NCBI GenBank assembly: GCA_050246755.1
Contig: JBFWVL010000003.1
Span: 160,001 to 224,000 of the forward strand
Direction of reading: 5' to 3'
Source of the DNA: Bacteriovoracia bacterium
GTDB taxonomy: Bacteria; Bdellovibrionota; UBA1018; CAIPTA01
Length of the DNA stretch: 64,000 bases
Positions within the stretch are counted from its first letter, which is position 1. Every line of letters begins with the position of its first letter. The notes under the pieces are model-generated. The model searched no databases and was not told the DNA's origin. It worked only from the letters and a program-made list of their open reading frames with translations. Of the stretch, positions 1 through 64,000 are shown one piece after another. A program made the translations under genes and the position numbers.

Positions 1-796
1 TTTTGGGGCCGGCAAGCACGAGCAAGGCGGCATCGGCGGGAATCTTGCCCTCGCTCACGAGGTTGAGCTCTTTGGCCACGTAGCCCTGTTTCTCGAGTTC
101 GCCCTTGAGCACCGAATAGCCGTTCGGCGTGGAATCGTCGAGGGAGCGCTCGCCGTGGCCTACGATAAAATAAACGGTCTGGTCGCGGGTGCGGAGGAGC
201 TTCATGAGCCCATTCGTCACGGCTTCCTCGGACGCGCCCGTTACCCGCACCTGCTTCTTGGTGCCGGCCAACTCGAGCAGCACGATATCGTTGCCGTTGA
301 CCCCCATGCTTTGGGTGAAGGTAGGACGGCGCTCCGAATCCACGAATTCATACTGAATGCGCGAGGATCGGTGCTTGAGGTTCTTGAGCACGAACTCGCC
401 CTTTTCCTTCTCACGGATCGTGGTGAAGTAATACACCTTCACGTCCTGCGTGAGGCTATCGAGCACCTTGATGGTTTGGTCGCTCAGGGAATTTTTCGCT
501 CCGCGGGTGAGATCTTTTCTCCAGGAGTGATCCTTGGCGAGAATATTTACGAAGACCAGGATACCGAGCACCAGGAATACGATGAGGCTCAGGTTGGCGC
601 CGTGGCGGGTACGGCGGTTCATGAGGAAGCTCACAATCGCGCGGCGCTGAATTACCGCCCAGAAGAGCATCAGCAAAAGCGAGGAAACCCAGAGGCCATT
701 CACCACGAGCTCATTGGGCAGGATGATAAACGCCACGAGCGAGGCGCAGAGGGTGAGGAGAGCAGCGATTCCGGCGATATTGGCTAAGCGGTTCAT
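1..796 (-). CDS. GldG-family ABC transporter auxiliary component (3'-truncated by the window edge)
   Basis: ATG at 796; my translation MNRLANIAG... has three N-terminal TM segments, then KDLTRGAKNSLSDQT, VYFIVGHGE and LLVLAGPK motifs typical of GldG; lies downstream of gldA/gldF-like genes; not in the ORF track. Confidence 0.85.
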   Translation of the reverse strand, partial: MNRLANIAGIAALLTLCASLVAFIILPNELVVNGLWVSSLLLMLFWAVIQRRAIVSFLMNRRTRHGANLSLIVFLVLGILVFVNILAKDHSWRKDLTRGAKNSLSDQTIKVLDSLTQDVKVYYFTTIREKEKGEFVLKNLKHRSSRIQYEFVDSERRPTFTQSMGVNGNDIVLLELAGTKKQVRVTGASEEAVTNGLMKLLRTRDQTVYFIVGHGERSLDDSTPNGYSVLKGELEKQGYVAKELNLVSEGKIPADAALLVLAGPK

Positions 797-805
797 AAAT
801 ATACC

Positions 806-1561
806 TTAATTAGAGTCAATCGCGAGCTTAGTAAGGAACAGCGAGAATCCCGCAAAGCTCAGGTAAAAAATAATGTCGGAAGTATCGATCGTGCCCTGGG
901 CCATATTGGAATAGTGACCGATGAGCGAAAGGTAATTGAGCACCTCGCTCCAAACGGGCCCGGCGCGATGGGCGCTCCAGCCGATAAGCCAGAAAAGCAG
1001 CAGCGAGCCGAAGGTGAGCACGGCGGCCACGATCTGATTTTCCGTGAGGGCGCTCCAGAGCAGGCCGATCGCCACGTAGGAGGCGGCCACCAGGATAATC
1101 CCGAGGTAGCAGCACGCGATCACGCCCCAATCGGGCGTGGCGGTGAAATACAAAATGATGGGATAGACCAGCGTGAGCGAGAGCATCACGAGGATGAGGC
1201 CCAGGCCGGCCAGAAATTTTCCGAGCACGATCTCGATCGGGCGCACCGGCGCGGTGAGCAGGAGCTCGATCGTATGGTCTTTTCTCTCTTCCGCGATCAG
1301 GCGCATGGTGATGAAGGGGGCCACGAAGAGCAGCACCACGTTGATATTGCCGAAGAGCTGGCGGATCACCATTTCGGAAAGCGTGGGTTTCTGCCCGTAA
1401 TTCACGGCGGCGTACTGCGAGATCGACTGCGCAAAATAGGAAAAAAGATTCGCGAACATGAAGCCGATGATGAGCAGGAACATCGCGATCACGATATAGG
1501 CGATCGGCGAACCGAAATAAGAGCGGAGGTCCTTTTTGGCGATGAGAAGAATTTGGTTCAT
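806..1561 (-). CDS. ABC-2 permease, GldF-like
   Basis: KKDLRSYFGSPIAY and TMRLIAEERKDHTIELLLTAP motifs, about 6 TM segments; start moved to ATG 1561, which has GGAG upstream. Confidence 0.9.
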   Translation of the reverse strand: MNQILLIAKKDLRSYFGSPIAYIVIAMFLLIIGFMFANLFSYFAQSISQYAAVNYGQKPTLSEMVIRQLFGNINVVLLFVAPFITMRLIAEERKDHTIELLLTAPVRPIEIVLGKFLAGLGLILVMLSLTLVYPIILYFTATPDWGVIACCYLGIILVAASYVAIGLLWSALTENQIVAAVLTFGSLLLFWLIGWSAHRAGPVWSEVLNYLSLIGHYSNMAQGTIDTSDIIFYLSFAGFSLFLTKLAIDSN

Positions 1562-1562
1562 A

Positions 1563-2522
1563 TTAGGCTCCATCCTTGGCCAGGGCCTCATCGCTGGTGA
1601 TCAGGCGCACGAACGCATCCTCGAGGCTAAGTTTTTCCTGGGAAAGCGCGAGCAGCCCGAGATTTTCCTTCACGCAGAGCTCGGCCACCTGGGCGCGGGG
1701 ATCGCTGCCCTTGGCGGACTCCACGTACACCAGAAATTCCCCGGTTTCGATACGTCCCACTCCCTTGGTGCTGGTCACTCCGGGTAAGGCCCCGAGGCGT
1801 AATAGCGACCCAGTAGGATCATTCTGCAGCAAGACGGTAAGACGCAGGTTCGACTGCATACGCGCCGCGATTCCGCTGAGGGTGTCTTCCGCCACCACGC
1901 GCCCGCGATCAATCACCACCACGCGCGAACACGTGGCTTGCACTTCGGGCAGGATATGAGTGGAAAGGATCACGGTATGATCGCCGCCGAGGCTCTGGAT
2001 CAAATTGCGGATATCGATGATTTGCTTGGGATCTAGGCCCACAGTGGGCTCATCGAGGATGAGCACGGGCGGATTATGCACGATCGCCTGGGCAAGGCCC
2101 ACGCGCTGGCGGTAGCCCTTGGAAAGATTTCCAATCAAGCGATGGCGCACGTCCGAGATCCCACATTTGGCCATGCTGTCGGCCACGGCGGCCTGCACGC
2201 GCGCCTTCGGCACCCGGTGAATGCGGGCGGCGAAGGTAAGGTAAGTTTCCACGTCCATCCCCGCATACACGGGAGGATTTTCCGGGAGGTAACCGATCCC
2301 CGCCTTGGCCTCGAGGGTATGGGAAGAAATATCCAGGCCGTTCACGATCGCGGAACCCGAGGTGGCGGGAATAAAACCGCTCAAAATTTTCATCGTGGTG
2401 CTTTTGCCCGCCCCGTTGGGCCCGAGGAAACCGAGAATCTCGCCCTTTTTTACCGAGAAGGAAATCGAATCGATCGCCTGGCGCTGGTTATAGCTCTTGG
2501 TAAGATTTCGAACCTCGATCAT
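1563..2522 (-). CDS. ABC transporter ATP-binding protein, GldA-like
   Basis: Walker A GPNGAGKST, signature LSKGYRQR, Walker B LILDEPT. Confidence 0.92.
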   Translation of the reverse strand: MIEVRNLTKSYNQRQAIDSISFSVKKGEILGFLGPNGAGKSTTMKILSGFIPATSGSAIVNGLDISSHTLEAKAGIGYLPENPPVYAGMDVETYLTFAARIHRVPKARVQAAVADSMAKCGISDVRHRLIGNLSKGYRQRVGLAQAIVHNPPVLILDEPTVGLDPKQIIDIRNLIQSLGGDHTVILSTHILPEVQATCSRVVVIDRGRVVAEDTLSGIAARMQSNLRLTVLLQNDPTGSLLRLGALPGVTSTKGVGRIETGEFLVYVESAKGSDPRAQVAELCVKENLGLLALSQEKLSLEDAFVRLITSDEALAKDGA

Positions 2523-3158
2523 TTAAGGCCTCACTAGCTGGATCTCGCGCTCATGCATCAGGCGCACTAGCTCGTTCACGGCCAGCGCCCGGTGGCTGAT
2601 GCGATTTTTCTCTTCGGTACTGAGCTCGGCAAACGTTTTTCCGCCGCCGGCATCGGGAATGAAAACAGAATCGTAGCCAAAACCGCCGCCCCCAACCGCC
2701 TTCTCGGCGATCTTACCCTCGCAAACGCCTTCGGCGCGCAGCTCTACGCCCTCCACCATGAATACGAGCACGCAGCGCATGCGCGCCTTGCGATCGCCTT
2801 TCACGCTCTCGAGCGCCTTACGGCGGTTGGCCTCATCCTGCGATTCACGCGCGGTGGGTTTGCCGAAATGAGCCGAGTGCACTCCGGGCTGGCCCTTGAG
2901 CGCGTCGATCTCGATGCCGGAATCATCGGCGAAGGTGGGAACTTTTGCGGCCTGAAAGGCGGCGTGGCACTTGCGGAAAGCATTCTCGTAGTAAGAAGCC
3001 GAAGGGGACTCGTTTTCCACGTGCTCCAAAAATTTCGCGTTGCGCACGAACTCGTCGAAGCCTTCTACCTGGATATGGTGTTTCGCGAAAAGCTCCGCGA
3101 ATTCACCCTTTTTGCCTTTATTCAGGCTGGCCAAAACCAAAACATTCATGGCACGCAT
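2523..3158 (-). CDS. rdgB: Non-canonical purine NTP pyrophosphatase (RdgB/HAM1)
   Basis: SLNKGK, ADDSG, PGVHSA, GFGYD and KNRISHR motifs. Confidence 0.93.
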   Translation of the reverse strand: MRAMNVLVLASLNKGKKGEFAELFAKHHIQVEGFDEFVRNAKFLEHVENESPSASYYENAFRKCHAAFQAAKVPTFADDSGIEIDALKGQPGVHSAHFGKPTARESQDEANRRKALESVKGDRKARMRCVLVFMVEGVELRAEGVCEGKIAEKAVGGGGFGYDSVFIPDAGGGKTFAELSTEEKNRISHRALAVNELVRLMHEREIQLVRP

Positions 3159-3293
3159 TGATCGCTCTCCTCTGTCGGGAAAAAGTTCTCCTTTAAGGTA
3201 ATCCTTACCTGTTTTTTGTCAATGATTTCAAGGAACTGTGAAGCGGAGCGTAAAAGTCTTATCCCTTTCATTTCAGATGTAAGGATTGCTTCC

Positions 3294-3320
3294 TCAAGTG
3301 CCTAGACAAGGGGCCGATAG
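3294..3320 (+). promoter_or_regulatory. sigma28 (FliA)-like promoter
   Basis: TCAA-N15-GCCGATAG immediately upstream of ATG 3325/3331. Confidence 0.6.
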
Positions 3321-3324
3321 GTAT

Positions 3325-3699
3325 ATGCTTATGGTATTCCGACGTAAAAAACGCAAAGCCGCCCCCCCCTTCTCCGTGCGCAAGTGGGATCCCCTTTTCA
3401 TTATTTTTGAAAAGCATCTCTACGATTTTAACTACGAGAGCCGGGAACTTTTTATCGGCGGCGTGGTGAAAGACTACCTCTCGCACCTGATGCGTCAAAA
3501 GGCGATGGTTCCGCCGGCCTGGAAAGGCCACCTCGAAAAAACCCTTACCGACGAAGTTTCCGACATGCTCGTGCGCAAACTCTATGGCTGCCTCACGGTG
3601 GAAGAGTTCAAACAGAAAGCCGAAAAGCCCGAGAGTAAAGACGAGCTCGTTACCGCCCGCAAAGAAGTGCGGAAGCGTTACCAAAAACTCGCCGGATAA
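3325..3699 (+). CDS. Hypothetical protein
   Basis: Open frame with host-like codon usage; ATG at 3325 (or 3331) after the sigma28-like motif; 3 nt upstream of the next gene. Confidence 0.75.
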   Translation: MLMVFRRKKRKAAPPFSVRKWDPLFIIFEKHLYDFNYESRELFIGGVVKDYLSHLMRQKAMVPPAWKGHLEKTLTDEVSDMLVRKLYGCLTVEEFKQKAEKPESKDELVTARKEVRKRYQKLAG

Positions 3700-3702
3700 T
3701 TT

Positions 3703-4404
3703 ATGAGACTGGCCATAATCGCGCTAGTAACTCTCTTTGCTCCTACCCTCCTCTTCGCCGACGAAAAATTCGATCGCGAAACCGTGATCTTCATCGGTTC
3801 CTCCACCATGGGGCACTGGAAGCCGCGGATGGACAAAGATTTCCTGCCGATCAAAACTTGGAATTTTGGCGAGAACGGCACCGATTTCCACTACCTCCAC
3901 GAGACCGTACCCGACTGGTCGAAAAAATTCCCGGCCAAGCGCTGGGTAATTTACAGCGGCGATAACGACCTCAACTCCACGCCCCGGCGTACGCCCGAGC
4001 AAGTAAACGCCGACATGCTGAAAACCGTGGACCTCATCCGCGAAAACGATCCCGATGCCGAAATTTTCGTGATCTCCATCAAGTGTCGCGTGTACGTGGA
4101 AGCCGAACCCGCCTGCCCCCGCGTGATGGAAACGAATAAGCTGATGGCCGAAAGCGCCTTGAAGGTGAAGGGCCTGACCTACGTGGACACTTTCTCCGCC
4201 ATGCGGGCCGCCGACGACGACCAGCGGAAATTCTTCGATGAAGACGGCGTTCACCTCAACGACAAGGGCTACGATATTTGGGCCGGTACGCTCAAGCCGC
4301 TGCTGCAGAAGAGCATCGGCAATACCGCCGCCGTTGCCAAAAAAAAAGCCCCTCGCCCTAGCGAGAACGAAGTTAGTGAAGAAGCGGTAAGAACCGCGCA
4401 GTGA
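3703..4404 (+). CDS. Secreted SGNH/GDSL-type hydrolase
   Basis: Signal peptide; FIGSST, YSGDND and DGVHLN blocks. Confidence 0.88.
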   Translation: MRLAIIALVTLFAPTLLFADEKFDRETVIFIGSSTMGHWKPRMDKDFLPIKTWNFGENGTDFHYLHETVPDWSKKFPAKRWVIYSGDNDLNSTPRRTPEQVNADMLKTVDLIRENDPDAEIFVISIKCRVYVEAEPACPRVMETNKLMAESALKVKGLTYVDTFSAMRAADDDQRKFFDEDGVHLNDKGYDIWAGTLKPLLQKSIGNTAAVAKKKAPRPSENEVSEEAVRTAQ

Positions 4405-4571
4405 TTTCTCTTTTTCATTTTTAGGGCGGGCGCGGAAAGGATTGCTCTACCAGGATACTTCTGAAGGTGAGCCCGTTTCTGCGGAGTAGATTTAATGCAG
4501 CGCTTAGCCGGCGCCGGCAGTAAGTGCGGGCAAGCGCTCAAGTCGGTTAGAACGTGCAAAGTGAAAGAGCT

Positions 4572-5384
4572 CTAACCCAGCTTAAAAAAATCTACGCAGA
4601 AGCCGTGGAGCTCTTCTTCCTTCGAATCGGTGATCACCCTGCGCGTACCCGCCAGGAAATCACCGATCATTATTTTTAGCTTCTGCGCATCTTTCTCTCC
4701 GATACAGATCACCGAAGAATAATGCACTCCCTCTTCCTGATCCGCCTCGATCGCCTGCATCGCCTGCAAACGCCAGTTCAAGTGATGCTTGGTGATCATC
4801 GAAGAATCGTTGCCGAGATGGATATGAATCGGCCCCACCGAATAATGATCGCCGCTCTGCTGAGCCAGCCCGCGCGCGGATAAGAACTCCAGCACCGTGC
4901 CCACCTTCCGCAAAGGAATCCGAAGTGCCTTCGCGATCGAAGCCTTAGTTTGGTAGGGCGGAATCATTAAATAAGAGTGCACCGCCGCGTAGATCCAGGA
5001 ACTGAAATACACCGAGTGATCTTCCTCGCTCAGTTTCTGCGTGGAGCTCAAACGCTCTTTCAACACGGTCTGTCTTTCTACCGTAGCCTCGATCAGCTCG
5101 AGGAAATGCGCGCGCAAAGAATCCGAGCCCGCGCGGGTAAACTGCACAAGAAGAAGGAAGAAAGCGCTTTCCTGTTTAGCGTGGCCTAAGAGAGGATTGA
5201 GCTTATCGGCCTGCTCTAGGCTCAAATGGCTCTCTCCCTTGAGCACCTGGGAGACGAAGGCCGTCTGACAACCCATGGCTTCCGCCATCTGCCCCCGAAG
5301 GCCATACCCGCCCGCCGGCTGGGAACTAAGCCAGTCTTTTAGGTAGAGTTTATAGTCCCGGAAGTGATAAATCGTCTGCTTCAT
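4572..5384 (-). CDS. TIGR02147/DUF4423-family protein (putative DNA-binding regulator)
   Basis: N-terminal DYKLYLK...MAEAMGCQTAFVSQVLKG HTH-like region, YFSSW and HHLNWR motifs; 270 aa. Confidence 0.85.
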   Translation of the reverse strand: MKQTIYHFRDYKLYLKDWLSSQPAGGYGLRGQMAEAMGCQTAFVSQVLKGESHLSLEQADKLNPLLGHAKQESAFFLLLVQFTRAGSDSLRAHFLELIEATVERQTVLKERLSSTQKLSEEDHSVYFSSWIYAAVHSYLMIPPYQTKASIAKALRIPLRKVGTVLEFLSARGLAQQSGDHYSVGPIHIHLGNDSSMITKHHLNWRLQAMQAIEADQEEGVHYSSVICIGEKDAQKLKIMIGDFLAGTRRVITDSKEEELHGFCVDFFKLG

Positions 5385-5393
5385 TCCTTAATA

Positions 5394-5474
5394 ATATCGG
5401 CTATTTTTCTTAATTTTTAAGTAATATTTAAAACTAGTTCGAAGATTTAAGATTTTCCACCTATAAACCGACAA
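5394..5474. promoter_or_regulatory. Divergent sigma28-like promoters in an AT-rich intergenic region
   Basis: Minus strand: TAAA-N14-GCCGATAT (5419..5394) before the TIGR02147 gene; plus strand: TAAG-N15-ACCGACAA (5448..5474) before 5540. Confidence 0.45.
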
Positions 5475-5539
5475 TAATAGTGGGATATTCTGCTTAGGTA
5501 GGTTGCTCCATTAGGGGCAGCAACCCAAGTGGAGAAACT

Positions 5540-6634
5540 ATGAAGAAGCCAATACTGATCCTAATCGCCCTCCTGCCCTTCGTTACCGGCCTCGCCATGG
5601 CCGAAGGCGGAAGCGTGGGCGGCGGCACCAACCTTGTGATCAAGGAAAACCAGCTCACCGACTTCGTAAAATTCCGCGCCGAGTTCGGCGATAAACAACT
5701 TTTAATTGACCCGCGAAATTTCAAGCTGCCGAAAGAAAACTCTCCCGTTTATAGCGACATCAAGCCCTTAATGGACCGCGCTGAAACCCTCTACCCGGGC
5801 ATGGGCAGCGAAATGGAAAAGGCGTTCGATAAGCCCTGGCTGGTAGTGAAAGCGGAATTCGCCGGCCGCAATCACGGCGAGCGGAAAGTGATCTCCCAAA
5901 CGGATACGGCCGTGTACGTGAGCCTAGACTGGATTCGCAAAGCCTCTCCCGCCCAAGTTCGGGAAGCCTTTTTCCACGAAGGCGTGAGAAATTACGCCTC
6001 CTCGTTCACCGATATGGCTTACCTCCATAAAGCACCCGACCACCAATCGGTGGACGACGAAATTACGGAGATGCTCACTCCTCTGCTGTATAAAAAATTC
6101 CCCACGCCTATTTTAGCAAAAAAAATGCAACAGGCCACGGCGGTGATCGGGCAATACGGCGTAGAAAATCTAGGCTGGACCTCCCCGCGATTCGTTCCGC
6201 AGGCGATAAATCGCACCGAACTGTACGCGACGCTGAAAGCCATCGACGCCCCCAAAATGATTCGCGCCATTTGCGAGAGCGGAAAAGGCTCCTACCACGT
6301 TTATCACAACTGGAAAGTAGAGTCGGCCATCGACGAATTTCGCAAAAAAATCAAACAAGCGGACATGCGTGAAGAGCTGAAAAAATACACCATAGATGGC
6401 ACTTACCGTCTCGGCTCCGTTGATGAAAGCGCCCAGGCCCTGATGGAGCTGCTCGGGTTCGTGAACCGCTCCAGCGCCGCTCGGGAATATGTCGTAGAAT
6501 ACTGCAAAGGAAATAAGTTCGAGCGCATTCTCAGCGAGTACGAACGCGACCAGGGAAAAGTTACGCTCGAGGAGGCCAAGGCCGCCACCCGCCTTCCCGA
6601 CGATGAAGACCTCAAGAACGGCTCCGCCGAATAA
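5540..6634 (+). CDS. Secreted hypothetical protein (GGSVGGG motif after the signal peptide)
   Basis: GGAG RBS, Sec signal ending AMA, then EGGSVGGG; FFHEGVR is a partial HExxH-like motif. Confidence 0.85.
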   Translation: MKKPILILIALLPFVTGLAMAEGGSVGGGTNLVIKENQLTDFVKFRAEFGDKQLLIDPRNFKLPKENSPVYSDIKPLMDRAETLYPGMGSEMEKAFDKPWLVVKAEFAGRNHGERKVISQTDTAVYVSLDWIRKASPAQVREAFFHEGVRNYASSFTDMAYLHKAPDHQSVDDEITEMLTPLLYKKFPTPILAKKMQQATAVIGQYGVENLGWTSPRFVPQAINRTELYATLKAIDAPKMIRAICESGKGSYHVYHNWKVESAIDEFRKKIKQADMREELKKYTIDGTYRLGSVDESAQALMELLGFVNRSSAAREYVVEYCKGNKFERILSEYERDQGKVTLEEAKAATRLPDDEDLKNGSAE

Positions 6635-6731
6635 ATAAAACCACGCAATTTTCCCCACGCTTAGGAATTCCTAAGATGGAAGCGATTGCCAAAAAAACAA
6701 AACTTCACGCAACTGAAATAAGAGGTATCCA

Positions 6732-7223
6732 ATGAAATACGGCCTATTGCTAGCCCTAGCCTTCGCCCGAATCGCCCACGCCGAACCCGCTTCCCCGCTC
6801 TTCAATGTGGATGAGGTTCCGGGATACTTCGTGGAAACCAAATGCAACGTTTTACCCTTGGAAAGAGTGGACCTTCGCTCCTACAGGAAGAAATCTACGA
6901 ACCTTTTTTCCGAAAACCCAGCGCAAGGGGTATTCATAACCCGGGATGCAAACTCGAGCCCCGAGCATTTTGGCCCCTCCGGCGACCAAATGGCGGTTGT
7001 GCAAAGAACAGTGCTGATGATGACCGGTGGCCTGAAAGACCTATTAAACGATCCGGGCCGGCTCAATCTCGCCTTGAGCACCTTACTGAAAAAGCCGGTT
7101 TCCCTATCCGGCAAAGAGGTCTCCGAACTACAGCAACGCTGCATGCTGGGATCGGAATGGAAAAAAATGAAGAGCAAGGCGAAGGCCGGGCCCGAGAGCC
7201 TTCCCGCCGAATCCGCAGAATAG
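6732..7223 (+). CDS. Secreted hypothetical protein
   Basis: GAGG RBS, signal peptide ending AHA, 2 Cys. Confidence 0.8.
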   Translation: MKYGLLLALAFARIAHAEPASPLFNVDEVPGYFVETKCNVLPLERVDLRSYRKKSTNLFSENPAQGVFITRDANSSPEHFGPSGDQMAVVQRTVLMMTGGLKDLLNDPGRLNLALSTLLKKPVSLSGKEVSELQQRCMLGSEWKKMKSKAKAGPESLPAESAE

Positions 7224-7266
7224 AAGCGAGATTGCGAAACGAAAACCTTTAAATTTTGGAGATCCC

Positions 7267-7704
7267 ATGAAAAAATTATTTTTTTTAGTTCTGACCTCGC
7301 TAATCATGACCATGAATTTTGCCCAGGCCGGCACCTCTTCGTGGTACTGCGGGGACCATTCACTTTCCCCTAAGGCAAAGCAAATTCTAAGTCGTGCCGT
7401 TAGCCAAATTTATTCCGAAAAGTCCACCGGAGCTTATGCGGGAGTCGCACCAGATAAAATCCCGAAATCTGCGCCGCTCTCTGCAATCGCCTATAACTAC
7501 CAGGGCCTGGGCGCAGACCCCACCTACATCAACGAGAAAACTTTGGAAGAGTTACATATAACCTTTCCGGAAGGCGATCCACGCAGGTCCATTTTCCCTC
7601 AAGAAGTAAACAGCAATATCGTGCGCGCAGCAAATCAGTGTAAAACATTGGGCTGCCTCAAAGAGGCTTACATAAAAATCGTCTGGCAAGACTACTGTAA
7701 GTAA
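7267..7704 (+). CDS. Secreted hypothetical protein (4 Cys)
   Basis: GGAG RBS, signal peptide ending AQA. Confidence 0.8.
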   Translation: MKKLFFLVLTSLIMTMNFAQAGTSSWYCGDHSLSPKAKQILSRAVSQIYSEKSTGAYAGVAPDKIPKSAPLSAIAYNYQGLGADPTYINEKTLEELHITFPEGDPRRSIFPQEVNSNIVRAANQCKTLGCLKEAYIKIVWQDYCK

Positions 7705-7790
7705 TCAACGCTTTTTTCTTCACGCTCCTGCATGGTAAAATTCATTAAAGAGAAAACGACCGTTCCGCAGAATAATCAGAGAGTTCCCCG

Positions 7791-8222
7791 ATGAAATCCG
7801 CACTCCTAATCGCCCTATGCACCCAGTTTCTGGCTCCCGCCACGTTCGCCGGGTCCGCCGAAGTAACCATTTCGAAAAAGGAATGCTTAGCCCAAGGAGG
7901 CCAGGCCAGCACCGCGGATGCCCTCTGCCACGGTGGCCAGTATGACGGCCACACGATCGTGGAATGCAGCTACCAGCTCGACGGAATGGCCTACGTAGGA
8001 AAAGACGACGGCGTACTTACCTACGCGGGGAAAAAATATCGCTGCGAAACCGCTTTCAAGAACGAAAGCGAAACGAATCTCTGCAGAAAAATTGGATCCA
8101 AATCGAAAAAATTCGATTTCGTAGTGGCCTTCGACGGCACGGAGAACGACTTCTCAGTCTTCAAGACCCCCTATTCCGAAAATGAACTTTGCCATTCCGT
8201 GGCAGTAGACGGTAAAAAATAA
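7791..8222 (+). CDS. Secreted Cys-rich hypothetical protein
   Basis: Signal peptide ending TFA; 6 Cys in the mature part. Confidence 0.8.
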   Translation: MKSALLIALCTQFLAPATFAGSAEVTISKKECLAQGGQASTADALCHGGQYDGHTIVECSYQLDGMAYVGKDDGVLTYAGKKYRCETAFKNESETNLCRKIGSKSKKFDFVVAFDGTENDFSVFKTPYSENELCHSVAVDGKK

Positions 8223-8232
8223 AGGAGCGCCT

Positions 8233-8559
8233 ATGAAAAAGTATCTGACCCTGCTTGCCCTAACCTTCCTCGCTACCACCCAAGCCTTCGCCGAGAAAGA
8301 CGCCGATTATGGCCGCGTAAAAACCCTGCTCTGCGAGATGAATCTTACGGGTTGTCCCGCCCACGGGCACGACCAAGTTTCGGCACCGGCAACCTTGGTG
8401 CTGCAGAAACTGGCGAAGAAATACAAAGAGAAGAAATGGCCCGCATTCGACGCCGGTAAGGCGATGGAACAATACCGTACTCTGGCCAACTGCGAGCAAG
8501 AGTTCGCGGCCACCACTCCCGCTTGCTTGGCGGATGCGATCGAAGACTCGCGAAAATAA
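8233..8559 (+). CDS. Secreted hypothetical protein (4 Cys)
   Basis: AAGGAG RBS, signal peptide ending AFA. Confidence 0.8.
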   Translation: MKKYLTLLALTFLATTQAFAEKDADYGRVKTLLCEMNLTGCPAHGHDQVSAPATLVLQKLAKKYKEKKWPAFDAGKAMEQYRTLANCEQEFAATTPACLADAIEDSRK

Positions 8560-9450
8560 TCAGCGTTTTTTCTTCGCGCCTTTACGAATGGCGGCGCGGA
8601 TCATCTTCTCGGCCACGTTGATCCCCGTGGCCTTTTCCAATTCCTGGAAGCCCGGCGAAGAATTCACTTCGAGCAGTTTCGGACCGGTGGAGCTTTCCAG
8701 CAAATCCACACCAGCGATATCGAGGCCCACGGCTTTGGCGGCGGTAAGGGCCATGCGCTCGTAGCGCTTGGGCAGTCTCGTAAGGCTTTCGCCCCAGCCT
8801 CCGCGGTGCACGTTCGCCCGGAACTCGCCCTTGCGGGCCGTACGGCGCATCGCCGCCACTACCTTGCCGCCGATCACGAGCACGCGCACGTCGGAGCCAC
8901 CGGCCTCCTTCACGTATTCCTGGAGGATCAAATCTTTGTCGAAACCGAGGATGGTGCTCATCACGCTTTCCACGGAGGCGCGGTCGTGGCCGAGCATCAC
9001 GCCAATGCCCTGCGCTCCCTGTAGAAGCTTCATCACCATGGGAAATTTTCCCACCATGCGGAAGCCCTGATGAATATCGGAAAGAGAGCGCGACATTACC
9101 GAGAGCGGCATTGCGATGCCCTTGGCCGCGCAGGCTTGCATGGCGCGGAACTTATTGCGGGAGTTGAGGATGGCGTCGGAGGAGTTGAGCACCTTCGCGC
9201 CCATGCACTCGAAGTGACGGACCACGAGCAGGCCGTACTCGGTGATGCTGGTGCCGATACGCGGGAGCACCACGGTAACGCCGTCGAGCTTTTTTCCATA
9301 GACGAAAACTTCGGGGCCATCCACGCCCACTTTAAGCTGGCAGCGGAGTGGATTTACCACGAGGCACTCCACCTTGAGGCGGCGGGCCTCTTCCATCAGG
9401 CGGCGGGTGCTATGCAGATTGCGGGAACGCGATAGGATGAGCAGCCGCAT
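8560..9450 (-). CDS. rimK: RimK-family alpha-L-glutamate ligase (ATP-grasp)
   Basis: PRIGTSITEYG, GAQGIGV, FRANVHRGG and EVNSSPG motifs. Confidence 0.9.
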   Translation of the reverse strand: MRLLILSRSRNLHSTRRLMEEARRLKVECLVVNPLRCQLKVGVDGPEVFVYGKKLDGVTVVLPRIGTSITEYGLLVVRHFECMGAKVLNSSDAILNSRNKFRAMQACAAKGIAMPLSVMSRSLSDIHQGFRMVGKFPMVMKLLQGAQGIGVMLGHDRASVESVMSTILGFDKDLILQEYVKEAGGSDVRVLVIGGKVVAAMRRTARKGEFRANVHRGGWGESLTRLPKRYERMALTAAKAVGLDIAGVDLLESSTGPKLLEVNSSPGFQELEKATGINVAEKMIRAAIRKGAKKKR

Positions 9451-9750
9451 TTAGGACTTGTGATGATCCTTCACGATTTCCTTATGCTTGCGGAGCTGCG
9501 TTTCCACGCGATCCACGGCCTCTTCGATCGAAGAGAGCAAATTGTGGGCACGGGCCTCGCCGAAATAATCGCCGTTCTTGCCGTTCACGTGCAGATGAGA
9601 AACGTGCTCTTCGGCTTCGTAGGAGATCACCCACTTGGCGTGGAATTTCCCTTCAAAGTATTTGTCGAGCTTGGAGGTCTTGTCCTGCAAGAAATCCTTG
9701 ATCTCGGCGCCTTTGGTTTGCGTATTTTTTAGGGTGAAGTCCATTTGCAT
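9451..9750 (-). CDS. hpf: Ribosome hibernation promoting factor (HPF/RaiA)
   Basis: KLDKYF...SIEEAVDRVETQLRKHK; canonical position downstream of rpoN. Confidence 0.85.
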   Translation of the reverse strand: MQMDFTLKNTQTKGAEIKDFLQDKTSKLDKYFEGKFHAKWVISYEAEEHVSHLHVNGKNGDYFGEARAHNLLSSIEEAVDRVETQLRKHKEIVKDHHKS

Positions 9751-9759
9751 AAAAGCTCC

Positions 9760-11271
9760 TTAGAACAATTTCTTCCTTCGGGCCGAGCTGAGAATATTCA
9801 TGCTCTCCCGATATTTGGCCACCGTGCGACGCGCGATCTCGATCCCGTCTTCCTGGAGGAGTTCCACCAGTTTCTGGTCGGAAAGAGGACGCTTATTGTC
9901 TTCCTTGCCGATCAAGCTGCGTATCTTTTCCTTCACGCTCTCGCTGGCCACATCGCCCGAGCCATCGCCCGAAGAGATGCCGCTGTTGAAGAAGTATTTT
10001 AACTCAAAAGTGCCCACCGGCGTATGGACATATTTGTTGGTGGTAACACGGGAGATCGTACTCTCGTGCACGCCGATGTCCACGGCTACTTCGCGGAGCA
10101 CCATGGGCTTGAGGAAGTGTACGCCCTTGTCGAAGAAGTCGCGCTGGTACTTAACAATGCTCTCCATTACCCGGTAAATCGTCTTCTGGCGGTTGTGGAT
10201 GGACTTAATGAGCCATACGGCGGCGCGCAATTTGTCTTGTAAATATTCCTTAGTGAGCTTGGGGTCGCCCTTACCGTGGGCTTTTGCCTCAGCCTTAGCC
10301 TGGATTAGAATTTTCTTGTAGTAAGCGGACACGCGAAGTTTGGGCAAACCATCTTCGTTGAGCTGGATGGCGAAATCGTCAGCCACCTTATATACGTATA
10401 CATCGGGCACGATATAGTGCGTGTCGCTTCCGCCGCCGAAGCTGCGGCCTGGTTTCGGATCGAACTCTTCTTTGATCTGGCGGGCGGCTTCTTTCAAATC
10501 TTCTTCCGGCGCGCCGGTGGCCTTGGTGATCGCGGCCACGTTGCGCTTCTCAAGATCTTCGAGGTGGTTGCGGATGATGTTCACCACGAGAGAATCTTTG
10601 TCGTAGAGCAATTCGGCTTGCACGAGGAGGCACTCGCGCAGATCACGGGCGGCCACGCCGATGGGATCGAAGCGCTGGATGATCTTCAAAACTTCTTCCG
10701 CGTCTTCCATTTCGAAATTCAATTCGCGGCAGATGTCTTCGAGGGAGCCGATGAAGAACCCATCGTCGCTGAGGTTACCCACAATCATCTTGGCGAGGGT
10801 ACGCTCCTGATCCGTGAGATCCGACATATTGATCTGCCACTCGAGGTGAGAGACAAGGTCGGTAACACCGGCCACCATGTTTTCGTAATTGGGCAGCTCG
10901 TCGGGAATCTCGCGGGTGCTCGGCAACGCTGGGCCGGAGGCGAAATTCTCCATGTACTCTTCCCAGTCGATCTCGCCTTTTCCATCCACGATCTTCTCTT
11001 CACCCTGAGGCGAGAGCATCTCTTCCGCGGTGGTGCCTTCGGCCTCGCGGGTTTCCATATTCTCTAAATTTTCTTTGGCTTCGCCGCCCTCATCTTCGTA
11101 GGCATCGAGCTCGGCCACTTCCTCGAGACAAGGATTTTCTACCAGCTCCTGGTTGATCAGCTCGGTCATCTCCAGGCGATTCAGCTGCAGCAGCTTGATC
11201 GCCTGCTGGAGCTGAGGGGTCATTACGAGGCTCTGACCTAGCTTTAGACTCTGTTTGATTTCAAATGCCAT
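9760..11271 (-). CDS. rpoN: RNA polymerase sigma-54 factor
   Basis: MTPQLQQAIKLLQL, HESTISR and RpoN box ARRTVAKYRE. Confidence 0.98.
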   Translation of the reverse strand: MAFEIKQSLKLGQSLVMTPQLQQAIKLLQLNRLEMTELINQELVENPCLEEVAELDAYEDEGGEAKENLENMETREAEGTTAEEMLSPQGEEKIVDGKGEIDWEEYMENFASGPALPSTREIPDELPNYENMVAGVTDLVSHLEWQINMSDLTDQERTLAKMIVGNLSDDGFFIGSLEDICRELNFEMEDAEEVLKIIQRFDPIGVAARDLRECLLVQAELLYDKDSLVVNIIRNHLEDLEKRNVAAITKATGAPEEDLKEAARQIKEEFDPKPGRSFGGGSDTHYIVPDVYVYKVADDFAIQLNEDGLPKLRVSAYYKKILIQAKAEAKAHGKGDPKLTKEYLQDKLRAAVWLIKSIHNRQKTIYRVMESIVKYQRDFFDKGVHFLKPMVLREVAVDIGVHESTISRVTTNKYVHTPVGTFELKYFFNSGISSGDGSGDVASESVKEKIRSLIGKEDNKRPLSDQKLVELLQEDGIEIARRTVAKYRESMNILSSARRKKLF

Positions 11272-11283
11272 CTTCGTAAACCT

Positions 11284-12006
11284 TTATAAGCGGAAATCTT
11301 GGCCGAGGTAGCTGGCGCGGGCCTTCTCGCTTTTCGCGATGTCCGCGGGAAGTCCCTGCTCCTCGATGAGACCCGAGATTAATATATACGCAACGTCGCA
11401 TATTTTCAGCGTTTCGCGCACATTGTGGTCGGTGATCAAGATGCCCACGCCTTTGTCGCGGAGCGCCGCAATAAGCTTCTGAATATCGCCCACCGCAATT
11501 GGGTCAATGCCCGCAAATGGCTCATCGAGCAGGAGGAAATCGGGCTTTAGCGCGAGGGCACGGGCAATCTCCACCCGGCGCCGCTCTCCCCCGGAAAGCA
11601 GGGAACCATGGGTTCCGGAAACACGCTGGAGATTGAACTCTTCGATGAGTTCACGGGTGCGGGTTTCACAGTAGCTCTCCGGATGCTCCTGGGCTTCCAG
11701 CACGGCGTAGATATTCTGGTAAACGGTGAGGCGGCGAAAAACGGAGGCCTCCTGCGGCAAATATCCCAGGCCGGCCCGGGCGCGCTCGTGCATGGAAAGC
11801 GCGGTAATATCCTTATCATCGATTTTCACGGTGCCTTCGTCGGGGCCGAGTAGCCCTACCACCATATAGAAGCTCGTAGTTTTTCCGGCCCCGTTCGGCC
11901 CAAGCAGCCCCACCACTTTTCCCTGCGGAACTTCGAAGGATACGCCGCGCACGGCGAGGTGGGTTTTAAAACTTTTCTTCAAGTTGCTGGCGCGAAGGTA
12001 TTTCAT
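11284..12006 (-). CDS. lptB: LPS export ABC transporter ATPase
   Basis: GPNGAGKTT, GYLPQEASVF, LSGGERRRVEIARAL, LITDHNVRETL. Confidence 0.96.
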   Translation of the reverse strand: MKYLRASNLKKSFKTHLAVRGVSFEVPQGKVVGLLGPNGAGKTTSFYMVVGLLGPDEGTVKIDDKDITALSMHERARAGLGYLPQEASVFRRLTVYQNIYAVLEAQEHPESYCETRTRELIEEFNLQRVSGTHGSLLSGGERRRVEIARALALKPDFLLLDEPFAGIDPIAVGDIQKLIAALRDKGVGILITDHNVRETLKICDVAYILISGLIEEQGLPADIAKSEKARASYLGQDFRL

Positions 12007-13016
12007 GGAATCAGTTCTTCATCTTCCTTGGTGAGCGGAGCCGCGGGCGGAGCGCTCTTTTGCAAAACCGACTTATGCTGAGGGGTCGCGGCGGCATTTG
12101 CCGCCGAAACTTCCACCACGCCGGTCGTGCGGTACAAGGTAATCTTATCACCGGTCACCGCATCATCTCCATTATAAACCGAGGGATATCCGCTAAGTAC
12201 CACGGTGTCGGTGGGGGCGAAAAACTCCGCCACCTGCGATCGTGTATAGCGCCCCTTCTGCTCGGTGATCTTCACGTCGCCGGTGATGGACATATAGCGC
12301 ACGCCCTGCTCTTTCCTCGTATAGAAAAACTCGGCGTTCTGGCCGGTCGCCACCATCTTGTCCTGATCCACCTGCACGTTGTTCTGGAACAAAACTTTCT
12401 CGCGCTCGCGGTCTACCTCCGCCTTATCGCCCCGCACCCTGGTGAGGCCGTGCTTCTTCTCGTTGTAGTTGGCGCGGGCGTCGCCGATTAAATAAATTTT
12501 AGTGTCGTTGAGGTAACTCTCGGCGCGGTTGCCCCATACCTGCATGTCTTTTTCCTTCGACTCGCCCTCCACGGGCTTGGGGGCCACGAAGAATTTCTTT
12601 TCCAGCTGGTATTCGGCTTCCGGGCCGGTCATCACGAAGCCGTCGGCCGATTCGCTGCGCACGTTGTCGAGCAGGTGCATGCGACGCTCGTTCATGAAGA
12701 ACTCGGCGCGGTCGGCGGTCACTTTCGTCTTTTGATTTTGGTCGTTGTAGAAATAAGCCGTCACGATTTTTGCGTCCATGCGCTTGGTTTGCATGTCGAA
12801 GGCGGCGTCCTGCGACTGACTCTCCATTTCCACGCGGCCGTCCTTCACCGAAACGTAACGCGCGTTGGTCATGGCGTAGTCGGGAACGGCGAGCGAACCA
12901 TCGCGGCGGGTGGCGTAGAATCCCCCGAGATCGCGGGGCCAGAGCATCCAAATGGTAACGAAGAGGATGAATCCGGCGGCGTAGTGGAAGATGGTCAGAA
13001 GGCGAGCCTGGCTCAT
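12003..13016 (-). CDS. LptC-LptA(OstA)-like multi-jellyroll LPS transport protein
   Basis: One N-terminal TM segment, repeated beta-rich units, C-terminal LSGYPSVYNGDDAVTGDKITLY (LptA-like); lies between kdsC and lptB. Confidence 0.85.
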   Translation of the reverse strand: MSQARLLTIFHYAAGFILFVTIWMLWPRDLGGFYATRRDGSLAVPDYAMTNARYVSVKDGRVEMESQSQDAAFDMQTKRMDAKIVTAYFYNDQNQKTKVTADRAEFFMNERRMHLLDNVRSESADGFVMTGPEAEYQLEKKFFVAPKPVEGESKEKDMQVWGNRAESYLNDTKIYLIGDARANYNEKKHGLTRVRGDKAEVDREREKVLFQNNVQVDQDKMVATGQNAEFFYTRKEQGVRYMSITGDVKITEQKGRYTRSQVAEFFAPTDTVVLSGYPSVYNGDDAVTGDKITLYRTTGVVEVSAANAAATPQHKSVLQKSAPPAAPLTKEDEELIP

Positions 13017-13555
13017 GGCTTCTTCGCGGGCTTGGTGGCGAGGAGCAGCTCACAGACTTCCCGCACGGCGCCGAAACCGCCCGGCTTCTTCGTGACGTAG
13101 TGGGCGGAGCTCTTCACGGTGGCGGGCGCATGCGGGGGCGTGGCGGCAAAACCGACTTGCTGGAGCACGGGAATATCGAAAAGCTCATCACCCATATAGG
13201 CGCACTCGTCGCGGGTGACGCCCACGTCGGCCAGAATCTTGGCGAAGGCATGCAGCTTATTTTCGTCGCCGAAATACGCGTGCTTGATTTGCAGCGACTC
13301 GGCCCGCTTTTTGTGGCTGAGGAAAGATCCGCCGGAAATCACACCGATCTCGTAGCCCGCGCGCTGGAGCAGCTTGATGCCGAAGCCGTCGATCACGTTG
13401 TAGTGCGCGCCCCACCCCGTGCCTTCCACGTAGAACATCGAGCCGTCGGTCATCACGCCGTCGATGTCGAACACCACGAGTTTGATTTTTTTCAGCGCGC
13501 TTTGCAGCGCCTTTCCGGTGAGCTTTTTGCGGCCAGGCTTTCCTACTATGGGCAT
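13013..13555 (-). CDS. kdsC: KDO 8-phosphate phosphatase
   Basis: FDIDGVMTDG, YMGDELFD and GGFGAVRE motifs. Confidence 0.94.
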   Translation of the reverse strand: MPIVGKPGRKKLTGKALQSALKKIKLVVFDIDGVMTDGSMFYVEGTGWGAHYNVIDGFGIKLLQRAGYEIGVISGGSFLSHKKRAESLQIKHAYFGDENKLHAFAKILADVGVTRDECAYMGDELFDIPVLQQVGFAATPPHAPATVKSSAHYVTKKPGGFGAVREVCELLLATKPAKKP

Positions 13556-13714
13556 GGGATTATTCTAGCATCGAGCGCGCGAGAAGGTTACCGGGCGGCA
13601 GGTAACCCGATCATTTCGTTGCGCATATTACGTTGTAGAAGCCATGCGTTAATTCATAAGTAGCTGAGGCTGCTTACAAAAAACTTTATACTTCGCGATT
13701 TGTCGCGCAACAAC

Positions 13715-14542
13715 TCAAGCGCTAGCGCTACGAATCGCCTCGAGCCGCTTCAGCAAACGGCCCGCATCCGCGAGCGGCCAGCAGGAAGGGCCATCGCATT
13801 TTGCTTTGGCGGGATCGGGATGAAACTCCAGGAACACTCCGTCGGCCCCGGCCGCCACCGCGCAGGCCGCGATCACTTCCACTCCGCTGCGGCGCCCGCC
13901 GGTGGAAGCGCCCTGGCCCCCCGGCAGCTGAACCGCGTGGGTGGCATCGATCGTAACGGGAGCGCCGAGCCCGCGCATGTCGGGAATGCCGAGCATATCT
14001 ACCACGAGATTATTATAGCCAAAGCTCACGCCGCGCTCGCAGAGGATCGTGAGATCGCGGGAAGGCGCGGCCTCTTTGATCTTGGTGAGGATATTTTTGC
14101 AATCGAGGGGCGCGAGGAATTGGCCCTTCTTCACGTGCAAGAGCCCCCCACTTTTTTCCACCGCGCGCGCCGAGGCCACCACGAGATCGGTCTGGCGGCA
14201 AAGGAAGGCCGGAATCTGCACGATCTCAGCCACGGCGGCGAGGGCTTCGGCCTGCTCCGGCTCGTGGATATCAGTGATAACGGGCAAATTAAATTTCCCC
14301 TTCACCGCTTCGAGAATTTTTAAACCTTTTTCCATTCCGGGGCCGCGAAAGCTTTTGATCGAAGAGCGATTGGCCTTATCGAAGCTGGCCTTGAAAATAA
14401 AACCGCGCGGCACCACCCGCTTCAATTCCGTGGCCACCTCGAAAGCCAGGCCTTCGTCTTCCAGCACGTTCAAGCCGAGCATGTACGCGAGGGGCTCGCC
14501 GTCGCCGATGGACCAATTGTATTTTTTCAGGCTGAGTTTCAT
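13715..14542 (-). CDS. kdsA: KDO 8-phosphate synthase
   Basis: FKASFDKANRSS, QIPAFLCRQTDL, KKGQFL and DATHAVQ motifs. Confidence 0.97.
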   Translation of the reverse strand: MKLSLKKYNWSIGDGEPLAYMLGLNVLEDEGLAFEVATELKRVVPRGFIFKASFDKANRSSIKSFRGPGMEKGLKILEAVKGKFNLPVITDIHEPEQAEALAAVAEIVQIPAFLCRQTDLVVASARAVEKSGGLLHVKKGQFLAPLDCKNILTKIKEAAPSRDLTILCERGVSFGYNNLVVDMLGIPDMRGLGAPVTIDATHAVQLPGGQGASTGGRRSGVEVIAACAVAAGADGVFLEFHPDPAKAKCDGPSCWPLADAGRLLKRLEAIRSASA

Positions 14543-14904
14543 TTTTCCTCCGCGGGAATCGGGCTCTGCGCCTGGATGAACCAGGTGCGCCCATTCGTGG
14601 ACATTTTAAATCGATAGTTGAGGGCATCGGGCGCCAAAGTGAGCAGGCAGGAATACATCCGGCATTTGTCCTGCTCCACACCGAGCTCGTTCAGGGCCGC
14701 CGAATACTTTCCCCGCTCGGAACGCAGAAGATTCTGGGCGGAGAAAACGTCGATGAAAACCATCCCCATCTCCGGGGGAATATCGCTCTTATCGGCCCGC
14801 ATATCGCGCGCCACCTGCACGGCCATCACGATTCCACCGGCGAGCGCGATCAGCCCCACGCCGAAAAAGCCCCAAACCACCGGCTTTTCGCGCATGGGGA
14901 TCAT
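14539..14904 (-). CDS. Small membrane-anchored pilin-like hypothetical protein
   Basis: N-terminal TM segment, [20 protein letters not shown] and a Cys pair; ATGA overlaps with both pyrG and kdsA. Confidence 0.65.
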
Positions 14905-16529
14905 TTCTTTTTCGCCTGGAGCGAAGCCGCCACGAAACTCGAGAAAAGCGGATGCGGGCTTAGGGGTTTGGACTTAAATTCGGGGTGAAATTGACAGCCC
15001 ACGAAGTAAGGATGTTCGCGTAGCTCGATCATCTCCACGAGCCCGCCCTTGGTTTTCACCCGGGGATCACGGCAGAAGCCCGAAAAGGTCATGCCCTTGG
15101 TGGCGATCTCATCGCGGAAGATATTCGACACTTCGTAACGATGGCGGTGGCGCTCGGAGATCTCGCTTTTTTTATAGGCTTCAAAGGCCTTGGTGCCGGC
15201 CACGAGCTCGCATTCCCAGTTACCGAGACGCATGGTGCCGCCCATTTTATCCACGCCCTTTTGGTCTTCCATCAAGTCGATCACGAGGTGCTCGGAATCG
15301 GGATGGAACTCGGCGGAGGAGGCATCTTTCCAGCCTACGATATTGCGGGCGTACTCGATCACCGCCACCTGCATGCCGAGGCAGATCCCGAAGAACGGTT
15401 TTTTATTTTCGCGCGCGTATTTCACGGCCGCAATCTTGCCTTCGATCCCGCGCACGCCGAAACCACCGGGCACGAGGATCCCGTCCACTTTCATGAGCGC
15501 AGCCTCGAGGGTCTTGTTCTTGTGCATTTCTTCGGCGTCGAGGAACTCTAATTTTACGGTGCAGCTATTGGCAATCCCGCCGTGGAATAAGGCCTCGTTG
15601 AGGCTCTTATAGCTTTCTTTCAGGTCCACGTATTTGCCGACCACGCCGATCGTTACTTCGTGCTTGGGGTGATGGATCTTATCCTGGATCGCCTCCCAGG
15701 CGCCCACGTTGGGGCTCGAGGTCCACATCCCGAGGATTTCCACGATTTTTTCGTCCACGCCTTCTTTGTGGAGATTAAGCGGAACTTCGTAGATCGAAGG
15801 GGCGTCCTGCGCGGTGAATACGCGGGAAGATTCCAGGTTACAAAACAATCCGATCTTGGCCTTGATCTCCTTGGAAAGCGGGCGGTCGGTGCGGCAGAGC
15901 AAAATATCGGCTTCGATCCCTTCGTGGCGCAGCTGGGCCACAGAGTGCTGGGTGGGTTTGGTTTTCAGCTCGCCGGCCGCGGCGATATAGGGCACGAGCG
16001 TGAGATGCACGTAGAGCACGTTTTCTCTTCCCACCTCGAACTTCATCTGGCGGATCGCTTCCACGAAGGGAAGGGACTCGATATCGCCCACGGTGCCGCC
16101 CACTTCCACGAGTGCCACGTCGGCGCCATTGGCGGCGTCCATGATCCGACGTTTGATCTCATCGGTGATATGCGGAATCACCTGCACGGTTTGGCCCAGG
16201 TATTTTCCTTTGCGCTCGGCCTGGATCACGCTGTCGTATACCTGGCCGGTGGTGAAATTATTTTTCTTGGAGAGCTGCACGGTGGTGAAACGCTCGTAGT
16301 GGCCGAGATCGAGGTCGCACTCGGTGCCGTCTTCGAGCACGAATACCTCGCCGTGCTGGGTGGGATTCATGGTACCAGGATCCACGTTGATGTAAGGATC
16401 CATCTTGAGCATGGTCACTTTGATTCCGCGCGCTTCGAGCAACGCGCCGATCGAAGCCGCCGCCAGGCCCTTGCCGAGCGAGCTCACTACTCCGCCGGTA
16501 ACAAAAATAAATTTTTTCTGCTTCGCCAT
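14901..16529 (-). CDS. pyrG: CTP synthase
   Basis: [28 protein letters not shown] and QFHPEF motifs. Confidence 0.99.
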
Positions 16530-16535
16530 TCGCCC

Positions 16536-17282
16536 CTACCCCTCACGCCGGAAGATTTCCCGCGCCTTTTCTAAATCCGATTCCGTATCCACGCTTTGCC
16601 CACCCGCGGCCGTGCGTCCCATGCCGATCTTGATCCCGTTATGCAGCGCCCGCAGCTGCTCGAGGCTTTCGGCACGCTCGATCACGGGCTGGCTCCAAGT
16701 GGGGAATTCTAGCAGAAAGCTGCGCTGATACACGTAGATCCCCAGATGTTTTCCGAAGAAAGGATCTTTCAGCAGCTCTTCGTCGCTGAGCGCATTTTGC
16801 CGGAAGGGAATAGCGTAGCGCGAAAAATAAATCGCGTTCGAATTTTTATCTGTAATTACTTTTACGTTCGAAGGCTCAAGCACTTCTTCCCAGGTTTTGA
16901 AGCTCGTATAAGCGGACCCCATCTGGCAGCCGCGTTTTAAAACGGGATCAAGCGCGGCCTCGATGGCGAGCGGGCTCATCACGGGCTCGTCGCCCTGGAG
17001 GTTCACGATGATTTCTTCCGGGAGATTTTTCGCCGCGAAGGCCACGCGTTCCGTGCCGGACTGGAGCTCGGGAGTCATCACGGCCTCAAAGCCTGCGCTC
17101 TTCACGACACTTAGGATTTCTTCGGAATCGGTGGCCACCAGGATACGGTTCACGCTCTTCACGCGCTGCGCGCGCTCAGCCACCCGAACTACCATGGGCT
17201 GCCCTTCAATATCCGCCAGCGCTTTTCGGGCCAGTCTCGTGCTCCCGAGTCGCGCCGGAATGATCAAGGCGACTTTGCTCAT
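16536..17282 (-). CDS. kdsB: CMP-KDO synthetase
   Basis: IPARLGSTRL, SGTER, NLQGDEP and LEQLRAL motifs. Confidence 0.96.
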   Translation of the reverse strand: MSKVALIIPARLGSTRLARKALADIEGQPMVVRVAERAQRVKSVNRILVATDSEEILSVVKSAGFEAVMTPELQSGTERVAFAAKNLPEEIIVNLQGDEPVMSPLAIEAALDPVLKRGCQMGSAYTSFKTWEEVLEPSNVKVITDKNSNAIYFSRYAIPFRQNALSDEELLKDPFFGKHLGIYVYQRSFLLEFPTWSQPVIERAESLEQLRALHNGIKIGMGRTAAGGQSVDTESDLEKAREIFRREG

Positions 17283-17365
17283 GGGATTTTATCCTACTAG
17301 AGTAGACGCCAAAGGGTAAGAGAAACCGCGACTAACGCGGGCGATTGGACGGCCGCAGCACGATC

Positions 17366-19258
17366 CTAGCTCTTGGGAGTTCCACAATGGTCGGCTACGC
17401 GCCGATAACTTTGCTCATAGGCCGACCAACGAGTACCGGGATTCAGCTTCCTCAGCAATGCAACTGCCCGGGAACAGTTCTTTTCCAGAACGGCGATGCC
17501 GACCAAGGCTTCCCTCGCCCGCCACTTCATCGTTTCCGGAATTTCGGACTCTTCGATATCGAGAAGGAAATTTTTTAGTGTGAGCCGCGCCCCTCTGCTC
17601 ACCCTTAGCCGCACAACTTCCAGCTTCCAGGGATTTCCCGAATTTTTAATTTCCGCGAAACTAGGCCGGCTGCGCTTATAGCGAACTTCGGCCAAAGATT
17701 TTTCCGTTTGCTCTTTCCTTGCCACCAAGAAAATATTTTGGGGCTCAGCCCCTTTCTCCTCGAGCGCCTCGATCATGATCTGGGCCTGCGTGGTGGCGCG
17801 CTCTATCGCCTGCCACTCGCCCACGAAGCGCATCCCGCGCGCCTGCGATCCGTAGTATTCCCGCATCGTAAAACCGGTAAGGGAATACGTTCGGCCCGAG
17901 CTCAAGGCAAACATGAAGGCCCAGTCTCCGGCCTGCCCTTCTTTTTCTAGCCAAGCATACAACGCCGGAATGCCCATATCCTGCTCTTTGAACGTTTCGG
18001 CGCTGGCCCTTGCTAGATAGGCGGCCGCGGGCAATAGCAAGCAACCCAATGCCACGGCTTTCATCCTATGGTTTCGCGTAAAATCGAGACCGCCATCGAC
18101 ACCATACGCGAGCGCGGCGAGGTAAAGGGGAACGCCGAGTAAAAGATAGCGCTGGTAAAAAATAAAATTCACCACCGTGCCGAATACGAGCAAAAGCAGG
18201 ATGGGAAAAATTAGGGCCACGGCCGCGATCAAAAACGGAAAGCGCGAGCCCGAGCGGCGGAGGAAAAAAAATGGAAAGGGCAAAACGGCCAACGGCATCA
18301 GCCACGGATACTCCAGCACGGATCTGCCCACCTCCACGAATCTGGGTAGCAGGCTCCATAGCGATTTCCACTGCGGGAACGCGTGGAGGTATTCGTCCCG
18401 CATGGCAAAAATCGTCAGCTGAAAAGGAAGAAAGAGCAGCGCGACCAGCAGTAAAGAAAGAGCCGGCTTCCATCGCTCTTTACCCTTCATGATAGCCCAG
18501 AGGAGCGAAAAAGTTCCGGCGATCAGGGCCGGTTGTAGGGAAAGGGAAAGAAAGAAAAAAAGATTCGTAGCACACAACCCCACCCACGCGCGGCGGGAAG
18601 AAGTTTCCAGATCCAGGGAGGCGTGCAGGTAGAGCAGCAGAAAAAAGACTCCGCTTGTATAAGGACGCGCTTCCACGGCGTACGCCAGCAACCAAGGATT
18701 GCCGACGAAAAAAGCCGCGCCGATCAAGGCCACCGCCGGGCTGCGGCAAGTGCGAAGCAAGAGGAGCGCGAATAGGGGCACGCTCAGGGAAGCCAAAGTG
18801 GTGGAAAAAATGCGAAGACCGAAAAGATTCGTGCCGAATAATTTACGCCCCAGCAGAGAGAGGTAATAAAAAAACGGGGGCTGCTGTACCCAGGCGGCCA
18901 TTTGCGCCGTGCTGTGGGAAAAAAACAAACGCCCGCTATTGATGTCCTCGTCTTGCGAGGGCACCAGGCTTTCCAGGTGCCGGAAACGGAGATACGCGCC
19001 GAAGGCCGTAAGCAAAATGGCGCCGAATATCCACCAGAGGGGCACCGCCTGCTTTCCTTCCGCGGAATAGGAATAGAACATTGCCGCGGCGCCCACACTC
19101 ACCAGAACCAGGTAATAGAGGCCCAGGGCCTCATGGTTCCCCCAAAGGAGAGTGGAGGCTAAAGCCGCGATCACGGCTAGCCCCGCCACCAACAGGCCCG
19201 TGGCGCGCGCCACTCCGCCCGCGGAAAGCAGAAGGTTTTGCTGAACGTTGATCTTCAT
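17366..19258 (-). CDS. GT-C (ArnT/PMT-like, GT39/83) membrane glycosyltransferase
   Basis: Many TM segments; QDE acidic pair in the first loop, QQPPFFY and EARPY motifs. Confidence 0.8.
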   Translation of the reverse strand: MKINVQQNLLLSAGGVARATGLLVAGLAVIAALASTLLWGNHEALGLYYLVLVSVGAAAMFYSYSAEGKQAVPLWWIFGAILLTAFGAYLRFRHLESLVPSQDEDINSGRLFFSHSTAQMAAWVQQPPFFYYLSLLGRKLFGTNLFGLRIFSTTLASLSVPLFALLLLRTCRSPAVALIGAAFFVGNPWLLAYAVEARPYTSGVFFLLLYLHASLDLETSSRRAWVGLCATNLFFFLSLSLQPALIAGTFSLLWAIMKGKERWKPALSLLLVALLFLPFQLTIFAMRDEYLHAFPQWKSLWSLLPRFVEVGRSVLEYPWLMPLAVLPFPFFFLRRSGSRFPFLIAAVALIFPILLLLVFGTVVNFIFYQRYLLLGVPLYLAALAYGVDGGLDFTRNHRMKAVALGCLLLPAAAYLARASAETFKEQDMGIPALYAWLEKEGQAGDWAFMFALSSGRTYSLTGFTMREYYGSQARGMRFVGEWQAIERATTQAQIMIEALEEKGAEPQNIFLVARKEQTEKSLAEVRYKRSRPSFAEIKNSGNPWKLEVVRLRVSRGARLTLKNFLLDIEESEIPETMKWRAREALVGIAVLEKNCSRAVALLRKLNPGTRWSAYEQSYRRVADHCGTPKS

Positions 19259-19298
19259 TTCTTCAGGGATGCTACCACTGGGTGGCTTTTCGCCAAAG

Positions 19299-20402
19299 CT
19301 ACTTGCCCACTGGCATCAAGCTGGTGTCCAGCTCGGGGCGCCATTGGCCACGCCACTCTTTGAGCCGAATCCGCGCGCGCTGCCCGGAATTGGGAGGAGC
19401 CAGCTCTACGAAGCCGTAGGTGAGCCGGGTTTGCAGGCCGAAATCTGCGATATCCAGGCTCGTCACTTCGTTCCAGGTACCGGTATTGAAATATTCTTTG
19501 CCCCCGCCCCACTGCCGGTAGCGCGAAACGTGGGTATGGCCAAAAATAATCGCGTTGAGGTGGGGATTCTGGCGCAGGATCTTGCGCGCTTCCTTCACGA
19601 AGCTCGGATAGATCGTGGTGCCTTTCATGCGTGCCCAGCTCATCCCAAAATCGAGCAAGGGATGGCGGCGCGCCAGGAAAAACATCCGAATGAAGGAATA
19701 GGTGATGAAAACACCGGTCTTCACCGCGAATACCGTATCGTGCATGAGAGCCCAACGCATATAACCCGTAAATGGTTTTACTTTGTCCACGAAGGGGCGC
19801 TCTTTTTTTATCTTGGGTAAAAAGAGCGTAACGAAGAGCGAAGCCCAGGGCAGGTTCAGCACGGGCTCCGGATAATCGGGGTCGCGGAGAATGAATTTTT
19901 GGGGATGGGTGGCATTGATGGCTTCATACATATGCCCATGCTCCACGCGCACGTGGTCGAACTCGTAGTAGGTATCGTAGAAGCGGAGCTTGGATCCCAC
20001 GGCCTCCCTTAGAATTTTGCGGGGCAAATCGAAGAGTAGGCCGATATCGTGGTTGCCAATCACGTAGGCGATCTCGTGATTGGGCGCTTCGGAAAAGGAA
20101 CGGAGCGCCTCGAAGACCTCGGGGTGCCCGGCGATGATCGCCTGGGTAAAGTGCCCCATCATCTTCTCGGTCACGAGGTAGGTATGCACGCCAAGGTAAT
20201 CGATCTGGAGGAGATTCAAAAAATCCCCGTTGATGATGAGCTCTACTTCGGCGTCGGCGAACTCGCCGCTTTTGTAGTAGTTCAGGAACTCCACGAAGGA
20301 GCGGCCGTGCTGGAAATCCTCGAGAATATTCACCGTCCCGTCTTTTAGGATGGGTCCCTTCCCGATATGGAAGTCATTCACGATGATTTTAACTTTTCTC
20401 AA
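19299..20402 (-). CDS. Calcineurin-like metallophosphoesterase (paralog 1)
   Basis: NDFH, NGDF, GNHD, HGH, FGHTH and YFNTGTW motifs; TTG start 4 nt after the GGDEF stop. Confidence 0.88.
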   Translation of the reverse strand: MRKVKIIVNDFHIGKGPILKDGTVNILEDFQHGRSFVEFLNYYKSGEFADAEVELIINGDFLNLLQIDYLGVHTYLVTEKMMGHFTQAIIAGHPEVFEALRSFSEAPNHEIAYVIGNHDIGLLFDLPRKILREAVGSKLRFYDTYYEFDHVRVEHGHMYEAINATHPQKFILRDPDYPEPVLNLPWASLFVTLFLPKIKKERPFVDKVKPFTGYMRWALMHDTVFAVKTGVFITYSFIRMFFLARRHPLLDFGMSWARMKGTTIYPSFVKEARKILRQNPHLNAIIFGHTHVSRYRQWGGGKEYFNTGTWNEVTSLDIADFGLQTRLTYGFVELAPPNSGQRARIRLKEWRGQWRPELDTSLMPVGK

Positions 20403-20406
20403 GCGC

Positions 20407-21276
20407 CTATTCCTTGATCTTCGAAGTGGCGGCGATCACGCTATTGCGCACGGCTTTTTTCACGCCGTAGAGGGCCTCGTCGGCCGCCTTGAGGATCTGC
20501 GTTTTAGTGGCTGCGTGAAGAGGAACCGAGGCCACGCCGATGCTCGCGGTGAGACGGATGTCCATATTGTCCCGGGCCAGGAAGCGCTTCTTTTCGATCT
20601 GCACGCGGATCCGCTCGGCCACGTAGATGGCGGCGTCCAGGCCGGTATGCGAGAGAATGATCACGAACTCGTCGCCGCCGTAACGGAAGGTGATATCGGA
20701 TTCCCGGAGCGCACGCTTGATCTCTTCGCCCACCTCGTAGAGCAGGCGGCTGCCGATCAGGTGCCCGTGAGTGTCGTTCACGGCCTTGAAATGGTCGAGG
20801 TCCAGGAAGAGCACGGAAAACTCGGTGTCGTTCCGCTTGGCGAGGGACAGCTCGCGATCAAGAATCACTTCGAGGTAACGCTGGTTGTAGAGGCCGGTGA
20901 GATCGTCGGTATAAGTAAGGCCCTTGAGGTCCACGAGCGCCTGCATGCGCTCCCGGAAAAAACGGACGATGCGCTCCAAGATCTCACTCTCTTCGGGAAA
21001 AAGATCGGCGCTGCCGGGTTTGTCGAGCTCGAACACGAGTGGCACGGAGAGCGCGAGCAGTACTTTGGTTTTTCCGCCCTCCTGGTAGACGAGCTCGCCC
21101 TTGCCGATGCGGGCGATTTCCGGCGCTTCGCCCGAAAGCTCGCGCTGCTCCAGCTTAGCGGGCTGAAAACGTCGCTCCACATAACGCGCGAAGCTTTCCA
21201 CCGCCGAGAGATTTTCCTTGGCGGCGGAAAATTCGAGCGAAAGATCGAGGAGTAATTTTTCCTGATCGCGGGTCAT
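20407..21276 (-). CDS. GGDEF dinucleotide cyclase with Hypr signature (candidate cGAMP synthase)
   Basis: DDLTGLYNQRYL, DLDHFKAVNDTHGHLIGS, I-site RESD, RYGGDEF. Confidence 0.92.
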   Translation of the reverse strand: MTRDQEKLLLDLSLEFSAAKENLSAVESFARYVERRFQPAKLEQRELSGEAPEIARIGKGELVYQEGGKTKVLLALSVPLVFELDKPGSADLFPEESEILERIVRFFRERMQALVDLKGLTYTDDLTGLYNQRYLEVILDRELSLAKRNDTEFSVLFLDLDHFKAVNDTHGHLIGSRLLYEVGEEIKRALRESDITFRYGGDEFVIILSHTGLDAAIYVAERIRVQIEKKRFLARDNMDIRLTASIGVASVPLHAATKTQILKAADEALYGVKKAVRNSVIAATSKIKE

Positions 21277-21303
21277 AGCAAAGTCAGGCCGGAATACGTC
21301 TTA

Positions 21304-22620
21304 TTAGCCGGAAGACGACTCAGGCTCTCCTCCAGCATTTTCCATATCGGCGGTAGAAATCATCTGCGTGGCTTCGCCCTGATTGGCGAGCGCATCCAAG
21401 GCTTCCTGGTCGAGGGAAACCTCCTCATCGGTGGGCGGCGTTTCGGCGCCGGCGGGAGCGGCGGGCGCCGAGGCGGCCACGGGCTCTTCGGCTTGGGCCG
21501 CGCCGCCGTAGACCGGTTCGAGCTCATCGAGCTCTTCTTCGCCAGTATGATCTTCCTCGATCATGCCGGTGGCGATGTGCAGCGCACGGGCCACGCGGGA
21601 GAGCTTTGCGAGGTAGCGCTCGGCTTCCATCTGCGCCTGCACGCGGCCATCCTGAATCTGGTCGAGGTCGTATTCCAAGGCATCGATCTTGCGCTGGAGT
21701 TCGAAAACTTTTTCGTCGCGGGCCTGCAGCAAGGTGGAAGAGTCTTTGCGCATCAATTCGAGGCGCGCCTCGAGATCGCGCTCGTTTTCGCGGATCTTGC
21801 GGATGTCTTTACGCACCCTCACGCGCAGATTCTCGTATTTTTCGCCGGCTTCGCTGATCTGCGCTTCCATCGCTTTTACTTTGTCGCTCTGGGTTTTGGC
21901 GACGCGCTCAAATTCTTCCTTGGCCTGCAGCTGCTCGCGCTCGCGAGCACTACGCTCTTCTTCCATGGCGGAAATTTTCTTCGTGAGCTCATCGTGCAGG
22001 TGCTCGAACTCGCGGAGCTTGGATTGCAGCTGGTGAGCCTCCTTGCGAATCCGCTCGTTCTCGCGGCTCAGCTCTTCGCGCTCGCCTTCAGAGATCTCGA
22101 GCTGTTCTTCTTTAATACGGAGATATTTGCGGAGGACCTCTTCATCCTGGGCCTCGGCGGCGGCGCTCGCTTTACGTTTAGATTTTTTGGGCGCGTCGGA
22201 GAGCGGCTCTTCGGCCGGAGGGTTCAGGCTAAACGAGGCGAGGTCGGCTACGGAGATTTTAAAGATATCGGCCACCATGCTGAGAAACCCGGCTGGGGGC
22301 ATCGGCACGCGGGCGTAGCGATGCGCCGCCCCAGGCGTTTTTGCGTGGGAGCGAAATTCTTCCTTCGACCATTCCGAGGAAGTAAGAATCAACTTTTTGC
22401 CACTTTCGGCAATAGCTTTGCGCGCCGCCACGAGCAAGGGCGCCACGCCGGAAATCTCGGCGCGCACGATAATCAAATCAAAATCTGTTTGGGATAGAAG
22501 AGGGAAAGCCTCTTCCACGGAGGAAATACGGCGCAGTTCCACCCCCGAATTCTCGAGAGTTTTCCATCCGCTGGCTTCAGTCCAGGGGTTTTCGTCGGCA
22601 TCGACCCAGAGAACGCGCAT
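21304..22620 (-). CDS. Pseudo-receiver + long coiled-coil protein (AglZ/FrzS-like)
   Basis: MRVLWVD...FDLIIVR (Arg in place of the phospho-acceptor Asp), about 200 aa heptad region, acidic tail. Confidence 0.75.
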   Translation of the reverse strand: MRVLWVDADENPWTEASGWKTLENSGVELRRISSVEEAFPLLSQTDFDLIIVRAEISGVAPLLVAARKAIAESGKKLILTSSEWSKEEFRSHAKTPGAAHRYARVPMPPAGFLSMVADIFKISVADLASFSLNPPAEEPLSDAPKKSKRKASAAAEAQDEEVLRKYLRIKEEQLEISEGEREELSRENERIRKEAHQLQSKLREFEHLHDELTKKISAMEEERSAREREQLQAKEEFERVAKTQSDKVKAMEAQISEAGEKYENLRVRVRKDIRKIRENERDLEARLELMRKDSSTLLQARDEKVFELQRKIDALEYDLDQIQDGRVQAQMEAERYLAKLSRVARALHIATGMIEEDHTGEEELDELEPVYGGAAQAEEPVAASAPAAPAGAETPPTDEEVSLDQEALDALANQGEATQMISTADMENAGGEPESSSG

Positions 22621-22666
22621 CCTTGCTTCCTCTACTCAAGGGAACTGTCCTGTTCCCAGTCTTTTT

Positions 22667-22695
22667 ATTGTACGTGGGGTATAAGTCCCTGTCAA
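22667..22695 (-). promoter_or_regulatory. sigma70 promoter for the coiled-coil/GGDEF operon
   Basis: TTGACA-N17-TACAAT on the minus strand. Confidence 0.75.
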
Positions 22696-22705
22696 AAAAC
22701 AGGAA

Positions 22706-22735
22706 TTGACAAGAGAAGGGTATGATTCTTAGCAT
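22706..22735 (+). promoter_or_regulatory. sigma70 promoter for the bactofilin operon
   Basis: TTGACA-N18-TAGCAT. Confidence 0.55.
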
Positions 22736-22758
22736 ATCGAAGAAAGCGAGCGATCCAC

Positions 22759-23616
22759 TTGAATATTGAACCAAAGCGGGAAAACCCCAGCCTTTCCGAC
22801 GAGCTAACCGTAGTTTTCCTGCGTGGAAACGGAAGCCCTCGCACTTTCCGTGTACCCCTCGTATTGGTACAGCGGGCATTAACCGCCATTTCCTTCTCTT
22901 TTTGCCTGGCCGTACTGGCGGCGATTTTCTTTTTCGGGCTTAACCTCTTACACCCTTCCGACTATTTACCCAGCACTACCCCCCCTCCAGTAGCGATGGC
23001 TCCCGTGGCCCCGGCGCCGGTGCCCGCCGAAACTCCGACTGAAACCGCCAAGCCCGGCCTTTGGCAAAAACTCGCGGGCTCGGGCACTTCGCCTAGCTCC
23101 AGTGACTCCGAGTTAAAGAAAGAGGTGGACGGCCTCCACCAAGATATCGCGCGGCTCAATTCGCAGATCGACTCCCGCAAGGAATTGCCCAAGAAAGTGA
23201 ACGACGCTTCCGTGCTCCAGCTCTTCGGCCCCCGCTCCGTGGTGATGACGGAAGCCGAAACGAATATCCGCGTGAAAAACGCGAAATTCATCCGCGATCC
23301 CGGCGCGAAGGACGTAACGCTCAGCTTTGAGTTGCACAATATCGATCCCGCCCAGAAACAAGAGCGGGGCTATATCGTGGCGATCGCTAAAACCAGTGAC
23401 ATGCTGCTCGTGTATCCGCCCACCGCCTTCAATCCCAACCAGAATATCGTGCTCGACTTCACCAAAGGCGAAACCTTCGGGATCTCGCGCTTTCGCGCCG
23501 CCACCGCCACCTTCTCCGCGGCGGCCCTGGCCAATAAGCAAGTACGCTTTCAGATTCTTTTGTTCTCAACCGACGGGCGCATCATCGCGAACCAACATGT
23601 GGAGGAAAAGCCATAA
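22759..23616 (+). CDS. Membrane-anchored hypothetical protein (TM, Pro-rich linker, short coiled coil, beta-rich C-domain)
   Basis: TTG start; its stop overlaps the bactofilin ATG (TAATG). Confidence 0.75.
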   Translation: MNIEPKRENPSLSDELTVVFLRGNGSPRTFRVPLVLVQRALTAISFSFCLAVLAAIFFFGLNLLHPSDYLPSTTPPPVAMAPVAPAPVPAETPTETAKPGLWQKLAGSGTSPSSSDSELKKEVDGLHQDIARLNSQIDSRKELPKKVNDASVLQLFGPRSVVMTEAETNIRVKNAKFIRDPGAKDVTLSFELHNIDPAQKQERGYIVAIAKTSDMLLVYPPTAFNPNQNIVLDFTKGETFGISRFRAATATFSAAALANKQVRFQILLFSTDGRIIANQHVEEKP

Positions 23617-24023
23617 TGGAATGGAAAGCAATTCCCGGGCGCCAACTCGAATCTGAACTTACCCTGCTCAGCCAAGGCTCGCTCATCAAGGGCGAGGTAA
23701 CTTTCGACCGCGTGGCACGTATCCACGGCCGCATCGAAGGAAAAGTTTTGGGGCTGGATGGCAGCGTGATCATCGTGGGCGAAACCGCCTCGGTGCATGG
23801 AGAGATCGATGGCGATGAGGTGATCGTGGACGGATTTGTGTACGGCGATGTCCGCGCGAAGCGCAAAGTGACCGTTTCGGAATGTGGGCGCCTCATCGGC
23901 AACGTACATAGCCCGAAATTTGAAGTGAAGTTCGGCGCGCATTTCGAGGGCAAGGCGATCACGAGCACCGCCCTTCCCACCCGCGCCAAGGAAAAATCCA
24001 AGGCCAGCGAAGCCCGCGCTTAA
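23616..24023 (+). CDS. Bactofilin (polymer-forming cytoskeletal protein)
   Basis: Beta-helix repeats: TLLSQGSLIKGEV, IHGRIEG, IVGETASVHGEI, GAHFEG. Confidence 0.92.
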   Translation: MEWKAIPGRQLESELTLLSQGSLIKGEVTFDRVARIHGRIEGKVLGLDGSVIIVGETASVHGEIDGDEVIVDGFVYGDVRAKRKVTVSECGRLIGNVHSPKFEVKFGAHFEGKAITSTALPTRAKEKSKASEARA

Positions 24024-25009
24024 AGCCAGCCGTTGTCTTTATACCACTTCGCGGTTTGAGCGAATCCGCGCTCGAGATCCCAGTAGGGCTCGAATTTTAA
24101 TTCACGCTTGGCCTTCTCGTTCGAGCAGGTCCAGGCCATCGCGGCGATTTCTTTTACTTTATCCAGCGAGAAGGGCAGTGCTTTCCCCGAAGCCAGCGAG
24201 AAAGCGGTGCAGAGCGCGCCGGCCCCCTTCATCACCGGAATCGGCAGGCGCAAGGGCATTGGACGCTTCTGCATCCCCTTCGCCACGAGCCGCATCGCCT
24301 CTTCCCAGGAAAATTCCCCGTTCCCCGAAATATAGAAAATTTCTCCGCTCTTGAGCTGCTTCGCCTCGCCCGCGAGCGCAATTCCCTGCACGAGATCATC
24401 CACGTGCACGAAACTATAGCGGCGCGGATCCGGACTCTGCATTCCCAGCAATGGCAAAAGGCCGCGCTGGATCATCTGGAAAAAAGTGAATACCCCGCGA
24501 TCGCGAGGCCCATAGACGGCGGGAGGGCGAATGATCGTGACGGGTATTTCATCCTTGGCCGCGAGTACTTCCCTTTCACCGCCGAGCTTGCTCTCTCCGT
24601 AGAAAGAAACCGGGCGGGTTTCGTCGCTCTCCAGATTCAGGCGATCAGGCTGGGACGGGCCCGCCGCCGCGAGAGAGCTTACGTAGACCAAGCGCTGGAG
24701 CTTGGGATTCTTCTTCGCCGCTTCCACGATATTGCGCGTGCCCGCCGCGTTAGCGGAAAAAAAATCTTCGCGGTTCCTCGCGGCCACCACCCCGGCCACG
24801 TGGTAGATCACGTCCACGTTGCGCACCGCCTGCACTAAACTTTCCGCGCTCCGTAAATCGCCCTCTACGGGCGTAAGCTTGGCGTGGCCCAAATTGCTGC
24901 GCGAGCTGGTTTTACGCATCAGCGCCTGCACTTCCACGCCGCGCTTATTGAGCTCTTCGCAGAGAGTGCTGCCCACGAATCCACTGGCCCCGGTAATTAA
25001 TGCTCGCAT
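24020..25009 (-). CDS. NAD-dependent epimerase/dehydratase (extended SDR)
   Basis: TGASGFVG, YGESK and RPPAVYGPRD motifs. Confidence 0.9.
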   Translation of the reverse strand: MRALITGASGFVGSTLCEELNKRGVEVQALMRKTSSRSNLGHAKLTPVEGDLRSAESLVQAVRNVDVIYHVAGVVAARNREDFFSANAAGTRNIVEAAKKNPKLQRLVYVSSLAAAGPSQPDRLNLESDETRPVSFYGESKLGGEREVLAAKDEIPVTIIRPPAVYGPRDRGVFTFFQMIQRGLLPLLGMQSPDPRRYSFVHVDDLVQGIALAGEAKQLKSGEIFYISGNGEFSWEEAMRLVAKGMQKRPMPLRLPIPVMKGAGALCTAFSLASGKALPFSLDKVKEIAAMAWTCSNEKAKRELKFEPYWDLERGFAQTAKWYKDNGWL

Positions 25010-25048
25010 AGGGACTACTTACTATGGTTATCGGAGATTCGCATTTTT

Positions 25049-25888
25049 TTAACGGTAAGGAGTGGGCGGGGCGGAAAGAAAACTACCGAAGAACTGCCGC
25101 AGTGTGCGAGCCTTCCGTATATTCCGGGTCATAACTTTCCATCCGTGGAGATTTACCGTGAGGGGATTATAGGTGACCGGCATTCCCTCCACGCCGTATA
25201 CCATCGGGATCCCCTTCTTTTCTTCCACCAGAGTTCCGAAGAGCCGGTCAAAGACAATCAGCAGTCCGCCATAGTTGCAGCCTTGGTACTCCCTATTCAT
25301 CGAGTGGTGGGCTCGGTGCCGCGCGGGCGTATTCACCACGTAGGCCAGCCAGCCGAGATTGGGATTCCATTCCGTGTGGATCCACAGCTGCAGCCGGAGC
25401 TGCAAGCGGTAGGCAAACATAAAAATCTCCGGACGAAGGCCGAGAAGAAATACCGGCAGCATCAGAACATAGCCCGTGAGAAAAAAATTCCCTCCAAGCC
25501 AGCCCAGGGTATCACTGGTAGCGAAATTCATTCGGCGCGGAGAATGATGCACGGAATGCGTGGCCCAGAAAAGACTCACCCGGTGCAATAGGCGATGATG
25601 CCAGTAGTAGATAAATTCCACGAACACGAATACCAGCACCCAGAGCAGAGGGCCGGAAATCTCGAGCGTGAAAAGGCGGCGGCCGTAGAACCAGTCGTTG
25701 AGCGCCGTGCCGGCCAGGTAAATAGAAGTGAGACCTAGGAGATTACGGCCCAGTTTATGGCCGAGGTAGGTGAGAAACTGCTTCCAGTCGTAGCCCCCCT
25801 TCGTGAATGTGAAAAAAACGCCCTCGCCCACCACGAGAAATAACTCGATCGTGAGGAAGATGCCTAAAATTGCAGTCATACTTTTCAT
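25049..25888 (-). CDS. Sterol desaturase/fatty-acid hydroxylase family protein (paralog 1)
   Basis: His boxes YYWHHRLLH, HSVHH, WIH and HRAHH; start moved to ATG 25888. Confidence 0.88.
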   Translation of the reverse strand: MKSMTAILGIFLTIELFLVVGEGVFFTFTKGGYDWKQFLTYLGHKLGRNLLGLTSIYLAGTALNDWFYGRRLFTLEISGPLLWVLVFVFVEFIYYWHHRLLHRVSLFWATHSVHHSPRRMNFATSDTLGWLGGNFFLTGYVLMLPVFLLGLRPEIFMFAYRLQLRLQLWIHTEWNPNLGWLAYVVNTPARHRAHHSMNREYQGCNYGGLLIVFDRLFGTLVEEKKGIPMVYGVEGMPVTYNPLTVNLHGWKVMTRNIRKARTLRQFFGSFLSAPPTPYR

Positions 25889-25995
25889 TTGGGCTTGCTC
25901 TGATAGTAAGCAAAGAAGTCCGCTAGCGCCAAGTTTTGACAGCCCGAAACCACGCGTGGTAAGACGCGGCAAATCAAATTTTAGGAGGCTGCCCC

Positions 25996-26481
25996 ATGTG
26001 GAAAAATTTTACCTTCGCCCTCATTGCCCTCACCCTGCTCAGCGCCTGCGGATCGGGTAAAAGCAATTCTCCCGCCTCCGCTCCGGTTCCCGCCCAGCCC
26101 AAGCCCCAGCGCGTTGACCTCGCTAAATTCCCCAATGAAGCCGGTACGCCCTTCGGCCGCTGGGCCACTGCTCCGCAGGCGGTGGAAGCCGATCGTTTCC
26201 AGTATAAGTTTTACGTGAATCGCGCGGAAGAAACCGCCATGCAGCTAGATTGCATAATGGACGGCAAAAATATGACCGGCTATGAAATGCTCCGCACCCG
26301 CATCGAAGGCAATACCCTCAAGCTCCTCGAAGCCACTACGATCACCGCCAGAGGCGAAAACGGAGCTTCCGGCTGCCAGGCTGAATTTGAAGCGGGTTCC
26401 TTTCGCTGGGAATATAGCGGGGATTTCTTGTCGCTCACGAATTTGCAAACCGGCGAGCGCACAGATTTCTCCCGCTTCTAA
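25996..26481 (+). CDS. Lipoprotein (beta-barrel/lipocalin-like)
   Basis: AGGAGG RBS; lipobox LSAC. Confidence 0.85.
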   Translation: MWKNFTFALIALTLLSACGSGKSNSPASAPVPAQPKPQRVDLAKFPNEAGTPFGRWATAPQAVEADRFQYKFYVNRAEETAMQLDCIMDGKNMTGYEMLRTRIEGNTLKLLEATTITARGENGASGCQAEFEAGSFRWEYSGDFLSLTNLQTGERTDFSRF

Positions 26482-26487
26482 AAACGC

Positions 26488-27327
26488 CTAACTCTTCCCG
26501 ACCGCCGGGGCCGCGAAGAAAACGCCGAAGACTTCGCGCGGAGAACGGGCGCGGATTAGGTCCCGGCCCATTTCTCTCCATTCATAGAGGGAAATCGCCA
26601 CCGGATTATAGGAATGGGGGCGCCCAGGAATTCCGTATTCTAAAGTAACCCCTTCTTTTTCTTTCAATAAAGTACCGAAGAGCCGGTCGAAAATGATCAG
26701 CAAGGCCCCGAAATTTCCGCTCTCATATCCGGGATTTTTCGCGTGGTGCAGGCGGTGATGCGCCGGCGTATTCAGAATATATTCCAGCCAGCCCAGACGA
26801 GGGATCCATTCATTATGGTACCAAAGCTGGAAAAATACGTTCGTTAGCCAACCAGCCCAGATTACCTCGGGCGAAAACCCCACGAAGAAGAGCGGCAAGA
26901 AAAAAGCCTTGTGCGCGAGCTCGGGAAGGAGGTCAATCCACCCGGTGATGCTTCCCGTGGCGAAGTTAAGGCGCTGGGACGCATGGTGAACGGAATGCGT
27001 GGCCCAAAATACCCGCACGCGGTGCCGGATCCGGTGCTGCCAGTAGAAAAAAAACTCCAGTAGTAGAAAAAGTAAAAGATAATTAAGGGGCGAATCTAAC
27101 GCTAAAGTTAACAGCCGCTTCGAGTATATCCAGCTGAAAACCGCCTCGCCTAAAAAGAAAACTGGCAGCAGGATCAGCAGCCTCTTCCCGAGGATATGCC
27201 CTACCGAAGTGAAAAATAATTTCCAGTCGTAATCCCTAGACTTAAAAAAACTAAAATATAGGCCCTCGCCTACGGCGAGCAGGAATTCGGCTACCACAAA
27301 AATTTTAAAGACCTGCGATATCGGCAT
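26488..27327 (-). CDS. Sterol desaturase/fatty-acid hydroxylase family protein (paralog 2)
   Basis: His boxes FYWQHRIRH, HSVHH, WYH and HRLHH. Confidence 0.88.
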   Translation of the reverse strand: MPISQVFKIFVVAEFLLAVGEGLYFSFFKSRDYDWKLFFTSVGHILGKRLLILLPVFFLGEAVFSWIYSKRLLTLALDSPLNYLLLFLLLEFFFYWQHRIRHRVRVFWATHSVHHASQRLNFATGSITGWIDLLPELAHKAFFLPLFFVGFSPEVIWAGWLTNVFFQLWYHNEWIPRLGWLEYILNTPAHHRLHHAKNPGYESGNFGALLIIFDRLFGTLLKEKEGVTLEYGIPGRPHSYNPVAISLYEWREMGRDLIRARSPREVFGVFFAAPAVGKS

Positions 27328-27437
27328 AAGGTGGTGGGCGGATTTTATCGATTCGCGTTCCCAGCGTCAATTGGCTGATTCTCGGCATTATGCCCGGGGA
27401 CCTTGGCTAAGTTCCGAACAAGAAGTAGGCTTTGGGA

Positions 27438-28268
27438 ATGGCCAAAGCTTCCAAAGAAGAATTGCTGATCACGATCCTCGGCTGCGGCACCTCCGTGGGC
27501 GCCCCGATGATCGGTATGCAGGGCGCGAAGCAATTTAAGAATCCCAAAAACCGCCGACTCCGCGCGAGCATCCTGCTTGAGCCCTTCGGCCGCCCCGGGC
27601 CCGCGATCCTCATCGACACCTCACCCGACTTTCGCGAACAGGCCATCCGTTTTTTCCCGCAGAAAAATCCTCGTCTCGATGCGATCCTGCTCACCCACAC
27701 CCATGCGGACCACCTCCATGGCCTCGACGATATCCGTCCTTTCAATTTCTTCCAGAAAGAACCGATTCCGCTGTACGCCGAGCCCGATGCCCTCGAGCAA
27801 GTGCGGATTAAGTTTTCCTATATCTTCGAGCCCACGCAGGAGGGCGGGGGTAAGCCGCGGTTAAACTTGCACCCCGTGGAAACGAAACCGTTCCGTTTCG
27901 AGAGCAGTGCGGATCCCCGCCTGCAAAAACTCGAGGTCACTCCCCTGCCCCTCATTCACGGCACGATATCGTGCCTCGGCTTCCGCCTCGGAAACTTCGC
28001 CTACCTTACCGACTGCAGCCTCATCCCGGAAGAAACCCTCGCCAAAATGCGAGGCCTCGATCTGCTCATCCTCGACTGCCTCCGCCCGAAACCCCATAGC
28101 ACCCACCTCCACGTGGAGCTCGCCCTCGAATATGCCCGTAAGATCAAAGCCAAGAAGACCGTCTTCACCCATATGGGCTGGGAGCTGGAATACGAAGCCT
28201 TTAAGAAGTCCCTGCCCCGCGGGATGGTGCCCGGTTTCGACGGGATGAAGCTCAGGGTAGCGTTTTAG
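27438..28268 (+). CDS. MBL-fold metallo-hydrolase (PhnP-like)
   Basis: LGCGTSVG, IDTSPDFR, THTHADHLHG, AYLTD and THM motifs. Confidence 0.92.
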   Translation: MAKASKEELLITILGCGTSVGAPMIGMQGAKQFKNPKNRRLRASILLEPFGRPGPAILIDTSPDFREQAIRFFPQKNPRLDAILLTHTHADHLHGLDDIRPFNFFQKEPIPLYAEPDALEQVRIKFSYIFEPTQEGGGKPRLNLHPVETKPFRFESSADPRLQKLEVTPLPLIHGTISCLGFRLGNFAYLTDCSLIPEETLAKMRGLDLLILDCLRPKPHSTHLHVELALEYARKIKAKKTVFTHMGWELEYEAFKKSLPRGMVPGFDGMKLRVAF

Positions 28269-28349
28269 AAAAAAATCCCTTTCCCGCAGGCAAAGTGGCT
28301 CCATCCAGTGCCTTCTCCCGCGCCAACTCGAATATAAACAATTGCCGCA

Positions 28350-28365
28350 TGGCATTATAATTGCT
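28350..28365 (+). promoter_or_regulatory. sigma54 (-24/-12) promoter
   Basis: TGGCATTATAATTGCT fits GG-N10-GC. Confidence 0.7.
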
Positions 28366-28414
28366 CGGAGCGCAGCGGAGCTTAGCTCACCCCAAACTTT
28401 CGAAAGGAATGCCC

Positions 28415-28624
28415 ATGCTAAAACCTATCCCAACCCTCCTGATGATCTCCGCCATCTCCCTCGCTTTTTCCATCGCCGCCATGGCCGAATCCGACCCCGC
28501 CCGGGAAATCCGCGAAGCCAACGGGCTCGCGCAGCAATGGCAAAAGCAGTCTCGAGCCCAGTCCGCCGAGGATCTCGGCCAAGCCACTGCGTCAAAGCTC
28601 TCCTGCCGTTGCCTAGCCCCTTAA
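28415..28624 (+). CDS. Small secreted hypothetical protein (69 aa)
   Basis: AAAGGA RBS, signal peptide ending AMA, C-terminal CRC; follows the sigma54 promoter. Confidence 0.6.
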   Translation: MLKPIPTLLMISAISLAFSIAAMAESDPAREIREANGLAQQWQKQSRAQSAEDLGQATASKLSCRCLAP

Positions 28625-28693
28625 ACGGAGCTATATTTTTGCCATACGAAAAGAAGGCCAGGCGCAACTCGCCGACCAAATTAGGAGCTATCC

Positions 28694-29800
28694 ATGATCA
28701 TTGGCGTACCGAAAGAGATTAAGAATAACGAGAACCGCGTGGGCCTTACCCCCGGCGGAGTGAAAATGCTCGTAGACCGCGGCCACAAGCTGCTCGTGGA
28801 AACGAAAGCCGGCCAAGGCATCGGTGCCACCGATGAAGCCTACGCCAAAGCGGGCGCGAAGATCATCGATACCGCCAAAGAAGTTTGGGACGCGGCCGAA
28901 ATGGTGATCAAAGTAAAAGAGCCGATCCAGCCTGAATACGAGCGCATGAAGCCCGGCCTCATCCTCTACACTTACCTCCACCTCGCCGCCGAGCCCGAGC
29001 TCACCAAGCAGCTGATGGAGCGCAAAGTAAAAGCCGTTGCCTACGAAACCATTCAGCTCGACGATGGCTCCCTTCCTCTTCTTACCCCGATGAGCGAAGT
29101 GGCCGGACGCATGGCCACCCAAATCGGCGCCCGCTACCTCCAGAAGAACGAGGGCGGAAAAGGAATCCTCCTCTCCGGCGTTCCCGGCGTACGCCGCGGA
29201 AAAGTGACCATCCTCGGAGGTGGCGTGGCCGGCACGAACGCGGCCCACATCGCGATCGGCATGGGCGCCCAAGTTACGATCCTCGACATCAATATGCCCC
29301 GCCTCGTGTACCTCGACGATATTTTCAAAAATGCCGTGAACACCCTCTACTCCAATCCCGTGAACATCGAGAAGGCCGTGCGTGAAGCCGACCTCGTGAT
29401 CGGCACCGTGCTGATCGCCGGCGCGAAAGCCCCGAAGCTCGTTACCCGCGAGATGATCAAGCAGATGGAACCGAACTCGGTAGTGGCCGACGTTTCGATC
29501 GACCAAGGCGGTTGCATCGAAACCATCCGTCCCACTTCGCACTCGGATCCGATCTTCCGCGAAGAAAACGTGATCCACTACGGCGTAACGAATATGCCCG
29601 GCGCCGTGGCCCAAACCTCCACCTACGCCCTCACGAACCGCACCCTGAAGTACGCGATGCTCCTCGCCGACCACGGCTTCGAAAAAGCCATTGGCATGGA
29701 CAAGGCGCTCTACAAAGGCGTGAACGTGCTCAACGGCAAAGTGGCTTACAAGCAAGTGGCCGACGACCTCAATCTTCCCTACGAAGCCGCGAAGATCTAA
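28694..29800 (+). CDS. ald: Alanine dehydrogenase
   Basis: [33 protein letters not shown] and NMPGAV motifs. Confidence 0.98.
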
Positions 29801-29813
29801 GAGATCCAAAAAC

Positions 29814-29849
29814 AAAAACCCGAACTACAAAACGTAGCTCGGGTTTTTT
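29814..29849 (+). terminator. Rho-independent terminator (probably bidirectional)
   Basis: AAAAACCCGAACTAC-loop-GTAGCTCGGGTTTTTT between convergent genes. Confidence 0.75.
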
Positions 29850-29906
29850 ATTGCCAAAAAAACGGCCGGGCGCCCCCAAGCGACCGGCCTATCCATCAAA
29901 GCAAAA

Positions 29907-30368
29907 TTAGTTTTTCTCGCGGCAGCCCGAAACTTCCACGTTGGAATAATTTTTCCCGGCGGCGGAGCAGTAAACACGCCCGTGAGAGCCGTCTCCGTTG
30001 AGCACTACGCTGGAGTAAAAAGTATAACGAGGAACTCCCATATACGCCTCGTCGCGCCCACAAGATTGGTTCACGTTATAAGAAATATTTCCGGGCAAAG
30101 AAGCTTTGCCGTAGCAATCCATGCCGGCTGGGATCTCTACTCCACACCCCACGGTGGGACTAACCAGCGCCGCATCGGCGTCCGACCACTGCACGGTAAG
30201 AAGGATACGCTTATCGTTCTCGTCCTGGGTCTTCTTTTCCACGCTGATCACGATTTCGCCGGCCTTCCCTTTATTGCCCCCCACGAGCTCGCGCCCCTGG
30301 CAAACCAAAGAGCTGGCGTTGGCGGTGAAAGGAACTAGGCATACTAGGGCGGTAAAAATGGCTTTCAT
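29907..30368 (-). CDS. Secreted Cys-rich hypothetical protein
   Basis: Signal peptide ending ANA; 6 Cys in the mature part. Confidence 0.8.
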   Translation of the reverse strand: MKAIFTALVCLVPFTANASSLVCQGRELVGGNKGKAGEIVISVEKKTQDENDKRILLTVQWSDADAALVSPTVGCGVEIPAGMDCYGKASLPGNISYNVNQSCGRDEAYMGVPRYTFYSSVVLNGDGSHGRVYCSAAGKNYSNVEVSGCREKN

Positions 30369-30497
30369 GAATTTCCCCGTAAAAATAGATTTTGGCAGTG
30401 ATAGCTTAAGGAATTATGCGCCGCAATAACTTTGTTTAGTCCCTTCGCCTTGCCTCCCCTCGCTTAAGTACGCAATACTAGTAGCCTAGGAGCACGA

Positions 30498-31052
30498 ATG
30501 GCCGACGAAAAAGCCGTGGAAAAAGAAGCCGTCCCCGAAGCCCCCGCGGGACCGAAGATGATCCTTGGCCTTCCGCTCCTGCAGTTCGTGTTCATCGCGG
30601 TGAACCTGCTCGTGATGGGCGGCGGCCTTGCCTTTATCATTCATGCTAGCCTGATTTATAAAAAACCCGCCATTACCGAAGATGCCGCGATCACCGAGAT
30701 CAAAAAGAAAGAGGCCGCCCGCCTCAAGCGCCTCGATGAGAGTGGGTTCTTCGTGGAGAACTACCAAGAAATGACGATCACCCTACGGGGCGAGCAGGGC
30801 GGAAAAACGCATTACGCCACCGTAGAAATGTCGCTGGTTTGCGGTTCGGAGAACTGCATTGCCCAGCTCAAGGAGAACCGGGCGAAGGTGGAAGATACCG
30901 TGCAGACCGTGATGGGCTCCCGCTCCTATACCGAACTCGGGTCCCTCGAAGTGAAGTTCCGGGTAAAACACGAGATCATGGGAAAAGTGAATACCTTCCT
31001 CGTGGACACGGCCGTGACCGACGTGCTTTTCACGAACCTCTTGATCCAATAA
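30498..31052 (+). CDS. fliL: Flagellar basal-body-associated FliL-family protein
   Basis: One TM segment, then MTITLRG, and C-terminal VTDVLFTNLLIQ. Confidence 0.85.
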   Translation: MADEKAVEKEAVPEAPAGPKMILGLPLLQFVFIAVNLLVMGGGLAFIIHASLIYKKPAITEDAAITEIKKKEAARLKRLDESGFFVENYQEMTITLRGEQGGKTHYATVEMSLVCGSENCIAQLKENRAKVEDTVQTVMGSRSYTELGSLEVKFRVKHEIMGKVNTFLVDTAVTDVLFTNLLIQ

Positions 31053-31077
31053 AAAAAGCCAGGCTTGGGGCCTGGCT
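31051..31077 (-). terminator. Rho-independent terminator
   Basis: AGCCAGGC-TTGGG-GCCTGGCT stem with an A7 run on the left (U-tract on the minus strand). Confidence 0.65.
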
Positions 31078-31100
31078 CTCTTCTTCGCTCTAAATAAGAA

Positions 31101-31382
31101 CTATTGCTCGAAAGAACGGTTCGCGTCGTCGGAATCGAATTCCATGTCTTCGATATTACGGCGGGCAGGGGCGTCGAGGCTCGGGAGGCCGCGGGCGATA
31201 TGCACCGGGTTGTCCTTGGCGTTGATCTCATCCACGTTCACGAATTGGCCGCGATCAGCAACGTCTTCCAGCCCCTTGGAAGATTGCTCGTAGGCTTTGC
31301 GGTCCATTTTACCGAACAAACGGGCGCGCTCGATTACGCGAACATCCATCTTCTTCTCTTCGTGTGCTTCAAAAAGTCCCAT
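31101..31382 (-). CDS. Hypothetical protein
   Basis: AAGGA RBS before ATG 31382; DVRVIER...YEQ...LED motif. Confidence 0.7.
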   Translation of the reverse strand: MGLFEAHEEKKMDVRVIERARLFGKMDRKAYEQSSKGLEDVADRGQFVNVDEINAKDNPVHIARGLPSLDAPARRNIEDMEFDSDDANRSFEQ

Positions 31383-31441
31383 AGTAAATCCTTTCGTGGC
31401 AGTGCTGAGCCACAAGGGTTACCACGAGGGGCGATTCCCCG

Positions 31442-32167
31442 TCAATTCCAGGTCTTAGGGTCCTCGTCGTCGTCTTCCCCGCGAATGAGACGCAAATGGT
31501 TGGATTTTTTGAGGCGTTTCTTGCGCTCGCCCCCACCGCTCGCCTGATTTTTAGCGCGCTGCCGCCATTGCGCCATGGCCATGAGGAAGAGAAAACCGAA
31601 TACGAAGCCGCCGAGGTGGGCGGTATGGGCCACTCCATCCTTGCTGTAAAAAACGCTGGAAATGAGCTCAATCCCGCCCAGAAGCATCACAAAGTATTTG
31701 GCGGGCATGGGAAAAAGCATGAAGAAATACATCTGCCGCTCCCCGAAAAGGATCCCGTAAGCAAGGAGGAGCCCGTAGACCACGCCCGAGGAGCCCACCA
31801 TGGGCACGTAGGGGCTGGTACCAAGGGACGCCAGACTGAACACACCGTAAACAATGGCTCCACCGAGGGCGGCCACGAAGCAGTAAGAAAGAAAGGTCTT
31901 TACGCCCCAGAGTCCTTCAAGCTCGGAGCCGACCGTCCAAATAACCAGGAGGTTAAAGAGGAGATGAAAAAGGCCGGAGTGCAAAAAAGCATAGGTCACG
32001 AGCTGCCAAAGCCAGCCGCTCAGGAGGCGGGCGGGCACGAAACCAAGGTATTCCGAGAGCCGGATCCCGGCTCCCGCCTCGAGAGTTAGCTGGAGCACGA
32101 AGATCACCGCCGAAAGGATAAGCAGAACCTTAACCACAGGGGTCATGCGGGGGGTGGCTAGCTGCAT
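31442..32167 (-). CDS. Rhomboid family intramembrane serine protease
   Basis: WQLVTYAFLH, HLLFN, GSSG and AHLGG motifs; start uncertain (ATG 32167 or GTG 32182). Confidence 0.92.
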   Translation of the reverse strand: MQLATPRMTPVVKVLLILSAVIFVLQLTLEAGAGIRLSEYLGFVPARLLSGWLWQLVTYAFLHSGLFHLLFNLLVIWTVGSELEGLWGVKTFLSYCFVAALGGAIVYGVFSLASLGTSPYVPMVGSSGVVYGLLLAYGILFGERQMYFFMLFPMPAKYFVMLLGGIELISSVFYSKDGVAHTAHLGGFVFGFLFLMAMAQWRQRAKNQASGGGERKKRLKKSNHLRLIRGEDDDEDPKTWN

Positions 32168-32386
32168 CTGGGATCTATTCACGAGTGAAAGTGTAGCAGC
32201 AGAAGGGCAAAGGGGCATAGGGGCAGAGAGGCAAAAGGGCGGAGGGAAAAGGAGCAAATGATAAGTCCGGCTTGCCATGGCGCGCAACGTGGGAATCGGT
32301 AGAACTAGGGAAATCTCGATCATGCCCTAACACCTGTCTACTACGCAGACAGCTTCCCCGCTCCCCAAATTAGGGCCTCGGAACGC

Positions 32387-32399
32387 TAACTCGTTGATT
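32387..32399. promoter_or_regulatory. IHF-like binding site
   Basis: TAACTCGTTGATT matches YAA-N4-TTGATW, about 30 bp upstream of the sigma54 promoter. Confidence 0.55.
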
Positions 32400-32427
32400 T
32401 TACTTAAATTATAAACATAACGCAATA

Positions 32428-32443
32428 TGGCATACTCGATGCA
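32428..32443 (+). promoter_or_regulatory. sigma54 (-24/-12) promoter
   Basis: TGGCATACTCGATGCA fits GG-N10-GC. Confidence 0.65.
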
Positions 32444-32523
32444 CATAGGCGGTCGAACTCGTTAAGCCCGCACAGCACGAGTTGGTTGCAGTTCAGTGGT
32501 GCCAGTGATCGCAAAGGAACTAT

Positions 32524-32862
32524 ATGTTGGAACGCAGAAACTCGGATCGCGCCTCGCTACGGCTAGTAAACGCTAAGGAAATGAACGGTGAGTACCTCTT
32601 CACCTATAGAGCCAAAGATTTCAGCGAAGACGGAATTTTCTTAGAAAACAAATTCTGTGTAAGCACCCAGGAGCCCTACTCCAAGATCTCTTTCACCCTG
32701 CCCAATGGCGTGCGCTTGAATAACCTCACCGCCCGCATCATCCGCGAAGAGCGCAAAGGCGCCTCCAAAGGCTGCGCCTACGAATTCCTCAACCTCAGTG
32801 AAGAAAACCGCATCGCCCTCAAAAAATTCTTCATCGAACACACCCTCCGCGGGACTGGATAA
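32524..32862 (+). CDS. Stand-alone PilZ domain protein
   Basis: RRNSDR (RxxxR) and DFSEDG (DxSxxG) c-di-GMP-binding motifs. Confidence 0.88.
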   Translation: MLERRNSDRASLRLVNAKEMNGEYLFTYRAKDFSEDGIFLENKFCVSTQEPYSKISFTLPNGVRLNNLTARIIREERKGASKGCAYEFLNLSEENRIALKKFFIEHTLRGTG

Positions 32863-32865
32863 TTT

Positions 32866-33201
32866 ATGAAAACCCTCATCCTCGCTCTCTCCCTTCTCAC
32901 CATTAACGCCGAAGCCGCCATCCCTAAGCGCGTAGAGCTCACCACCCAGAGCTGGTGCACGAAACGCCCCTCGGAAGACCGCATGGACAAGATCATGTTC
33001 AAGAACGACGGCAAGGTGACGATCCATACCTTCCACAGCACCGGCGACGTAGACCAAGTGACGACCGGCAACTGGAAGCTGAATCACGACAAGCTGAATA
33101 TCACGATGAAGAATCGCCCCTCGAATCTCTCCGTGGCGATCAGCGCAGACGGATCGAACCTGCAATTTTCGACCGGCGCAAAAGCCGTGGCCTGCGAGTA
33201 A
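32866..33201 (+). CDS. Secreted hypothetical protein (small beta-rich)
   Basis: Signal peptide, Cys pair, TGNWKL motif. Confidence 0.8.
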   Translation: MKTLILALSLLTINAEAAIPKRVELTTQSWCTKRPSEDRMDKIMFKNDGKVTIHTFHSTGDVDQVTTGNWKLNHDKLNITMKNRPSNLSVAISADGSNLQFSTGAKAVACE

Positions 33202-33627
33202 CTACTCCCCGTAGGGATACGTCTTCTCGCTGAGCTCGAGCAGAACGCCGCCGGTGGTGGCGGGATGAATGAAGTTCACCAGGCAACGGTGCGCCCCGGG
33301 CTTGGCCGCGGGGTATACCATTTTAAATCCCGCCTGAATGAACTGCGCCGAAACGGCTTCGATATCTTCCACCCTAAAGCTGAGGTGATGGATCCCGTCA
33401 CGCCCGCTTTTTTCCAAAAACTTCCCGATCACGGAATCCTTCTCCGTGGGCTTCAATAATTCGATATTCCCCGGCTGCACGGGAAGTGGGATCCAATCGG
33501 TATCCACCTTCTCGCGCTCCACGGTCTCCGATCCCGTCACGGGAAGCCCGAGGATCGCCAGCGCCTCCGCGAGGCGGGAATCGGGGCGGACGGCGATGCC
33601 GATATGGTCGAGGATGGCGGGCTTCAT
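33202..33627 (-). CDS. mce: Methylmalonyl-CoA epimerase (VOC family)
   Basis: DHIGIAV, IELLKP, GIHHLSF and FIHP..TGGVLLEL motifs. Confidence 0.85.
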   Translation of the reverse strand: MKPAILDHIGIAVRPDSRLAEALAILGLPVTGSETVEREKVDTDWIPLPVQPGNIELLKPTEKDSVIGKFLEKSGRDGIHHLSFRVEDIEAVSAQFIQAGFKMVYPAAKPGAHRCLVNFIHPATTGGVLLELSEKTYPYGE

Positions 33628-34572
33628 CTAGTCTCGCGCCGCCAGCTCTTTGAATTTCTGCTGCAGCTTCTCGGCCGATAATCCATACGCCTCGTAGAGA
33701 GCCTCGGGGGTTCCGCTCTGGCCGAAATCGTTCACGCCCACGCGGTGGAGCTTGCCGTGGCCTTGCTCGGCGAGGAATTCCGCGATCGCGCCGCCCAAGC
33801 CCCCGGTGATGTAGTGGTCTTCCACGGTGATGAATTTCTTGTGGCGCTTGCAGGCTTCCCGGAGGAAGGCCACGTCGAGGGGCTTGATCGAAGAAACGTT
33901 GGCCACTTCGAAGGAGAGCCCCTGCTTCTCGAGCGCTTCGGCGGCCTCGAGGGAATTGCCCACCACCCCGCCGGTGGCGAGAATGAGGCCCGTGGATCCG
34001 GTTTTCACTTGGTGAATTTTTCCGATCGCGAATTTGGTATCGGCCGCGTGCACGCGCGGAACATTCTGGCGCGTGAGGCGGAGGTAGGCGGGGTGCGGGT
34101 AGCGCACGAGCTCTTCCACCATCGCAGCAGTTTCAAGATCGTCGGCGGGCTGAAGCACGGCCATTTCGGGCAACGCGCGCAAGCACGCGATATCCTCGAG
34201 GGCCATCTGGGAGTGCCCATCTTCCCCAATACCCACGCCGGCGTGGGTGCCCACGATGCGCACATTCGCGCGGGCGTAAGAAACCGACATACGGATCTGG
34301 TCGAAGCGGCCGGTCACGAAGGCTCCGAAGCTGCAGATGAAGGGAATTTTTCCGTTGAGCGCCATGCCGGCTCCCACGCCGATCATATTGGCTTCCGAGA
34401 TCCCCATCTCGAAGAACCGGTCCGGAAATTTTTTGGCGAAGAGCTCACTTTTGGTGGATTTTGCGAGGTCGGCGTCGAGCACTACGATCTCGGGATGCTT
34501 TTCCCCCACTTTGGCGAGGGCTTCCCCAAAAGCTTGGCGGGTAGCAACGGGTTTTACGTTTCTGTCGATCAT
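33628..34572 (-). CDS. Transketolase, C-terminal subunit
   Basis: LDADLAKST, GISEANM, GEDGHSQ and VEDH motifs. Confidence 0.93.
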   Translation of the reverse strand: MIDRNVKPVATRQAFGEALAKVGEKHPEIVVLDADLAKSTKSELFAKKFPDRFFEMGISEANMIGVGAGMALNGKIPFICSFGAFVTGRFDQIRMSVSYARANVRIVGTHAGVGIGEDGHSQMALEDIACLRALPEMAVLQPADDLETAAMVEELVRYPHPAYLRLTRQNVPRVHAADTKFAIGKIHQVKTGSTGLILATGGVVGNSLEAAEALEKQGLSFEVANVSSIKPLDVAFLREACKRHKKFITVEDHYITGGLGGAIAEFLAEQGHGKLHRVGVNDFGQSGTPEALYEAYGLSAEKLQQKFKELAARD

Positions 34573-35426
34573 TTGCTGCCTTTCAGGATTTCCGCAATGG
34601 CTTTATCCATTTGTTCTTTCGAGGGAGCGCTTCCATGCCAGGCGTTCTTGCCCTCTTCCATGAACTGCACGCCTTTGCCTTTGAGCGTATCAGCCACGAT
34701 CATGGTGGGTTTGCCGGTTTTGGCTTTGGCGTTGGCTTTTGCTTTTTCCACCGCGCCGATGATGGCATTGAGGTCATGGCCGTCGATCGTGATCACGTTC
34801 CAGCCGAACGCCACGAATTTATCGGCGATGGGCTCCACGTTCATCACGTCTTTCACTTGCCCATCGATCTGGCCTTTATTCCAGTCCACGATCGCGCAGA
34901 GATGATCCAGCTTGTGCATCGGCACCGAGAGAGCCGCTTCCCAAACTTGGCCTTCCTGGATTTCTCCGTCGCCCATGATGCAATAAACCATCGAGTCGAT
35001 TTTATCCAAGCGCATGGCGAGGGCGGCGCCCTGCGCGATCGAGAGGCCCTGGCCGAGGCTGCCGGTGCTGGCTTCGATGCCGGGCAAGCGGGCACGATCG
35101 GGGTGGCCCTGCAAACGGGATCCAAGCTGGCGAAAAGAAGCGAGCTCCGATTCGGGAAAATACCCGCTCATCGCCATCGCCGCGTACTGGGCGGGAACTC
35201 CGTGGCCCTTGCTGAGGATGAAACGGTCGCGCTCCTTCCAGCCGGGATTTTTTGGGTCATGCTTCAGCAATTTGAAGTAAAGCGCGGTCACCAACTCAGC
35301 AAGCGAAAGGCTGCCGCCGGGATGCCCGTTTCCCGCTTTGAAGATCATCTCGAGGGAGAGAACGCGCAGGCGCTGGGCGAGGGTTTTGAGTTCGTCTAGG
35401 GTGGCTTCGGGTTTAGGGAATGGCAT
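34569..35426 (-). CDS. Transketolase, N-terminal subunit
   Basis: GHPGGSLS, DRFILSKGH, TGSLGQG and GDGEIQEG motifs. Confidence 0.95.
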   Translation of the reverse strand: MPFPKPEATLDELKTLAQRLRVLSLEMIFKAGNGHPGGSLSLAELVTALYFKLLKHDPKNPGWKERDRFILSKGHGVPAQYAAMAMSGYFPESELASFRQLGSRLQGHPDRARLPGIEASTGSLGQGLSIAQGAALAMRLDKIDSMVYCIMGDGEIQEGQVWEAALSVPMHKLDHLCAIVDWNKGQIDGQVKDVMNVEPIADKFVAFGWNVITIDGHDLNAIIGAVEKAKANAKAKTGKPTMIVADTLKGKGVQFMEEGKNAWHGSAPSKEQMDKAIAEILKGSK

Positions 35427-35534
35427 GAGAATTATGTACCATGATCCTCACTTAATGCATCACGGCAACGAATCCAATCTTCCTAGAGTTTTTTTTGACT
35501 CGAAGCCCCGACGAAAATCCGCTACCTTCCCTCC

Positions 35535-36152
35535 ATGATTTTCTTCCGTCTCCTCGAAGTTCTGGCGCTCGGCTTCCTCTGCGGACTCATTCCCGGCCCT
35601 GTGGTGACAGCTATTTTCACCGAAACCATCCGTAAAGGCTGGCTCAGCGCGAGACGAATCGTGCTCTGGGCGGCGGCCGGAGAAGTGGTGATGTCGGTGG
35701 TTTGCGTGGCAGCACTTTCTTTCGTGGATCCCCGCTCCGTGATCTTTTCGGTGCTCTCGATGTTCGGAGCCCTGATTCTCTTGAGCCTCGCCTGGGATCT
35801 CTGGCGCGTGGAGGAAATCGCCGAGGAAGAGCCTCTCTTCTCGCGGCGGCGTGTTTTCTTTCTCGCCCTCGTGAACGGCATGGCGTGGATTTTCTGGATC
35901 ACCGTATGCACGCCGCAAGCGATCGCCCTCGGCACGGAATTCCGCGGCGGCGAGTGGGTATTCATCGTGATCTTCGAAATCGGCTGGCTCGCCTCCACTC
36001 TGCTGCTGAGTTACTTGTTTGGATTTTTCCGTCCCTTTTTCCAGAGCAATAACCGACTCCACCTACTTTACCGGGGGATCGCGCTGCTCTTTCTCTTTTT
36101 TGCCCTGAAACTCGCTACCGGAAGTGCCCGCTCGCTGCTAGACTGGGGCTAG
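35535..36152 (+). CDS. LysE-family translocator
   Basis: GLIPGP motif, about 6 TM segments, 205 aa. Confidence 0.8.
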   Translation: MIFFRLLEVLALGFLCGLIPGPVVTAIFTETIRKGWLSARRIVLWAAAGEVVMSVVCVAALSFVDPRSVIFSVLSMFGALILLSLAWDLWRVEEIAEEEPLFSRRRVFFLALVNGMAWIFWITVCTPQAIALGTEFRGGEWVFIVIFEIGWLASTLLLSYLFGFFRPFFQSNNRLHLLYRGIALLFLFFALKLATGSARSLLDWG

Positions 36153-37232
36153 ATGCTCAGGTCGCGCGCATTCCTAGAAGCAGCCCTCGCCGAGAAACAG
36201 GCCAGCGGAGTCGCTTTCCTCCTCCGGCGCCCCAACCAAAATGATTTAGAAATGTATTTGGGCAGCCACGCCCATGAAAATCAGGGCGCCCTGATTCGCC
36301 CCGTGGCCGAAGATTCCCTCTTCGACCTCGCCTCCCTCTCCAAGATTCTCGCCACCACCTGTTTGCTGTTCGGCGCCGAATCCGAAGGCAAATTCGCCTG
36401 GACGGATCCGGTACGCAAATACTTTAGCGATTTCCCCTCCGGCGAGACCACGATCCTTTCCCTCCTCGCCCATCGCTCCGGGCTCCCCGCCAACCAGGAT
36501 TTCTTCCGCCGCTTCGAACCGCTTGCCCCCGGGGGCGTCCGCCCCGGCGACCAGCGCGTCCTGCTTTCCTGGATCTGCGAAGCTAAGCTCGTGGAGCCCG
36601 GCAAGCAGGTCTATTCCGACCTCGGCTTTATGCTGCTCGGCCTTTTGCTCGAGAGCCTCTACGGAAAATCCCTGCCCGAGCTTTTTCACGAGCGCATCGT
36701 ATCGCGCTTAAAATTGGAGAACGCGGGCTACGTTACCCTGCCCCACGCGCCCGCTCCCGCACGGATGTTCGGCCTGCTCGCACCGGTATCCCGCTTCGTG
36801 GCCACCGAGCACTGCCCGTGGCGCAAGAAAACGCTGCAGGGAGAAGTGCACGACGATAATGCCTGGGCCCTCGGTGGCTACGGCGGCCACGCGGGACTAT
36901 TCGCCAACGCCCGCGATACCGCCGCCCTCTGGGAGCATTTACGTCGGCAAGTGCAGGCCTCGCCGGAATTTCTCCGGTTAGCGCCCGAAGGACCCGGCAG
37001 CTTTTGTTTCGGCTTCATGACCTACCCGGGACTTAGGCCCTTTTCCGGCGAGGCCTTCGCTGGCGCTCGTGGGCACACAGGTTTTACCGGCACCAGCCTT
37101 TGGTTCCACGAGCCCAGCGGCACTCTCGCCATCCTTCTGGCCAACCGGGTGCATCCATCGCGCAACGACGATCGCTGGATCCAAACCCGCCTTGAGTTCC
37201 ATAAGCTGCTATGGGATGAAGCGGGGCTATGA
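36153..37232 (+). CDS. Serine hydrolase (beta-lactamase/AmpC family)
   Basis: FDLASLSK (SxxK), YSD, GEVHDDNA and GHTGFTG motifs. Confidence 0.9.
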   Translation: MLRSRAFLEAALAEKQASGVAFLLRRPNQNDLEMYLGSHAHENQGALIRPVAEDSLFDLASLSKILATTCLLFGAESEGKFAWTDPVRKYFSDFPSGETTILSLLAHRSGLPANQDFFRRFEPLAPGGVRPGDQRVLLSWICEAKLVEPGKQVYSDLGFMLLGLLLESLYGKSLPELFHERIVSRLKLENAGYVTLPHAPAPARMFGLLAPVSRFVATEHCPWRKKTLQGEVHDDNAWALGGYGGHAGLFANARDTAALWEHLRRQVQASPEFLRLAPEGPGSFCFGFMTYPGLRPFSGEAFAGARGHTGFTGTSLWFHEPSGTLAILLANRVHPSRNDDRWIQTRLEFHKLLWDEAGL

Positions 37233-38203
37233 GCCCATCCGAACTTTCGGTCTTTGTGAAGGCACGCGCCGCGGACTTGGGCTTTCACTTGTCCGGCATT
37301 ACCGGCCCCCTTGCCCGCAAAAATACCGAGTTCTACGACTGGTGGGTTGATTCGGGTTTCGGCGCCGGAATGTTTTTCCTAAAAACCCAGAAGGCCCGCC
37401 GCAAAAGCATCGAGCAGATTTTGCCAGGGGCTCGGTCCGTGATCGTATGCGCCCTGCGCTTTCCGGGCTCCTTTGATCCTCCTCCGGCCGACGTGAAGGA
37501 ACGTCCCTACGGGAAAATCGCCCGCTACGCTTTGCACGAAGACTATCATGGGCGTTTGAAGCCTTTGCTGGAGGAGCTTGCGCGAGAAGTGGATGCCGCT
37601 GCTGGCACCACCGGATCCCTCGCTTACGTGGATACCGGCGCAATTTCGGAGCGGGCTTTTGCTCAGGCCGCCGGGCTAGGCTGGGTAGGGAAAAACTCTT
37701 TGCTGCTGAATGAGCAGGAGGGCTCTTGGTTCTGGTTAGGCGAAGTGATTACCAGAGCTAGCTTGGAATTCGACTCCCCGATGACCGCCGACCGCTGCGG
37801 CACCTGCCGGCGCTGCCTCGACGCCTGCCCTACCGGCGCCATTCTGGAAGAGATCCGGGCAGTGGATTCCCGCAAGTGCTTGTCCTACTGGAATATCGAG
37901 CACCGCGGGCCTATGCCGCTCGAGCTGCAAAAGCCGATGGGCGATTGGTTGCTGGGCTGCGATATATGCCAGGAAGTTTGTCCGTGGAATGGACACGCCG
38001 CACGAAACTCCCGCGCCGAGGAAGGGGCACCACCGGTGGAGTATGTGCCGGTGGAGGAGATCCTGGCGTTGAGCGCGGAGGAGTTTAAAGCGCGCTATCG
38101 TTCGCGGGCCGTGAGCCGCGCCAAGCACGAGGGGCTGCGCCGGAACGCGGAGATCGTGAAGAAAAACTTTGTGGCGGAACTTTTGATAAAAGAGCCTAAA
38201 TAG
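37229..38203 (+). CDS. queG: Epoxyqueuosine reductase
   Basis: IARYA, DYH, YVDTG, CGTCRRCLDACPT and GCDICQEVCPWN motifs. Confidence 0.95.
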   Translation: MSPSELSVFVKARAADLGFHLSGITGPLARKNTEFYDWWVDSGFGAGMFFLKTQKARRKSIEQILPGARSVIVCALRFPGSFDPPPADVKERPYGKIARYALHEDYHGRLKPLLEELAREVDAAAGTTGSLAYVDTGAISERAFAQAAGLGWVGKNSLLLNEQEGSWFWLGEVITRASLEFDSPMTADRCGTCRRCLDACPTGAILEEIRAVDSRKCLSYWNIEHRGPMPLELQKPMGDWLLGCDICQEVCPWNGHAARNSRAEEGAPPVEYVPVEEILALSAEEFKARYRSRAVSRAKHEGLRRNAEIVKKNFVAELLIKEPK

Positions 38204-38312
38204 CTGCTTTTAAAAAACTTTCACCCTTCTTACAGATTGAGTAAAAGCTTATACTTTTTACATCCGACGCCGGAGGTGAAAAAGTCCGAATCGGCCATAC
38301 CCACTGCGTCAT

Positions 38313-38348
38313 AAAAAACCGAACCCTCCTCGCGGAAAGTTCGGTTTT
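38313..38348 (-). terminator. Rho-independent terminator for bolA-grxD
   Basis: AAAAAACCGAAC...GTTCGGTTTT inverted repeat. Confidence 0.7.
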
Positions 38349-38368
38349 CTTTGCCGGCAAGAACCAGC

Positions 38369-38677
38369 TTAGTTCTTCAGCATGCCTTGCAGTTCGCCGC
38401 TCTCGTAGAGCTCGCAGATGATATCGCAGCCGCCCACGAACTCGCCCTTCACGTAGATTTGGGGAGAGGTCGGCCACTGGTTGATCTTCTTGAGCTCTTC
38501 GAACAGGCTCATGTCTTCGAGGATATTGAAGGCGGCGAAATCGGCGCCGGCGGCCTTCAGCACTTCCACCGAGCGGGCGGAGAATCCGCACATCGGCATA
38601 TTGGGCGTGCCCTTCATATAGATGAATACGGGCTTGGATTTAATTTGTTCTTCGATTTTGGTTTTGTAGTCGGCCAT
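38369..38677 (-). CDS. grxD: Monothiol glutaredoxin Grx4
   Basis: MKGTP..PMCGFS, WPT.PQ and GGCDI motifs. Confidence 0.95.
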   Translation of the reverse strand: MADYKTKIEEQIKSKPVFIYMKGTPNMPMCGFSARSVEVLKAAGADFAAFNILEDMSLFEELKKINQWPTSPQIYVKGEFVGGCDIICELYESGELQGMLKN

Positions 38678-38691
38678 GTTCGTCTCCTAAA

Positions 38692-38934
38692 TTAGAGTTT
38701 TTCGAATTGTTCGGGGGTAAGCGTTTTCACGGTGAGCGCGTGTACGTCGTTGGAATTGATCTCGTCCACAAAAAGATCGAGCACCAATTTATGCTGTTTG
38801 AGCAAAGGCAGGCCGGCAAAGGCCTTCGAAACCACGATCGCGCGGATATGATCGCCCCCGCCGAGATCGATGATCTGCACGTGGGTAGTGGGAAGATTCG
38901 TTTCGATCCTCTCCTTGATTTTGTCTAGCGTCAT
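38692..38934 (-). CDS. BolA/IbaG family protein
   Basis: GGDH, IVVSKAF, QHKLV and VHAL motifs; adjacent to grxD; start moved to ATG 38934. Confidence 0.92.
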   Translation of the reverse strand: MTLDKIKERIETNLPTTHVQIIDLGGGDHIRAIVVSKAFAGLPLLKQHKLVLDLFVDEINSNDVHALTVKTLTPEQFEKL

Positions 38935-39026
38935 GGAGGCCAACTTATCCGATTTCACTCGCGATCCGCAAGACCGAAGAAGCGGAGTGTTAACGTAAAG
39001 CTTTAGATCGGTGGTAGGCAAAGGAC

Positions 39027-39485
39027 ATGAAACAAATCTTGGCCCTATTGCTGTTGCTCCCGACCCTTTCCCAAGCCGCCGACTGCGTGGACCTTTCCGG
39101 TGACTTTTTCGTGAACGGACGCCGCCTTCCCGAACAGCGCTACGTGATGACCATACGCCAAACCGGCTGCGACCTCATCGCGGTAGGAGGTTATACCCTC
39201 GCCAACGGCACCCAGCGCGACGTGAAAAGCCCTCAGCCCATGTACGTGAACGAAGCCAAACGCGAACTCTGCCGGGCATGTGTTGGTTTCAAGGTAGCGA
39301 AAAATGCCTTCGAGATCCAAACCAACTCCCAAGTGGAAGTGGGAAAATCGATCTGCGCTTTCTCGAAAGTGAAAATGGACCTCCGCGGAAGAGATTTTCG
39401 CCAAACCTATACGCTCCGCGGAGAATCCGCCGCTTGCCGCAAAGTGGGCTCCACTCACGCGGTGGTGCAAGACCGCCTTCGCTAG
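39027..39485 (+). CDS. Secreted Cys-rich hypothetical protein
   Basis: AAGGA RBS, signal peptide, CVDLSG motif, 6 Cys. Confidence 0.8.
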   Translation: MKQILALLLLLPTLSQAADCVDLSGDFFVNGRRLPEQRYVMTIRQTGCDLIAVGGYTLANGTQRDVKSPQPMYVNEAKRELCRACVGFKVAKNAFEIQTNSQVEVGKSICAFSKVKMDLRGRDFRQTYTLRGESAACRKVGSTHAVVQDRLR

Positions 39486-40144
39486 GCTTTATCGTAGGTA
39501 AGAAAAAGCTCGCCGTCTAAGTTCCGGCACTCGGCGAGCTTCCAGCGCTGAAACTTTTCAAAGCCTTCACCTTCGAACCAAGTGGGGCTTTCGGCGCCAC
39601 CAACCAAGATCGGCGCCACGGTTAGGTAAATACGATTCACCAGTCCCGCCTCGAGGAAGCTGGCGTTGAATTCTCCGCCGCCCTCGAGCAATACCTTTTC
39701 GTAGCCCGCTCCCTGGAAGGCATGCAAAATTTCTTTGGGCATCGGGCGCAGGAGCCGTGAGCGAATCACTTTGGCACCAGAAACTTCGATCATCTTCACA
39801 CGGGTGGCGGAAGCGCGAGTTCCGCAAAAAACCCAGCGGGCGATCTCGGTGGCTTTTTCCCAGGGAGTGTCGCGGGCGAAATCCAGGCGGCTGGAAACGA
39901 AGGCCGAGGCGGGCTGCGCGGACTTGCCGGCTTTTTTTCTCCGCGCGATCAGATCTTCGCCTTCCACTACTAGGGGATAGGGATGGGCCTTGAAGGTGGC
40001 GGCGCCGTTAATCACCACGTCGTGCTCAGCGCGAATTTCTGCCATGCGTCGAGAGTCATGGGCCGAGCCTAGCTTCACGGGTCCGCGCTTCTTCGTGGCA
40101 ATTTTACCATCTAGGCTCATCGCCATATTGATCGAGACGTACAT
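39482..40144 (-). CDS. RibD C-terminal / dihydrofolate reductase-like protein
   Basis: AMSLDGKIA, LLEGGGE and TVAPILVGG motifs. Confidence 0.88.
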   Translation of the reverse strand: MYVSINMAMSLDGKIATKKRGPVKLGSAHDSRRMAEIRAEHDVVINGAATFKAHPYPLVVEGEDLIARRKKAGKSAQPASAFVSSRLDFARDTPWEKATEIARWVFCGTRASATRVKMIEVSGAKVIRSRLLRPMPKEILHAFQGAGYEKVLLEGGGEFNASFLEAGLVNRIYLTVAPILVGGAESPTWFEGEGFEKFQRWKLAECRNLDGELFLTYDKA

Positions 40145-40188
40145 AGGGCTTTCCTGCCTTTCAGGGAGAAGAAATGCAAGGGAATGTA

Positions 40189-40217
40189 TTGAAATCAGGG
40201 GGCCAACGCACTAGCAT
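40189..40217 (+). promoter_or_regulatory. sigma70-like promoter, probably near-leaderless
   Basis: TTGAAA-N17-TAGCAT, ending 8 nt before GTG 40226; no SD sequence. Confidence 0.5.
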
Positions 40218-40225
40218 CGCTCGTC

Positions 40226-41482
40226 GTGGCCAAACCCCAAATCAGCGTAATTATCTCTGCCAAAAATGAAGCCAATCGATTCATGCCTTGCCTTGAATCG
40301 CTGGCTAAGCAGAAGAGCAAAACCCCCTTCGAAGTGCATTTCGTAGACAACGCCTCCACCGATGGCACTTATGGCAAAGCGCGTAAATGGGTGGAAACGA
40401 ATAAACAGAAAAACTTCTTCGTGTGGCGGGAGAGAAAGCCGGGAAGCCCATCCGCGCGTAACTACGGCGCCCGCCGCGCCCGTGGGCAAATTTTACTATT
40501 TACCGACGCCGACTGCCGCCTCGCTCCCAACTGGGTGCAGGAAATGAGCAAGCCCCTGCTCGAATCCACGCACTACCCCCTCGCGGCGGTGGGCGGGAAA
40601 ACGCTGAGCGAATTTAAGGCGGAAAAACCCAACCTCTGGGAAAAATACCTCGATCAGCTCTTCGATTTCTGGGAGAACGATCGCCTCAATGCCTTTCCGG
40701 CCTTTCTTCCCTGGGCCCCCACCTGCAATCTCGCGGTAAAAAAAGACATCTTCGAGGCCATCGGCGGCTTCGACGAAAACTGGAAGAGCGCCGCCTATGA
40801 CGTGGATCTTTGCTGGAGGATCATTCTCTGCGGCTTCACGCTCGGCTACGCGCCGAAAGCCCAGGCCCGCCACCTCCGCCGCTCTAGCCTGCGCTCCCTG
40901 CTGCGCCAGATGGAGAATTACGCTTTCTATAATTACTCCCTCCTCGCCACCTACGAAAAGCTCCTCAACCTTCCGGCCCTCACGGCGCGAAAAGAGAGAA
41001 TGCTCAGCCGCGGGCGCCGCCTCTTCGCCCTTCTCGGCGACACCAAAAATCTACCCCAGGCCACCTTCCGGGGAATGGACGTACTCGTGGGCCTTTCCGC
41101 GCTGAAGGGCGATCTTGAGGCCCGCGTAGTGGGCGCCAAGGGCAATCCCCGCCTCAACAGCAGCCGCCAGGGAAAAACCCCTGCCGATCTACTGCATCTT
41201 CTGCCCCGTGGTTACGCCCACCTGCACCAGGAGGGATGGTCCTACTGGAAAAGCCCGGCCGACGTGCAGCCCGATACCGGAGATCTTATTTTGTTCCGCC
41301 CCCGCGCCAGCGAACGTTTTCGTTTTAACGAGAGTGCCTGGAGAATCTGGGAAGTGAAATCCGAGGGCGGGCAAAGCGAAGATGCGGCCGAAGCCCTCGA
41401 GCAAGACCCGCACAACAAAAAAGTTCTCTACGATATCGACCAGCTCACCCTCGACCTTCGCTCGAGGAGACTCCTCCCGTGA
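40226..41482 (+). CDS. GT2 glycosyltransferase with C-terminal PqqD/RRE-like domain
   Basis: VDNASTD, ARNYG, FTDADC and DVDLCWR motifs; C-terminal LILF...RFRFNESAWRIWE...AAEAL...DIDQLTLDLRSRRLL resembles PqqD. Confidence 0.85.
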   Translation: MAKPQISVIISAKNEANRFMPCLESLAKQKSKTPFEVHFVDNASTDGTYGKARKWVETNKQKNFFVWRERKPGSPSARNYGARRARGQILLFTDADCRLAPNWVQEMSKPLLESTHYPLAAVGGKTLSEFKAEKPNLWEKYLDQLFDFWENDRLNAFPAFLPWAPTCNLAVKKDIFEAIGGFDENWKSAAYDVDLCWRIILCGFTLGYAPKAQARHLRRSSLRSLLRQMENYAFYNYSLLATYEKLLNLPALTARKERMLSRGRRLFALLGDTKNLPQATFRGMDVLVGLSALKGDLEARVVGAKGNPRLNSSRQGKTPADLLHLLPRGYAHLHQEGWSYWKSPADVQPDTGDLILFRPRASERFRFNESAWRIWEVKSEGGQSEDAAEALEQDPHNKKVLYDIDQLTLDLRSRRLLP

Positions 41483-43179
41483 AGCCCGGAAAAGCGCGCC
41501 TGCAGCGCCAGGCGCTGGCCTTGCGCAAAATTCCCGGAATAAAAACTCTCTACCGGCTCTGGTACTCGGTAGGACGACGCCTGCTCACCCGCTTCGCGGG
41601 CTCCCACGCGGAGGTGATTTCGGTATACTTGCGCCGCGGCGGCGGCCGAGACGAGCTGGTGCCCGGAGCCAGCGACCTGGATTTTTTCCTCGTGCTGGAA
41701 ACACTTCCCGCCGAGCAGGAAATGGAGTTCCTAAAGCGCTTCTGGGCGGGATACCACCGCCTCCGCTGGCCCTTCCCCTTTCTCGGCGAAGTATTGATGG
41801 GAGACGAGAACGAGCTCCGCGCCTGGCTAAGCACTCCGGGCGCGCGCGCTTACGAAGCTCGTTTCTCCTGGAAACTTCTGCGCGGCAAGGATTGCTTGCA
41901 GGTAGTTCCGGTAAGGCCAGACCTCCGCGATCTTTTTAGCGAAAGCCTCAAGCACTTTTCCGATCTACTGCAGTCGGTGCTCAAATTAAGGCCGGAAGAA
42001 TTCCACGCGGGCATCGCTTCTCACCAGGCGGGCGCCGTGCACCTCCGGCACGCCGCGAAGGCGGCCTTAGATCTATTTCGCTTCCACGCCAGTGCTTTCG
42101 CCCACAACGAGAATCTCTGGCGCGCCTCCCGCCTAACCCTTACCGAAATCCTTCCTCCGGCCTACGGAGCGAATTTACGCGCGCTCCAGCCTATCCTTCG
42201 CCTGGATTCGCGCCCTTTCGGGGAAGATCCTTTCGCGGTCTATTCCGCCCTGGCCCATACCGCGATCCACTGCCTCCATGAGATGGCTTCGGCACTCACG
42301 GCGCGCGGGGAGGAGGAAGCGGTATTTGCCGTAAGCCAAAAGGCGCAGACCGGCTCGGATCCCTATTCTCTATCGGTGAGAGAGCTCTTCGCCGAAAGAA
42401 CGCTATTGCGCCACTCCGAAATTCTAGCGAGCGCGGTCCTTTCCGAAAATACCGCCGCCATGTATTTCACGATGCCTTCACCGCCATCCCTCGAGGAGCT
42501 GCGAGCCTTGATGCTCGACCTGCGTGAAGTGAGCTTTTCCTTCGATCGCCTTAGCGTGGCGATGCCGCTCACCGTGGCCACCTTCCGCGAGCTCGAGCGC
42601 ACTTCCCTGCTCGATTCTCCGTTTCATTCTTTTTGCCGCCAGCGCGAGATCAAGGCCGACGCCGCCGGAAATCTGGAAACGAAACCGTACGAAATGCCAC
42701 CGGCGCGGATTCCGCTCGGCATGCTGCGAAAGACCTTTGCGGAACTGAGCTTCGGCCTGCGGCTCGAGCCGACCGAGCTTCCTCATTTCCTGGATAAGAT
42801 CGTAGGCATGGTGCTTGGCCTGCGGCTCGCGGCCGACCACCGGGAAGTGAGCGCTGATTTTCGCCAGGCTCTTTCCCTTTTCGGAGTCCGCTATCCTCTT
42901 CGCGTGGAGCATCTCAAGGCGAAAATTCATCCCTACGTTTCCGGGGATGCGGAAGAAAAAATCTGGGACGATATCTATTCCCGCTTAGCCGAAGAGCAAG
43001 GCACGCAAGCAGACTTTCTCCGCTCCCAGCTCGGAGAGCTGCGGCGGAAGAACGGCGCTCTTGCCGGATCCCAAAACGCCGTTTCTGATCTCTGGATCAA
43101 CCTCACCCCTTTCTTGCGGATGGAAATGAACGCCATGAAGGAAAAATACTTTGAAGAGCGGCCGGTGCTAAAAATATGA
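41479..43179 (+). CDS. Nucleotidyltransferase-like protein (Pol-beta fold N-domain)
   Basis: SVYLRRGGG-x8-SDLDFFLV motif; remainder not recognised. Confidence 0.6.
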   Translation: MKPGKARLQRQALALRKIPGIKTLYRLWYSVGRRLLTRFAGSHAEVISVYLRRGGGRDELVPGASDLDFFLVLETLPAEQEMEFLKRFWAGYHRLRWPFPFLGEVLMGDENELRAWLSTPGARAYEARFSWKLLRGKDCLQVVPVRPDLRDLFSESLKHFSDLLQSVLKLRPEEFHAGIASHQAGAVHLRHAAKAALDLFRFHASAFAHNENLWRASRLTLTEILPPAYGANLRALQPILRLDSRPFGEDPFAVYSALAHTAIHCLHEMASALTARGEEEAVFAVSQKAQTGSDPYSLSVRELFAERTLLRHSEILASAVLSENTAAMYFTMPSPPSLEELRALMLDLREVSFSFDRLSVAMPLTVATFRELERTSLLDSPFHSFCRQREIKADAAGNLETKPYEMPPARIPLGMLRKTFAELSFGLRLEPTELPHFLDKIVGMVLGLRLAADHREVSADFRQALSLFGVRYPLRVEHLKAKIHPYVSGDAEEKIWDDIYSRLAEEQGTQADFLRSQLGELRRKNGALAGSQNAVSDLWINLTPFLRMEMNAMKEKYFEERPVLKI

Positions 43180-44279
43180 AATCAATTTCTTTACTGATCC
43201 CGGTGCTGAACGAAGAGGATAACCTTCCTTCGCTTTTTCGCGCGCTCACCGCTTTGCGAAAAAAGAGCGGATCCCTGGATATTCTCTTCATCGATAACGG
43301 CTCCGAGGACGAGTCTGTCTCCTTGATCGAAAAATTCTGCGTCTCACAATCCGGGGTGCGTCTCGTGCACGAAAAAGAGCGCGGCTTCGCCCAGCCCTTG
43401 AACCGCGGCCTCGCCGAGGCTAAGGGCGAATATTTACTCTTCCTCGATGCCGATGCCTTGCCGGACCCGAATTGGGCTGAAGCCATGCGCGAGGCCCTCG
43501 CCGAAAGCGATGTTGCAGTGGGAGAAACGAGTTCGTTTTTGTCGGGACGCGCTACTCCTTATGGAAAGCTTTCGCTCGCGCTTTTCAAGAATCACTCGGC
43601 TTCTGCCGCAAGGGCCGAGGGCCACGCTCTTCCCTGGGGGCCCACCTGCAACCTCGGAGTGCGAAGATCCGTGTTCAATAAAGTGGACCTCTTCTCTCCC
43701 GAAGCGGGGGGCGCCTTCGATATCGATTGGTGCTGGCGCGCCGTGCTTCAGGGAGCCCGGCTAGCCTATATTCCCGGCGCCAAGGTGAAGCACCGCCGCC
43801 GCAACGAGCGCGAGGCTCTCCTCCACCAATTCGATCGCTATGGCCGCGGCGAAGCTTGGCTGCAGCGCACGTATGCCTTCCTCACTGGCGACGAAAAGAT
43901 CGATCCGCTTCAGGCGAGCCTCGAAGGCTACCAACGCCTAAAGCTGCGAGCCCCAAAAGCCAAGGGCGCCGAGGAAGTGGCGGTGGCCTTCGCCTCGGGA
44001 GTGCGCGCGGGCTATAGCGGATTTTTCCGTCCTTGCCCTTTGCCGCGGCCCCAGCCCTCAAAAGCCGTTTACTGGAATAATGCCGCGAAGGGAGTGACCG
44101 TATTTGTGCCGGGCAAGGGAGTTACGGAATTCGCCGGCAAAGGCCTCAAAGCCTGGGAAGCCGTGCGGAGCGGAGCGAGCGATGCCGAGCTCGCCGCGAT
44201 CATGACCAAACTCTTCCGCGTGCCGGCTAAGCATGCCCTCGCCGAAGCACGCGAATTCAGAAAGGCCCTCAGTGTATGA
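43176..44279 (+). CDS. GT2 glycosyltransferase with C-terminal PqqD/RRE-like domain (paralog)
   Basis: IDNGSED, FLDADA, LPWGPTCNL and DIDWCWR motifs; C-terminal GLKAWEAV.SGASDAELAAIMTKLFRVPAKHALAEAREF. Confidence 0.85.
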   Translation: MKSISLLIPVLNEEDNLPSLFRALTALRKKSGSLDILFIDNGSEDESVSLIEKFCVSQSGVRLVHEKERGFAQPLNRGLAEAKGEYLLFLDADALPDPNWAEAMREALAESDVAVGETSSFLSGRATPYGKLSLALFKNHSASAARAEGHALPWGPTCNLGVRRSVFNKVDLFSPEAGGAFDIDWCWRAVLQGARLAYIPGAKVKHRRRNEREALLHQFDRYGRGEAWLQRTYAFLTGDEKIDPLQASLEGYQRLKLRAPKAKGAEEVAVAFASGVRAGYSGFFRPCPLPRPQPSKAVYWNNAAKGVTVFVPGKGVTEFAGKGLKAWEAVRSGASDAELAAIMTKLFRVPAKHALAEAREFRKALSV

Positions 44280-46477
44280 AGCCCAAGATGCTGGTACTGG
44301 CAAAAACCTTGCCCCTCCACGACCGCGCCAGCGGAGACTACCGTCTCTTTCAGATTCTGGATATTCTTCGTAAAGACCTCGACATCGATTTCCTCTCCAC
44401 GATGCACACCGCTTACCACAAAGCCGAGAAGCGCCTCGACTATATCGTGCGCGATTCCACGTTCAATTTTAACAAAGTAGATTTTCTCGACCAGAAATAC
44501 ATCGACGATCTGAAAGCTATCGGCGTGAATCCCCTGAACCAGGCCAAGCCGGTTCCGTTCACGATCCGACCCACGAACGACTTCGATATCCGCCCTTTCC
44601 TCGCCGAGAAACAGTACGACATCGTGTGGGTGGAATTTTTCTACTTAGCTGATCAGTATATCAGCGATATCCGCCGTTTTCAGCCGGGCGCGAAGGTGAT
44701 CTGCGATTCGGTGGACCTCCATTTCCGCCGCCTCGCCCGCCAATCGCATTACCTCGAGCAGGGCGTGCGCTATCTGGTGAATTACCGCCACGAAAAAAAA
44801 CAAACGAGCTCGGCCGCCCACAAACAAAAAGTGCTCGACCACCGCAACTACGCCGACCACGTGCGCGAGCACGAGCTTTCGGCCTACGCGAAATGCGACG
44901 CCGTGGTGGCCGTGAGCGAGGACGATCGCCAGGAGATGGCGCGGCACATACCGAACCTGCCCCTGCTGTTCATTCCCAACATTCACCGCGAGCAGAAAAT
45001 CCGCGAAGACCTGCAGCAGCCTTGGGAAAAGCGCCAAGGCTGCGTGTTCGTGGGAAATTTCGACCATAATCCGAACGTGTCCGCCGCCATCTACCTGAAG
45101 CACGAGGTGGCTCCCTTTCTCGCCAGCGACGATATCCGTTTCCAGATCGTGGGCTCGAATCCCCCGCGGATCGTGCGCACGCTCGGGCAATTCGGGCCGG
45201 CGAAAGAAAAATTCGAAGTCACGGGTTACGTGCCCGATACCGCCCCCTACCTCGCCGGCGCACGGGTGAGCGTGGCCCCCATTCTCTTCGGCGCGGGTAT
45301 GAACGGCAAAATCGGCGAAGCCATGGCCGCGGGCTTGCCGGTGGTGACCACTTCGCTCGGCGCGCTCGGCATGGGCCTCACCAACGGTGAGAATTGCCTC
45401 GTGGCCGACGATCCCGAAGGCTTCGCGAACGCGATCCGCGCCCTCCACGACGATAAAATCCTCTGGGAAAAAATCCGCGCGAATGCCTCCGTTTTCTTGA
45501 AAAAATCTTTTTCCCGCCAGGAGCTCGATCGCCACGTGCGCGGAGAGCTGAAGCAGCAGATCGCCGAAGCCAAGCGCGCGAAGGCCGCGGGAAAATTATT
45601 ACGGGCCGTAGCGCGCTTGCCCAAGTCCTCCCTCTCGCTTCCGCCCGCGAATTTTCCGGCTCGCCCGAAGAAACCGAAATTCACGGTGATCATTCTGGCC
45701 TTCAACCAATGGCAGTTCACGGACCTCTGCTTACGCAGCTTGGCCGTGGCCGATAAAAAGCACCCTGAACTGAAGGTGGAATACCTGCTCGTAGACAACG
45801 CATCTTCCGATGGCACAGCCGCCAAGGCCGCCAAGGTAAAAAACCTGCGCATTCTGCAAAACCAGGAAAATCTGGGCTTTGCCGGGGGCAATAATAGCGG
45901 AATCCGCGCCGCTAAGGGCGAGCATATCGTGATCTTAAACAACGACACGATCGTTCCCCCCGACTGGCTCGCGCGCCTCAACCAACACCTCGAAACCATT
46001 CCCGACCTCGGCATCCTCGGCCCTTCGGCCAATACCGAATCGGGCCAAGCCATCTTCGGCGTGCGCTATAATTCAATCCGCGATTTTTTTGAGTACAATG
46101 ATCGCCTCGGCCGCGATCAGGCCGGCGCCTGGGAACGCGTGAAAAAGATTTCCGGGCTCTGCATGCTGCTTCCCCGCGCTACCCTCGATAAAGTGGGCCT
46201 GCTCGATACGGACTTCGGCATCGGCTACTTCGAAGACGACGACCTCTGCCTGCGCGCCGAAGACAAGGGCCTCAAACTGGTATGGGCCAAAGACGTGTAC
46301 GTGCACCACTTCGGCAGCATGAGCTTCGAGGGAAATTCACTGAAGCGGGCAAAGTTCTTGGAAGAAGGAATGGCGCGCTTCGCCTTCAAATGGGGCAAGC
46401 GTGGCCTAGAGCATATCGCCAAGGCCCATAAAGAAACGTTGCTGCGTACCCGTAAACCGAAGACGCTCGCGTTCTAG
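44276..46477 (+). CDS. Bifunctional GT4-GT2 glycosyltransferase
   Basis: N-half DSVDLH, FVGNFDHNPN, GKIGEAMAAGLPVV; C-half VDNASSD, LNNDT, GYFEDDD. Confidence 0.9.
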   Translation: MKPKMLVLAKTLPLHDRASGDYRLFQILDILRKDLDIDFLSTMHTAYHKAEKRLDYIVRDSTFNFNKVDFLDQKYIDDLKAIGVNPLNQAKPVPFTIRPTNDFDIRPFLAEKQYDIVWVEFFYLADQYISDIRRFQPGAKVICDSVDLHFRRLARQSHYLEQGVRYLVNYRHEKKQTSSAAHKQKVLDHRNYADHVREHELSAYAKCDAVVAVSEDDRQEMARHIPNLPLLFIPNIHREQKIREDLQQPWEKRQGCVFVGNFDHNPNVSAAIYLKHEVAPFLASDDIRFQIVGSNPPRIVRTLGQFGPAKEKFEVTGYVPDTAPYLAGARVSVAPILFGAGMNGKIGEAMAAGLPVVTTSLGALGMGLTNGENCLVADDPEGFANAIRALHDDKILWEKIRANASVFLKKSFSRQELDRHVRGELKQQIAEAKRAKAAGKLLRAVARLPKSSLSLPPANFPARPKKPKFTVIILAFNQWQFTDLCLRSLAVADKKHPELKVEYLLVDNASSDGTAAKAAKVKNLRILQNQENLGFAGGNNSGIRAAKGEHIVILNNDTIVPPDWLARLNQHLETIPDLGILGPSANTESGQAIFGVRYNSIRDFFEYNDRLGRDQAGAWERVKKISGLCMLLPRATLDKVGLLDTDFGIGYFEDDDLCLRAEDKGLKLVWAKDVYVHHFGSMSFEGNSLKRAKFLEEGMARFAFKWGKRGLEHIAKAHKETLLRTRKPKTLAF

Positions 46478-46986
46478 GGAACGCGCTTGAACTTGCCGTT
46501 AATAAAATTGTAAGTGCGATCGCTAACCTTATCGCTGAATTCACCGCGTTCCGTAATGCGAGTCGTCACGCGTCCACGGCGGTCCATGCGAACGGCGCCT
46601 ACGGAATCCACCGGTAGGTAGTCGGTGTCCGCAGATTTTCCCACGATCATCGGCACGAACTTCTTTTCCTTCGCGCTATACTGATAAATATAGAGACCGC
46701 CCGAGATTGGCGAAAACATCACGCGCACCGCGAAGTCCTCGGAACCGTCTGCGTTGAAATCCTGGATCGCGATCGCGGCCTGGTGGCCTTCGTAATCGAA
46801 AGGCACGAAGTCCTCCTCGATTCTCTGATTGTTCCCCGACGGTAAACGCACGCTGAGCACATATTGCCCCTGCGACTCGCGCATGTTCACCGAGGCTTTT
46901 CCGTTCTCGCCCAAGTTGAGTTCCTCGGCCTGAACGGGGGTGGTCACAAATAGTAGGGCGGCGATCAGCCAAAGCTTTAGCGACAT
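46474..46986 (-). CDS. Secreted protein with DxNxDG Ca-binding-like loop; candidate hydrolase inhibitor
   Basis: Signal peptide ending VQA; QDFNADGSEDFAV...YIYQY...KKF; overlaps the upstream GH73 gene by 10 nt. Confidence 0.75.
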   Translation of the reverse strand: MSLKLWLIAALLFVTTPVQAEELNLGENGKASVNMRESQGQYVLSVRLPSGNNQRIEEDFVPFDYEGHQAAIAIQDFNADGSEDFAVRVMFSPISGGLYIYQYSAKEKKFVPMIVGKSADTDYLPVDSVGAVRMDRRGRVTTRITERGEFSDKVSDRTYNFINGKFKRVP

Positions 46987-49706
46987 AATTTCATGTTCTC
47001 CATTTTCTGTAATCCGTTAGAAACAACCATATTGCGAACCTTGGCGCGATAGTCGGGCTCCGGGCAATACTTTTGCAGGCCGTTCACCACGTCGCTCCAG
47101 TTCGCCGGAGCGGGCCTGGCTTCACGGATAGCCGACTTAACTAGCGGGTAGTAGTTACGGTTGGGATTGAGAATATTGGCGGCGTACGCATAAACAGAAT
47201 CCTGGGAATCCTTAAACGCCAGGAAGTATCCGCCGCCGGCGTCACGCTCGCGCGGACGATCGCAGGTGCCAATCACCAGCTTTTCCTGCCCGCGGATAGT
47301 TAGGCGGAATGCCTGGGTAGTGCTCGGGCTCCAACAGGAGTGCCCTAATGCATTTTTTGTGGTCATAAATAGATCGGACTTACCCCAGTGCGATTCTAGG
47401 GCCGCCTGCGCGATAATCACGGACGCGGGCAAACCGGTGGCCTCCTGTACTTCAAGGGCGTAGGGAGTCATATAGTCGATGAAGGCGCGCTTCGTCTGTT
47501 CGATCGATTTGAAATTACGGAAGTTCGGCTTCGGGCGACTACGGGTGTCTTCCACGCAACCGCTTTCGCGGCGGGGAATCGGCGCCACTTTCGGTACCGG
47601 GGGCAAACGGCGCTCGAGGATCTCAGCTTCGGCCCGAGGGCGTCCGCGCGGCGCCCGTACCGGTATCTCTTCTTCTTCGTCCTCGTCTTCCAGCGCCACC
47701 GCTTCTTTTATGGTGCGGGGAAGATTTTTCAGCACTGCCTGCCCCTGGTGATCCACCCCGGTGATGCCGCAATTCTTCAGCGAGTTCAGATCCACTTGGG
47801 TTCCGTTCGCGATAGCGTCGAGACCGATCTTCACATCAGCGAAGCAAGCTTCGGATTCACAATACTGAATATTATTTCTCTGCGACCAGGGCATGAAAAT
47901 CCAGCGCACTTCTCCGTCGGCCAGAATTTTCGTGGCCACGCCTTCTTCCGTCTCGTATTGGTTCAGCACGGGATAAAAAGCGCCTTCGTTGCTCTGGAAT
48001 GCGATATTATCCTTATTGTCTTTTTCGAAATCCGGCGTGGTACGCACTCGATACCCGGTGGTATTGATGCGCACGTATTTCGGGATCCGCTTCATCTCGA
48101 GGTAAGTATCGATATCCACCGGCAAGTGCTCCTGCACGGGGGCATCATCGTTCTCTATGATCGGCTCAAACTTCGCGGCGTCTTTGGCGTGAAAGCTTTC
48201 ACCGTAACGGGTTTGGTCTTTCGGCACCACCGACATGCCGGCGGCGGCGGGTTCCACGATGCGGGCGGGAGCCACGGGCGCGGGCACTACGGGGCTCGGC
48301 GCGGTTTCAGGCGGAAACTCGTCGGCGGAAGGGTACATGGCTCCCTCTCCTTCGATGCGGGGAATATTTTCCAGGTTCTGCGCGCTGCCTACTCCCGAAG
48401 GAATAATTTCTTCCACTTCCGCCGGGGGAACAGTAGGTTCTTCGGCGGGATACATCGCGCCTTCGCCTTCGATGCGTGAAATTACCTTTAATTTTGGCGC
48501 GGTGCCTACGGGGGCCGGCACTATTTCCTCAATCTCTGGAGAAGCAGTAAAGGCCTCGGGCGCAACGGCATCTCTCGCCGTTTCGCTGATGGGAGGAAGA
48601 ATTGGAGCATGTTCACTCACTGCGGGAGCTTGCGCCGATACCTTATTATCCGCACCGATTTCGGGAGACCAAGGCTCCACTTCCTCTACAGGAGCAGGCC
48701 TACTAACTACGGCCGAGGCCCCTGGCTTCGCCGGAATCACGGCTTGCGGGCGCTTGCCCTTATCACCTTTGTTATAGTCGGTATCAAAGTCATCTCCGGG
48801 AGAGGGCGGAACGATGCCCACTACGCGCTGGCCTTTGTCGCCCTTACCGGTGTCTTTATCATTAGGAACGATCACGGGAACCGGCTTACGGCTAGAACCC
48901 GAGCTGGGCGGAATTACCGCCCGGGGGCGTTTTCCTTTGTCGCCCTTACCGGAATCGAAATCATCGCGGGGAGCGGGAGGCACAACCACTACTACGCGCT
49001 TGCCCTTATCGCCCTTGCCGGAATTAGTTTCGGAATCATCTTTCGGCGCGGGAGGCACAACTACCACCACGCGCTTGCCCTTATCGCCCTTGCCGGAATT
49101 AGTTTCGGAATCATTTTTCGGCGCGGGAGGCACAACCACTACTACGCGCTTGCCCTTATCGCCTTTACCCGAGCTAATCTCGGAATCATCTTTGGGCGCC
49201 GGGGGAACTACCACCACCACGCGTTTACCCTTATCTCCCTTTTCGCTCACGCGCGGGACGGGCGGCGGCAGGATTGTGGTCACCGTTTCTTTTTTTCCGT
49301 CGTCTTCTTCATCGTCAAAAAATTCCTCTTCGGCCGGCACGGGAGGCAAAATCGCTTTTACGCGCGAATTTTTCTTGGCCGAATCCACGGTGCGCACCGG
49401 GGCCTTCATCAAAATAAATTTTACAGCCTTTTTCTTCTCCGCTTTTTTCTCCGTCTTCTTCTTCGCAAGAGGCTTCACGGTCGCGGGCAGGGGCATTTTC
49501 TGCTTGGAAATTTTAACCGCCGTATTTTTCTTCGTAATCGGCTTCACGGGTTCGGCATGGCCCTCGCCATTGGCGGGTGCGTTCACTTCTCCCTCGATCT
49601 CATTGCCGAAATCGTCGGTAAGATTCGTAACGGGTGCCGCGAACGCCGGAGCCGTCCAAAAACTCAGGAGCAGAAATATTGCGACGCTGTTCTTAACCAC
49701 AAACAC
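46977..49706 (-). CDS. Large secreted protein: Pro-rich repeat region + SH3-like domain + GH73 glucosaminidase (FlgJ-like)
   Basis: Signal peptide ending AFA; C-terminal TGLPASVIIAQAALESHWGKS, NALG and YCPEPDY motifs. Confidence 0.85.
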   Translation of the reverse strand: MFVVKNSVAIFLLLSFWTAPAFAAPVTNLTDDFGNEIEGEVNAPANGEGHAEPVKPITKKNTAVKISKQKMPLPATVKPLAKKKTEKKAEKKKAVKFILMKAPVRTVDSAKKNSRVKAILPPVPAEEEFFDDEEDDGKKETVTTILPPPVPRVSEKGDKGKRVVVVVPPAPKDDSEISSGKGDKGKRVVVVVPPAPKNDSETNSGKGDKGKRVVVVVPPAPKDDSETNSGKGDKGKRVVVVVPPAPRDDFDSGKGDKGKRPRAVIPPSSGSSRKPVPVIVPNDKDTGKGDKGQRVVGIVPPSPGDDFDTDYNKGDKGKRPQAVIPAKPGASAVVSRPAPVEEVEPWSPEIGADNKVSAQAPAVSEHAPILPPISETARDAVAPEAFTASPEIEEIVPAPVGTAPKLKVISRIEGEGAMYPAEEPTVPPAEVEEIIPSGVGSAQNLENIPRIEGEGAMYPSADEFPPETAPSPVVPAPVAPARIVEPAAAGMSVVPKDQTRYGESFHAKDAAKFEPIIENDDAPVQEHLPVDIDTYLEMKRIPKYVRINTTGYRVRTTPDFEKDNKDNIAFQSNEGAFYPVLNQYETEEGVATKILADGEVRWIFMPWSQRNNIQYCESEACFADVKIGLDAIANGTQVDLNSLKNCGITGVDHQGQAVLKNLPRTIKEAVALEDEDEEEEIPVRAPRGRPRAEAEILERRLPPVPKVAPIPRRESGCVEDTRSRPKPNFRNFKSIEQTKRAFIDYMTPYALEVQEATGLPASVIIAQAALESHWGKSDLFMTTKNALGHSCWSPSTTQAFRLTIRGQEKLVIGTCDRPRERDAGGGYFLAFKDSQDSVYAYAANILNPNRNYYPLVKSAIREARPAPANWSDVVNGLQKYCPEPDYRAKVRNMVVSNGLQKMENMKLCR
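48305..48535 (-). repeat. Two-copy 117-bp (39-aa) intragenic repeat
   Basis: EEI(V/I)P..VG.A..L..I.RIEGEGAMYP occurs twice, offset by 117 nt. Confidence 0.85.
48735..49243 (-). repeat. 75-bp (25-aa) intragenic tandem repeat: about 4 good and 3 degenerate copies
   Basis: GCGCTTGCCCTTATCGCC-like unit at 48996, 49071, 49146 and 49221; KGDKG(K/Q)R occurs 7 times. Confidence 0.92.
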
Positions 49707-49858
49707 CTCGAATCGTATGCCAAGGGACTAAGGCCCTTCCTACCCTTCGGTATTCCTTGAAATTTTCGGAAGAAAAATCATCCGTTTTCGATCGCGAAAA
49801 TAGGATTACCCAGGCCGCCTACACGGAAACCGCCAGGTAAAAACCGCGAAAATACGAT

Positions 49859-50527
49859 TTAGGACTTTGGAAAGAGCGTGGGAACTTCGAGGCCGAGCGC
49901 GCCGAGCCCTACACGGTAAGCCTGGGAAGCTCGCCAGAGCAGCAAGCTGCGCCGGCCGCCGAGGAAGCGGTCTTTAAGCTCGTGAGTAAACATAAAAGCT
50001 TGGGCACCCAGAAGATAATAGCGGAAGCGGGATTCTTCCAAGGACCATTTCCGGAAAGAAATATTACGGCCGCGTGGGTCTTTGGCTCCCTCTACCCTTC
50101 CCAAAATTCTTTCGGCCGTCACGAGGGAGGCGGAAAAAGTATTGTCGCCCGCTTCGAGAAAAAGATTTCCGGTACGGCCGATTAGGCGGTGCACCCGAAG
50201 CTGCGCTTCTCCGCTGCGCGCACGCGCCTCCACCACGATGAGATCGCCGGGCGACAAAAATTCAGGATTTATTTTTCGGTAGCGGATGCGGTAGCCGGGC
50301 CGTAAGATCGGCCACATCGAGACGCCCTCCACCACGGCCTCTTCAGTTTTGCGTGAAGCCTGGGGGGCAAGAGACTGGACAAAAAGTTTGGTAGCGAGCC
50401 TTTCGTGCCGCGAATGTTTTCGCGCCGATTGCTGGCTAGAAGTAAGCGTGGACCCGTTTGATCTTTTCGTATTTCGTGAGGGTCGGCTTTTGGTAGGTTT
50501 TTTTGGACTTCCCAGTTTTTTTGACAT
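49859..50527 (-). CDS. S24/S26-family peptidase (Ser-His type, no signal anchor); start uncertain
   Basis: GVSMWP, GDLIV, VHRLI, GDN and ILGRV motifs; the first ~30 codons overlap the precursor-peptide ORF in another frame. Confidence 0.8.
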   Translation of the reverse strand: MSKKLGSPKKPTKSRPSRNTKRSNGSTLTSSQQSARKHSRHERLATKLFVQSLAPQASRKTEEAVVEGVSMWPILRPGYRIRYRKINPEFLSPGDLIVVEARARSGEAQLRVHRLIGRTGNLFLEAGDNTFSASLVTAERILGRVEGAKDPRGRNISFRKWSLEESRFRYYLLGAQAFMFTHELKDRFLGGRRSLLLWRASQAYRVGLGALGLEVPTLFPKS

Positions 50528-50540
50528 TTTCCTTCGTCAT
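50436..50540 (-). CDS. Putative RiPP-type precursor peptide, 34 aa (MTKENVKKTGKSKKTYQKPTLTKYEKIKRVHAYF)
   Basis: Translated by hand; TAAGGA SD 7 nt before the ATG, 10 nt after the PqqD stop; YQKPTL matches the YxxPxL leader motif. Confidence 0.8.
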   Translation of the reverse strand: MTKENVKKTGKSKKTYQKPTLTKYEKIKRVHAYF

Positions 50541-50550
50541 ACGACGGTCC

Positions 50551-50850
50551 TTATTCTTGAAACTCTAAGAGCCGCTCAGCCAGAAGCTGACCGCAAAACT
50601 CCAAAGTGTCTTTTTTCGCTTGTTCCAACTCGCAATCATACTCTAAGCGCAGGGATTCAATCAAATCCTTCACGGTTTTGGGCTTTTCCGCCACCACCGA
50701 CCAGAGATGCGTTCCCACGCGATCCAGCGCAAAATAATCTCCACTGCCAAAATGCAGCAGCACGGCTTCCCCGTCCACCGACTTCCAGTGAACATTTTTC
50801 GATTTGCGCACCTGGGTGGCTTCGCTGATCTTCGAAAACTTCATGTCCAA
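50551..50850 (-). CDS. Stand-alone PqqD/RRE family protein
   Basis: VDGEAVLL..GSGDYFALDRVGTHLW, LRLEYD, DTLEFCGQLLAERLL. Confidence 0.93.
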   Translation of the reverse strand: MDMKFSKISEATQVRKSKNVHWKSVDGEAVLLHFGSGDYFALDRVGTHLWSVVAEKPKTVKDLIESLRLEYDCELEQAKKDTLEFCGQLLAERLLEFQE

Positions 50851-50876
50851 TTTCTGCCTGATTCAGAGCGGCTGTG

Positions 50877-52928
50877 TCAAGGGGACACCGCCTCGCGAAG
50901 GTCTAAGGGAGAAATAGAATGCTCTGAATAAAATTCAGCCTCCTTGGTTTGCTGCATAGCGGCTTTGTCGCCTTTGGCCCGAAGCAGCTCGGCGTATTCC
51001 TGACGAAGGGCCGGGTCGTCACTATGCACCCTCACCAACTGGCCAAGCGCGTCAGCAGTGCGCAGAATATCTTTACGGGCCCGAAAAATCTGCGCGAGCT
51101 TACGGTAGAGGGAAGGAGGAAAGCGGCGGTAGCCACGGTATTGAAGGGCCGCTAGTTCGTACTGCAATAAGGCCGCGGGCTCCCGATTTTCCAGCATATA
51201 GAGGTCCCCTAGCTCTTCGCGTTTGGTCCAATAAGGAAAGTATTTGCCGGGAAACTGCGCAAATACGTTTTCGTAGTCGGCGATCGCAGCCCGGCGGTTC
51301 CCCGACTTGGCGTAGTACTGGGCGCGCAGTAGGTAAAAAGTATTATTGGTGAGGTTAGGCTCCCGCGTGCGCGCAGAAAGTTTCGCATCCTGGAATTTTT
51401 CCGCGGCGGCCTCCCAGGCTACGAGCCAGTGATCGTCGGGTAAAGAATTCAGGCCGGCGGTGAGAAGAATCACGGCGTTCCAAAAATCATCTTTCCCGCC
51501 AAGCAGCGCCGCTCCCCGCTTCCAAATACTGCCGCCTTCCCGCTGTAGGCGCTGGTGAAGCACGCTGGCGGCGGACCGTACGGCGATTTCCTGCTCTTCG
51601 AACGTGAGATTTCCGGGCCGGAGGCCTTCGAGGTATTTTAGGAGAATAGGAAGTGCTTCCTCTCCGCCGCGAAACCGCTGCGCGCGTGCGCTCCAAGTAT
51701 TAAAAACGATGCGGAATTTTTTTGGGTATTTCTGGTAGGCGTCTTGCCATAAGGATTCCGTGCTTTGCCAAACCGCGATGCGAGGAGCCGTAGCGAAGAC
51801 CGCTACTGCGAGCAGGGCCGAAAACGGGACCGCCCAAAAAATCTTTCCTGTTTGGGAGGCAAGTTTTAGGAAGAGCGCCGTGAACAACCAGGCAAACGCG
51901 GGCAGAGCCAGATAGAGATGCCGTTCCGCAAAGGGATCAAGCACGGGAAAAATAGAATTGGTGATGGAGAGCGCACCGAAAATCCAGAGCACGCAGAAAA
52001 AAACGGGGGCGCGGCTTTTCCGGAGAGCGTAAAAGAAAACAGGCAACGTTGCCCAAACCGCCAGACCGCAAAGAACATTCGGGTCTTTCCACGAGTCAGG
52101 AAAGGAAATCTGGTGATCGATGGCCTGGAGATCGGGGCGGAAAAATAGGCGGAGGATATTCGGCCACTGCGCCACTGCGATCGGCCAGTAGTCGCGAATC
52201 GAAAAAATATCTAAGTCGCCCCCGATTTGATAGAAGCCGCTGCTCGCCCCCACGAGGTAAGGCCATTTCAGTATCGCCCCCGCCGCGCCCGCCGCCAACA
52301 AAGGCGCGCAGTACGGTAAAAGCTCCACCCAGCGGCGGCCTAAATAGGCATGGTACAGCAGTAATAGCGGAAGCAGGGCCAGGGCGCTCTCTTTGGTTAA
52401 AAAGGCGGCGGCGGCGGCGATCATGAATCCCAGCCAAGACCAGAATCCGGGTCGTTCCCTCCCGTAACACCAGAGCGCACAGAGCAGAAAAAGCAATACC
52501 ATCAGCGAGGAACGGCCAGATAAATAGACCACCGAGTCCACCGCGAGCGGATGCAATAAAAATATTCCGCCCGCCAATACCCCGCCCAGCGCAGCGCCCT
52601 CCCGGCGCCGGAAGAGGCGGAAGAAAAACAAGCCCACGAGCAGCGCATTGAGTGCGTGAAAAAGCAGGCTCGGCGCCCGCAGCGCGGAGAGTGAAAGCCC
52701 GGCCGCGGCATAGCTCAGCGCGAAGCTCAGGCTCGTGAGCGGGCGGTTCCGCGAATGCTCGCTCTCGATGAAGATGCGCGGGTGAGCAAGGTAGCGGATC
52801 GCGCGATTATCGATCACGTTGGAGGCATCGTCGAATTGATAGGGAAAAGGCAAGGAAGGCAAATAGAGAAAAAGGTAAACCCCTACCAGCCCCGCGATCA
52901 CCGTAAATAGAAAAAATTTAAAGCGCAT
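50877..52928 (-). CDS. TMTC-like GT-C membrane glycosyltransferase with C-terminal TPRs
   Basis: FDD...IDN, RPL..LSF, HPLAVDSVVYLSGR, KESA and AERHLYL motifs; TPR-like helices. Confidence 0.85.
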   Translation of the reverse strand: MRFKFFLFTVIAGLVGVYLFLYLPSLPFPYQFDDASNVIDNRAIRYLAHPRIFIESEHSRNRPLTSLSFALSYAAAGLSLSALRAPSLLFHALNALLVGLFFFRLFRRREGAALGGVLAGGIFLLHPLAVDSVVYLSGRSSLMVLLFLLCALWCYGRERPGFWSWLGFMIAAAAAFLTKESALALLPLLLLYHAYLGRRWVELLPYCAPLLAAGAAGAILKWPYLVGASSGFYQIGGDLDIFSIRDYWPIAVAQWPNILRLFFRPDLQAIDHQISFPDSWKDPNVLCGLAVWATLPVFFYALRKSRAPVFFCVLWIFGALSITNSIFPVLDPFAERHLYLALPAFAWLFTALFLKLASQTGKIFWAVPFSALLAVAVFATAPRIAVWQSTESLWQDAYQKYPKKFRIVFNTWSARAQRFRGGEEALPILLKYLEGLRPGNLTFEEQEIAVRSAASVLHQRLQREGGSIWKRGAALLGGKDDFWNAVILLTAGLNSLPDDHWLVAWEAAAEKFQDAKLSARTREPNLTNNTFYLLRAQYYAKSGNRRAAIADYENVFAQFPGKYFPYWTKREELGDLYMLENREPAALLQYELAALQYRGYRRFPPSLYRKLAQIFRARKDILRTADALGQLVRVHSDDPALRQEYAELLRAKGDKAAMQQTKEAEFYSEHSISPLDLREAVSP

Positions 52929-53955
52929 GTTCCAGGAGTTTTTTGCGTCGCAGCCCCCAGCTCAGCAGGGCCCGTGCGAAACCGAATCCATACGCCAGGT
53001 GGATCCAGGGAAAAAGTCCGGCGGCAAGCCAACCCGCACGGTCGCGCGTGGCGAACGAGGTGGTGAACAAGGCCACCAACAGGGCGTAGGAGACGAGCGG
53101 CAAAAAGGCCAAGGGAGACGCGGAAAAATAAGGGAGGCAGAGGAGATAAAACAGGAAAAAAGTGGGCAAAAAGTAGAGAGGACGCAGCGTATGGGGCAGC
53201 AGCAATAAATTTTGTGCCCTGCCCGCTCCGTATTTCGCGGCCTGCTCCCAAGTTCCCGCCCACGTTTCGCGGCGGCGATGGTAAACGGCGAGCCGCGGCG
53301 AATGCCAAAGCTTCGTGCCCGGATGGTCGAGCTGCTGGAGCAGCACATTCTCTTCGTTCGAGATCAAGTGCGTGGCGAATCCGCCCTGCGCGAAAAACGC
53401 CTCTCGCCTTATGGCGAGATTGCAGAGAATTAGCGCATGCTCGCCGCTTGGTCCCTCGGCCAGCTGGCGGTAGCGCCCGCGCATCGAAGCAGCTCCAAGG
53501 TAGGAAGCCAGCACGAAACCGGCCGCCCTCTCCAGTGCACCACTGTCGGGAGGAGTGAGATTGGCGCCGCCGGCGGCCAGTAGCGCGGGATCGCGAAAAA
53601 GCGCAGAGGCCGCTTTGCCTAAATCTTGAAAGCATTCGATATCGTCATCGAGAAAAAGCAAAAGTTCCCCGCGAGCCTGGGCTACGCCCAAATTCCTTGC
53701 TGCGCCGGGTCGCCGGCCACTGGCCTCTAGCACCAACAAAGGGAAGTCTGCGTTAGCCAATAACTCTGCGCTAAATCGCAGCACCTCGGCGGAAGCCCCG
53801 TTTAGCACCAGCACGAGCTCCCAATCCTCCAGCGTGGAATGAGCGCGAAAACTCGAGATGGCCCTGGCCAATAAATCGGCACGGCGAAACCCCAGGATCA
53901 CCACGCTCAACGCCGGCTGAGCACTATTCCATTTCGGGTTCGTTTGGGTTTGCAA
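52918..53955 (-). CDS. GT2 glycosyltransferase with C-terminal TM segments
   Basis: ARNLG, FLDDD, CNLAIRR and NEE motifs; start moved to TTG 53955 (AAGGAG SD), which removes the overlap with the kinase gene. Confidence 0.88.
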   Translation of the reverse strand: MQTQTNPKWNSAQPALSVVILGFRRADLLARAISSFRAHSTLEDWELVLVLNGASAEVLRFSAELLANADFPLLVLEASGRRPGAARNLGVAQARGELLLFLDDDIECFQDLGKAASALFRDPALLAAGGANLTPPDSGALERAAGFVLASYLGAASMRGRYRQLAEGPSGEHALILCNLAIRREAFFAQGGFATHLISNEENVLLQQLDHPGTKLWHSPRLAVYHRRRETWAGTWEQAAKYGAGRAQNLLLLPHTLRPLYFLPTFFLFYLLCLPYFSASPLAFLPLVSYALLVALFTTSFATRDRAGWLAAGLFPWIHLAYGFGFARALLSWGLRRKKLLEHAL

Positions 53956-54040
53956 CGCAAAACTCCTTATCTTTTTGCCGGCGGGGAGAAAGAAGGCCCT
54001 TTCGCTTGAATCCGCCTCGGCCTTGCCATAGATTTCCCCC

Positions 54041-55084
54041 ATGGTGGCCCTGGAAACCCGCAAAGGCAAACATTTTTGCTTGCACGGCATCGCCGTGGAA
54101 CTGCGCGGAAATCGCGTTGACCGCGTTGCGGGCGATTTTGATTTTTATACGGGCCGCGCCATCACGGGAAAAGAAAAATACCGCGTGATGCTCGAGCTCG
54201 GCCCGGCGAGCGCGGTGAAGTTGCCCGCGGTGGCCGCCGAGAGAGTTTTTTCCGATTGCGTGCTCTATCGGGAAGGCGAAAAGCTTTTTTACGAATATTC
54301 CGGAGGCGCCGTTCTCGAAGTGGAAAGAGGAAAAACTTTTTCCCGCGGCCGCCTGAGTTCCGACAATACGGATCTCGCCGACGAAATCGCTTACCTTTAT
54401 CTACAATCGGAAATTGGCCGCTTCCTCGATGCCCAGGGCTTGCACCGCGTGCACGCGCTCGGGATCGGCCTTCCCAGCGGAAAAGCCGCGCTGGTATTGC
54501 TGCCGAGCGGGGGCGGGAAAAGCACGCTGGCGCTTGAGCTTCTCCAGCAAGAAGGCTGCGTACTGCTTTCCGACGACAGCCCGCTCGTGGACCGGGTCGG
54601 CCGGGTATACCCCTATTTGCTGCGGCTCTCTTTTCGCCCCGACGCCAAGCTGCCCGCTGCCTGGAAAGAAAATTCTCTCCCCTTCGAGCGGCGTAAACAC
54701 GGGCCCAAGATCCTCGTTTCGCCCGCCTCGCTCTCCTCGGCCGCCCTTCCGCGGCCCGAAGACCGCTTTGCCCCAGGATTTTTGGTGATCGGTAGCCGGC
54801 ATGGCGCGCTCGCGGAGCCGCGTCTCGTAAAGAGAGCCAAGTGGCAAAGCGCGCTTCCCCTTTTTCGCGATCTAGTGGTGGGCCTGGGCGTGCCGCAGGT
54901 GGCGGAGCTTCTGCTCACCAAGGGAATTCTTAGCCTTCCCGGCCTCGCTCCCACCGGCGTATCCCGGCTGGCGGCCGCCTCGGCTTTTCTCGCTCGCGCC
55001 CACACATTCGAGCTCGAGCTTTCCCGGGATCCCGTGCGCAATGCCCGTTTCTTAATTGAAACGCTCGAGGCCAACGCGCGATGA
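54041..55084 (+). CDS. HprK-related kinase
   Basis: VHALG...LPSGGGKSTLA...G..LLSDD signature. Confidence 0.8.
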   Translation: MVALETRKGKHFCLHGIAVELRGNRVDRVAGDFDFYTGRAITGKEKYRVMLELGPASAVKLPAVAAERVFSDCVLYREGEKLFYEYSGGAVLEVERGKTFSRGRLSSDNTDLADEIAYLYLQSEIGRFLDAQGLHRVHALGIGLPSGKAALVLLPSGGGKSTLALELLQQEGCVLLSDDSPLVDRVGRVYPYLLRLSFRPDAKLPAAWKENSLPFERRKHGPKILVSPASLSSAALPRPEDRFAPGFLVIGSRHGALAEPRLVKRAKWQSALPLFRDLVVGLGVPQVAELLLTKGILSLPGLAPTGVSRLAAASAFLARAHTFELELSRDPVRNARFLIETLEANAR

Positions 55085-55863
55085 AACGCTTCTGCGCGAT
55101 TTTCAAGCCCCGCTCCCGTGAGTTGATGCGCACGCTGATGCGGATGGAGCTCTCGCTCATGGAGCAGGGCACACTCTTTGGCTTCGTGCTTTCCTTCCTG
55201 AACAATATCCTGATGCTGCTCGTATTCCACGCGCTCTTCGTGACCCGCTTCATCTCGGAAGTGCCCAATACCTGGGTGTACCTCCTGCTCGGCATCGTGC
55301 AGTGGAATCTCTACATGAATATCTCGCTCGCGGGCTTCGCCTGCTTCGTGTACCGCCAGAAACTAGTGATGGGGTATTCTTTTCCGCGGGAAAAATTAAT
55401 CCTCGCCCGTACCGCCGCGATCTTCGTGCCCTATATCATCGAGCTCACCCTGATCCTCGGCGTAGCTCGCTACTTTCACCTGCCGTTCACCTGGAAATAT
55501 GCCTGGCTTCCGCTCTTCCTCCTCAATCAGTTCCTCTTTTGCGCCGCGATTTGCGCCGTGTTCGCGTTCGTTGGGGTGCTCCACAAAAACATCATTCCCT
55601 TCTGGAACCTAATGTTCCGCCTGCTGTCGTTCGCCACCCCCATTTTTTATATTCCCTTCCATTTCAAAACCTGGTGGGTAGAAGGCCTGTATAATTTGAA
55701 CCCCTTTACGATCTTCATGCTTTGGGTGCGCGATATCGCCGGCGCGAACGGCTTCGCTTTCGAATCCAAGCCCCTGAATATAACCCTCGCCTCGGCCGCG
55801 ATGTTCCTGGGGGCCTATTTGCTTTTCCGGATTATGGAAGCGCGCGTAGGTGACAACCTATGA
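55081..55863 (+). CDS. ABC-2 polysaccharide export permease (Wzm-like)
   Basis: LFGFVLSFLN, FATPIFY and LNPF motifs; about 6 TM segments. Confidence 0.82.
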   Translation: MKRFCAIFKPRSRELMRTLMRMELSLMEQGTLFGFVLSFLNNILMLLVFHALFVTRFISEVPNTWVYLLLGIVQWNLYMNISLAGFACFVYRQKLVMGYSFPREKLILARTAAIFVPYIIELTLILGVARYFHLPFTWKYAWLPLFLLNQFLFCAAICAVFAFVGVLHKNIIPFWNLMFRLLSFATPIFYIPFHFKTWWVEGLYNLNPFTIFMLWVRDIAGANGFAFESKPLNITLASAAMFLGAYLLFRIMEARVGDNL

Positions 55864-56549
55864 GCGAGCTGATCGTCACGCGCGGCCTCACCAAGGCATT
55901 CCCCCGCCACAAGGGCGCGCGCACCGTGGTGAAGAAAATCGCCCACCTCACTTGGATGCGCGAGTTCGTGCCCGTTTTCGAGGGCGTTAACTTCCGCCTG
56001 AAAGCCGGTGAAAGCGTGGCTTTGCTTGGTCCGAATGGCTGCGGCAAGAGCACTTTTCTCCGCTGCTTGGCGGGCGTAATTGCTCCCACCGCCGGCGAAA
56101 TATTCCATCGGGGAAAGACCGTGGCCTTGCTCTCCCATGGATTCGGCAACTACGACGAGCTCGCCGTTTGGCAGAGCATCGTATTGGCCCAGCAGCTTTT
56201 CGGCGCTTCGCTGGCCGAGGCTAAAAAGAATATCGAGCAAGTGGGGGCATTCGCCGGAATCGAAGACCGGCTAAAAGACCCTTCTTCTCAGCTATCCGAG
56301 GGAATGCGCGCAAAGATTTCCCTTTCGGCGCTCGCCTTCGCGGAATTCGACGTGGCTCTCCTGGACGAAAGCCTGAACCACGTAGACGCCGATTTCCGCC
56401 AGCAATACCTCGAGCTGACACGGAAGTGGATAAGGGAGGGCCGCAGTCTCATCCTTACCTCCCACGATGAGCAGCTCCCCTTGCGTTTCGCTAATCGCTT
56501 GCTGAGGATCGAGAACAAAAAACTGACGCCGGCCAGCCGAACGAGTTAA
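55860..56549 (+). CDS. ABC polysaccharide export ATPase (Wzt-like, no C-terminal carbohydrate-binding domain)
   Basis: GPNGCGKST, LSEGMRAK, LLDE...VDADF and TSHD motifs. Confidence 0.85.
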   Translation: MSELIVTRGLTKAFPRHKGARTVVKKIAHLTWMREFVPVFEGVNFRLKAGESVALLGPNGCGKSTFLRCLAGVIAPTAGEIFHRGKTVALLSHGFGNYDELAVWQSIVLAQQLFGASLAEAKKNIEQVGAFAGIEDRLKDPSSQLSEGMRAKISLSALAFAEFDVALLDESLNHVDADFRQQYLELTRKWIREGRSLILTSHDEQLPLRFANRLLRIENKKLTPASRTS

Positions 56550-56559
56550 AATAGGGCCC

Positions 56560-57669
56560 ATGCCCAAGAAGATCAAAGTCATCACCAGCGATATGCACCT
56601 CTCCGCGGGGCGCTTCGTGGATGGCGTGCAGAACCCCCACGAAGATTTTTTCTTCGACCGCGAGTTCTGCGAGTTCATGGAATATTTTTCCAGCGGCAAA
56701 TACGGCGACGGCTGCGAAGTGGAGCTCATCCTCAATGGCGACGTGCTCGACTTCCTCAACGTGCAAACGCAGGGTGAGTTCGCCGACGTGGTTACCTCCG
56801 AAATCGCGGTCGAGAAATTGCGCGCTATCCTCGCCGGCCATCCGGAAGTGGTGGCCACCATGCAGCGTTTCGTGCGCAAGCCGGGCAAAAGAATTCTCTA
56901 CAACGTAGGCAACCACGACCTGGATTTATTTTTTCCGGCCGTGCGCGAAGAGTTTTGCCGGGCGATCGGCGGCGAACACTGGAAGCCCGAGCAAGTGTGG
57001 GTGAACGTGGAGACCGAGCTCCTCGCCTATCCCGAAGGAATCGAGGTACACCACGGGAATCAGTTCGAGGCCGTGCATACCACCAACTACCAGCAGCCCT
57101 TCGTGACCGAAAACCTGCCCGAGCCCATCCTCTACCTGCCCTGGGGCTCTGTATACGTGATCAAGATCATCAATCGCCTGAAGTGGGAGCGCGACTATAT
57201 CGACAAAGTACGCCCCGCTAAGCTCTTCATGGCGATCAGCTTGATCTTCGATCCCATCTTCACGCTGAAATTCTTCATTCTTTCGGCGTTCTACTTTTTG
57301 CACACGCGCTTCATCTATAACCCGCGCCGCCGCGCTACGATCACCAATACCCTCGAGATCATGAAGGAAGAAATCACGCCCTTCTACGGCCTCGAGGACG
57401 ACGCCCGCGCCATTCTCGACCAGAGGCCGAATGTGCACACCGTGATCTTCGGCCATACCCACGGCCCCATGCAACGCTTCTACCGCGACGGAAAAACGTA
57501 TATCAATACCGGTACGTGGACGCGGATGATCAACCTGGATTTCCGTAACCTCGGGCAATCCGCCAAGCTTACCTTCGCTTATATCGAGTACGACGATGAG
57601 GGTAAGCCGCGCGCTACCTTAGAGGAATGGCTCGGCCTTCATCACCCGCACCGCCCGTTTAATTTTTGA
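56560..57669 (+). CDS. Calcineurin-like metallophosphoesterase (paralog 2)
   Basis: SDMH, NGDV, GNHD, HGN, FGHTH and YINTGTW motifs. Confidence 0.88.
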   Translation: MPKKIKVITSDMHLSAGRFVDGVQNPHEDFFFDREFCEFMEYFSSGKYGDGCEVELILNGDVLDFLNVQTQGEFADVVTSEIAVEKLRAILAGHPEVVATMQRFVRKPGKRILYNVGNHDLDLFFPAVREEFCRAIGGEHWKPEQVWVNVETELLAYPEGIEVHHGNQFEAVHTTNYQQPFVTENLPEPILYLPWGSVYVIKIINRLKWERDYIDKVRPAKLFMAISLIFDPIFTLKFFILSAFYFLHTRFIYNPRRRATITNTLEIMKEEITPFYGLEDDARAILDQRPNVHTVIFGHTHGPMQRFYRDGKTYINTGTWTRMINLDFRNLGQSAKLTFAYIEYDDEGKPRATLEEWLGLHHPHRPFNF

Positions 57670-58566
57670 TTATTTTTCTTTATTGAGCTCATAGAGCTCG
57701 TAGAGCCCCGCCGCCGTCAGCCCCGTCGCCCCCAGCGCCTTCGCCCACTCTTCGGTGGAAAGCCCTTTTTCCTCGGGAACTAGGTCGTGCAGCTTACGCC
57801 CGCTTTTCACGTCTTGGCGCACGGAGTGCATGAGATCGGTAAAAAATCCCTGATAAAGGTCCCGGGAGAATTCAGCCTTCGAGTATTTTGCGTTACTGGT
57901 TACGCCGAATCTTTTCGCCGGAGTGGAAAACAGGCGCATCGTGCCGGAAACGTCGTATTCGCCGAGCTTCTTGTACCAATCGGCCACCGGCATCGGCTGC
58001 CCGAAGAGCGGATCCACCGCGTACCAGCCCTCGCCTTTCACGCGCACGATCGTAGCCGCATGATATTTCCAGTGGTGCCCATCTACCTCGAGGGGCCCAA
58101 CCGCCCATAGCTTCCGCACGCTGTCGTTGTGTAAATTTACGTTGAAGGTTTTTAAGTGAACGGCGATCGCCAGGGCCCAGCACATACCCTTGCCTTTTTT
58201 CGTGGCCACCTCCGCGCACATGGCCGGGTTTATTTTTGGATCGGTCACGATATCGCGAAAAAGATTCTGCAGATCCTGCTTGCTGAGCTCCAATTTCCGG
58301 CGCGAACCGGCACTTCCGCCGAGGGGTTCGCTTTTCAGCGCTTTCAAAACGTCCTCGTTCAGCTCTTCCGTTTGCCCCAGCATTCCGCGCGGGAGCTGCA
58401 GAAGGTCTTCGTCGGTATTCGCCAGGATTTCGAATTCTTTTTTCGTGGGGCCGTAGGTGAGCTGAAAAAGATGATTGCAGTTTTCCACTTTCGCTTTTTT
58501 CCAGCCGGCGCGCGCGGGCCGGGGCGCTAGGGCGAGAAAAAGGAGTAGAAATAGCGCGAGCTTCAT
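57670..58566 (-). CDS. Secreted protein-glutamine glutaminase-like enzyme
   Basis: Signal peptide; GMCWALA, WKYHAAT and WYAVDP give a Cys-His-Asp triad. Confidence 0.75.
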   Translation of the reverse strand: MKLALFLLLFLALAPRPARAGWKKAKVENCNHLFQLTYGPTKKEFEILANTDEDLLQLPRGMLGQTEELNEDVLKALKSEPLGGSAGSRRKLELSKQDLQNLFRDIVTDPKINPAMCAEVATKKGKGMCWALAIAVHLKTFNVNLHNDSVRKLWAVGPLEVDGHHWKYHAATIVRVKGEGWYAVDPLFGQPMPVADWYKKLGEYDVSGTMRLFSTPAKRFGVTSNAKYSKAEFSRDLYQGFFTDLMHSVRQDVKSGRKLHDLVPEEKGLSTEEWAKALGATGLTAAGLYELYELNKEK

Positions 58567-58594
58567 AGCCAAGGTATCGGCACAACGCGGAGAT

Positions 58595-59176
58595 TTATTT
58601 TGCTTTTTCGGCCAGTTCGCCTTTGGCCACCGCCGCCGCGAGCAACCCCCTCAGGTGAGCCCAAAGCTCCGGCAGAACGGCCTCAATGGCCGAGCCGCTC
58701 TTTTCCACTACCTGCTCCAAGGTTATCCCGTGCTGTTTCCAGGCATGGCCACGGTTGAGGAGATTGGAATACACGGGAAGAAAACGGTCGAGAGCCCCCA
58801 CGAAAATGGATTCGGGACAGCGCTTGGCCTCGAATCGTTCCCAAAGCTCTACCCACTCTCTTCCCTCGGGAAGGAGGCCGAAAATCCTCCGAGCCGAAGC
58901 CGATTCTTCCGCCGCTTTTTTCGAATGGTCGCCGTAGAGAAAGGTATCGCCCGCGTCGATCTCCACCACGTCGTGGAGGATCGCCATGCGTAGCGCGGTC
59001 AAAAGATCCACCCTCCCGGCCACTTGGGGGTGGAATGCCATCACGGTGATCGCCAAATGCCAGGAATGCTCGGCCGAATTTTCCAGCCGCTCACCGGAAT
59101 ACACGAGCGATTTTCTCTCGATCATTTTCAGGCGGTCTACTTCCCGGGTGAAGGCTAATAGCGACGAAATATCCAT
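58595..59176 (-). CDS. HD domain phosphohydrolase (YfbR/HDDC2-like)
   Basis: ENSAEHSWHLA and HDVVEIDAGD motifs; start moved to ATG 59176. Confidence 0.9.
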   Translation of the reverse strand: MDISSLLAFTREVDRLKMIERKSLVYSGERLENSAEHSWHLAITVMAFHPQVAGRVDLLTALRMAILHDVVEIDAGDTFLYGDHSKKAAEESASARRIFGLLPEGREWVELWERFEAKRCPESIFVGALDRFLPVYSNLLNRGHAWKQHGITLEQVVEKSGSAIEAVLPELWAHLRGLLAAAVAKGELAEKAK

Positions 59177-59233
59177 GCGCTTTACTCTAGTACAGCAAAG
59201 CAGACACGGAAACGTTTTTCCTTTTCCACCTCT

Positions 59234-59260
59234 CAAGTTGGAGTCGGTAGATGTCGATAG
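59234..59260 (+). promoter_or_regulatory. sigma28-like promoter
   Basis: CAAG-N15-GTCGATAG, 10 nt before ATG 59271. Confidence 0.5.
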
Positions 59261-59270
59261 ATTAGACAGG

Positions 59271-59603
59271 ATGATTCGTTTAACGCTTATGGATGGCAGC
59301 ACCTGCGAAATTAATCGCGCCGACGCGCGCGGTTTAGTTCCGTATACGCACGTGTTCTCCTCGCCGCTTTTACGCGCGCCGATCGAAGGCGTGCTCTGCC
59401 ATAAGGGAAAACCCCTCCCCGTGCTCGGCCCCTTGCCGAGCGCCGATGAAATTTCCCGGGATATAAATAGTCGCCCCTGGATCTTGGTTTTCGAAGACCA
59501 TGCCCAGGTAATTCGCGGCTTGCCGGATTTCGGCGATCAAAGCGCCACGCTGCTCAAGTTCGAAGAGGCAGAAGCGCCGAAGGCGCAACTCAGGATCGCG
59601 TAA
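59271..59603 (+). CDS. Divergent CheW-like protein
   Basis: PLLRAPIEGVLCHKGKPLPVL resembles the CheW P....I.GV...RG..LPV motif. Confidence 0.55.
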   Translation: MIRLTLMDGSTCEINRADARGLVPYTHVFSSPLLRAPIEGVLCHKGKPLPVLGPLPSADEISRDINSRPWILVFEDHAQVIRGLPDFGDQSATLLKFEEAEAPKAQLRIA

Positions 59604-60735
59604 GCGCCTTTTCCAAAACCGCCAGATAACTTTTGCGAAAATGCTCCCGCGAAAACTCCTCCGCGCGCGCGCGCGCCGCTTCGGGGCGGAAGCGCGAAAA
59701 TTCTTTCTCAAACTTTTCGATCGCCCCGTTCAAGCTTTCCACCGTTTGCTCGGGAAAAAATAGTCCCGTTTCGTCCGTAACGGTATCGAGCAATCCGCCC
59801 TTTCCGTACGCGATCACCGGGCGCCCGGAATACATCGCCTCAAGGGGCGTGATGCCGAAATCCTCTAAGCCCGGAAACAAAAATGCCTTCGCTTTACGGT
59901 AAAATTCCCCGAGGCTTTCGTTCGAGAGCCCGCCGAGAAACTGGATATTGTTATGCCCTTTGGCCAGCGCCTTTAATTTTCTCTCGTCTTGCCCTTTACC
60001 AATCACCACCAGCCGGCGCCCGCTCTGGATAAACGCCTCCACGGCGAGATCGATGCGCTTGTAGGGCGCGAAGGCCGAAACGATGAGGTAATAATCCTTG
60101 GGCTCTTCCAGCAGCGTCCCGAATTTTTCGCGGTCGAAAAAGGGATGCACTACCACCGAATCCCGGTTCCAGAATTTCCTGATTCTTTCCTGCACGAAAC
60201 GCGAATTCGCCATCAACACGTCCACCGCCGGCGTGGTGCGCACGTCCCAGCGCTGGAGATAGGGCCGCACGAATTTAGCGGCCGCCGTCACGAGCGCGGA
60301 GCTCTTTCCCGGGCCGAAGTATTCGTCGAACATATCCCAGATATAGCGCATCGGGGTGGACACGTAGGACACGTGGAGGGCGCCCGGTTTCTTACGCACG
60401 CCTTTGGCCACGCAATGAGTATTGGAAAGAATCAAATCGTACCGCGAGAGATCGAGGCTCTCCACGGCATGGGGAAAAATCGGCAAGAGCTTCCGGTATC
60501 CCTCGCGGAAACGCGGAAGGCCCATGAGCTTTTGCAGGTAAGAATGGTGAACCTGGCGACCATTCAGGATATGGGGGCTCATTTGGTAATCAGTTTGGAG
60601 AAGGGTATAAAGATCGGCGTGCGGGAAAAGCTCGCAGATCACGTCGAGAATAGCCTCCCCGCCCCGCATGCCCGTGAGCCAGTCGTGCACGATCGCCACG
60701 CGGCCGGGCTCGTGGGTCCAAGCCGGCAAGCTCAC
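59590..60735 (-). CDS. GT4 glycosyltransferase (mannosyltransferase-like)
   Basis: VAIVHDWLTGMRGGE, TPMRYIWD and EDFGITPLEAM motifs. Confidence 0.93.
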   Translation of the reverse strand: MSLPAWTHEPGRVAIVHDWLTGMRGGEAILDVICELFPHADLYTLLQTDYQMSPHILNGRQVHHSYLQKLMGLPRFREGYRKLLPIFPHAVESLDLSRYDLILSNTHCVAKGVRKKPGALHVSYVSTPMRYIWDMFDEYFGPGKSSALVTAAAKFVRPYLQRWDVRTTPAVDVLMANSRFVQERIRKFWNRDSVVVHPFFDREKFGTLLEEPKDYYLIVSAFAPYKRIDLAVEAFIQSGRRLVVIGKGQDERKLKALAKGHNNIQFLGGLSNESLGEFYRKAKAFLFPGLEDFGITPLEAMYSGRPVIAYGKGGLLDTVTDETGLFFPEQTVESLNGAIEKFEKEFSRFRPEAARARAEEFSREHFRKSYLAVLEKALTRS

Positions 60736-61685
60736 TAAATTTCCTTCTTGAAGGCTTCGATGGTCATGCGCAGGCCGTCTTCCAGATTCACCTTGGGCTC
60801 CCAGCCGAGGATCTTGCGGGCCTTGGTGATATCGGGGCAGCGGCGGCGCGGATCATGCGGGCGCGCCGGCAAGAATTCCAGCTCGAGCTTGGTGCCGGCC
60901 ACTTTCTGCACGGCTTTCGCGAAATCGAGGAGCGGAGTTTCCACCGGGTTTCCGCAGTTCACGGGCAGCTGCTCTTTCGATTGGGAGAGTTTGTAGATTC
61001 CGTCCACGAGGTCGCTCACGTAGCAGAAGGAACGGGTCTGAGTGCCGTCGCCGTGCAGGGTGAGTTTTTTTCCGCGCAAGGCTTGCGCGCAGAGTTCAGG
61101 AACCACGCGGCCGTCGTTGAGGCGCATACGAGGGCCGTAGGTATTGAAGATCCTCACGATACGGGTATCGAGATTGTATTTCTTGTTGTACACCATCACG
61201 GCCGCTTCCGAGAAACGCTTGGCTTCGTCGTAGCAGGAGCGGGGCCCAATCGAGCTCACGTTGCCCCAGTACTCTTCCGTCTGGGGATGCACGAGCGGAT
61301 CGCCGTATACTTCCGAGGTGGAAGCGATGAAAAACTTGGAGCCGCCTTTACGCGCGTACTCGAGGGCGTTCAACGTGCCCTTGGAATCCACTTCGAGGAT
61401 CTCGAGCGCGAGCTGTTCGAAATCGATGGGGCTCGCGGGGCAGGCGAAGTGCAGCACCATATCGAAATTGCCGCCGAAGGGATTCTTGAAATCGAATTTG
61501 TTAATCACGTCTGCTTTTTCGAAACGGAAATCGGGGTGCTTGAGCGGCTCCTTGATATTGTCTTCCCGTCCGGTGAGGAAATTATCCACGCCGAGAACCG
61601 CGAAACCTTCTTTCAGGAAACGTTCGCTAAGGTGGGAGCCGATGAAGCCCGCTGCGCCAGTGATCAATACGGATTTTTTTGCCAT
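60735..61685 (-). CDS. UDP-glucuronate decarboxylase family SDR (UDP-xylose synthase-like)
   Basis: TGAAGFIGSH, ACPASP, ASTSEVYGDP, CYDEAKR and RIFNTYGPRM motifs. Confidence 0.92.
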   Translation of the reverse strand: MAKKSVLITGAAGFIGSHLSERFLKEGFAVLGVDNFLTGREDNIKEPLKHPDFRFEKADVINKFDFKNPFGGNFDMVLHFACPASPIDFEQLALEILEVDSKGTLNALEYARKGGSKFFIASTSEVYGDPLVHPQTEEYWGNVSSIGPRSCYDEAKRFSEAAVMVYNKKYNLDTRIVRIFNTYGPRMRLNDGRVVPELCAQALRGKKLTLHGDGTQTRSFCYVSDLVDGIYKLSQSKEQLPVNCGNPVETPLLDFAKAVQKVAGTKLELEFLPARPHDPRRRCPDITKARKILGWEPKVNLEDGLRMTIEAFKKEI

Positions 61686-61803
61686 GGGAATACGCTACCC
61701 CGAAATTCCTCGGGCGGGAAGAGTTAGCCCGGCGATTGACTCACCGCTTCTCCGCTACGAAACCTCTTGCCCAGCAACTCGGCCCTCTGCTGTAATCCAA
61801 AGC

Positions 61804-62844
61804 GTGAAAAGAATCCTCGTAGACGCACGCATGGTGAAGGCCGAAGGTCACGGCATCGGCAACTATACTCTGCAGATGGCGGAGGGCTTAGCCGAAATCC
61901 AGAAGACCTACGAACTGCTCTACCTCGTGGACAAAAACCTTCCCGCGGATCACCCGCTGCGAAAACAAAATCACCGTGATTCCCAAATCCCTTTTCTCCA
62001 CGCCCTGGAACCGTTTCGGCTCGGCAAAGAAATCATGAAATTCAAGCCGGCCCTCTACCATAGCCCCAGCTTCGCCAGTCTCTGGAGCTATCCCGTTCCC
62101 TATGTGCAAACCGTGCACGACCTGAATCACCTGCATTTTGGCTCTGCCCTCCAAAAAATTTACTACGCTACGCTGCTCCTGCCTTCGCTCAAAAAAGCCA
62201 AACGCATCCTCACCGTTTCCGAAAGCTCCCGCGCCGAGATCTCCGCCTGGCTAAAGAGCCAGGGCGTGGAAAAAGAAATCACGCTGGCCGAGAATGCCAT
62301 TCCATTGCCGAAACTCCCTCCTAATCCCGACTTGCTAAAGCGCTGGCAACTTCGGCCGGGAGCCTATTTTCTCGCCCTTTCTAATAGTAAGCCCTTTAAG
62401 AACCTTGCATTTCTGAAAGCGGCCTACCGAAAATCCGGATCTAAGCTCCCGCTGGTGATCAGCACCAAGGGCGAGTCCGGTGAGGGAATTGTTCATACCG
62501 GCCCGCTCAGCGAAGAAGAATTGGCCACGCTTTTGCCGAATGCTTCCGCGATTTTTTTTCCTTCGCTCTACGAAGGCTTTGGCCGCCCTCCTCTCGAAGG
62601 CGCGCTCGCCGGAACGATCCCGGTGGTTTCGGATATTGCGCCCCACCGCGAGGTATTGCGCGGCGTGAAGGAAGCCGTTTTCCTCTCTCCCCGGGAGAGC
62701 GCGGACTGGGAAGCCATTTTTCAAAACCCTCCCGCGGAAAAAGTTTCCGCGGAGTCGAAGCGCTGGATCCAAGAAACCTATCCCCTCCAGAAGCTCGCCA
62801 ATGCCATGCACACCATCTATATGGATGCTCTGGAACAACCATGA
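61804..62844 (+). CDS. GT4 glycosyltransferase
   Basis: VDAR...GIGNY, TVHDL and PSLYEGFGRPPLE motifs; start moved to GTG 61804. Confidence 0.9.
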   Translation: MKRILVDARMVKAEGHGIGNYTLQMAEGLAEIQKTYELLYLVDKNLPADHPLRKQNHRDSQIPFLHALEPFRLGKEIMKFKPALYHSPSFASLWSYPVPYVQTVHDLNHLHFGSALQKIYYATLLLPSLKKAKRILTVSESSRAEISAWLKSQGVEKEITLAENAIPLPKLPPNPDLLKRWQLRPGAYFLALSNSKPFKNLAFLKAAYRKSGSKLPLVISTKGESGEGIVHTGPLSEEELATLLPNASAIFFPSLYEGFGRPPLEGALAGTIPVVSDIAPHREVLRGVKEAVFLSPRESADWEAIFQNPPAEKVSAESKRWIQETYPLQKLANAMHTIYMDALEQP

Positions 62845-64000
62845 GAGCCTTTCTTCGCGACCTCGGCCAGGCTTCGCTTTTCCTCCTCGCCATTTTTCTC
62901 GGCTCCGTTCTCGGCAGCCTCCTCTTTTTCTACCTCCCGGTGATTCCCGTGCTCACCAATCCCCGTGAGATCGTGAGCCCGCTTACGGCGCTGAACTTCG
63001 CCCCGGTAAATAACGTGATCCGCTTCGGCCTCTATCTCCTTTCCCCTATTTTGTTTTTTCTGTTGCTCCGTCCCCTGCGCGCCCGGCTCGCGCACCCCAG
63101 CCCGGAAAGCTTTCCGGAGCTTTACTCCGCGAAAAGTGCGTGGATGCTCACCCAAGTATTTTTCTTGGCTAGCTCGCTGGCGCTCCTGGGCATCGCCACT
63201 TTTCTCGACACCCGTGAAATAAACGACTTCTGGTTCTTCCATGAAGGCGAATGGCTAGCGCCGGCCTGGAAATGGCTCCAAACCGGCCAAATCTGGCGAG
63301 GTTCTTTCTTCGCGCACGGGGCTTTCTACGATGCCTTAGGCTCGGGCCTAGCCTGGAAAATATTCTCCGTCACGAACATCGCCGCCAGCCGCGTGATGAC
63401 GAGCTTTCTCGAAAAGGTCGTCTACCTTCCGCTGATGGCCACGATGGTTACCTGCGCGCACTTCACCTACGCCGTGAAGTCTCGCTACGCGGCGGCGATT
63501 TTTTTCCGCGCTCGCGATGCTCACGGCTTTCTATCTCACCCAGGGGCAATGGCAGCACTTTGAACGCCGGGATTTTCCCGCCCTCTGCGGCTTCGTTTTT
63601 TTCCTCTACGGATTAGGCACGAATCGCCGGCGTTGGTTTTCGCTCGCGGGAATCCTGCTCGGCTGTTCTTGGATCTACTCCATCGACCGCGGCATCTACC
63701 TCACCGCCGGTTTTTTCGGTGTTCTCGGGGCGGTCGCCGTTATTACGCGAAACTGGAAAGAGCCTCTGCGGCAGGCACTGCTAATTCTGCTGGGCTGGAC
63801 GATCTCTTTTTTGACATTTGGTTTCATTTTCGGATTTCCAGAGCTCGCCGCGGGAATCCGCACCACCATGCAGCTCTTCGCCATCAAAGACCTCAGCGAT
63901 GGGTCGGTATACCCTCCACCCGCATTTCCGATCTCGAATTGGAAATTCCTCCGCACCACCCATACTTTTCCTCTCGTGTGCCTGGCGATCCAGCTGCTCG
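62841..64000 (+). pseudogene. Large polytopic membrane protein (GT-C-like) interrupted by a +1 frameshift in a T7 run; runs off the window
   Basis: Removing one T from 63499..63505 gives a frame open to 64000 with TM-like sequence (...WIYSIDRGIYL...); may be a sequencing error. Confidence 0.65.

What the first reader, a model, noticed from the sequence alone, without database searches (positions are those of the whole stretch)
50436..50540. Hidden 34-aa precursor with a lasso-type leader and a two-residue core (VHA|YF)
Seen: MTKENVKKTGKSKKTYQKPTLTKYEKIKRVHAYF has a good SD (TAAGGA, overlapping the PqqD stop). It is below the ORF-track cutoff and is masked by the peptidase ORF. Known: in lasso leaders Y, P and L sit near -17, -14 and -12 from the cleavage site. 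Applying that register (Y16, P19, L21) puts the cut after Ala32, giving V-x-A at -3/-1, which is the small-residue rule of S26 signal peptidases. The lasso Gly(-8) and Thr(-2) are replaced by Glu and His, and there is no Asp/Glu in the tail for a macrolactam. Inference: the core is only Tyr-Phe, so the peptide is a carrier or primer rather than a lasso peptide.
Basis: partly seen in the sequence, partly recalled or inferred. Interest (0 to 1): 0.88.

Follow-up and report, generated by a model that had tools for sequence, protein, structure and literature searches.

The report
Conserved mini-precursor nested in peptidase gene
A real, very strongly conserved 34-residue peptide gene lies between a peptide-binding chaperone gene and a signal-peptidase-like gene, which it overlaps out of frame. 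It looks like the substrate of a recently described peptide-modification pathway, except that only two residues would remain after the predicted cut.

Summary
The ORF at 50436..50540 (-) exists as described and is a real gene. Ten other loci carry it directly after the PqqD gene. The last 19 residues are almost invariant. Pairwise codon differences in that block are 385 synonymous against 20 non-synonymous. [quoted passage not shown] An ABC-2 exporter and glycosyltransferases complete the block, inside a polysaccharide locus. The closest known system is the Bacillota "LPP" family (Popov et al. 2026, PMC13381572), which has the same RRE, SpI-like peptidase and HprK-like kinase. This one sits in a single Bdellovibrionota family. 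It lacks the NTP transferase, the MsbA-type pump and the Ser acceptor. Its precursor ends 2 to 4 residues after any known cleavage register. A GT2-RRE fusion gene lies 9 kb away. Verdict: new variant of a known kind. Product and role are unknown.

The parts
50436..50540 (-). 34-aa peptide gene (stop TAG 50436-50438). The N-terminal 15 residues are Lys-rich and variable. Residues 16-34, YQKPTLTKYEKIKRVHAYF, are nearly invariant.
50548..50553 (-). Shine-Dalgarno-like TAAGGA that includes the PqqD stop codon, 7 nt before the peptide ATG
   Evidence: SD-like 4-mers lie between -4 and -16 of the ATG in 10 of 11 loci.
50551..50850 (-). Discrete RRE (PqqD family, 99-aa ORF). Asp81 and Phe85 are invariant in 10 of 10 orthologues.
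   Evidence: Pfam PF05402 5.8e-15. Profile against PDB: TbiB1 6.2e-14, 9x90_B 3.3e-11, 9x8z_B 0.0085. Invariant columns.
49859..50527 (-). Archaeal-type signal-peptidase-I-like (S26) peptidase, 222 aa. Its start ATG at 50525-50527 lies inside the peptide ORF. Invariant Ser70 (50318-50320), His113 (50189-50191) and Asp128 (50144-50146). It also has a conserved C-terminal two-helix domain.
50436..50527 (-). 92-nt out-of-frame overlap of the peptide gene and the peptidase gene. The peptidase reads in frame +1 of the peptide.
50877..52928 (-). 683-aa polytopic membrane protein with C-terminal TPRs. Similarity to PMT_2 (GT-C) is below threshold only.
52918..54090 (-). GT2 glycosyltransferase of 390 aa with a hydrophobic C-terminus. 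Best NCBIfam hits are MftF-like and EpsD-like, both far below their cut-offs.
54041..55084 (+). P-loop kinase of the HprK-related / PEP-carboxykinase fold, transcribed divergently
55081..56549 (+). ABC-2 permease (55081..55863) and ABC ATPase (55860..56549)
56560..57669 (+). Metallophosphoesterase-like protein, the best-conserved gene of the block (71-79% identity). In G008 it is the direct neighbour of the peptide variant.
40226..41482 (+). GT2 glycosyltransferase with a C-terminal PqqD-like (RRE) domain at residues 355-417. It is a possible second reader of the peptide.

Best explanation
The ORF encodes a ribosomal precursor-type peptide of an LPP-like pathway. Shown: the gene is under strong purifying selection in its own frame. 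It is always flanked by a discrete RRE and an S26 (archaeal signal-peptidase-I-like) peptidase. Both sit in a syntenic block with an HprK-related kinase, an ABC-2 exporter and glycosyltransferases. Inferred: the RRE binds the YQKPTL stretch as lasso and LPP RREs bind [Y/W]xxPx[L/V], and presents the C-terminal end to the peptidase. The peptidase most likely cuts V30-H31-A32 | Y33-F34. Only Tyr-Phe (Tyr-Val in one relative) would then lie beyond the cut. Tyr33 is invariant and carries the only hydroxyl in the tail. It is therefore the likeliest site for the kinase and/or a glycosyltransferase. The product would be a very small modified Tyr-Phe unit exported by the ABC-2 pump, or used as a primer in the surrounding polysaccharide pathway. 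The peptidase is translated from an ATG 13 nt downstream of the peptide's ATG in another frame, without an SD of its own. This would give much peptide and little enzyme (inferred).
For: Translation and selection: all 10 other loci found have the ORF, and the codon statistics are. Four further called proteins among 1.84 billion representatives and a G008 variant all end A-Y-[F/V]. Synteny of the whole block is shown. RRE: PF05402. The nearest solved relatives are lasso and LPP RREs. The Asp-x-x-x-Phe pair aligns with LppB 'DIEAF'. The paper assigns LppB D70 to the Tyr hydrogen bond and F74 to packing against Pro. That pair is invariant here. Peptide motif: PF19397 in 6 of 11 and NF033528 in 3 of 11, both below threshold and both on residues 13-24. 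Peptidase: TIGR02228 in 11 of 11, best 4.7e-8. Ser70, His113 and Asp128 are invariant. The six best fold matches are all signal peptidases: SEC11C 7p2q_A, SpsB and SipA, at E about 1e-2. Kinase: PEPCK-like fold at 9e-9. Of 43 family members, 28 hit HprK_rel_A, 16 hit HprK_rel_B and 9 hit HPr(Ser) kinase. Precedent: LppS needs LppB to cut LppA (PMC13381572, sections read). Cut site: in 16 variants -1 is Ala in 16 of 16 and -3 is Val in 15 and Ile in 1. Position -2 is H, R, Q or F. This is the pattern expected for S26 enzymes under the -3/-1 rule, which I recall from general knowledge.
Against: No experiment shows binding, cleavage or modification. LppS, the only characterised enzyme of this kind, cuts after F-E-T with Tyr at -16. 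In that register the cut here would fall after His31, and the phospho-acceptor Ser+3 would align with Phe34. LppK did not accept Tyr in place of Ser. There is no Ser in the conserved block. The RRE is closer to the lasso RRE TbiB1 than to LppB. The peptidase matches to family and fold are all below curated or strict thresholds. In G008 a diverged copy of the peptide sits alone next to the metallophosphoesterase gene. No RRE, peptidase or kinase lies within the 20 kb examined. The peptide may therefore have a role that does not need them. Invariance of every residue from 16 to 34 is more than a plain leader needs.
Confidence: 0.5

Rival explanations
1. Leader-only adaptor or regulator. The peptide is never turned into a product. 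It acts as a permanent RRE ligand that solubilises or activates the RRE, or as a pseudo-substrate that gates the peptidase or the RRE-fused glycosyltransferase, which act on something else.
For: The peptide is as long as the conserved N-terminal motif of LPP precursors (19 positions from Tyr) and stops there. All 19 residues are invariant, as expected for a peptide contacted along its whole length by several partners. LppB is insoluble without its leader. The G008 copy persists without the neighbouring enzymes.
Against: No second precursor-like sequence was found in the own genome. The protein search found 1 match at E<=10. Of the 9 motif-scan hits in six frames, only the peptide itself matched both patterns. 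The V-x-A pattern ahead of the tail looks like a cleavage site.
Confidence: 0.2
2. Carrier or primer. The whole peptide, or its first 32 residues, is the working molecule. Sugars and/or phosphates are built on Thr20, Thr22, Tyr24 or Tyr33 by the RRE-guided glycosyltransferases and the kinase. The peptidase only trims or releases it.
For: The locus is full of glycosyltransferases. One GT2 carries its own RRE-like domain in 5 of 5 orthologues and stays within 5 kb of the peptide in G008. The membrane protein with weak GT-C similarity and TPRs, and the ABC-2 (Wzm/Wzt-type) pump, fit a glycoconjugate export route. Comparable BGCs lie inside capsule loci.
Against: No acceptor site is defined. Thr20 is Val in one locus and Thr22 is Asn in one relative. 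Nothing links the GT2-RRE fusion to this peptide except distance. The fusion gene is 62 kb away in G006, and there the match stops before the RRE-like part.
Confidence: 0.17
3. LPP register. The cut falls after His31 with Tyr at -16, as in LppA, releasing Ala-Tyr-Phe.
For: The only characterised SpI-like RiPP peptidase uses Tyr at -16. Ile27 then aligns with the conserved Ile at -5 of the LPP motif.
Against: Position 31 would be -1, yet it varies among H, R, Q and F across variants. Position 29, which would be -3, is Arg, where LppA has Phe in a hydrophobic cleft.
Confidence: 0.1
4. Chance ORF, or a shadow of the peptidase reading frame.
For: It is short, below usual gene-calling cut-offs, and overlaps a longer ORF.
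Against: 385 synonymous against 20 non-synonymous pairwise codon differences. The amino-acid sequence of the overlapping frame is invariant at only 4 of 18 columns. The copy in G008 is intact although the +1 frame there is full of stops.
Confidence: 0.01

Closest known systems
LPP ('linear polyphosphorylated peptide') gene clusters of Bacillota: LppA, LppB, LppS, LppK, LppD, LppN (Popov et al., Nat Commun 2026, PMC13381572; Introduction, four Results sections and the Discussion read)
   Same: [quoted passage not shown] An HprK-like kinase and an exporter are present. The cluster is embedded in a polysaccharide locus. The precursor carries YxxPx[V/L] near the N-terminus. There is no lasso cyclase. 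A helix precedes the catalytic Ser of the peptidase, as in LppS, where helix alpha1 touches the RRE.
   Different: Found in Bdellovibrionota rather than Bacillota. No NTP transferase lies on the contig. The pump is ABC-2 type, not MsbA-like. The extra genes are a GT2, a GT-C-like/TPR protein, a metallophosphoesterase and a GT2-RRE fusion. The precursor is 31-40 aa with an invariant tail of 2-4 residues, instead of 35-200 aa with a variable core. There is no Ser acceptor. The rest of the LPP motif (H, Q, F, E, T, S) is not shared. The RRE is nearer to lasso B1 proteins than to LppB. The precursor gene is nested in the peptidase gene.
Lasso peptide precursors and their B1 RREs (TbiB1/TbiA, 5v1u and 5v1v)
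   Same: The YxxPxL leader motif. The RRE's best solved relative is TbiB1 at 6.2e-14. There are weak hits to lasso-precursor profiles.
   Different: No B2 cysteine protease family match in the own genome. No cyclase lies on the contig. The tail is too short and has no Asp or Glu for a macrolactam.
Mycofactocin: MftA, MftB, MftC, MftE, MftF (PMC7491314, passages read)
   Same: A precursor of about 30 aa is bound by an RRE chaperone. The core is a two-residue aromatic/aliphatic C-terminal dipeptide (Val-Tyr there, Tyr-Phe or Tyr-Val here). A peptidase releases it. A GT2 lies in the cluster, and the 390-aa GT2 here has MftF as its best NCBIfam hit at 79 bits against a cut-off of 280.
   Different: No radical SAM enzyme lies in the window. 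The peptidase is S26-like. That MftE belongs to another family is recalled, not tested. The GT2 similarity is generic, since EpsD scores almost the same.
Secretory signal peptides cut by type I signal peptidases (SipW, SEC11)
   Same: The peptidase fold and triad, and a V-x-A motif before the putative scissile bond.
   Different: The peptide has no hydrophobic core region. The predicted secondary structure of the peptidase and its sequence show no obvious N-terminal membrane helix; no transmembrane prediction was run. Substrate delivery would be by an RRE, not by the Sec machinery.

Membership tests
LPP-type RiPP cluster (PMC13381572) | SpI-like (archaeal-type signal peptidase I) leader peptidase with catalytic Ser/His/Asp | tested here: met
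   TIGR02228 in 11 of 11 orthologues, best 4.7e-8 and all below the 51.85-bit cut-off. S70, H113 and D128 are invariant. The top six fold hits are signal peptidases at E about 1e-2.
LPP-type RiPP cluster (PMC13381572) | Discrete RRE encoded next to the peptidase | tested here: met
   PF05402 at 5.8e-15. The adjacency holds in all 9 other loci that reach far enough upstream; L019 holds only the last 25 residues of the gene.
LPP-type RiPP cluster (PMC13381572) | HprK-like kinase in the cluster | tested here: met
   The window protein alone is weak (TIGR04355, 15 bits). Within its family, 28 of 43 members hit HprK_rel_A, 16 hit HprK_rel_B and 9 hit HPr(Ser) kinase. The model has a PEPCK-like fold at 9e-9.
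LPP-type RiPP cluster (PMC13381572) | NTP transferase (LppN) | tested here: not met
   PF00483 gives 8 matches in the own genome, none on contig C3. PF14907 gives 1 match, on C2. Which Pfam family LppN belongs to is not stated in the text I read.
LPP-type RiPP cluster (PMC13381572) | MsbA-like exporter | tested here: not met
   The conserved pump is an ABC-2 permease (PF01061) plus a separate ATPase. I did not search the window for a fused MsbA-type gene.
LPP-type RiPP cluster (PMC13381572) | Precursor with YxxPxVLxHQxIxFETxxS, cut after T-1, Ser+3 phosphorylated, variable C-terminal core | tested here: not met
   Only Y, P, the hydrophobic residue at +5 and Ile at +11 are shared. There is no Ser. 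The peptide ends at the position of Ser+3.
LPP-type RiPP cluster (PMC13381572) | RRE belongs to the LppB clade | tested here: inconclusive
   Profile against PDB: TbiB1 6.2e-14, PbaB1 (9x90_B) 3.3e-11, LppB (9x8z_B) 0.0085. No tree was built.
Lasso peptide | Leader with [Y/W]xxPx[L/V/I/F/A] | tested here: met
   YQKPTL. Y and P are invariant in 16 of 16 and L is Ile in one.
Lasso peptide | B2 transglutaminase-like leader peptidase | tested here: not met
   PF13471 gives 0 matches in the own genome, which is 95.7% complete.
Lasso peptide | Asn-synthase-like macrolactam cyclase in the cluster | tested here: not met
   PF00733 gives 6 matches, on contigs C1 and C8 and none on C3.
Lasso peptide | Core of about 15-25 residues with Asp or Glu at position 7-9 | tested here: not met
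   At most 4 residues follow any known register, and none is acidic.
Mycofactocin-like | Radical SAM maturase (MftC) with the RRE | tested here: not met
   PF04055 gives 23 matches in the own genome. The only one on C3 is at 274502-274996, outside the window.
Mycofactocin-like | Short precursor whose core is the C-terminal dipeptide | not testable with these tools
   The sequence pattern fits, but the cut is not shown.
Sec-type signal peptide | Hydrophobic h-region before the A-x-A site | tested here: not met
   The peptide is Lys-rich and has no hydrophobic run.

The most novel reading that the evidence does not exclude
A ribosomally encoded Tyr-Phe unit is the whole core of a RiPP. A lasso-type RRE and a cytoplasmic signal-peptidase-like enzyme release a modified dipeptide, phosphorylated or glycosylated on Tyr. 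That dipeptide serves as a small exported signal or cofactor, or as the primer of a surface polymer. This would be the second two-residue-core pathway after mycofactocin, made without a radical SAM enzyme. Its gene is nested out of frame in the 5' end of its own peptidase gene, so that one mRNA stretch sets the substrate-to-enzyme ratio.
Probability: 0.3. Interest if true: 0.8.

Novelty: new variant of a known kind. Interest (0 to 1): 0.62.

Why it matters
SpI-like leader peptidases entered the RiPP field only in 2026, in the LPP paper. Its Discussion describes LPPs and paeninodins as restricted to the Bacillota, and the final products and roles of that family are still unknown. This locus shows the same core trio of RRE, SpI-like peptidase and HprK-related kinase in an unrelated Gram-negative lineage. 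Here it is attached to a precursor stripped down to the recognition motif plus an invariant A-Y-F end. Such a minimal, invariant substrate is an easy handle for finding out what this enzyme trio really makes. The substrate is one 34-mer with one likely cut site and one hydroxyl in the tail. It also offers a clean natural case of a substrate gene nested out of frame in its enzyme's gene. If the peptide is glycosylated by the RRE-fused GT2, it would link RiPP-style substrate recognition to polysaccharide loci.

Tried and rejected
1. Complex prediction, with RRE, peptidase residues 40-222 and the peptide as partner. The verdict was 'no answer': score 0.81, but 0.77 when the peptidase was swapped for an unrelated protein. 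No contacts were given. I do not use it for or against binding.

2. The look-up of sequencing runs: no RNA holder listed. Seven DNA runs from 5 studies hold the stretch or part of it. I laid no reads.

3. Promoter and terminator scan: counts at shuffle level (2 against 1.8, and 12 against 9.5). Nothing usable.

4. Peptide against PDB sequences: 0 matches. Peptidase against PDB by sequence: only a weak signal peptidase I hit (4nv4_A, E 0.28) and chance allophycocyanin rows. The 683-aa membrane protein against PDB: 0 matches.

5. ESM Atlas: best score 0.85, to unnamed clusters. The nearest named cluster, a lasso leader family, scored 0.76. This is a lead only.

6. Weak peptidase look-alikes elsewhere (L026-L029) lie inside unrelated long ORFs, some next to radical SAM matches. 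I judged them irrelevant.

7. Phylum search with the peptide profile: 31 of 401 genomes at E<=0.1, but only G000, G004, G006, G007 and G008 are below 1e-4. The other 26 have E of 0.002 or more; most of the listed ones lie in long Lys-rich frames, a few in short frames or frames with stops. I treat them as chance.

8. The open +1 frame across the overlap is not decisive on its own. Resampling synonymous codons gives 0.09-0.86 per locus. The argument rests on the conserved ATG, the missing alternative starts and the open linker.

9. Context of the diverged relatives P0148-P0150 could not be seen.

10. Supplementary data of PMC13381572 (lists of SpI homologues and precursors) are closed. They may include non-Bacillota clusters.

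Print check: searches for LPP/SpI-like terms, PqqD + HPr kinase + signal peptidase, RRE-Finder terms and Bdellovibrionota + RiPP returned no description of this system. One search returned only PMC13381572 on the topic.
Full report
**Observation.** On the minus strand an ATG at 50540 opens a 34-codon frame that ends with TAG at 50436-50438. It encodes MTKENVKKTGKSKKTYQKPTLTKYEKIKRVHAYF. The upstream ORF 50551..50850 is a PqqD-family protein (Pfam PF05402, 5.8e-15). Its TAA stop is part of a TAAGGA motif that ends 7 nt before the peptide ATG. The downstream ORF 49859..50527 overlaps the peptide ORF in another frame.

**Is it a gene?** Searching relatives with the PqqD protein found orthologues of 60-70% identity in four genomes of the same family. 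Each has the small ORF directly after PqqD. A back-translated pattern scan found the same four species records among 185,579 species genomes; they are titled Oligoflexia, Bdellovibrionales or Bdellovibrionota MAGs. Thirty-nine stretches matched a pattern and 4 were confirmed. A metagenome scan found six contigs: 66 stretches matched and 6 were confirmed.
- In all 11 loci the last 19 residues are YQKPTLTKYEKIKRVHAYF, with two exceptions: T20V in L021 and L21I in L018. The frame always stops right after Phe.
- The RRE next to it is only 55-72% identical and the peptidase 37-56%.
- In the 19-codon block, variable sites by codon position are 3, 1 and 15 of 19. Pairwise codon differences are 385 synonymous against 20 non-synonymous. 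The same DNA read in the peptidase frame is invariant at 4 of 18 columns.
- The peptide frame is therefore the one under selection. SD-like 4-mers lie between -4 and -16 of the ATG in 10 of 11 loci; in the eleventh, L018, the only one is at -20.

**More distant relatives.** A profile search of 1.84 billion representative proteins gave 4 proteins at E<=0.001. They are 33-40 aa long. P0147 ends ...RVHAYF like the window peptide; the other three end ...RVRAYF...RVQAYF and ...RVVFAYV. A six-frame search of the phylum added a 31-aa ORF in G008 ending ...RIRAYF. Across the 15 aligned sequences Y16, K18, P19, K23, Y24, E25, R29, V30, A32 and Y33 are invariant. The G008 variant keeps Y16, P19, Y24, R29, A32, Y33 and F34, has Ile at 30, and changes some of the other positions. 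Every one of the 16 variants ends exactly two residues after the Ala.

**A nested gene pair.** In all 11 loci the +1 frame is open from an ATG at nucleotide +14 of the peptide ORF (+17 in L015) down to the catalytic Ser-Met-Trp-Pro of the peptidase.
- That ATG is built from the invariant Asn codon AAT plus a following codon that always starts with G. The following residue is V, A, E, D or G, in a region where the peptide otherwise varies.
- In L019 there is no other ATG, GTG or TTG before the catalytic Ser. In L021 there is only a TTG, also inside the peptide ORF. In the window the only other candidates are two GTGs, 4 and 5 codons before the Ser. Those GTGs would cut off a helix predicted at residues 32-52, which is conserved in 9 of 11 orthologues.
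- Leu21 is always CTC or CTT; the other four Leu codons would put a stop in the +1 frame. Ile27 is never ATA. Codon resampling shows that this alone is only suggestive, at 0.09-0.86 per locus.
- In G008 no peptidase follows, and there the +1 frame is full of stops.
- I conclude that the peptidase gene starts inside the peptide gene, with a 92-nt overlap at 50436..50527.
- Public gene calls disagree on the start. Thirteen of the 26 database relatives are 150-157 aa long. That is the length obtained by starting at the Met after the catalytic Ser, which cannot be right.

**The neighbours.** tblastn of the window's proteins against the ten loci shows one syntenic block. One arm reads ABC ATPase, ABC-2 permease and kinase. 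The divergent arm reads GT2, membrane/TPR protein, RRE, peptide and peptidase. In most loci the central part of the 909-aa repeat protein follows, together with a convergent 733-aa double glycosyltransferase. L018 lacks the membrane/TPR gene.
- The peptidase hits the archaeal-type signal peptidase I model TIGR02228 in 11 of 11 orthologues, best 4.7e-8 and all below its cut-off. Ser70, His113 and Asp128 are invariant. Its AlphaFold model has mean pLDDT 75.7. The best six PDB matches are human SEC11C, S. aureus SpsB and S. pyogenes SipA, at E 0.01-0.02 and none below 0.001.
- The kinase model (pLDDT 91.3) has the PEP-carboxykinase fold at 9e-9. Of 43 family members, 28 match HprK_rel_A, 16 match HprK_rel_B and 9 match HPr(Ser) kinase at E<=0.01. 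The window protein itself reaches only 15 bits.
- The 683-aa protein has TPRs. Its PMT_2 hits are all below threshold: the window protein plus 2 of 5 orthologues scanned.
- The wider window is a polysaccharide locus with GT1, GT2 and GT4 genes and an NAD-dependent sugar epimerase/dehydratase.

**What is known.** Full-text search led to Popov et al. 2026 (PMC13381572). I read the Introduction, four Results sections and the Discussion. They describe 'LPP' clusters.
[quoted passage not shown] The clusters are often embedded in capsule loci.
- Precursors are 35-200 aa and carry YxxPxVLxHQxIxFETxxS. LppS cuts after T-1 only when LppB is present. LppK polyphosphorylates Ser+3.
- SpI-like peptidases had not been seen in RiPP pathways before. 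The Discussion describes LPPs and paeninodins as restricted to Bacillota. The final product and role are unknown.
- The terms Bdellovibrio, Proteobacteria and Pseudomonadota do not occur in the main text.
- My other literature searches found nothing on such a system in this lineage.

**Comparison.** The core trio matches. Two further details fit.
- The RRE profile aligns Asp81-x-x-x-Phe85 with 'DIEAF' of chain 9x8z_B (LppB) and with 'DLRDF' of TbiB1. The paper assigns LppB D70 to the hydrogen bond with the leader Tyr and F74 to packing against Pro. Asp81 and Phe85 are invariant in 10 of 10 orthologues. The residue mapping is my inference from the D-x-x-x-F spacing.
- The peptidase has a helix just before the catalytic Ser. 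In LppS the corresponding helix alpha1 touches the RRE-leader sheet.

The differences are clear.
- No NTP transferase lies on the contig.
- The pump is ABC-2 type.
- The accessory genes differ.
- The RRE is closer to TbiB1 (6.2e-14) and PbaB1 (3.3e-11) than to LppB (0.0085).
- The peptide stops at the position of Ser+3, since 19 positions from Tyr make up both the whole LPP motif and the whole conserved block here.
- No Ser exists in the block.

It is not a lasso system. Pfam PF13471 gives 0 matches in the 95.7%-complete genome. All six Asn-synthase matches lie on other contigs.

**Where would it be cut?** Known registers put the aromatic residue at -15 (PbaA), -16 (LppA) or -17. These leave HAYF, AYF or YF. 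The variation among the 16 variants separates them.
- Position 32 is always Ala.
- Position 30 is Val in 15 and Ile in 1.
- Position 31 is H, R, Q or F, and P0150 carries one extra residue before it.

An invariant small -1, a hydrophobic -3 and a free -2 are what S26 enzymes require, by the -3/-1 rule that I recall. So V-x-A|Y-[F/V] is the best-supported site. It remains unproven, and LppS itself uses F-E-T.

**Distribution.** The peptide profile matches 6 of 127 genomes of the class at E<=0.001, all in one family. That is the own genome plus 5 of the 8 others, and 2 of the 5 other genomes of its genus. The peptidase was found in 4 of 401 sampled genomes of the phylum, again only in that family. 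Only 26 peptidase relatives, all at least 48% identical, turned up among 325 candidates in the 5.8-billion-protein collection. The kinase family is wider: 302 proteins, some named from Acidobacteria, Thermodesulfobacteriota, Proteobacteria and Chthoniobacterales. I could not see their contexts.

**A second RRE and the G008 case.**
- A whole-genome PqqD scan flagged the C-terminus of the 418-aa GT2 at 40226..41482. All 5 of 5 orthologues match PF05402 there at E<=0.1. The best is 4.6e-5, or 24 bits, just over the cut-off in G008. The window copy reaches 16 bits.
- That gene lies 5-10 kb from the peptide in G003, G004, G007 and G008. In G006 it is 62 kb away, and the match stops before the RRE-like part.
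- In G008 the diverged peptide ORF sits next to the orthologue of the metallophosphoesterase gene (74% identity). No RRE, peptidase or kinase lies within the 20 kb examined. G008 is 86% complete and has other PqqD and SpI-like genes on other contigs.
- These facts fit a link between the peptide and RRE-guided glycosylation, but they do not prove it.

**Mechanism and odds.**
- Best reading, 0.5: an RRE-presented mini-precursor cut by the SpI-like peptidase before Tyr-Phe, with Tyr33 as the modified residue.
- Rivals: a leader-only adaptor or regulator (0.2), a whole-peptide carrier or primer (0.17), the LPP register (0.1), and a chance ORF (0.01).
- Mycofactocin is a precedent for a roughly 30-aa precursor with an RRE chaperone, a C-terminal two-residue core, a releasing peptidase and a GT2 (PMC7491314, passages). 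No radical SAM gene lies in the window.

**Limits.** Nothing here shows binding, cleavage, modification or expression. The complex prediction gave no verdict. No RNA data were found.

Noticed in passing
window 40226..41482 (+); L062-L065: A GT2 glycosyltransferase carries a C-terminal PqqD-like (RRE) domain at residues 355-417. All 5 of 5 orthologues match PF05402 at E<=0.1, best 4.6e-5. The gene lies 5-10 kb from the peptide gene in four genomes.
   Followed up: partly
L033:1492-1587 (+) = G008:C24:10511-10606: A diverged 31-aa copy, MRKQKTQKKVKTYEKPVLIHYKKVKRIRAYF, stands alone beside the metallophosphoesterase orthologue. No RRE, peptidase or kinase lies within the 20 kb examined, and the +1 frame is closed there.
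   Followed up: partly
window 56560..57669 (+): The metallophosphoesterase-like gene at the end of the kinase/ABC operon is the best-conserved protein of the block, at 71-79% identity in five genomes. Each of those genomes also has a paralogue of 33-37% identity.
   Followed up: partly
window 46977..49706 (-): A 909-aa secreted-looking protein has five or more tandem copies of a repeat of about 25 residues (...GKGDKGKRVVVVVPPAP...) and a C-terminal glucosaminidase domain (PF01832, 2.3e-14). Only its central part (about residues 445-703) is conserved downstream of the peptidase in other loci.
   Followed up: no
window 50498..50504 and 50516..50522 (-): Two A7 runs lie in the Lys-rich part of the peptide ORF. 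Runs of 6 or more A occur in 10 of 11 orthologous ORFs. They may simply be Lys codons, or they may be slippage-prone sites that link the two overlapping frames.
   Followed up: no
G000:C5:116670-116918 (L009); G003:C67 (L011): The own genome has a second discrete PqqD gene (34% identity) with no obvious partner. In G003 another PqqD gene directly follows a 287-aa P-loop protein of HprK-like appearance. This may be a separate RRE system.
   Followed up: no
proteins P0001-P0026: Thirteen of 26 public gene calls for the peptidase are 150-157 aa long. That is the length expected if the call starts at the Met just after the catalytic Ser, so those calls lack the active-site Ser. The small peptide gene appears in the representative library only 4 times.
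   Followed up: partly
proteins P0092-P0146: The HprK-related kinase family reaches about 35% identity in proteins named from Acidobacteria, Thermodesulfobacteriota, Proteobacteria and Chthoniobacterales. Whether those sit with RREs and short peptides could not be checked.
   Followed up: no
window 49859..50030 (-), peptidase residues about 166-222: The peptidase has a conserved C-terminal two-helix domain with invariant H182, E183 and K185. It matches no family and has no assigned role.
   Followed up: no
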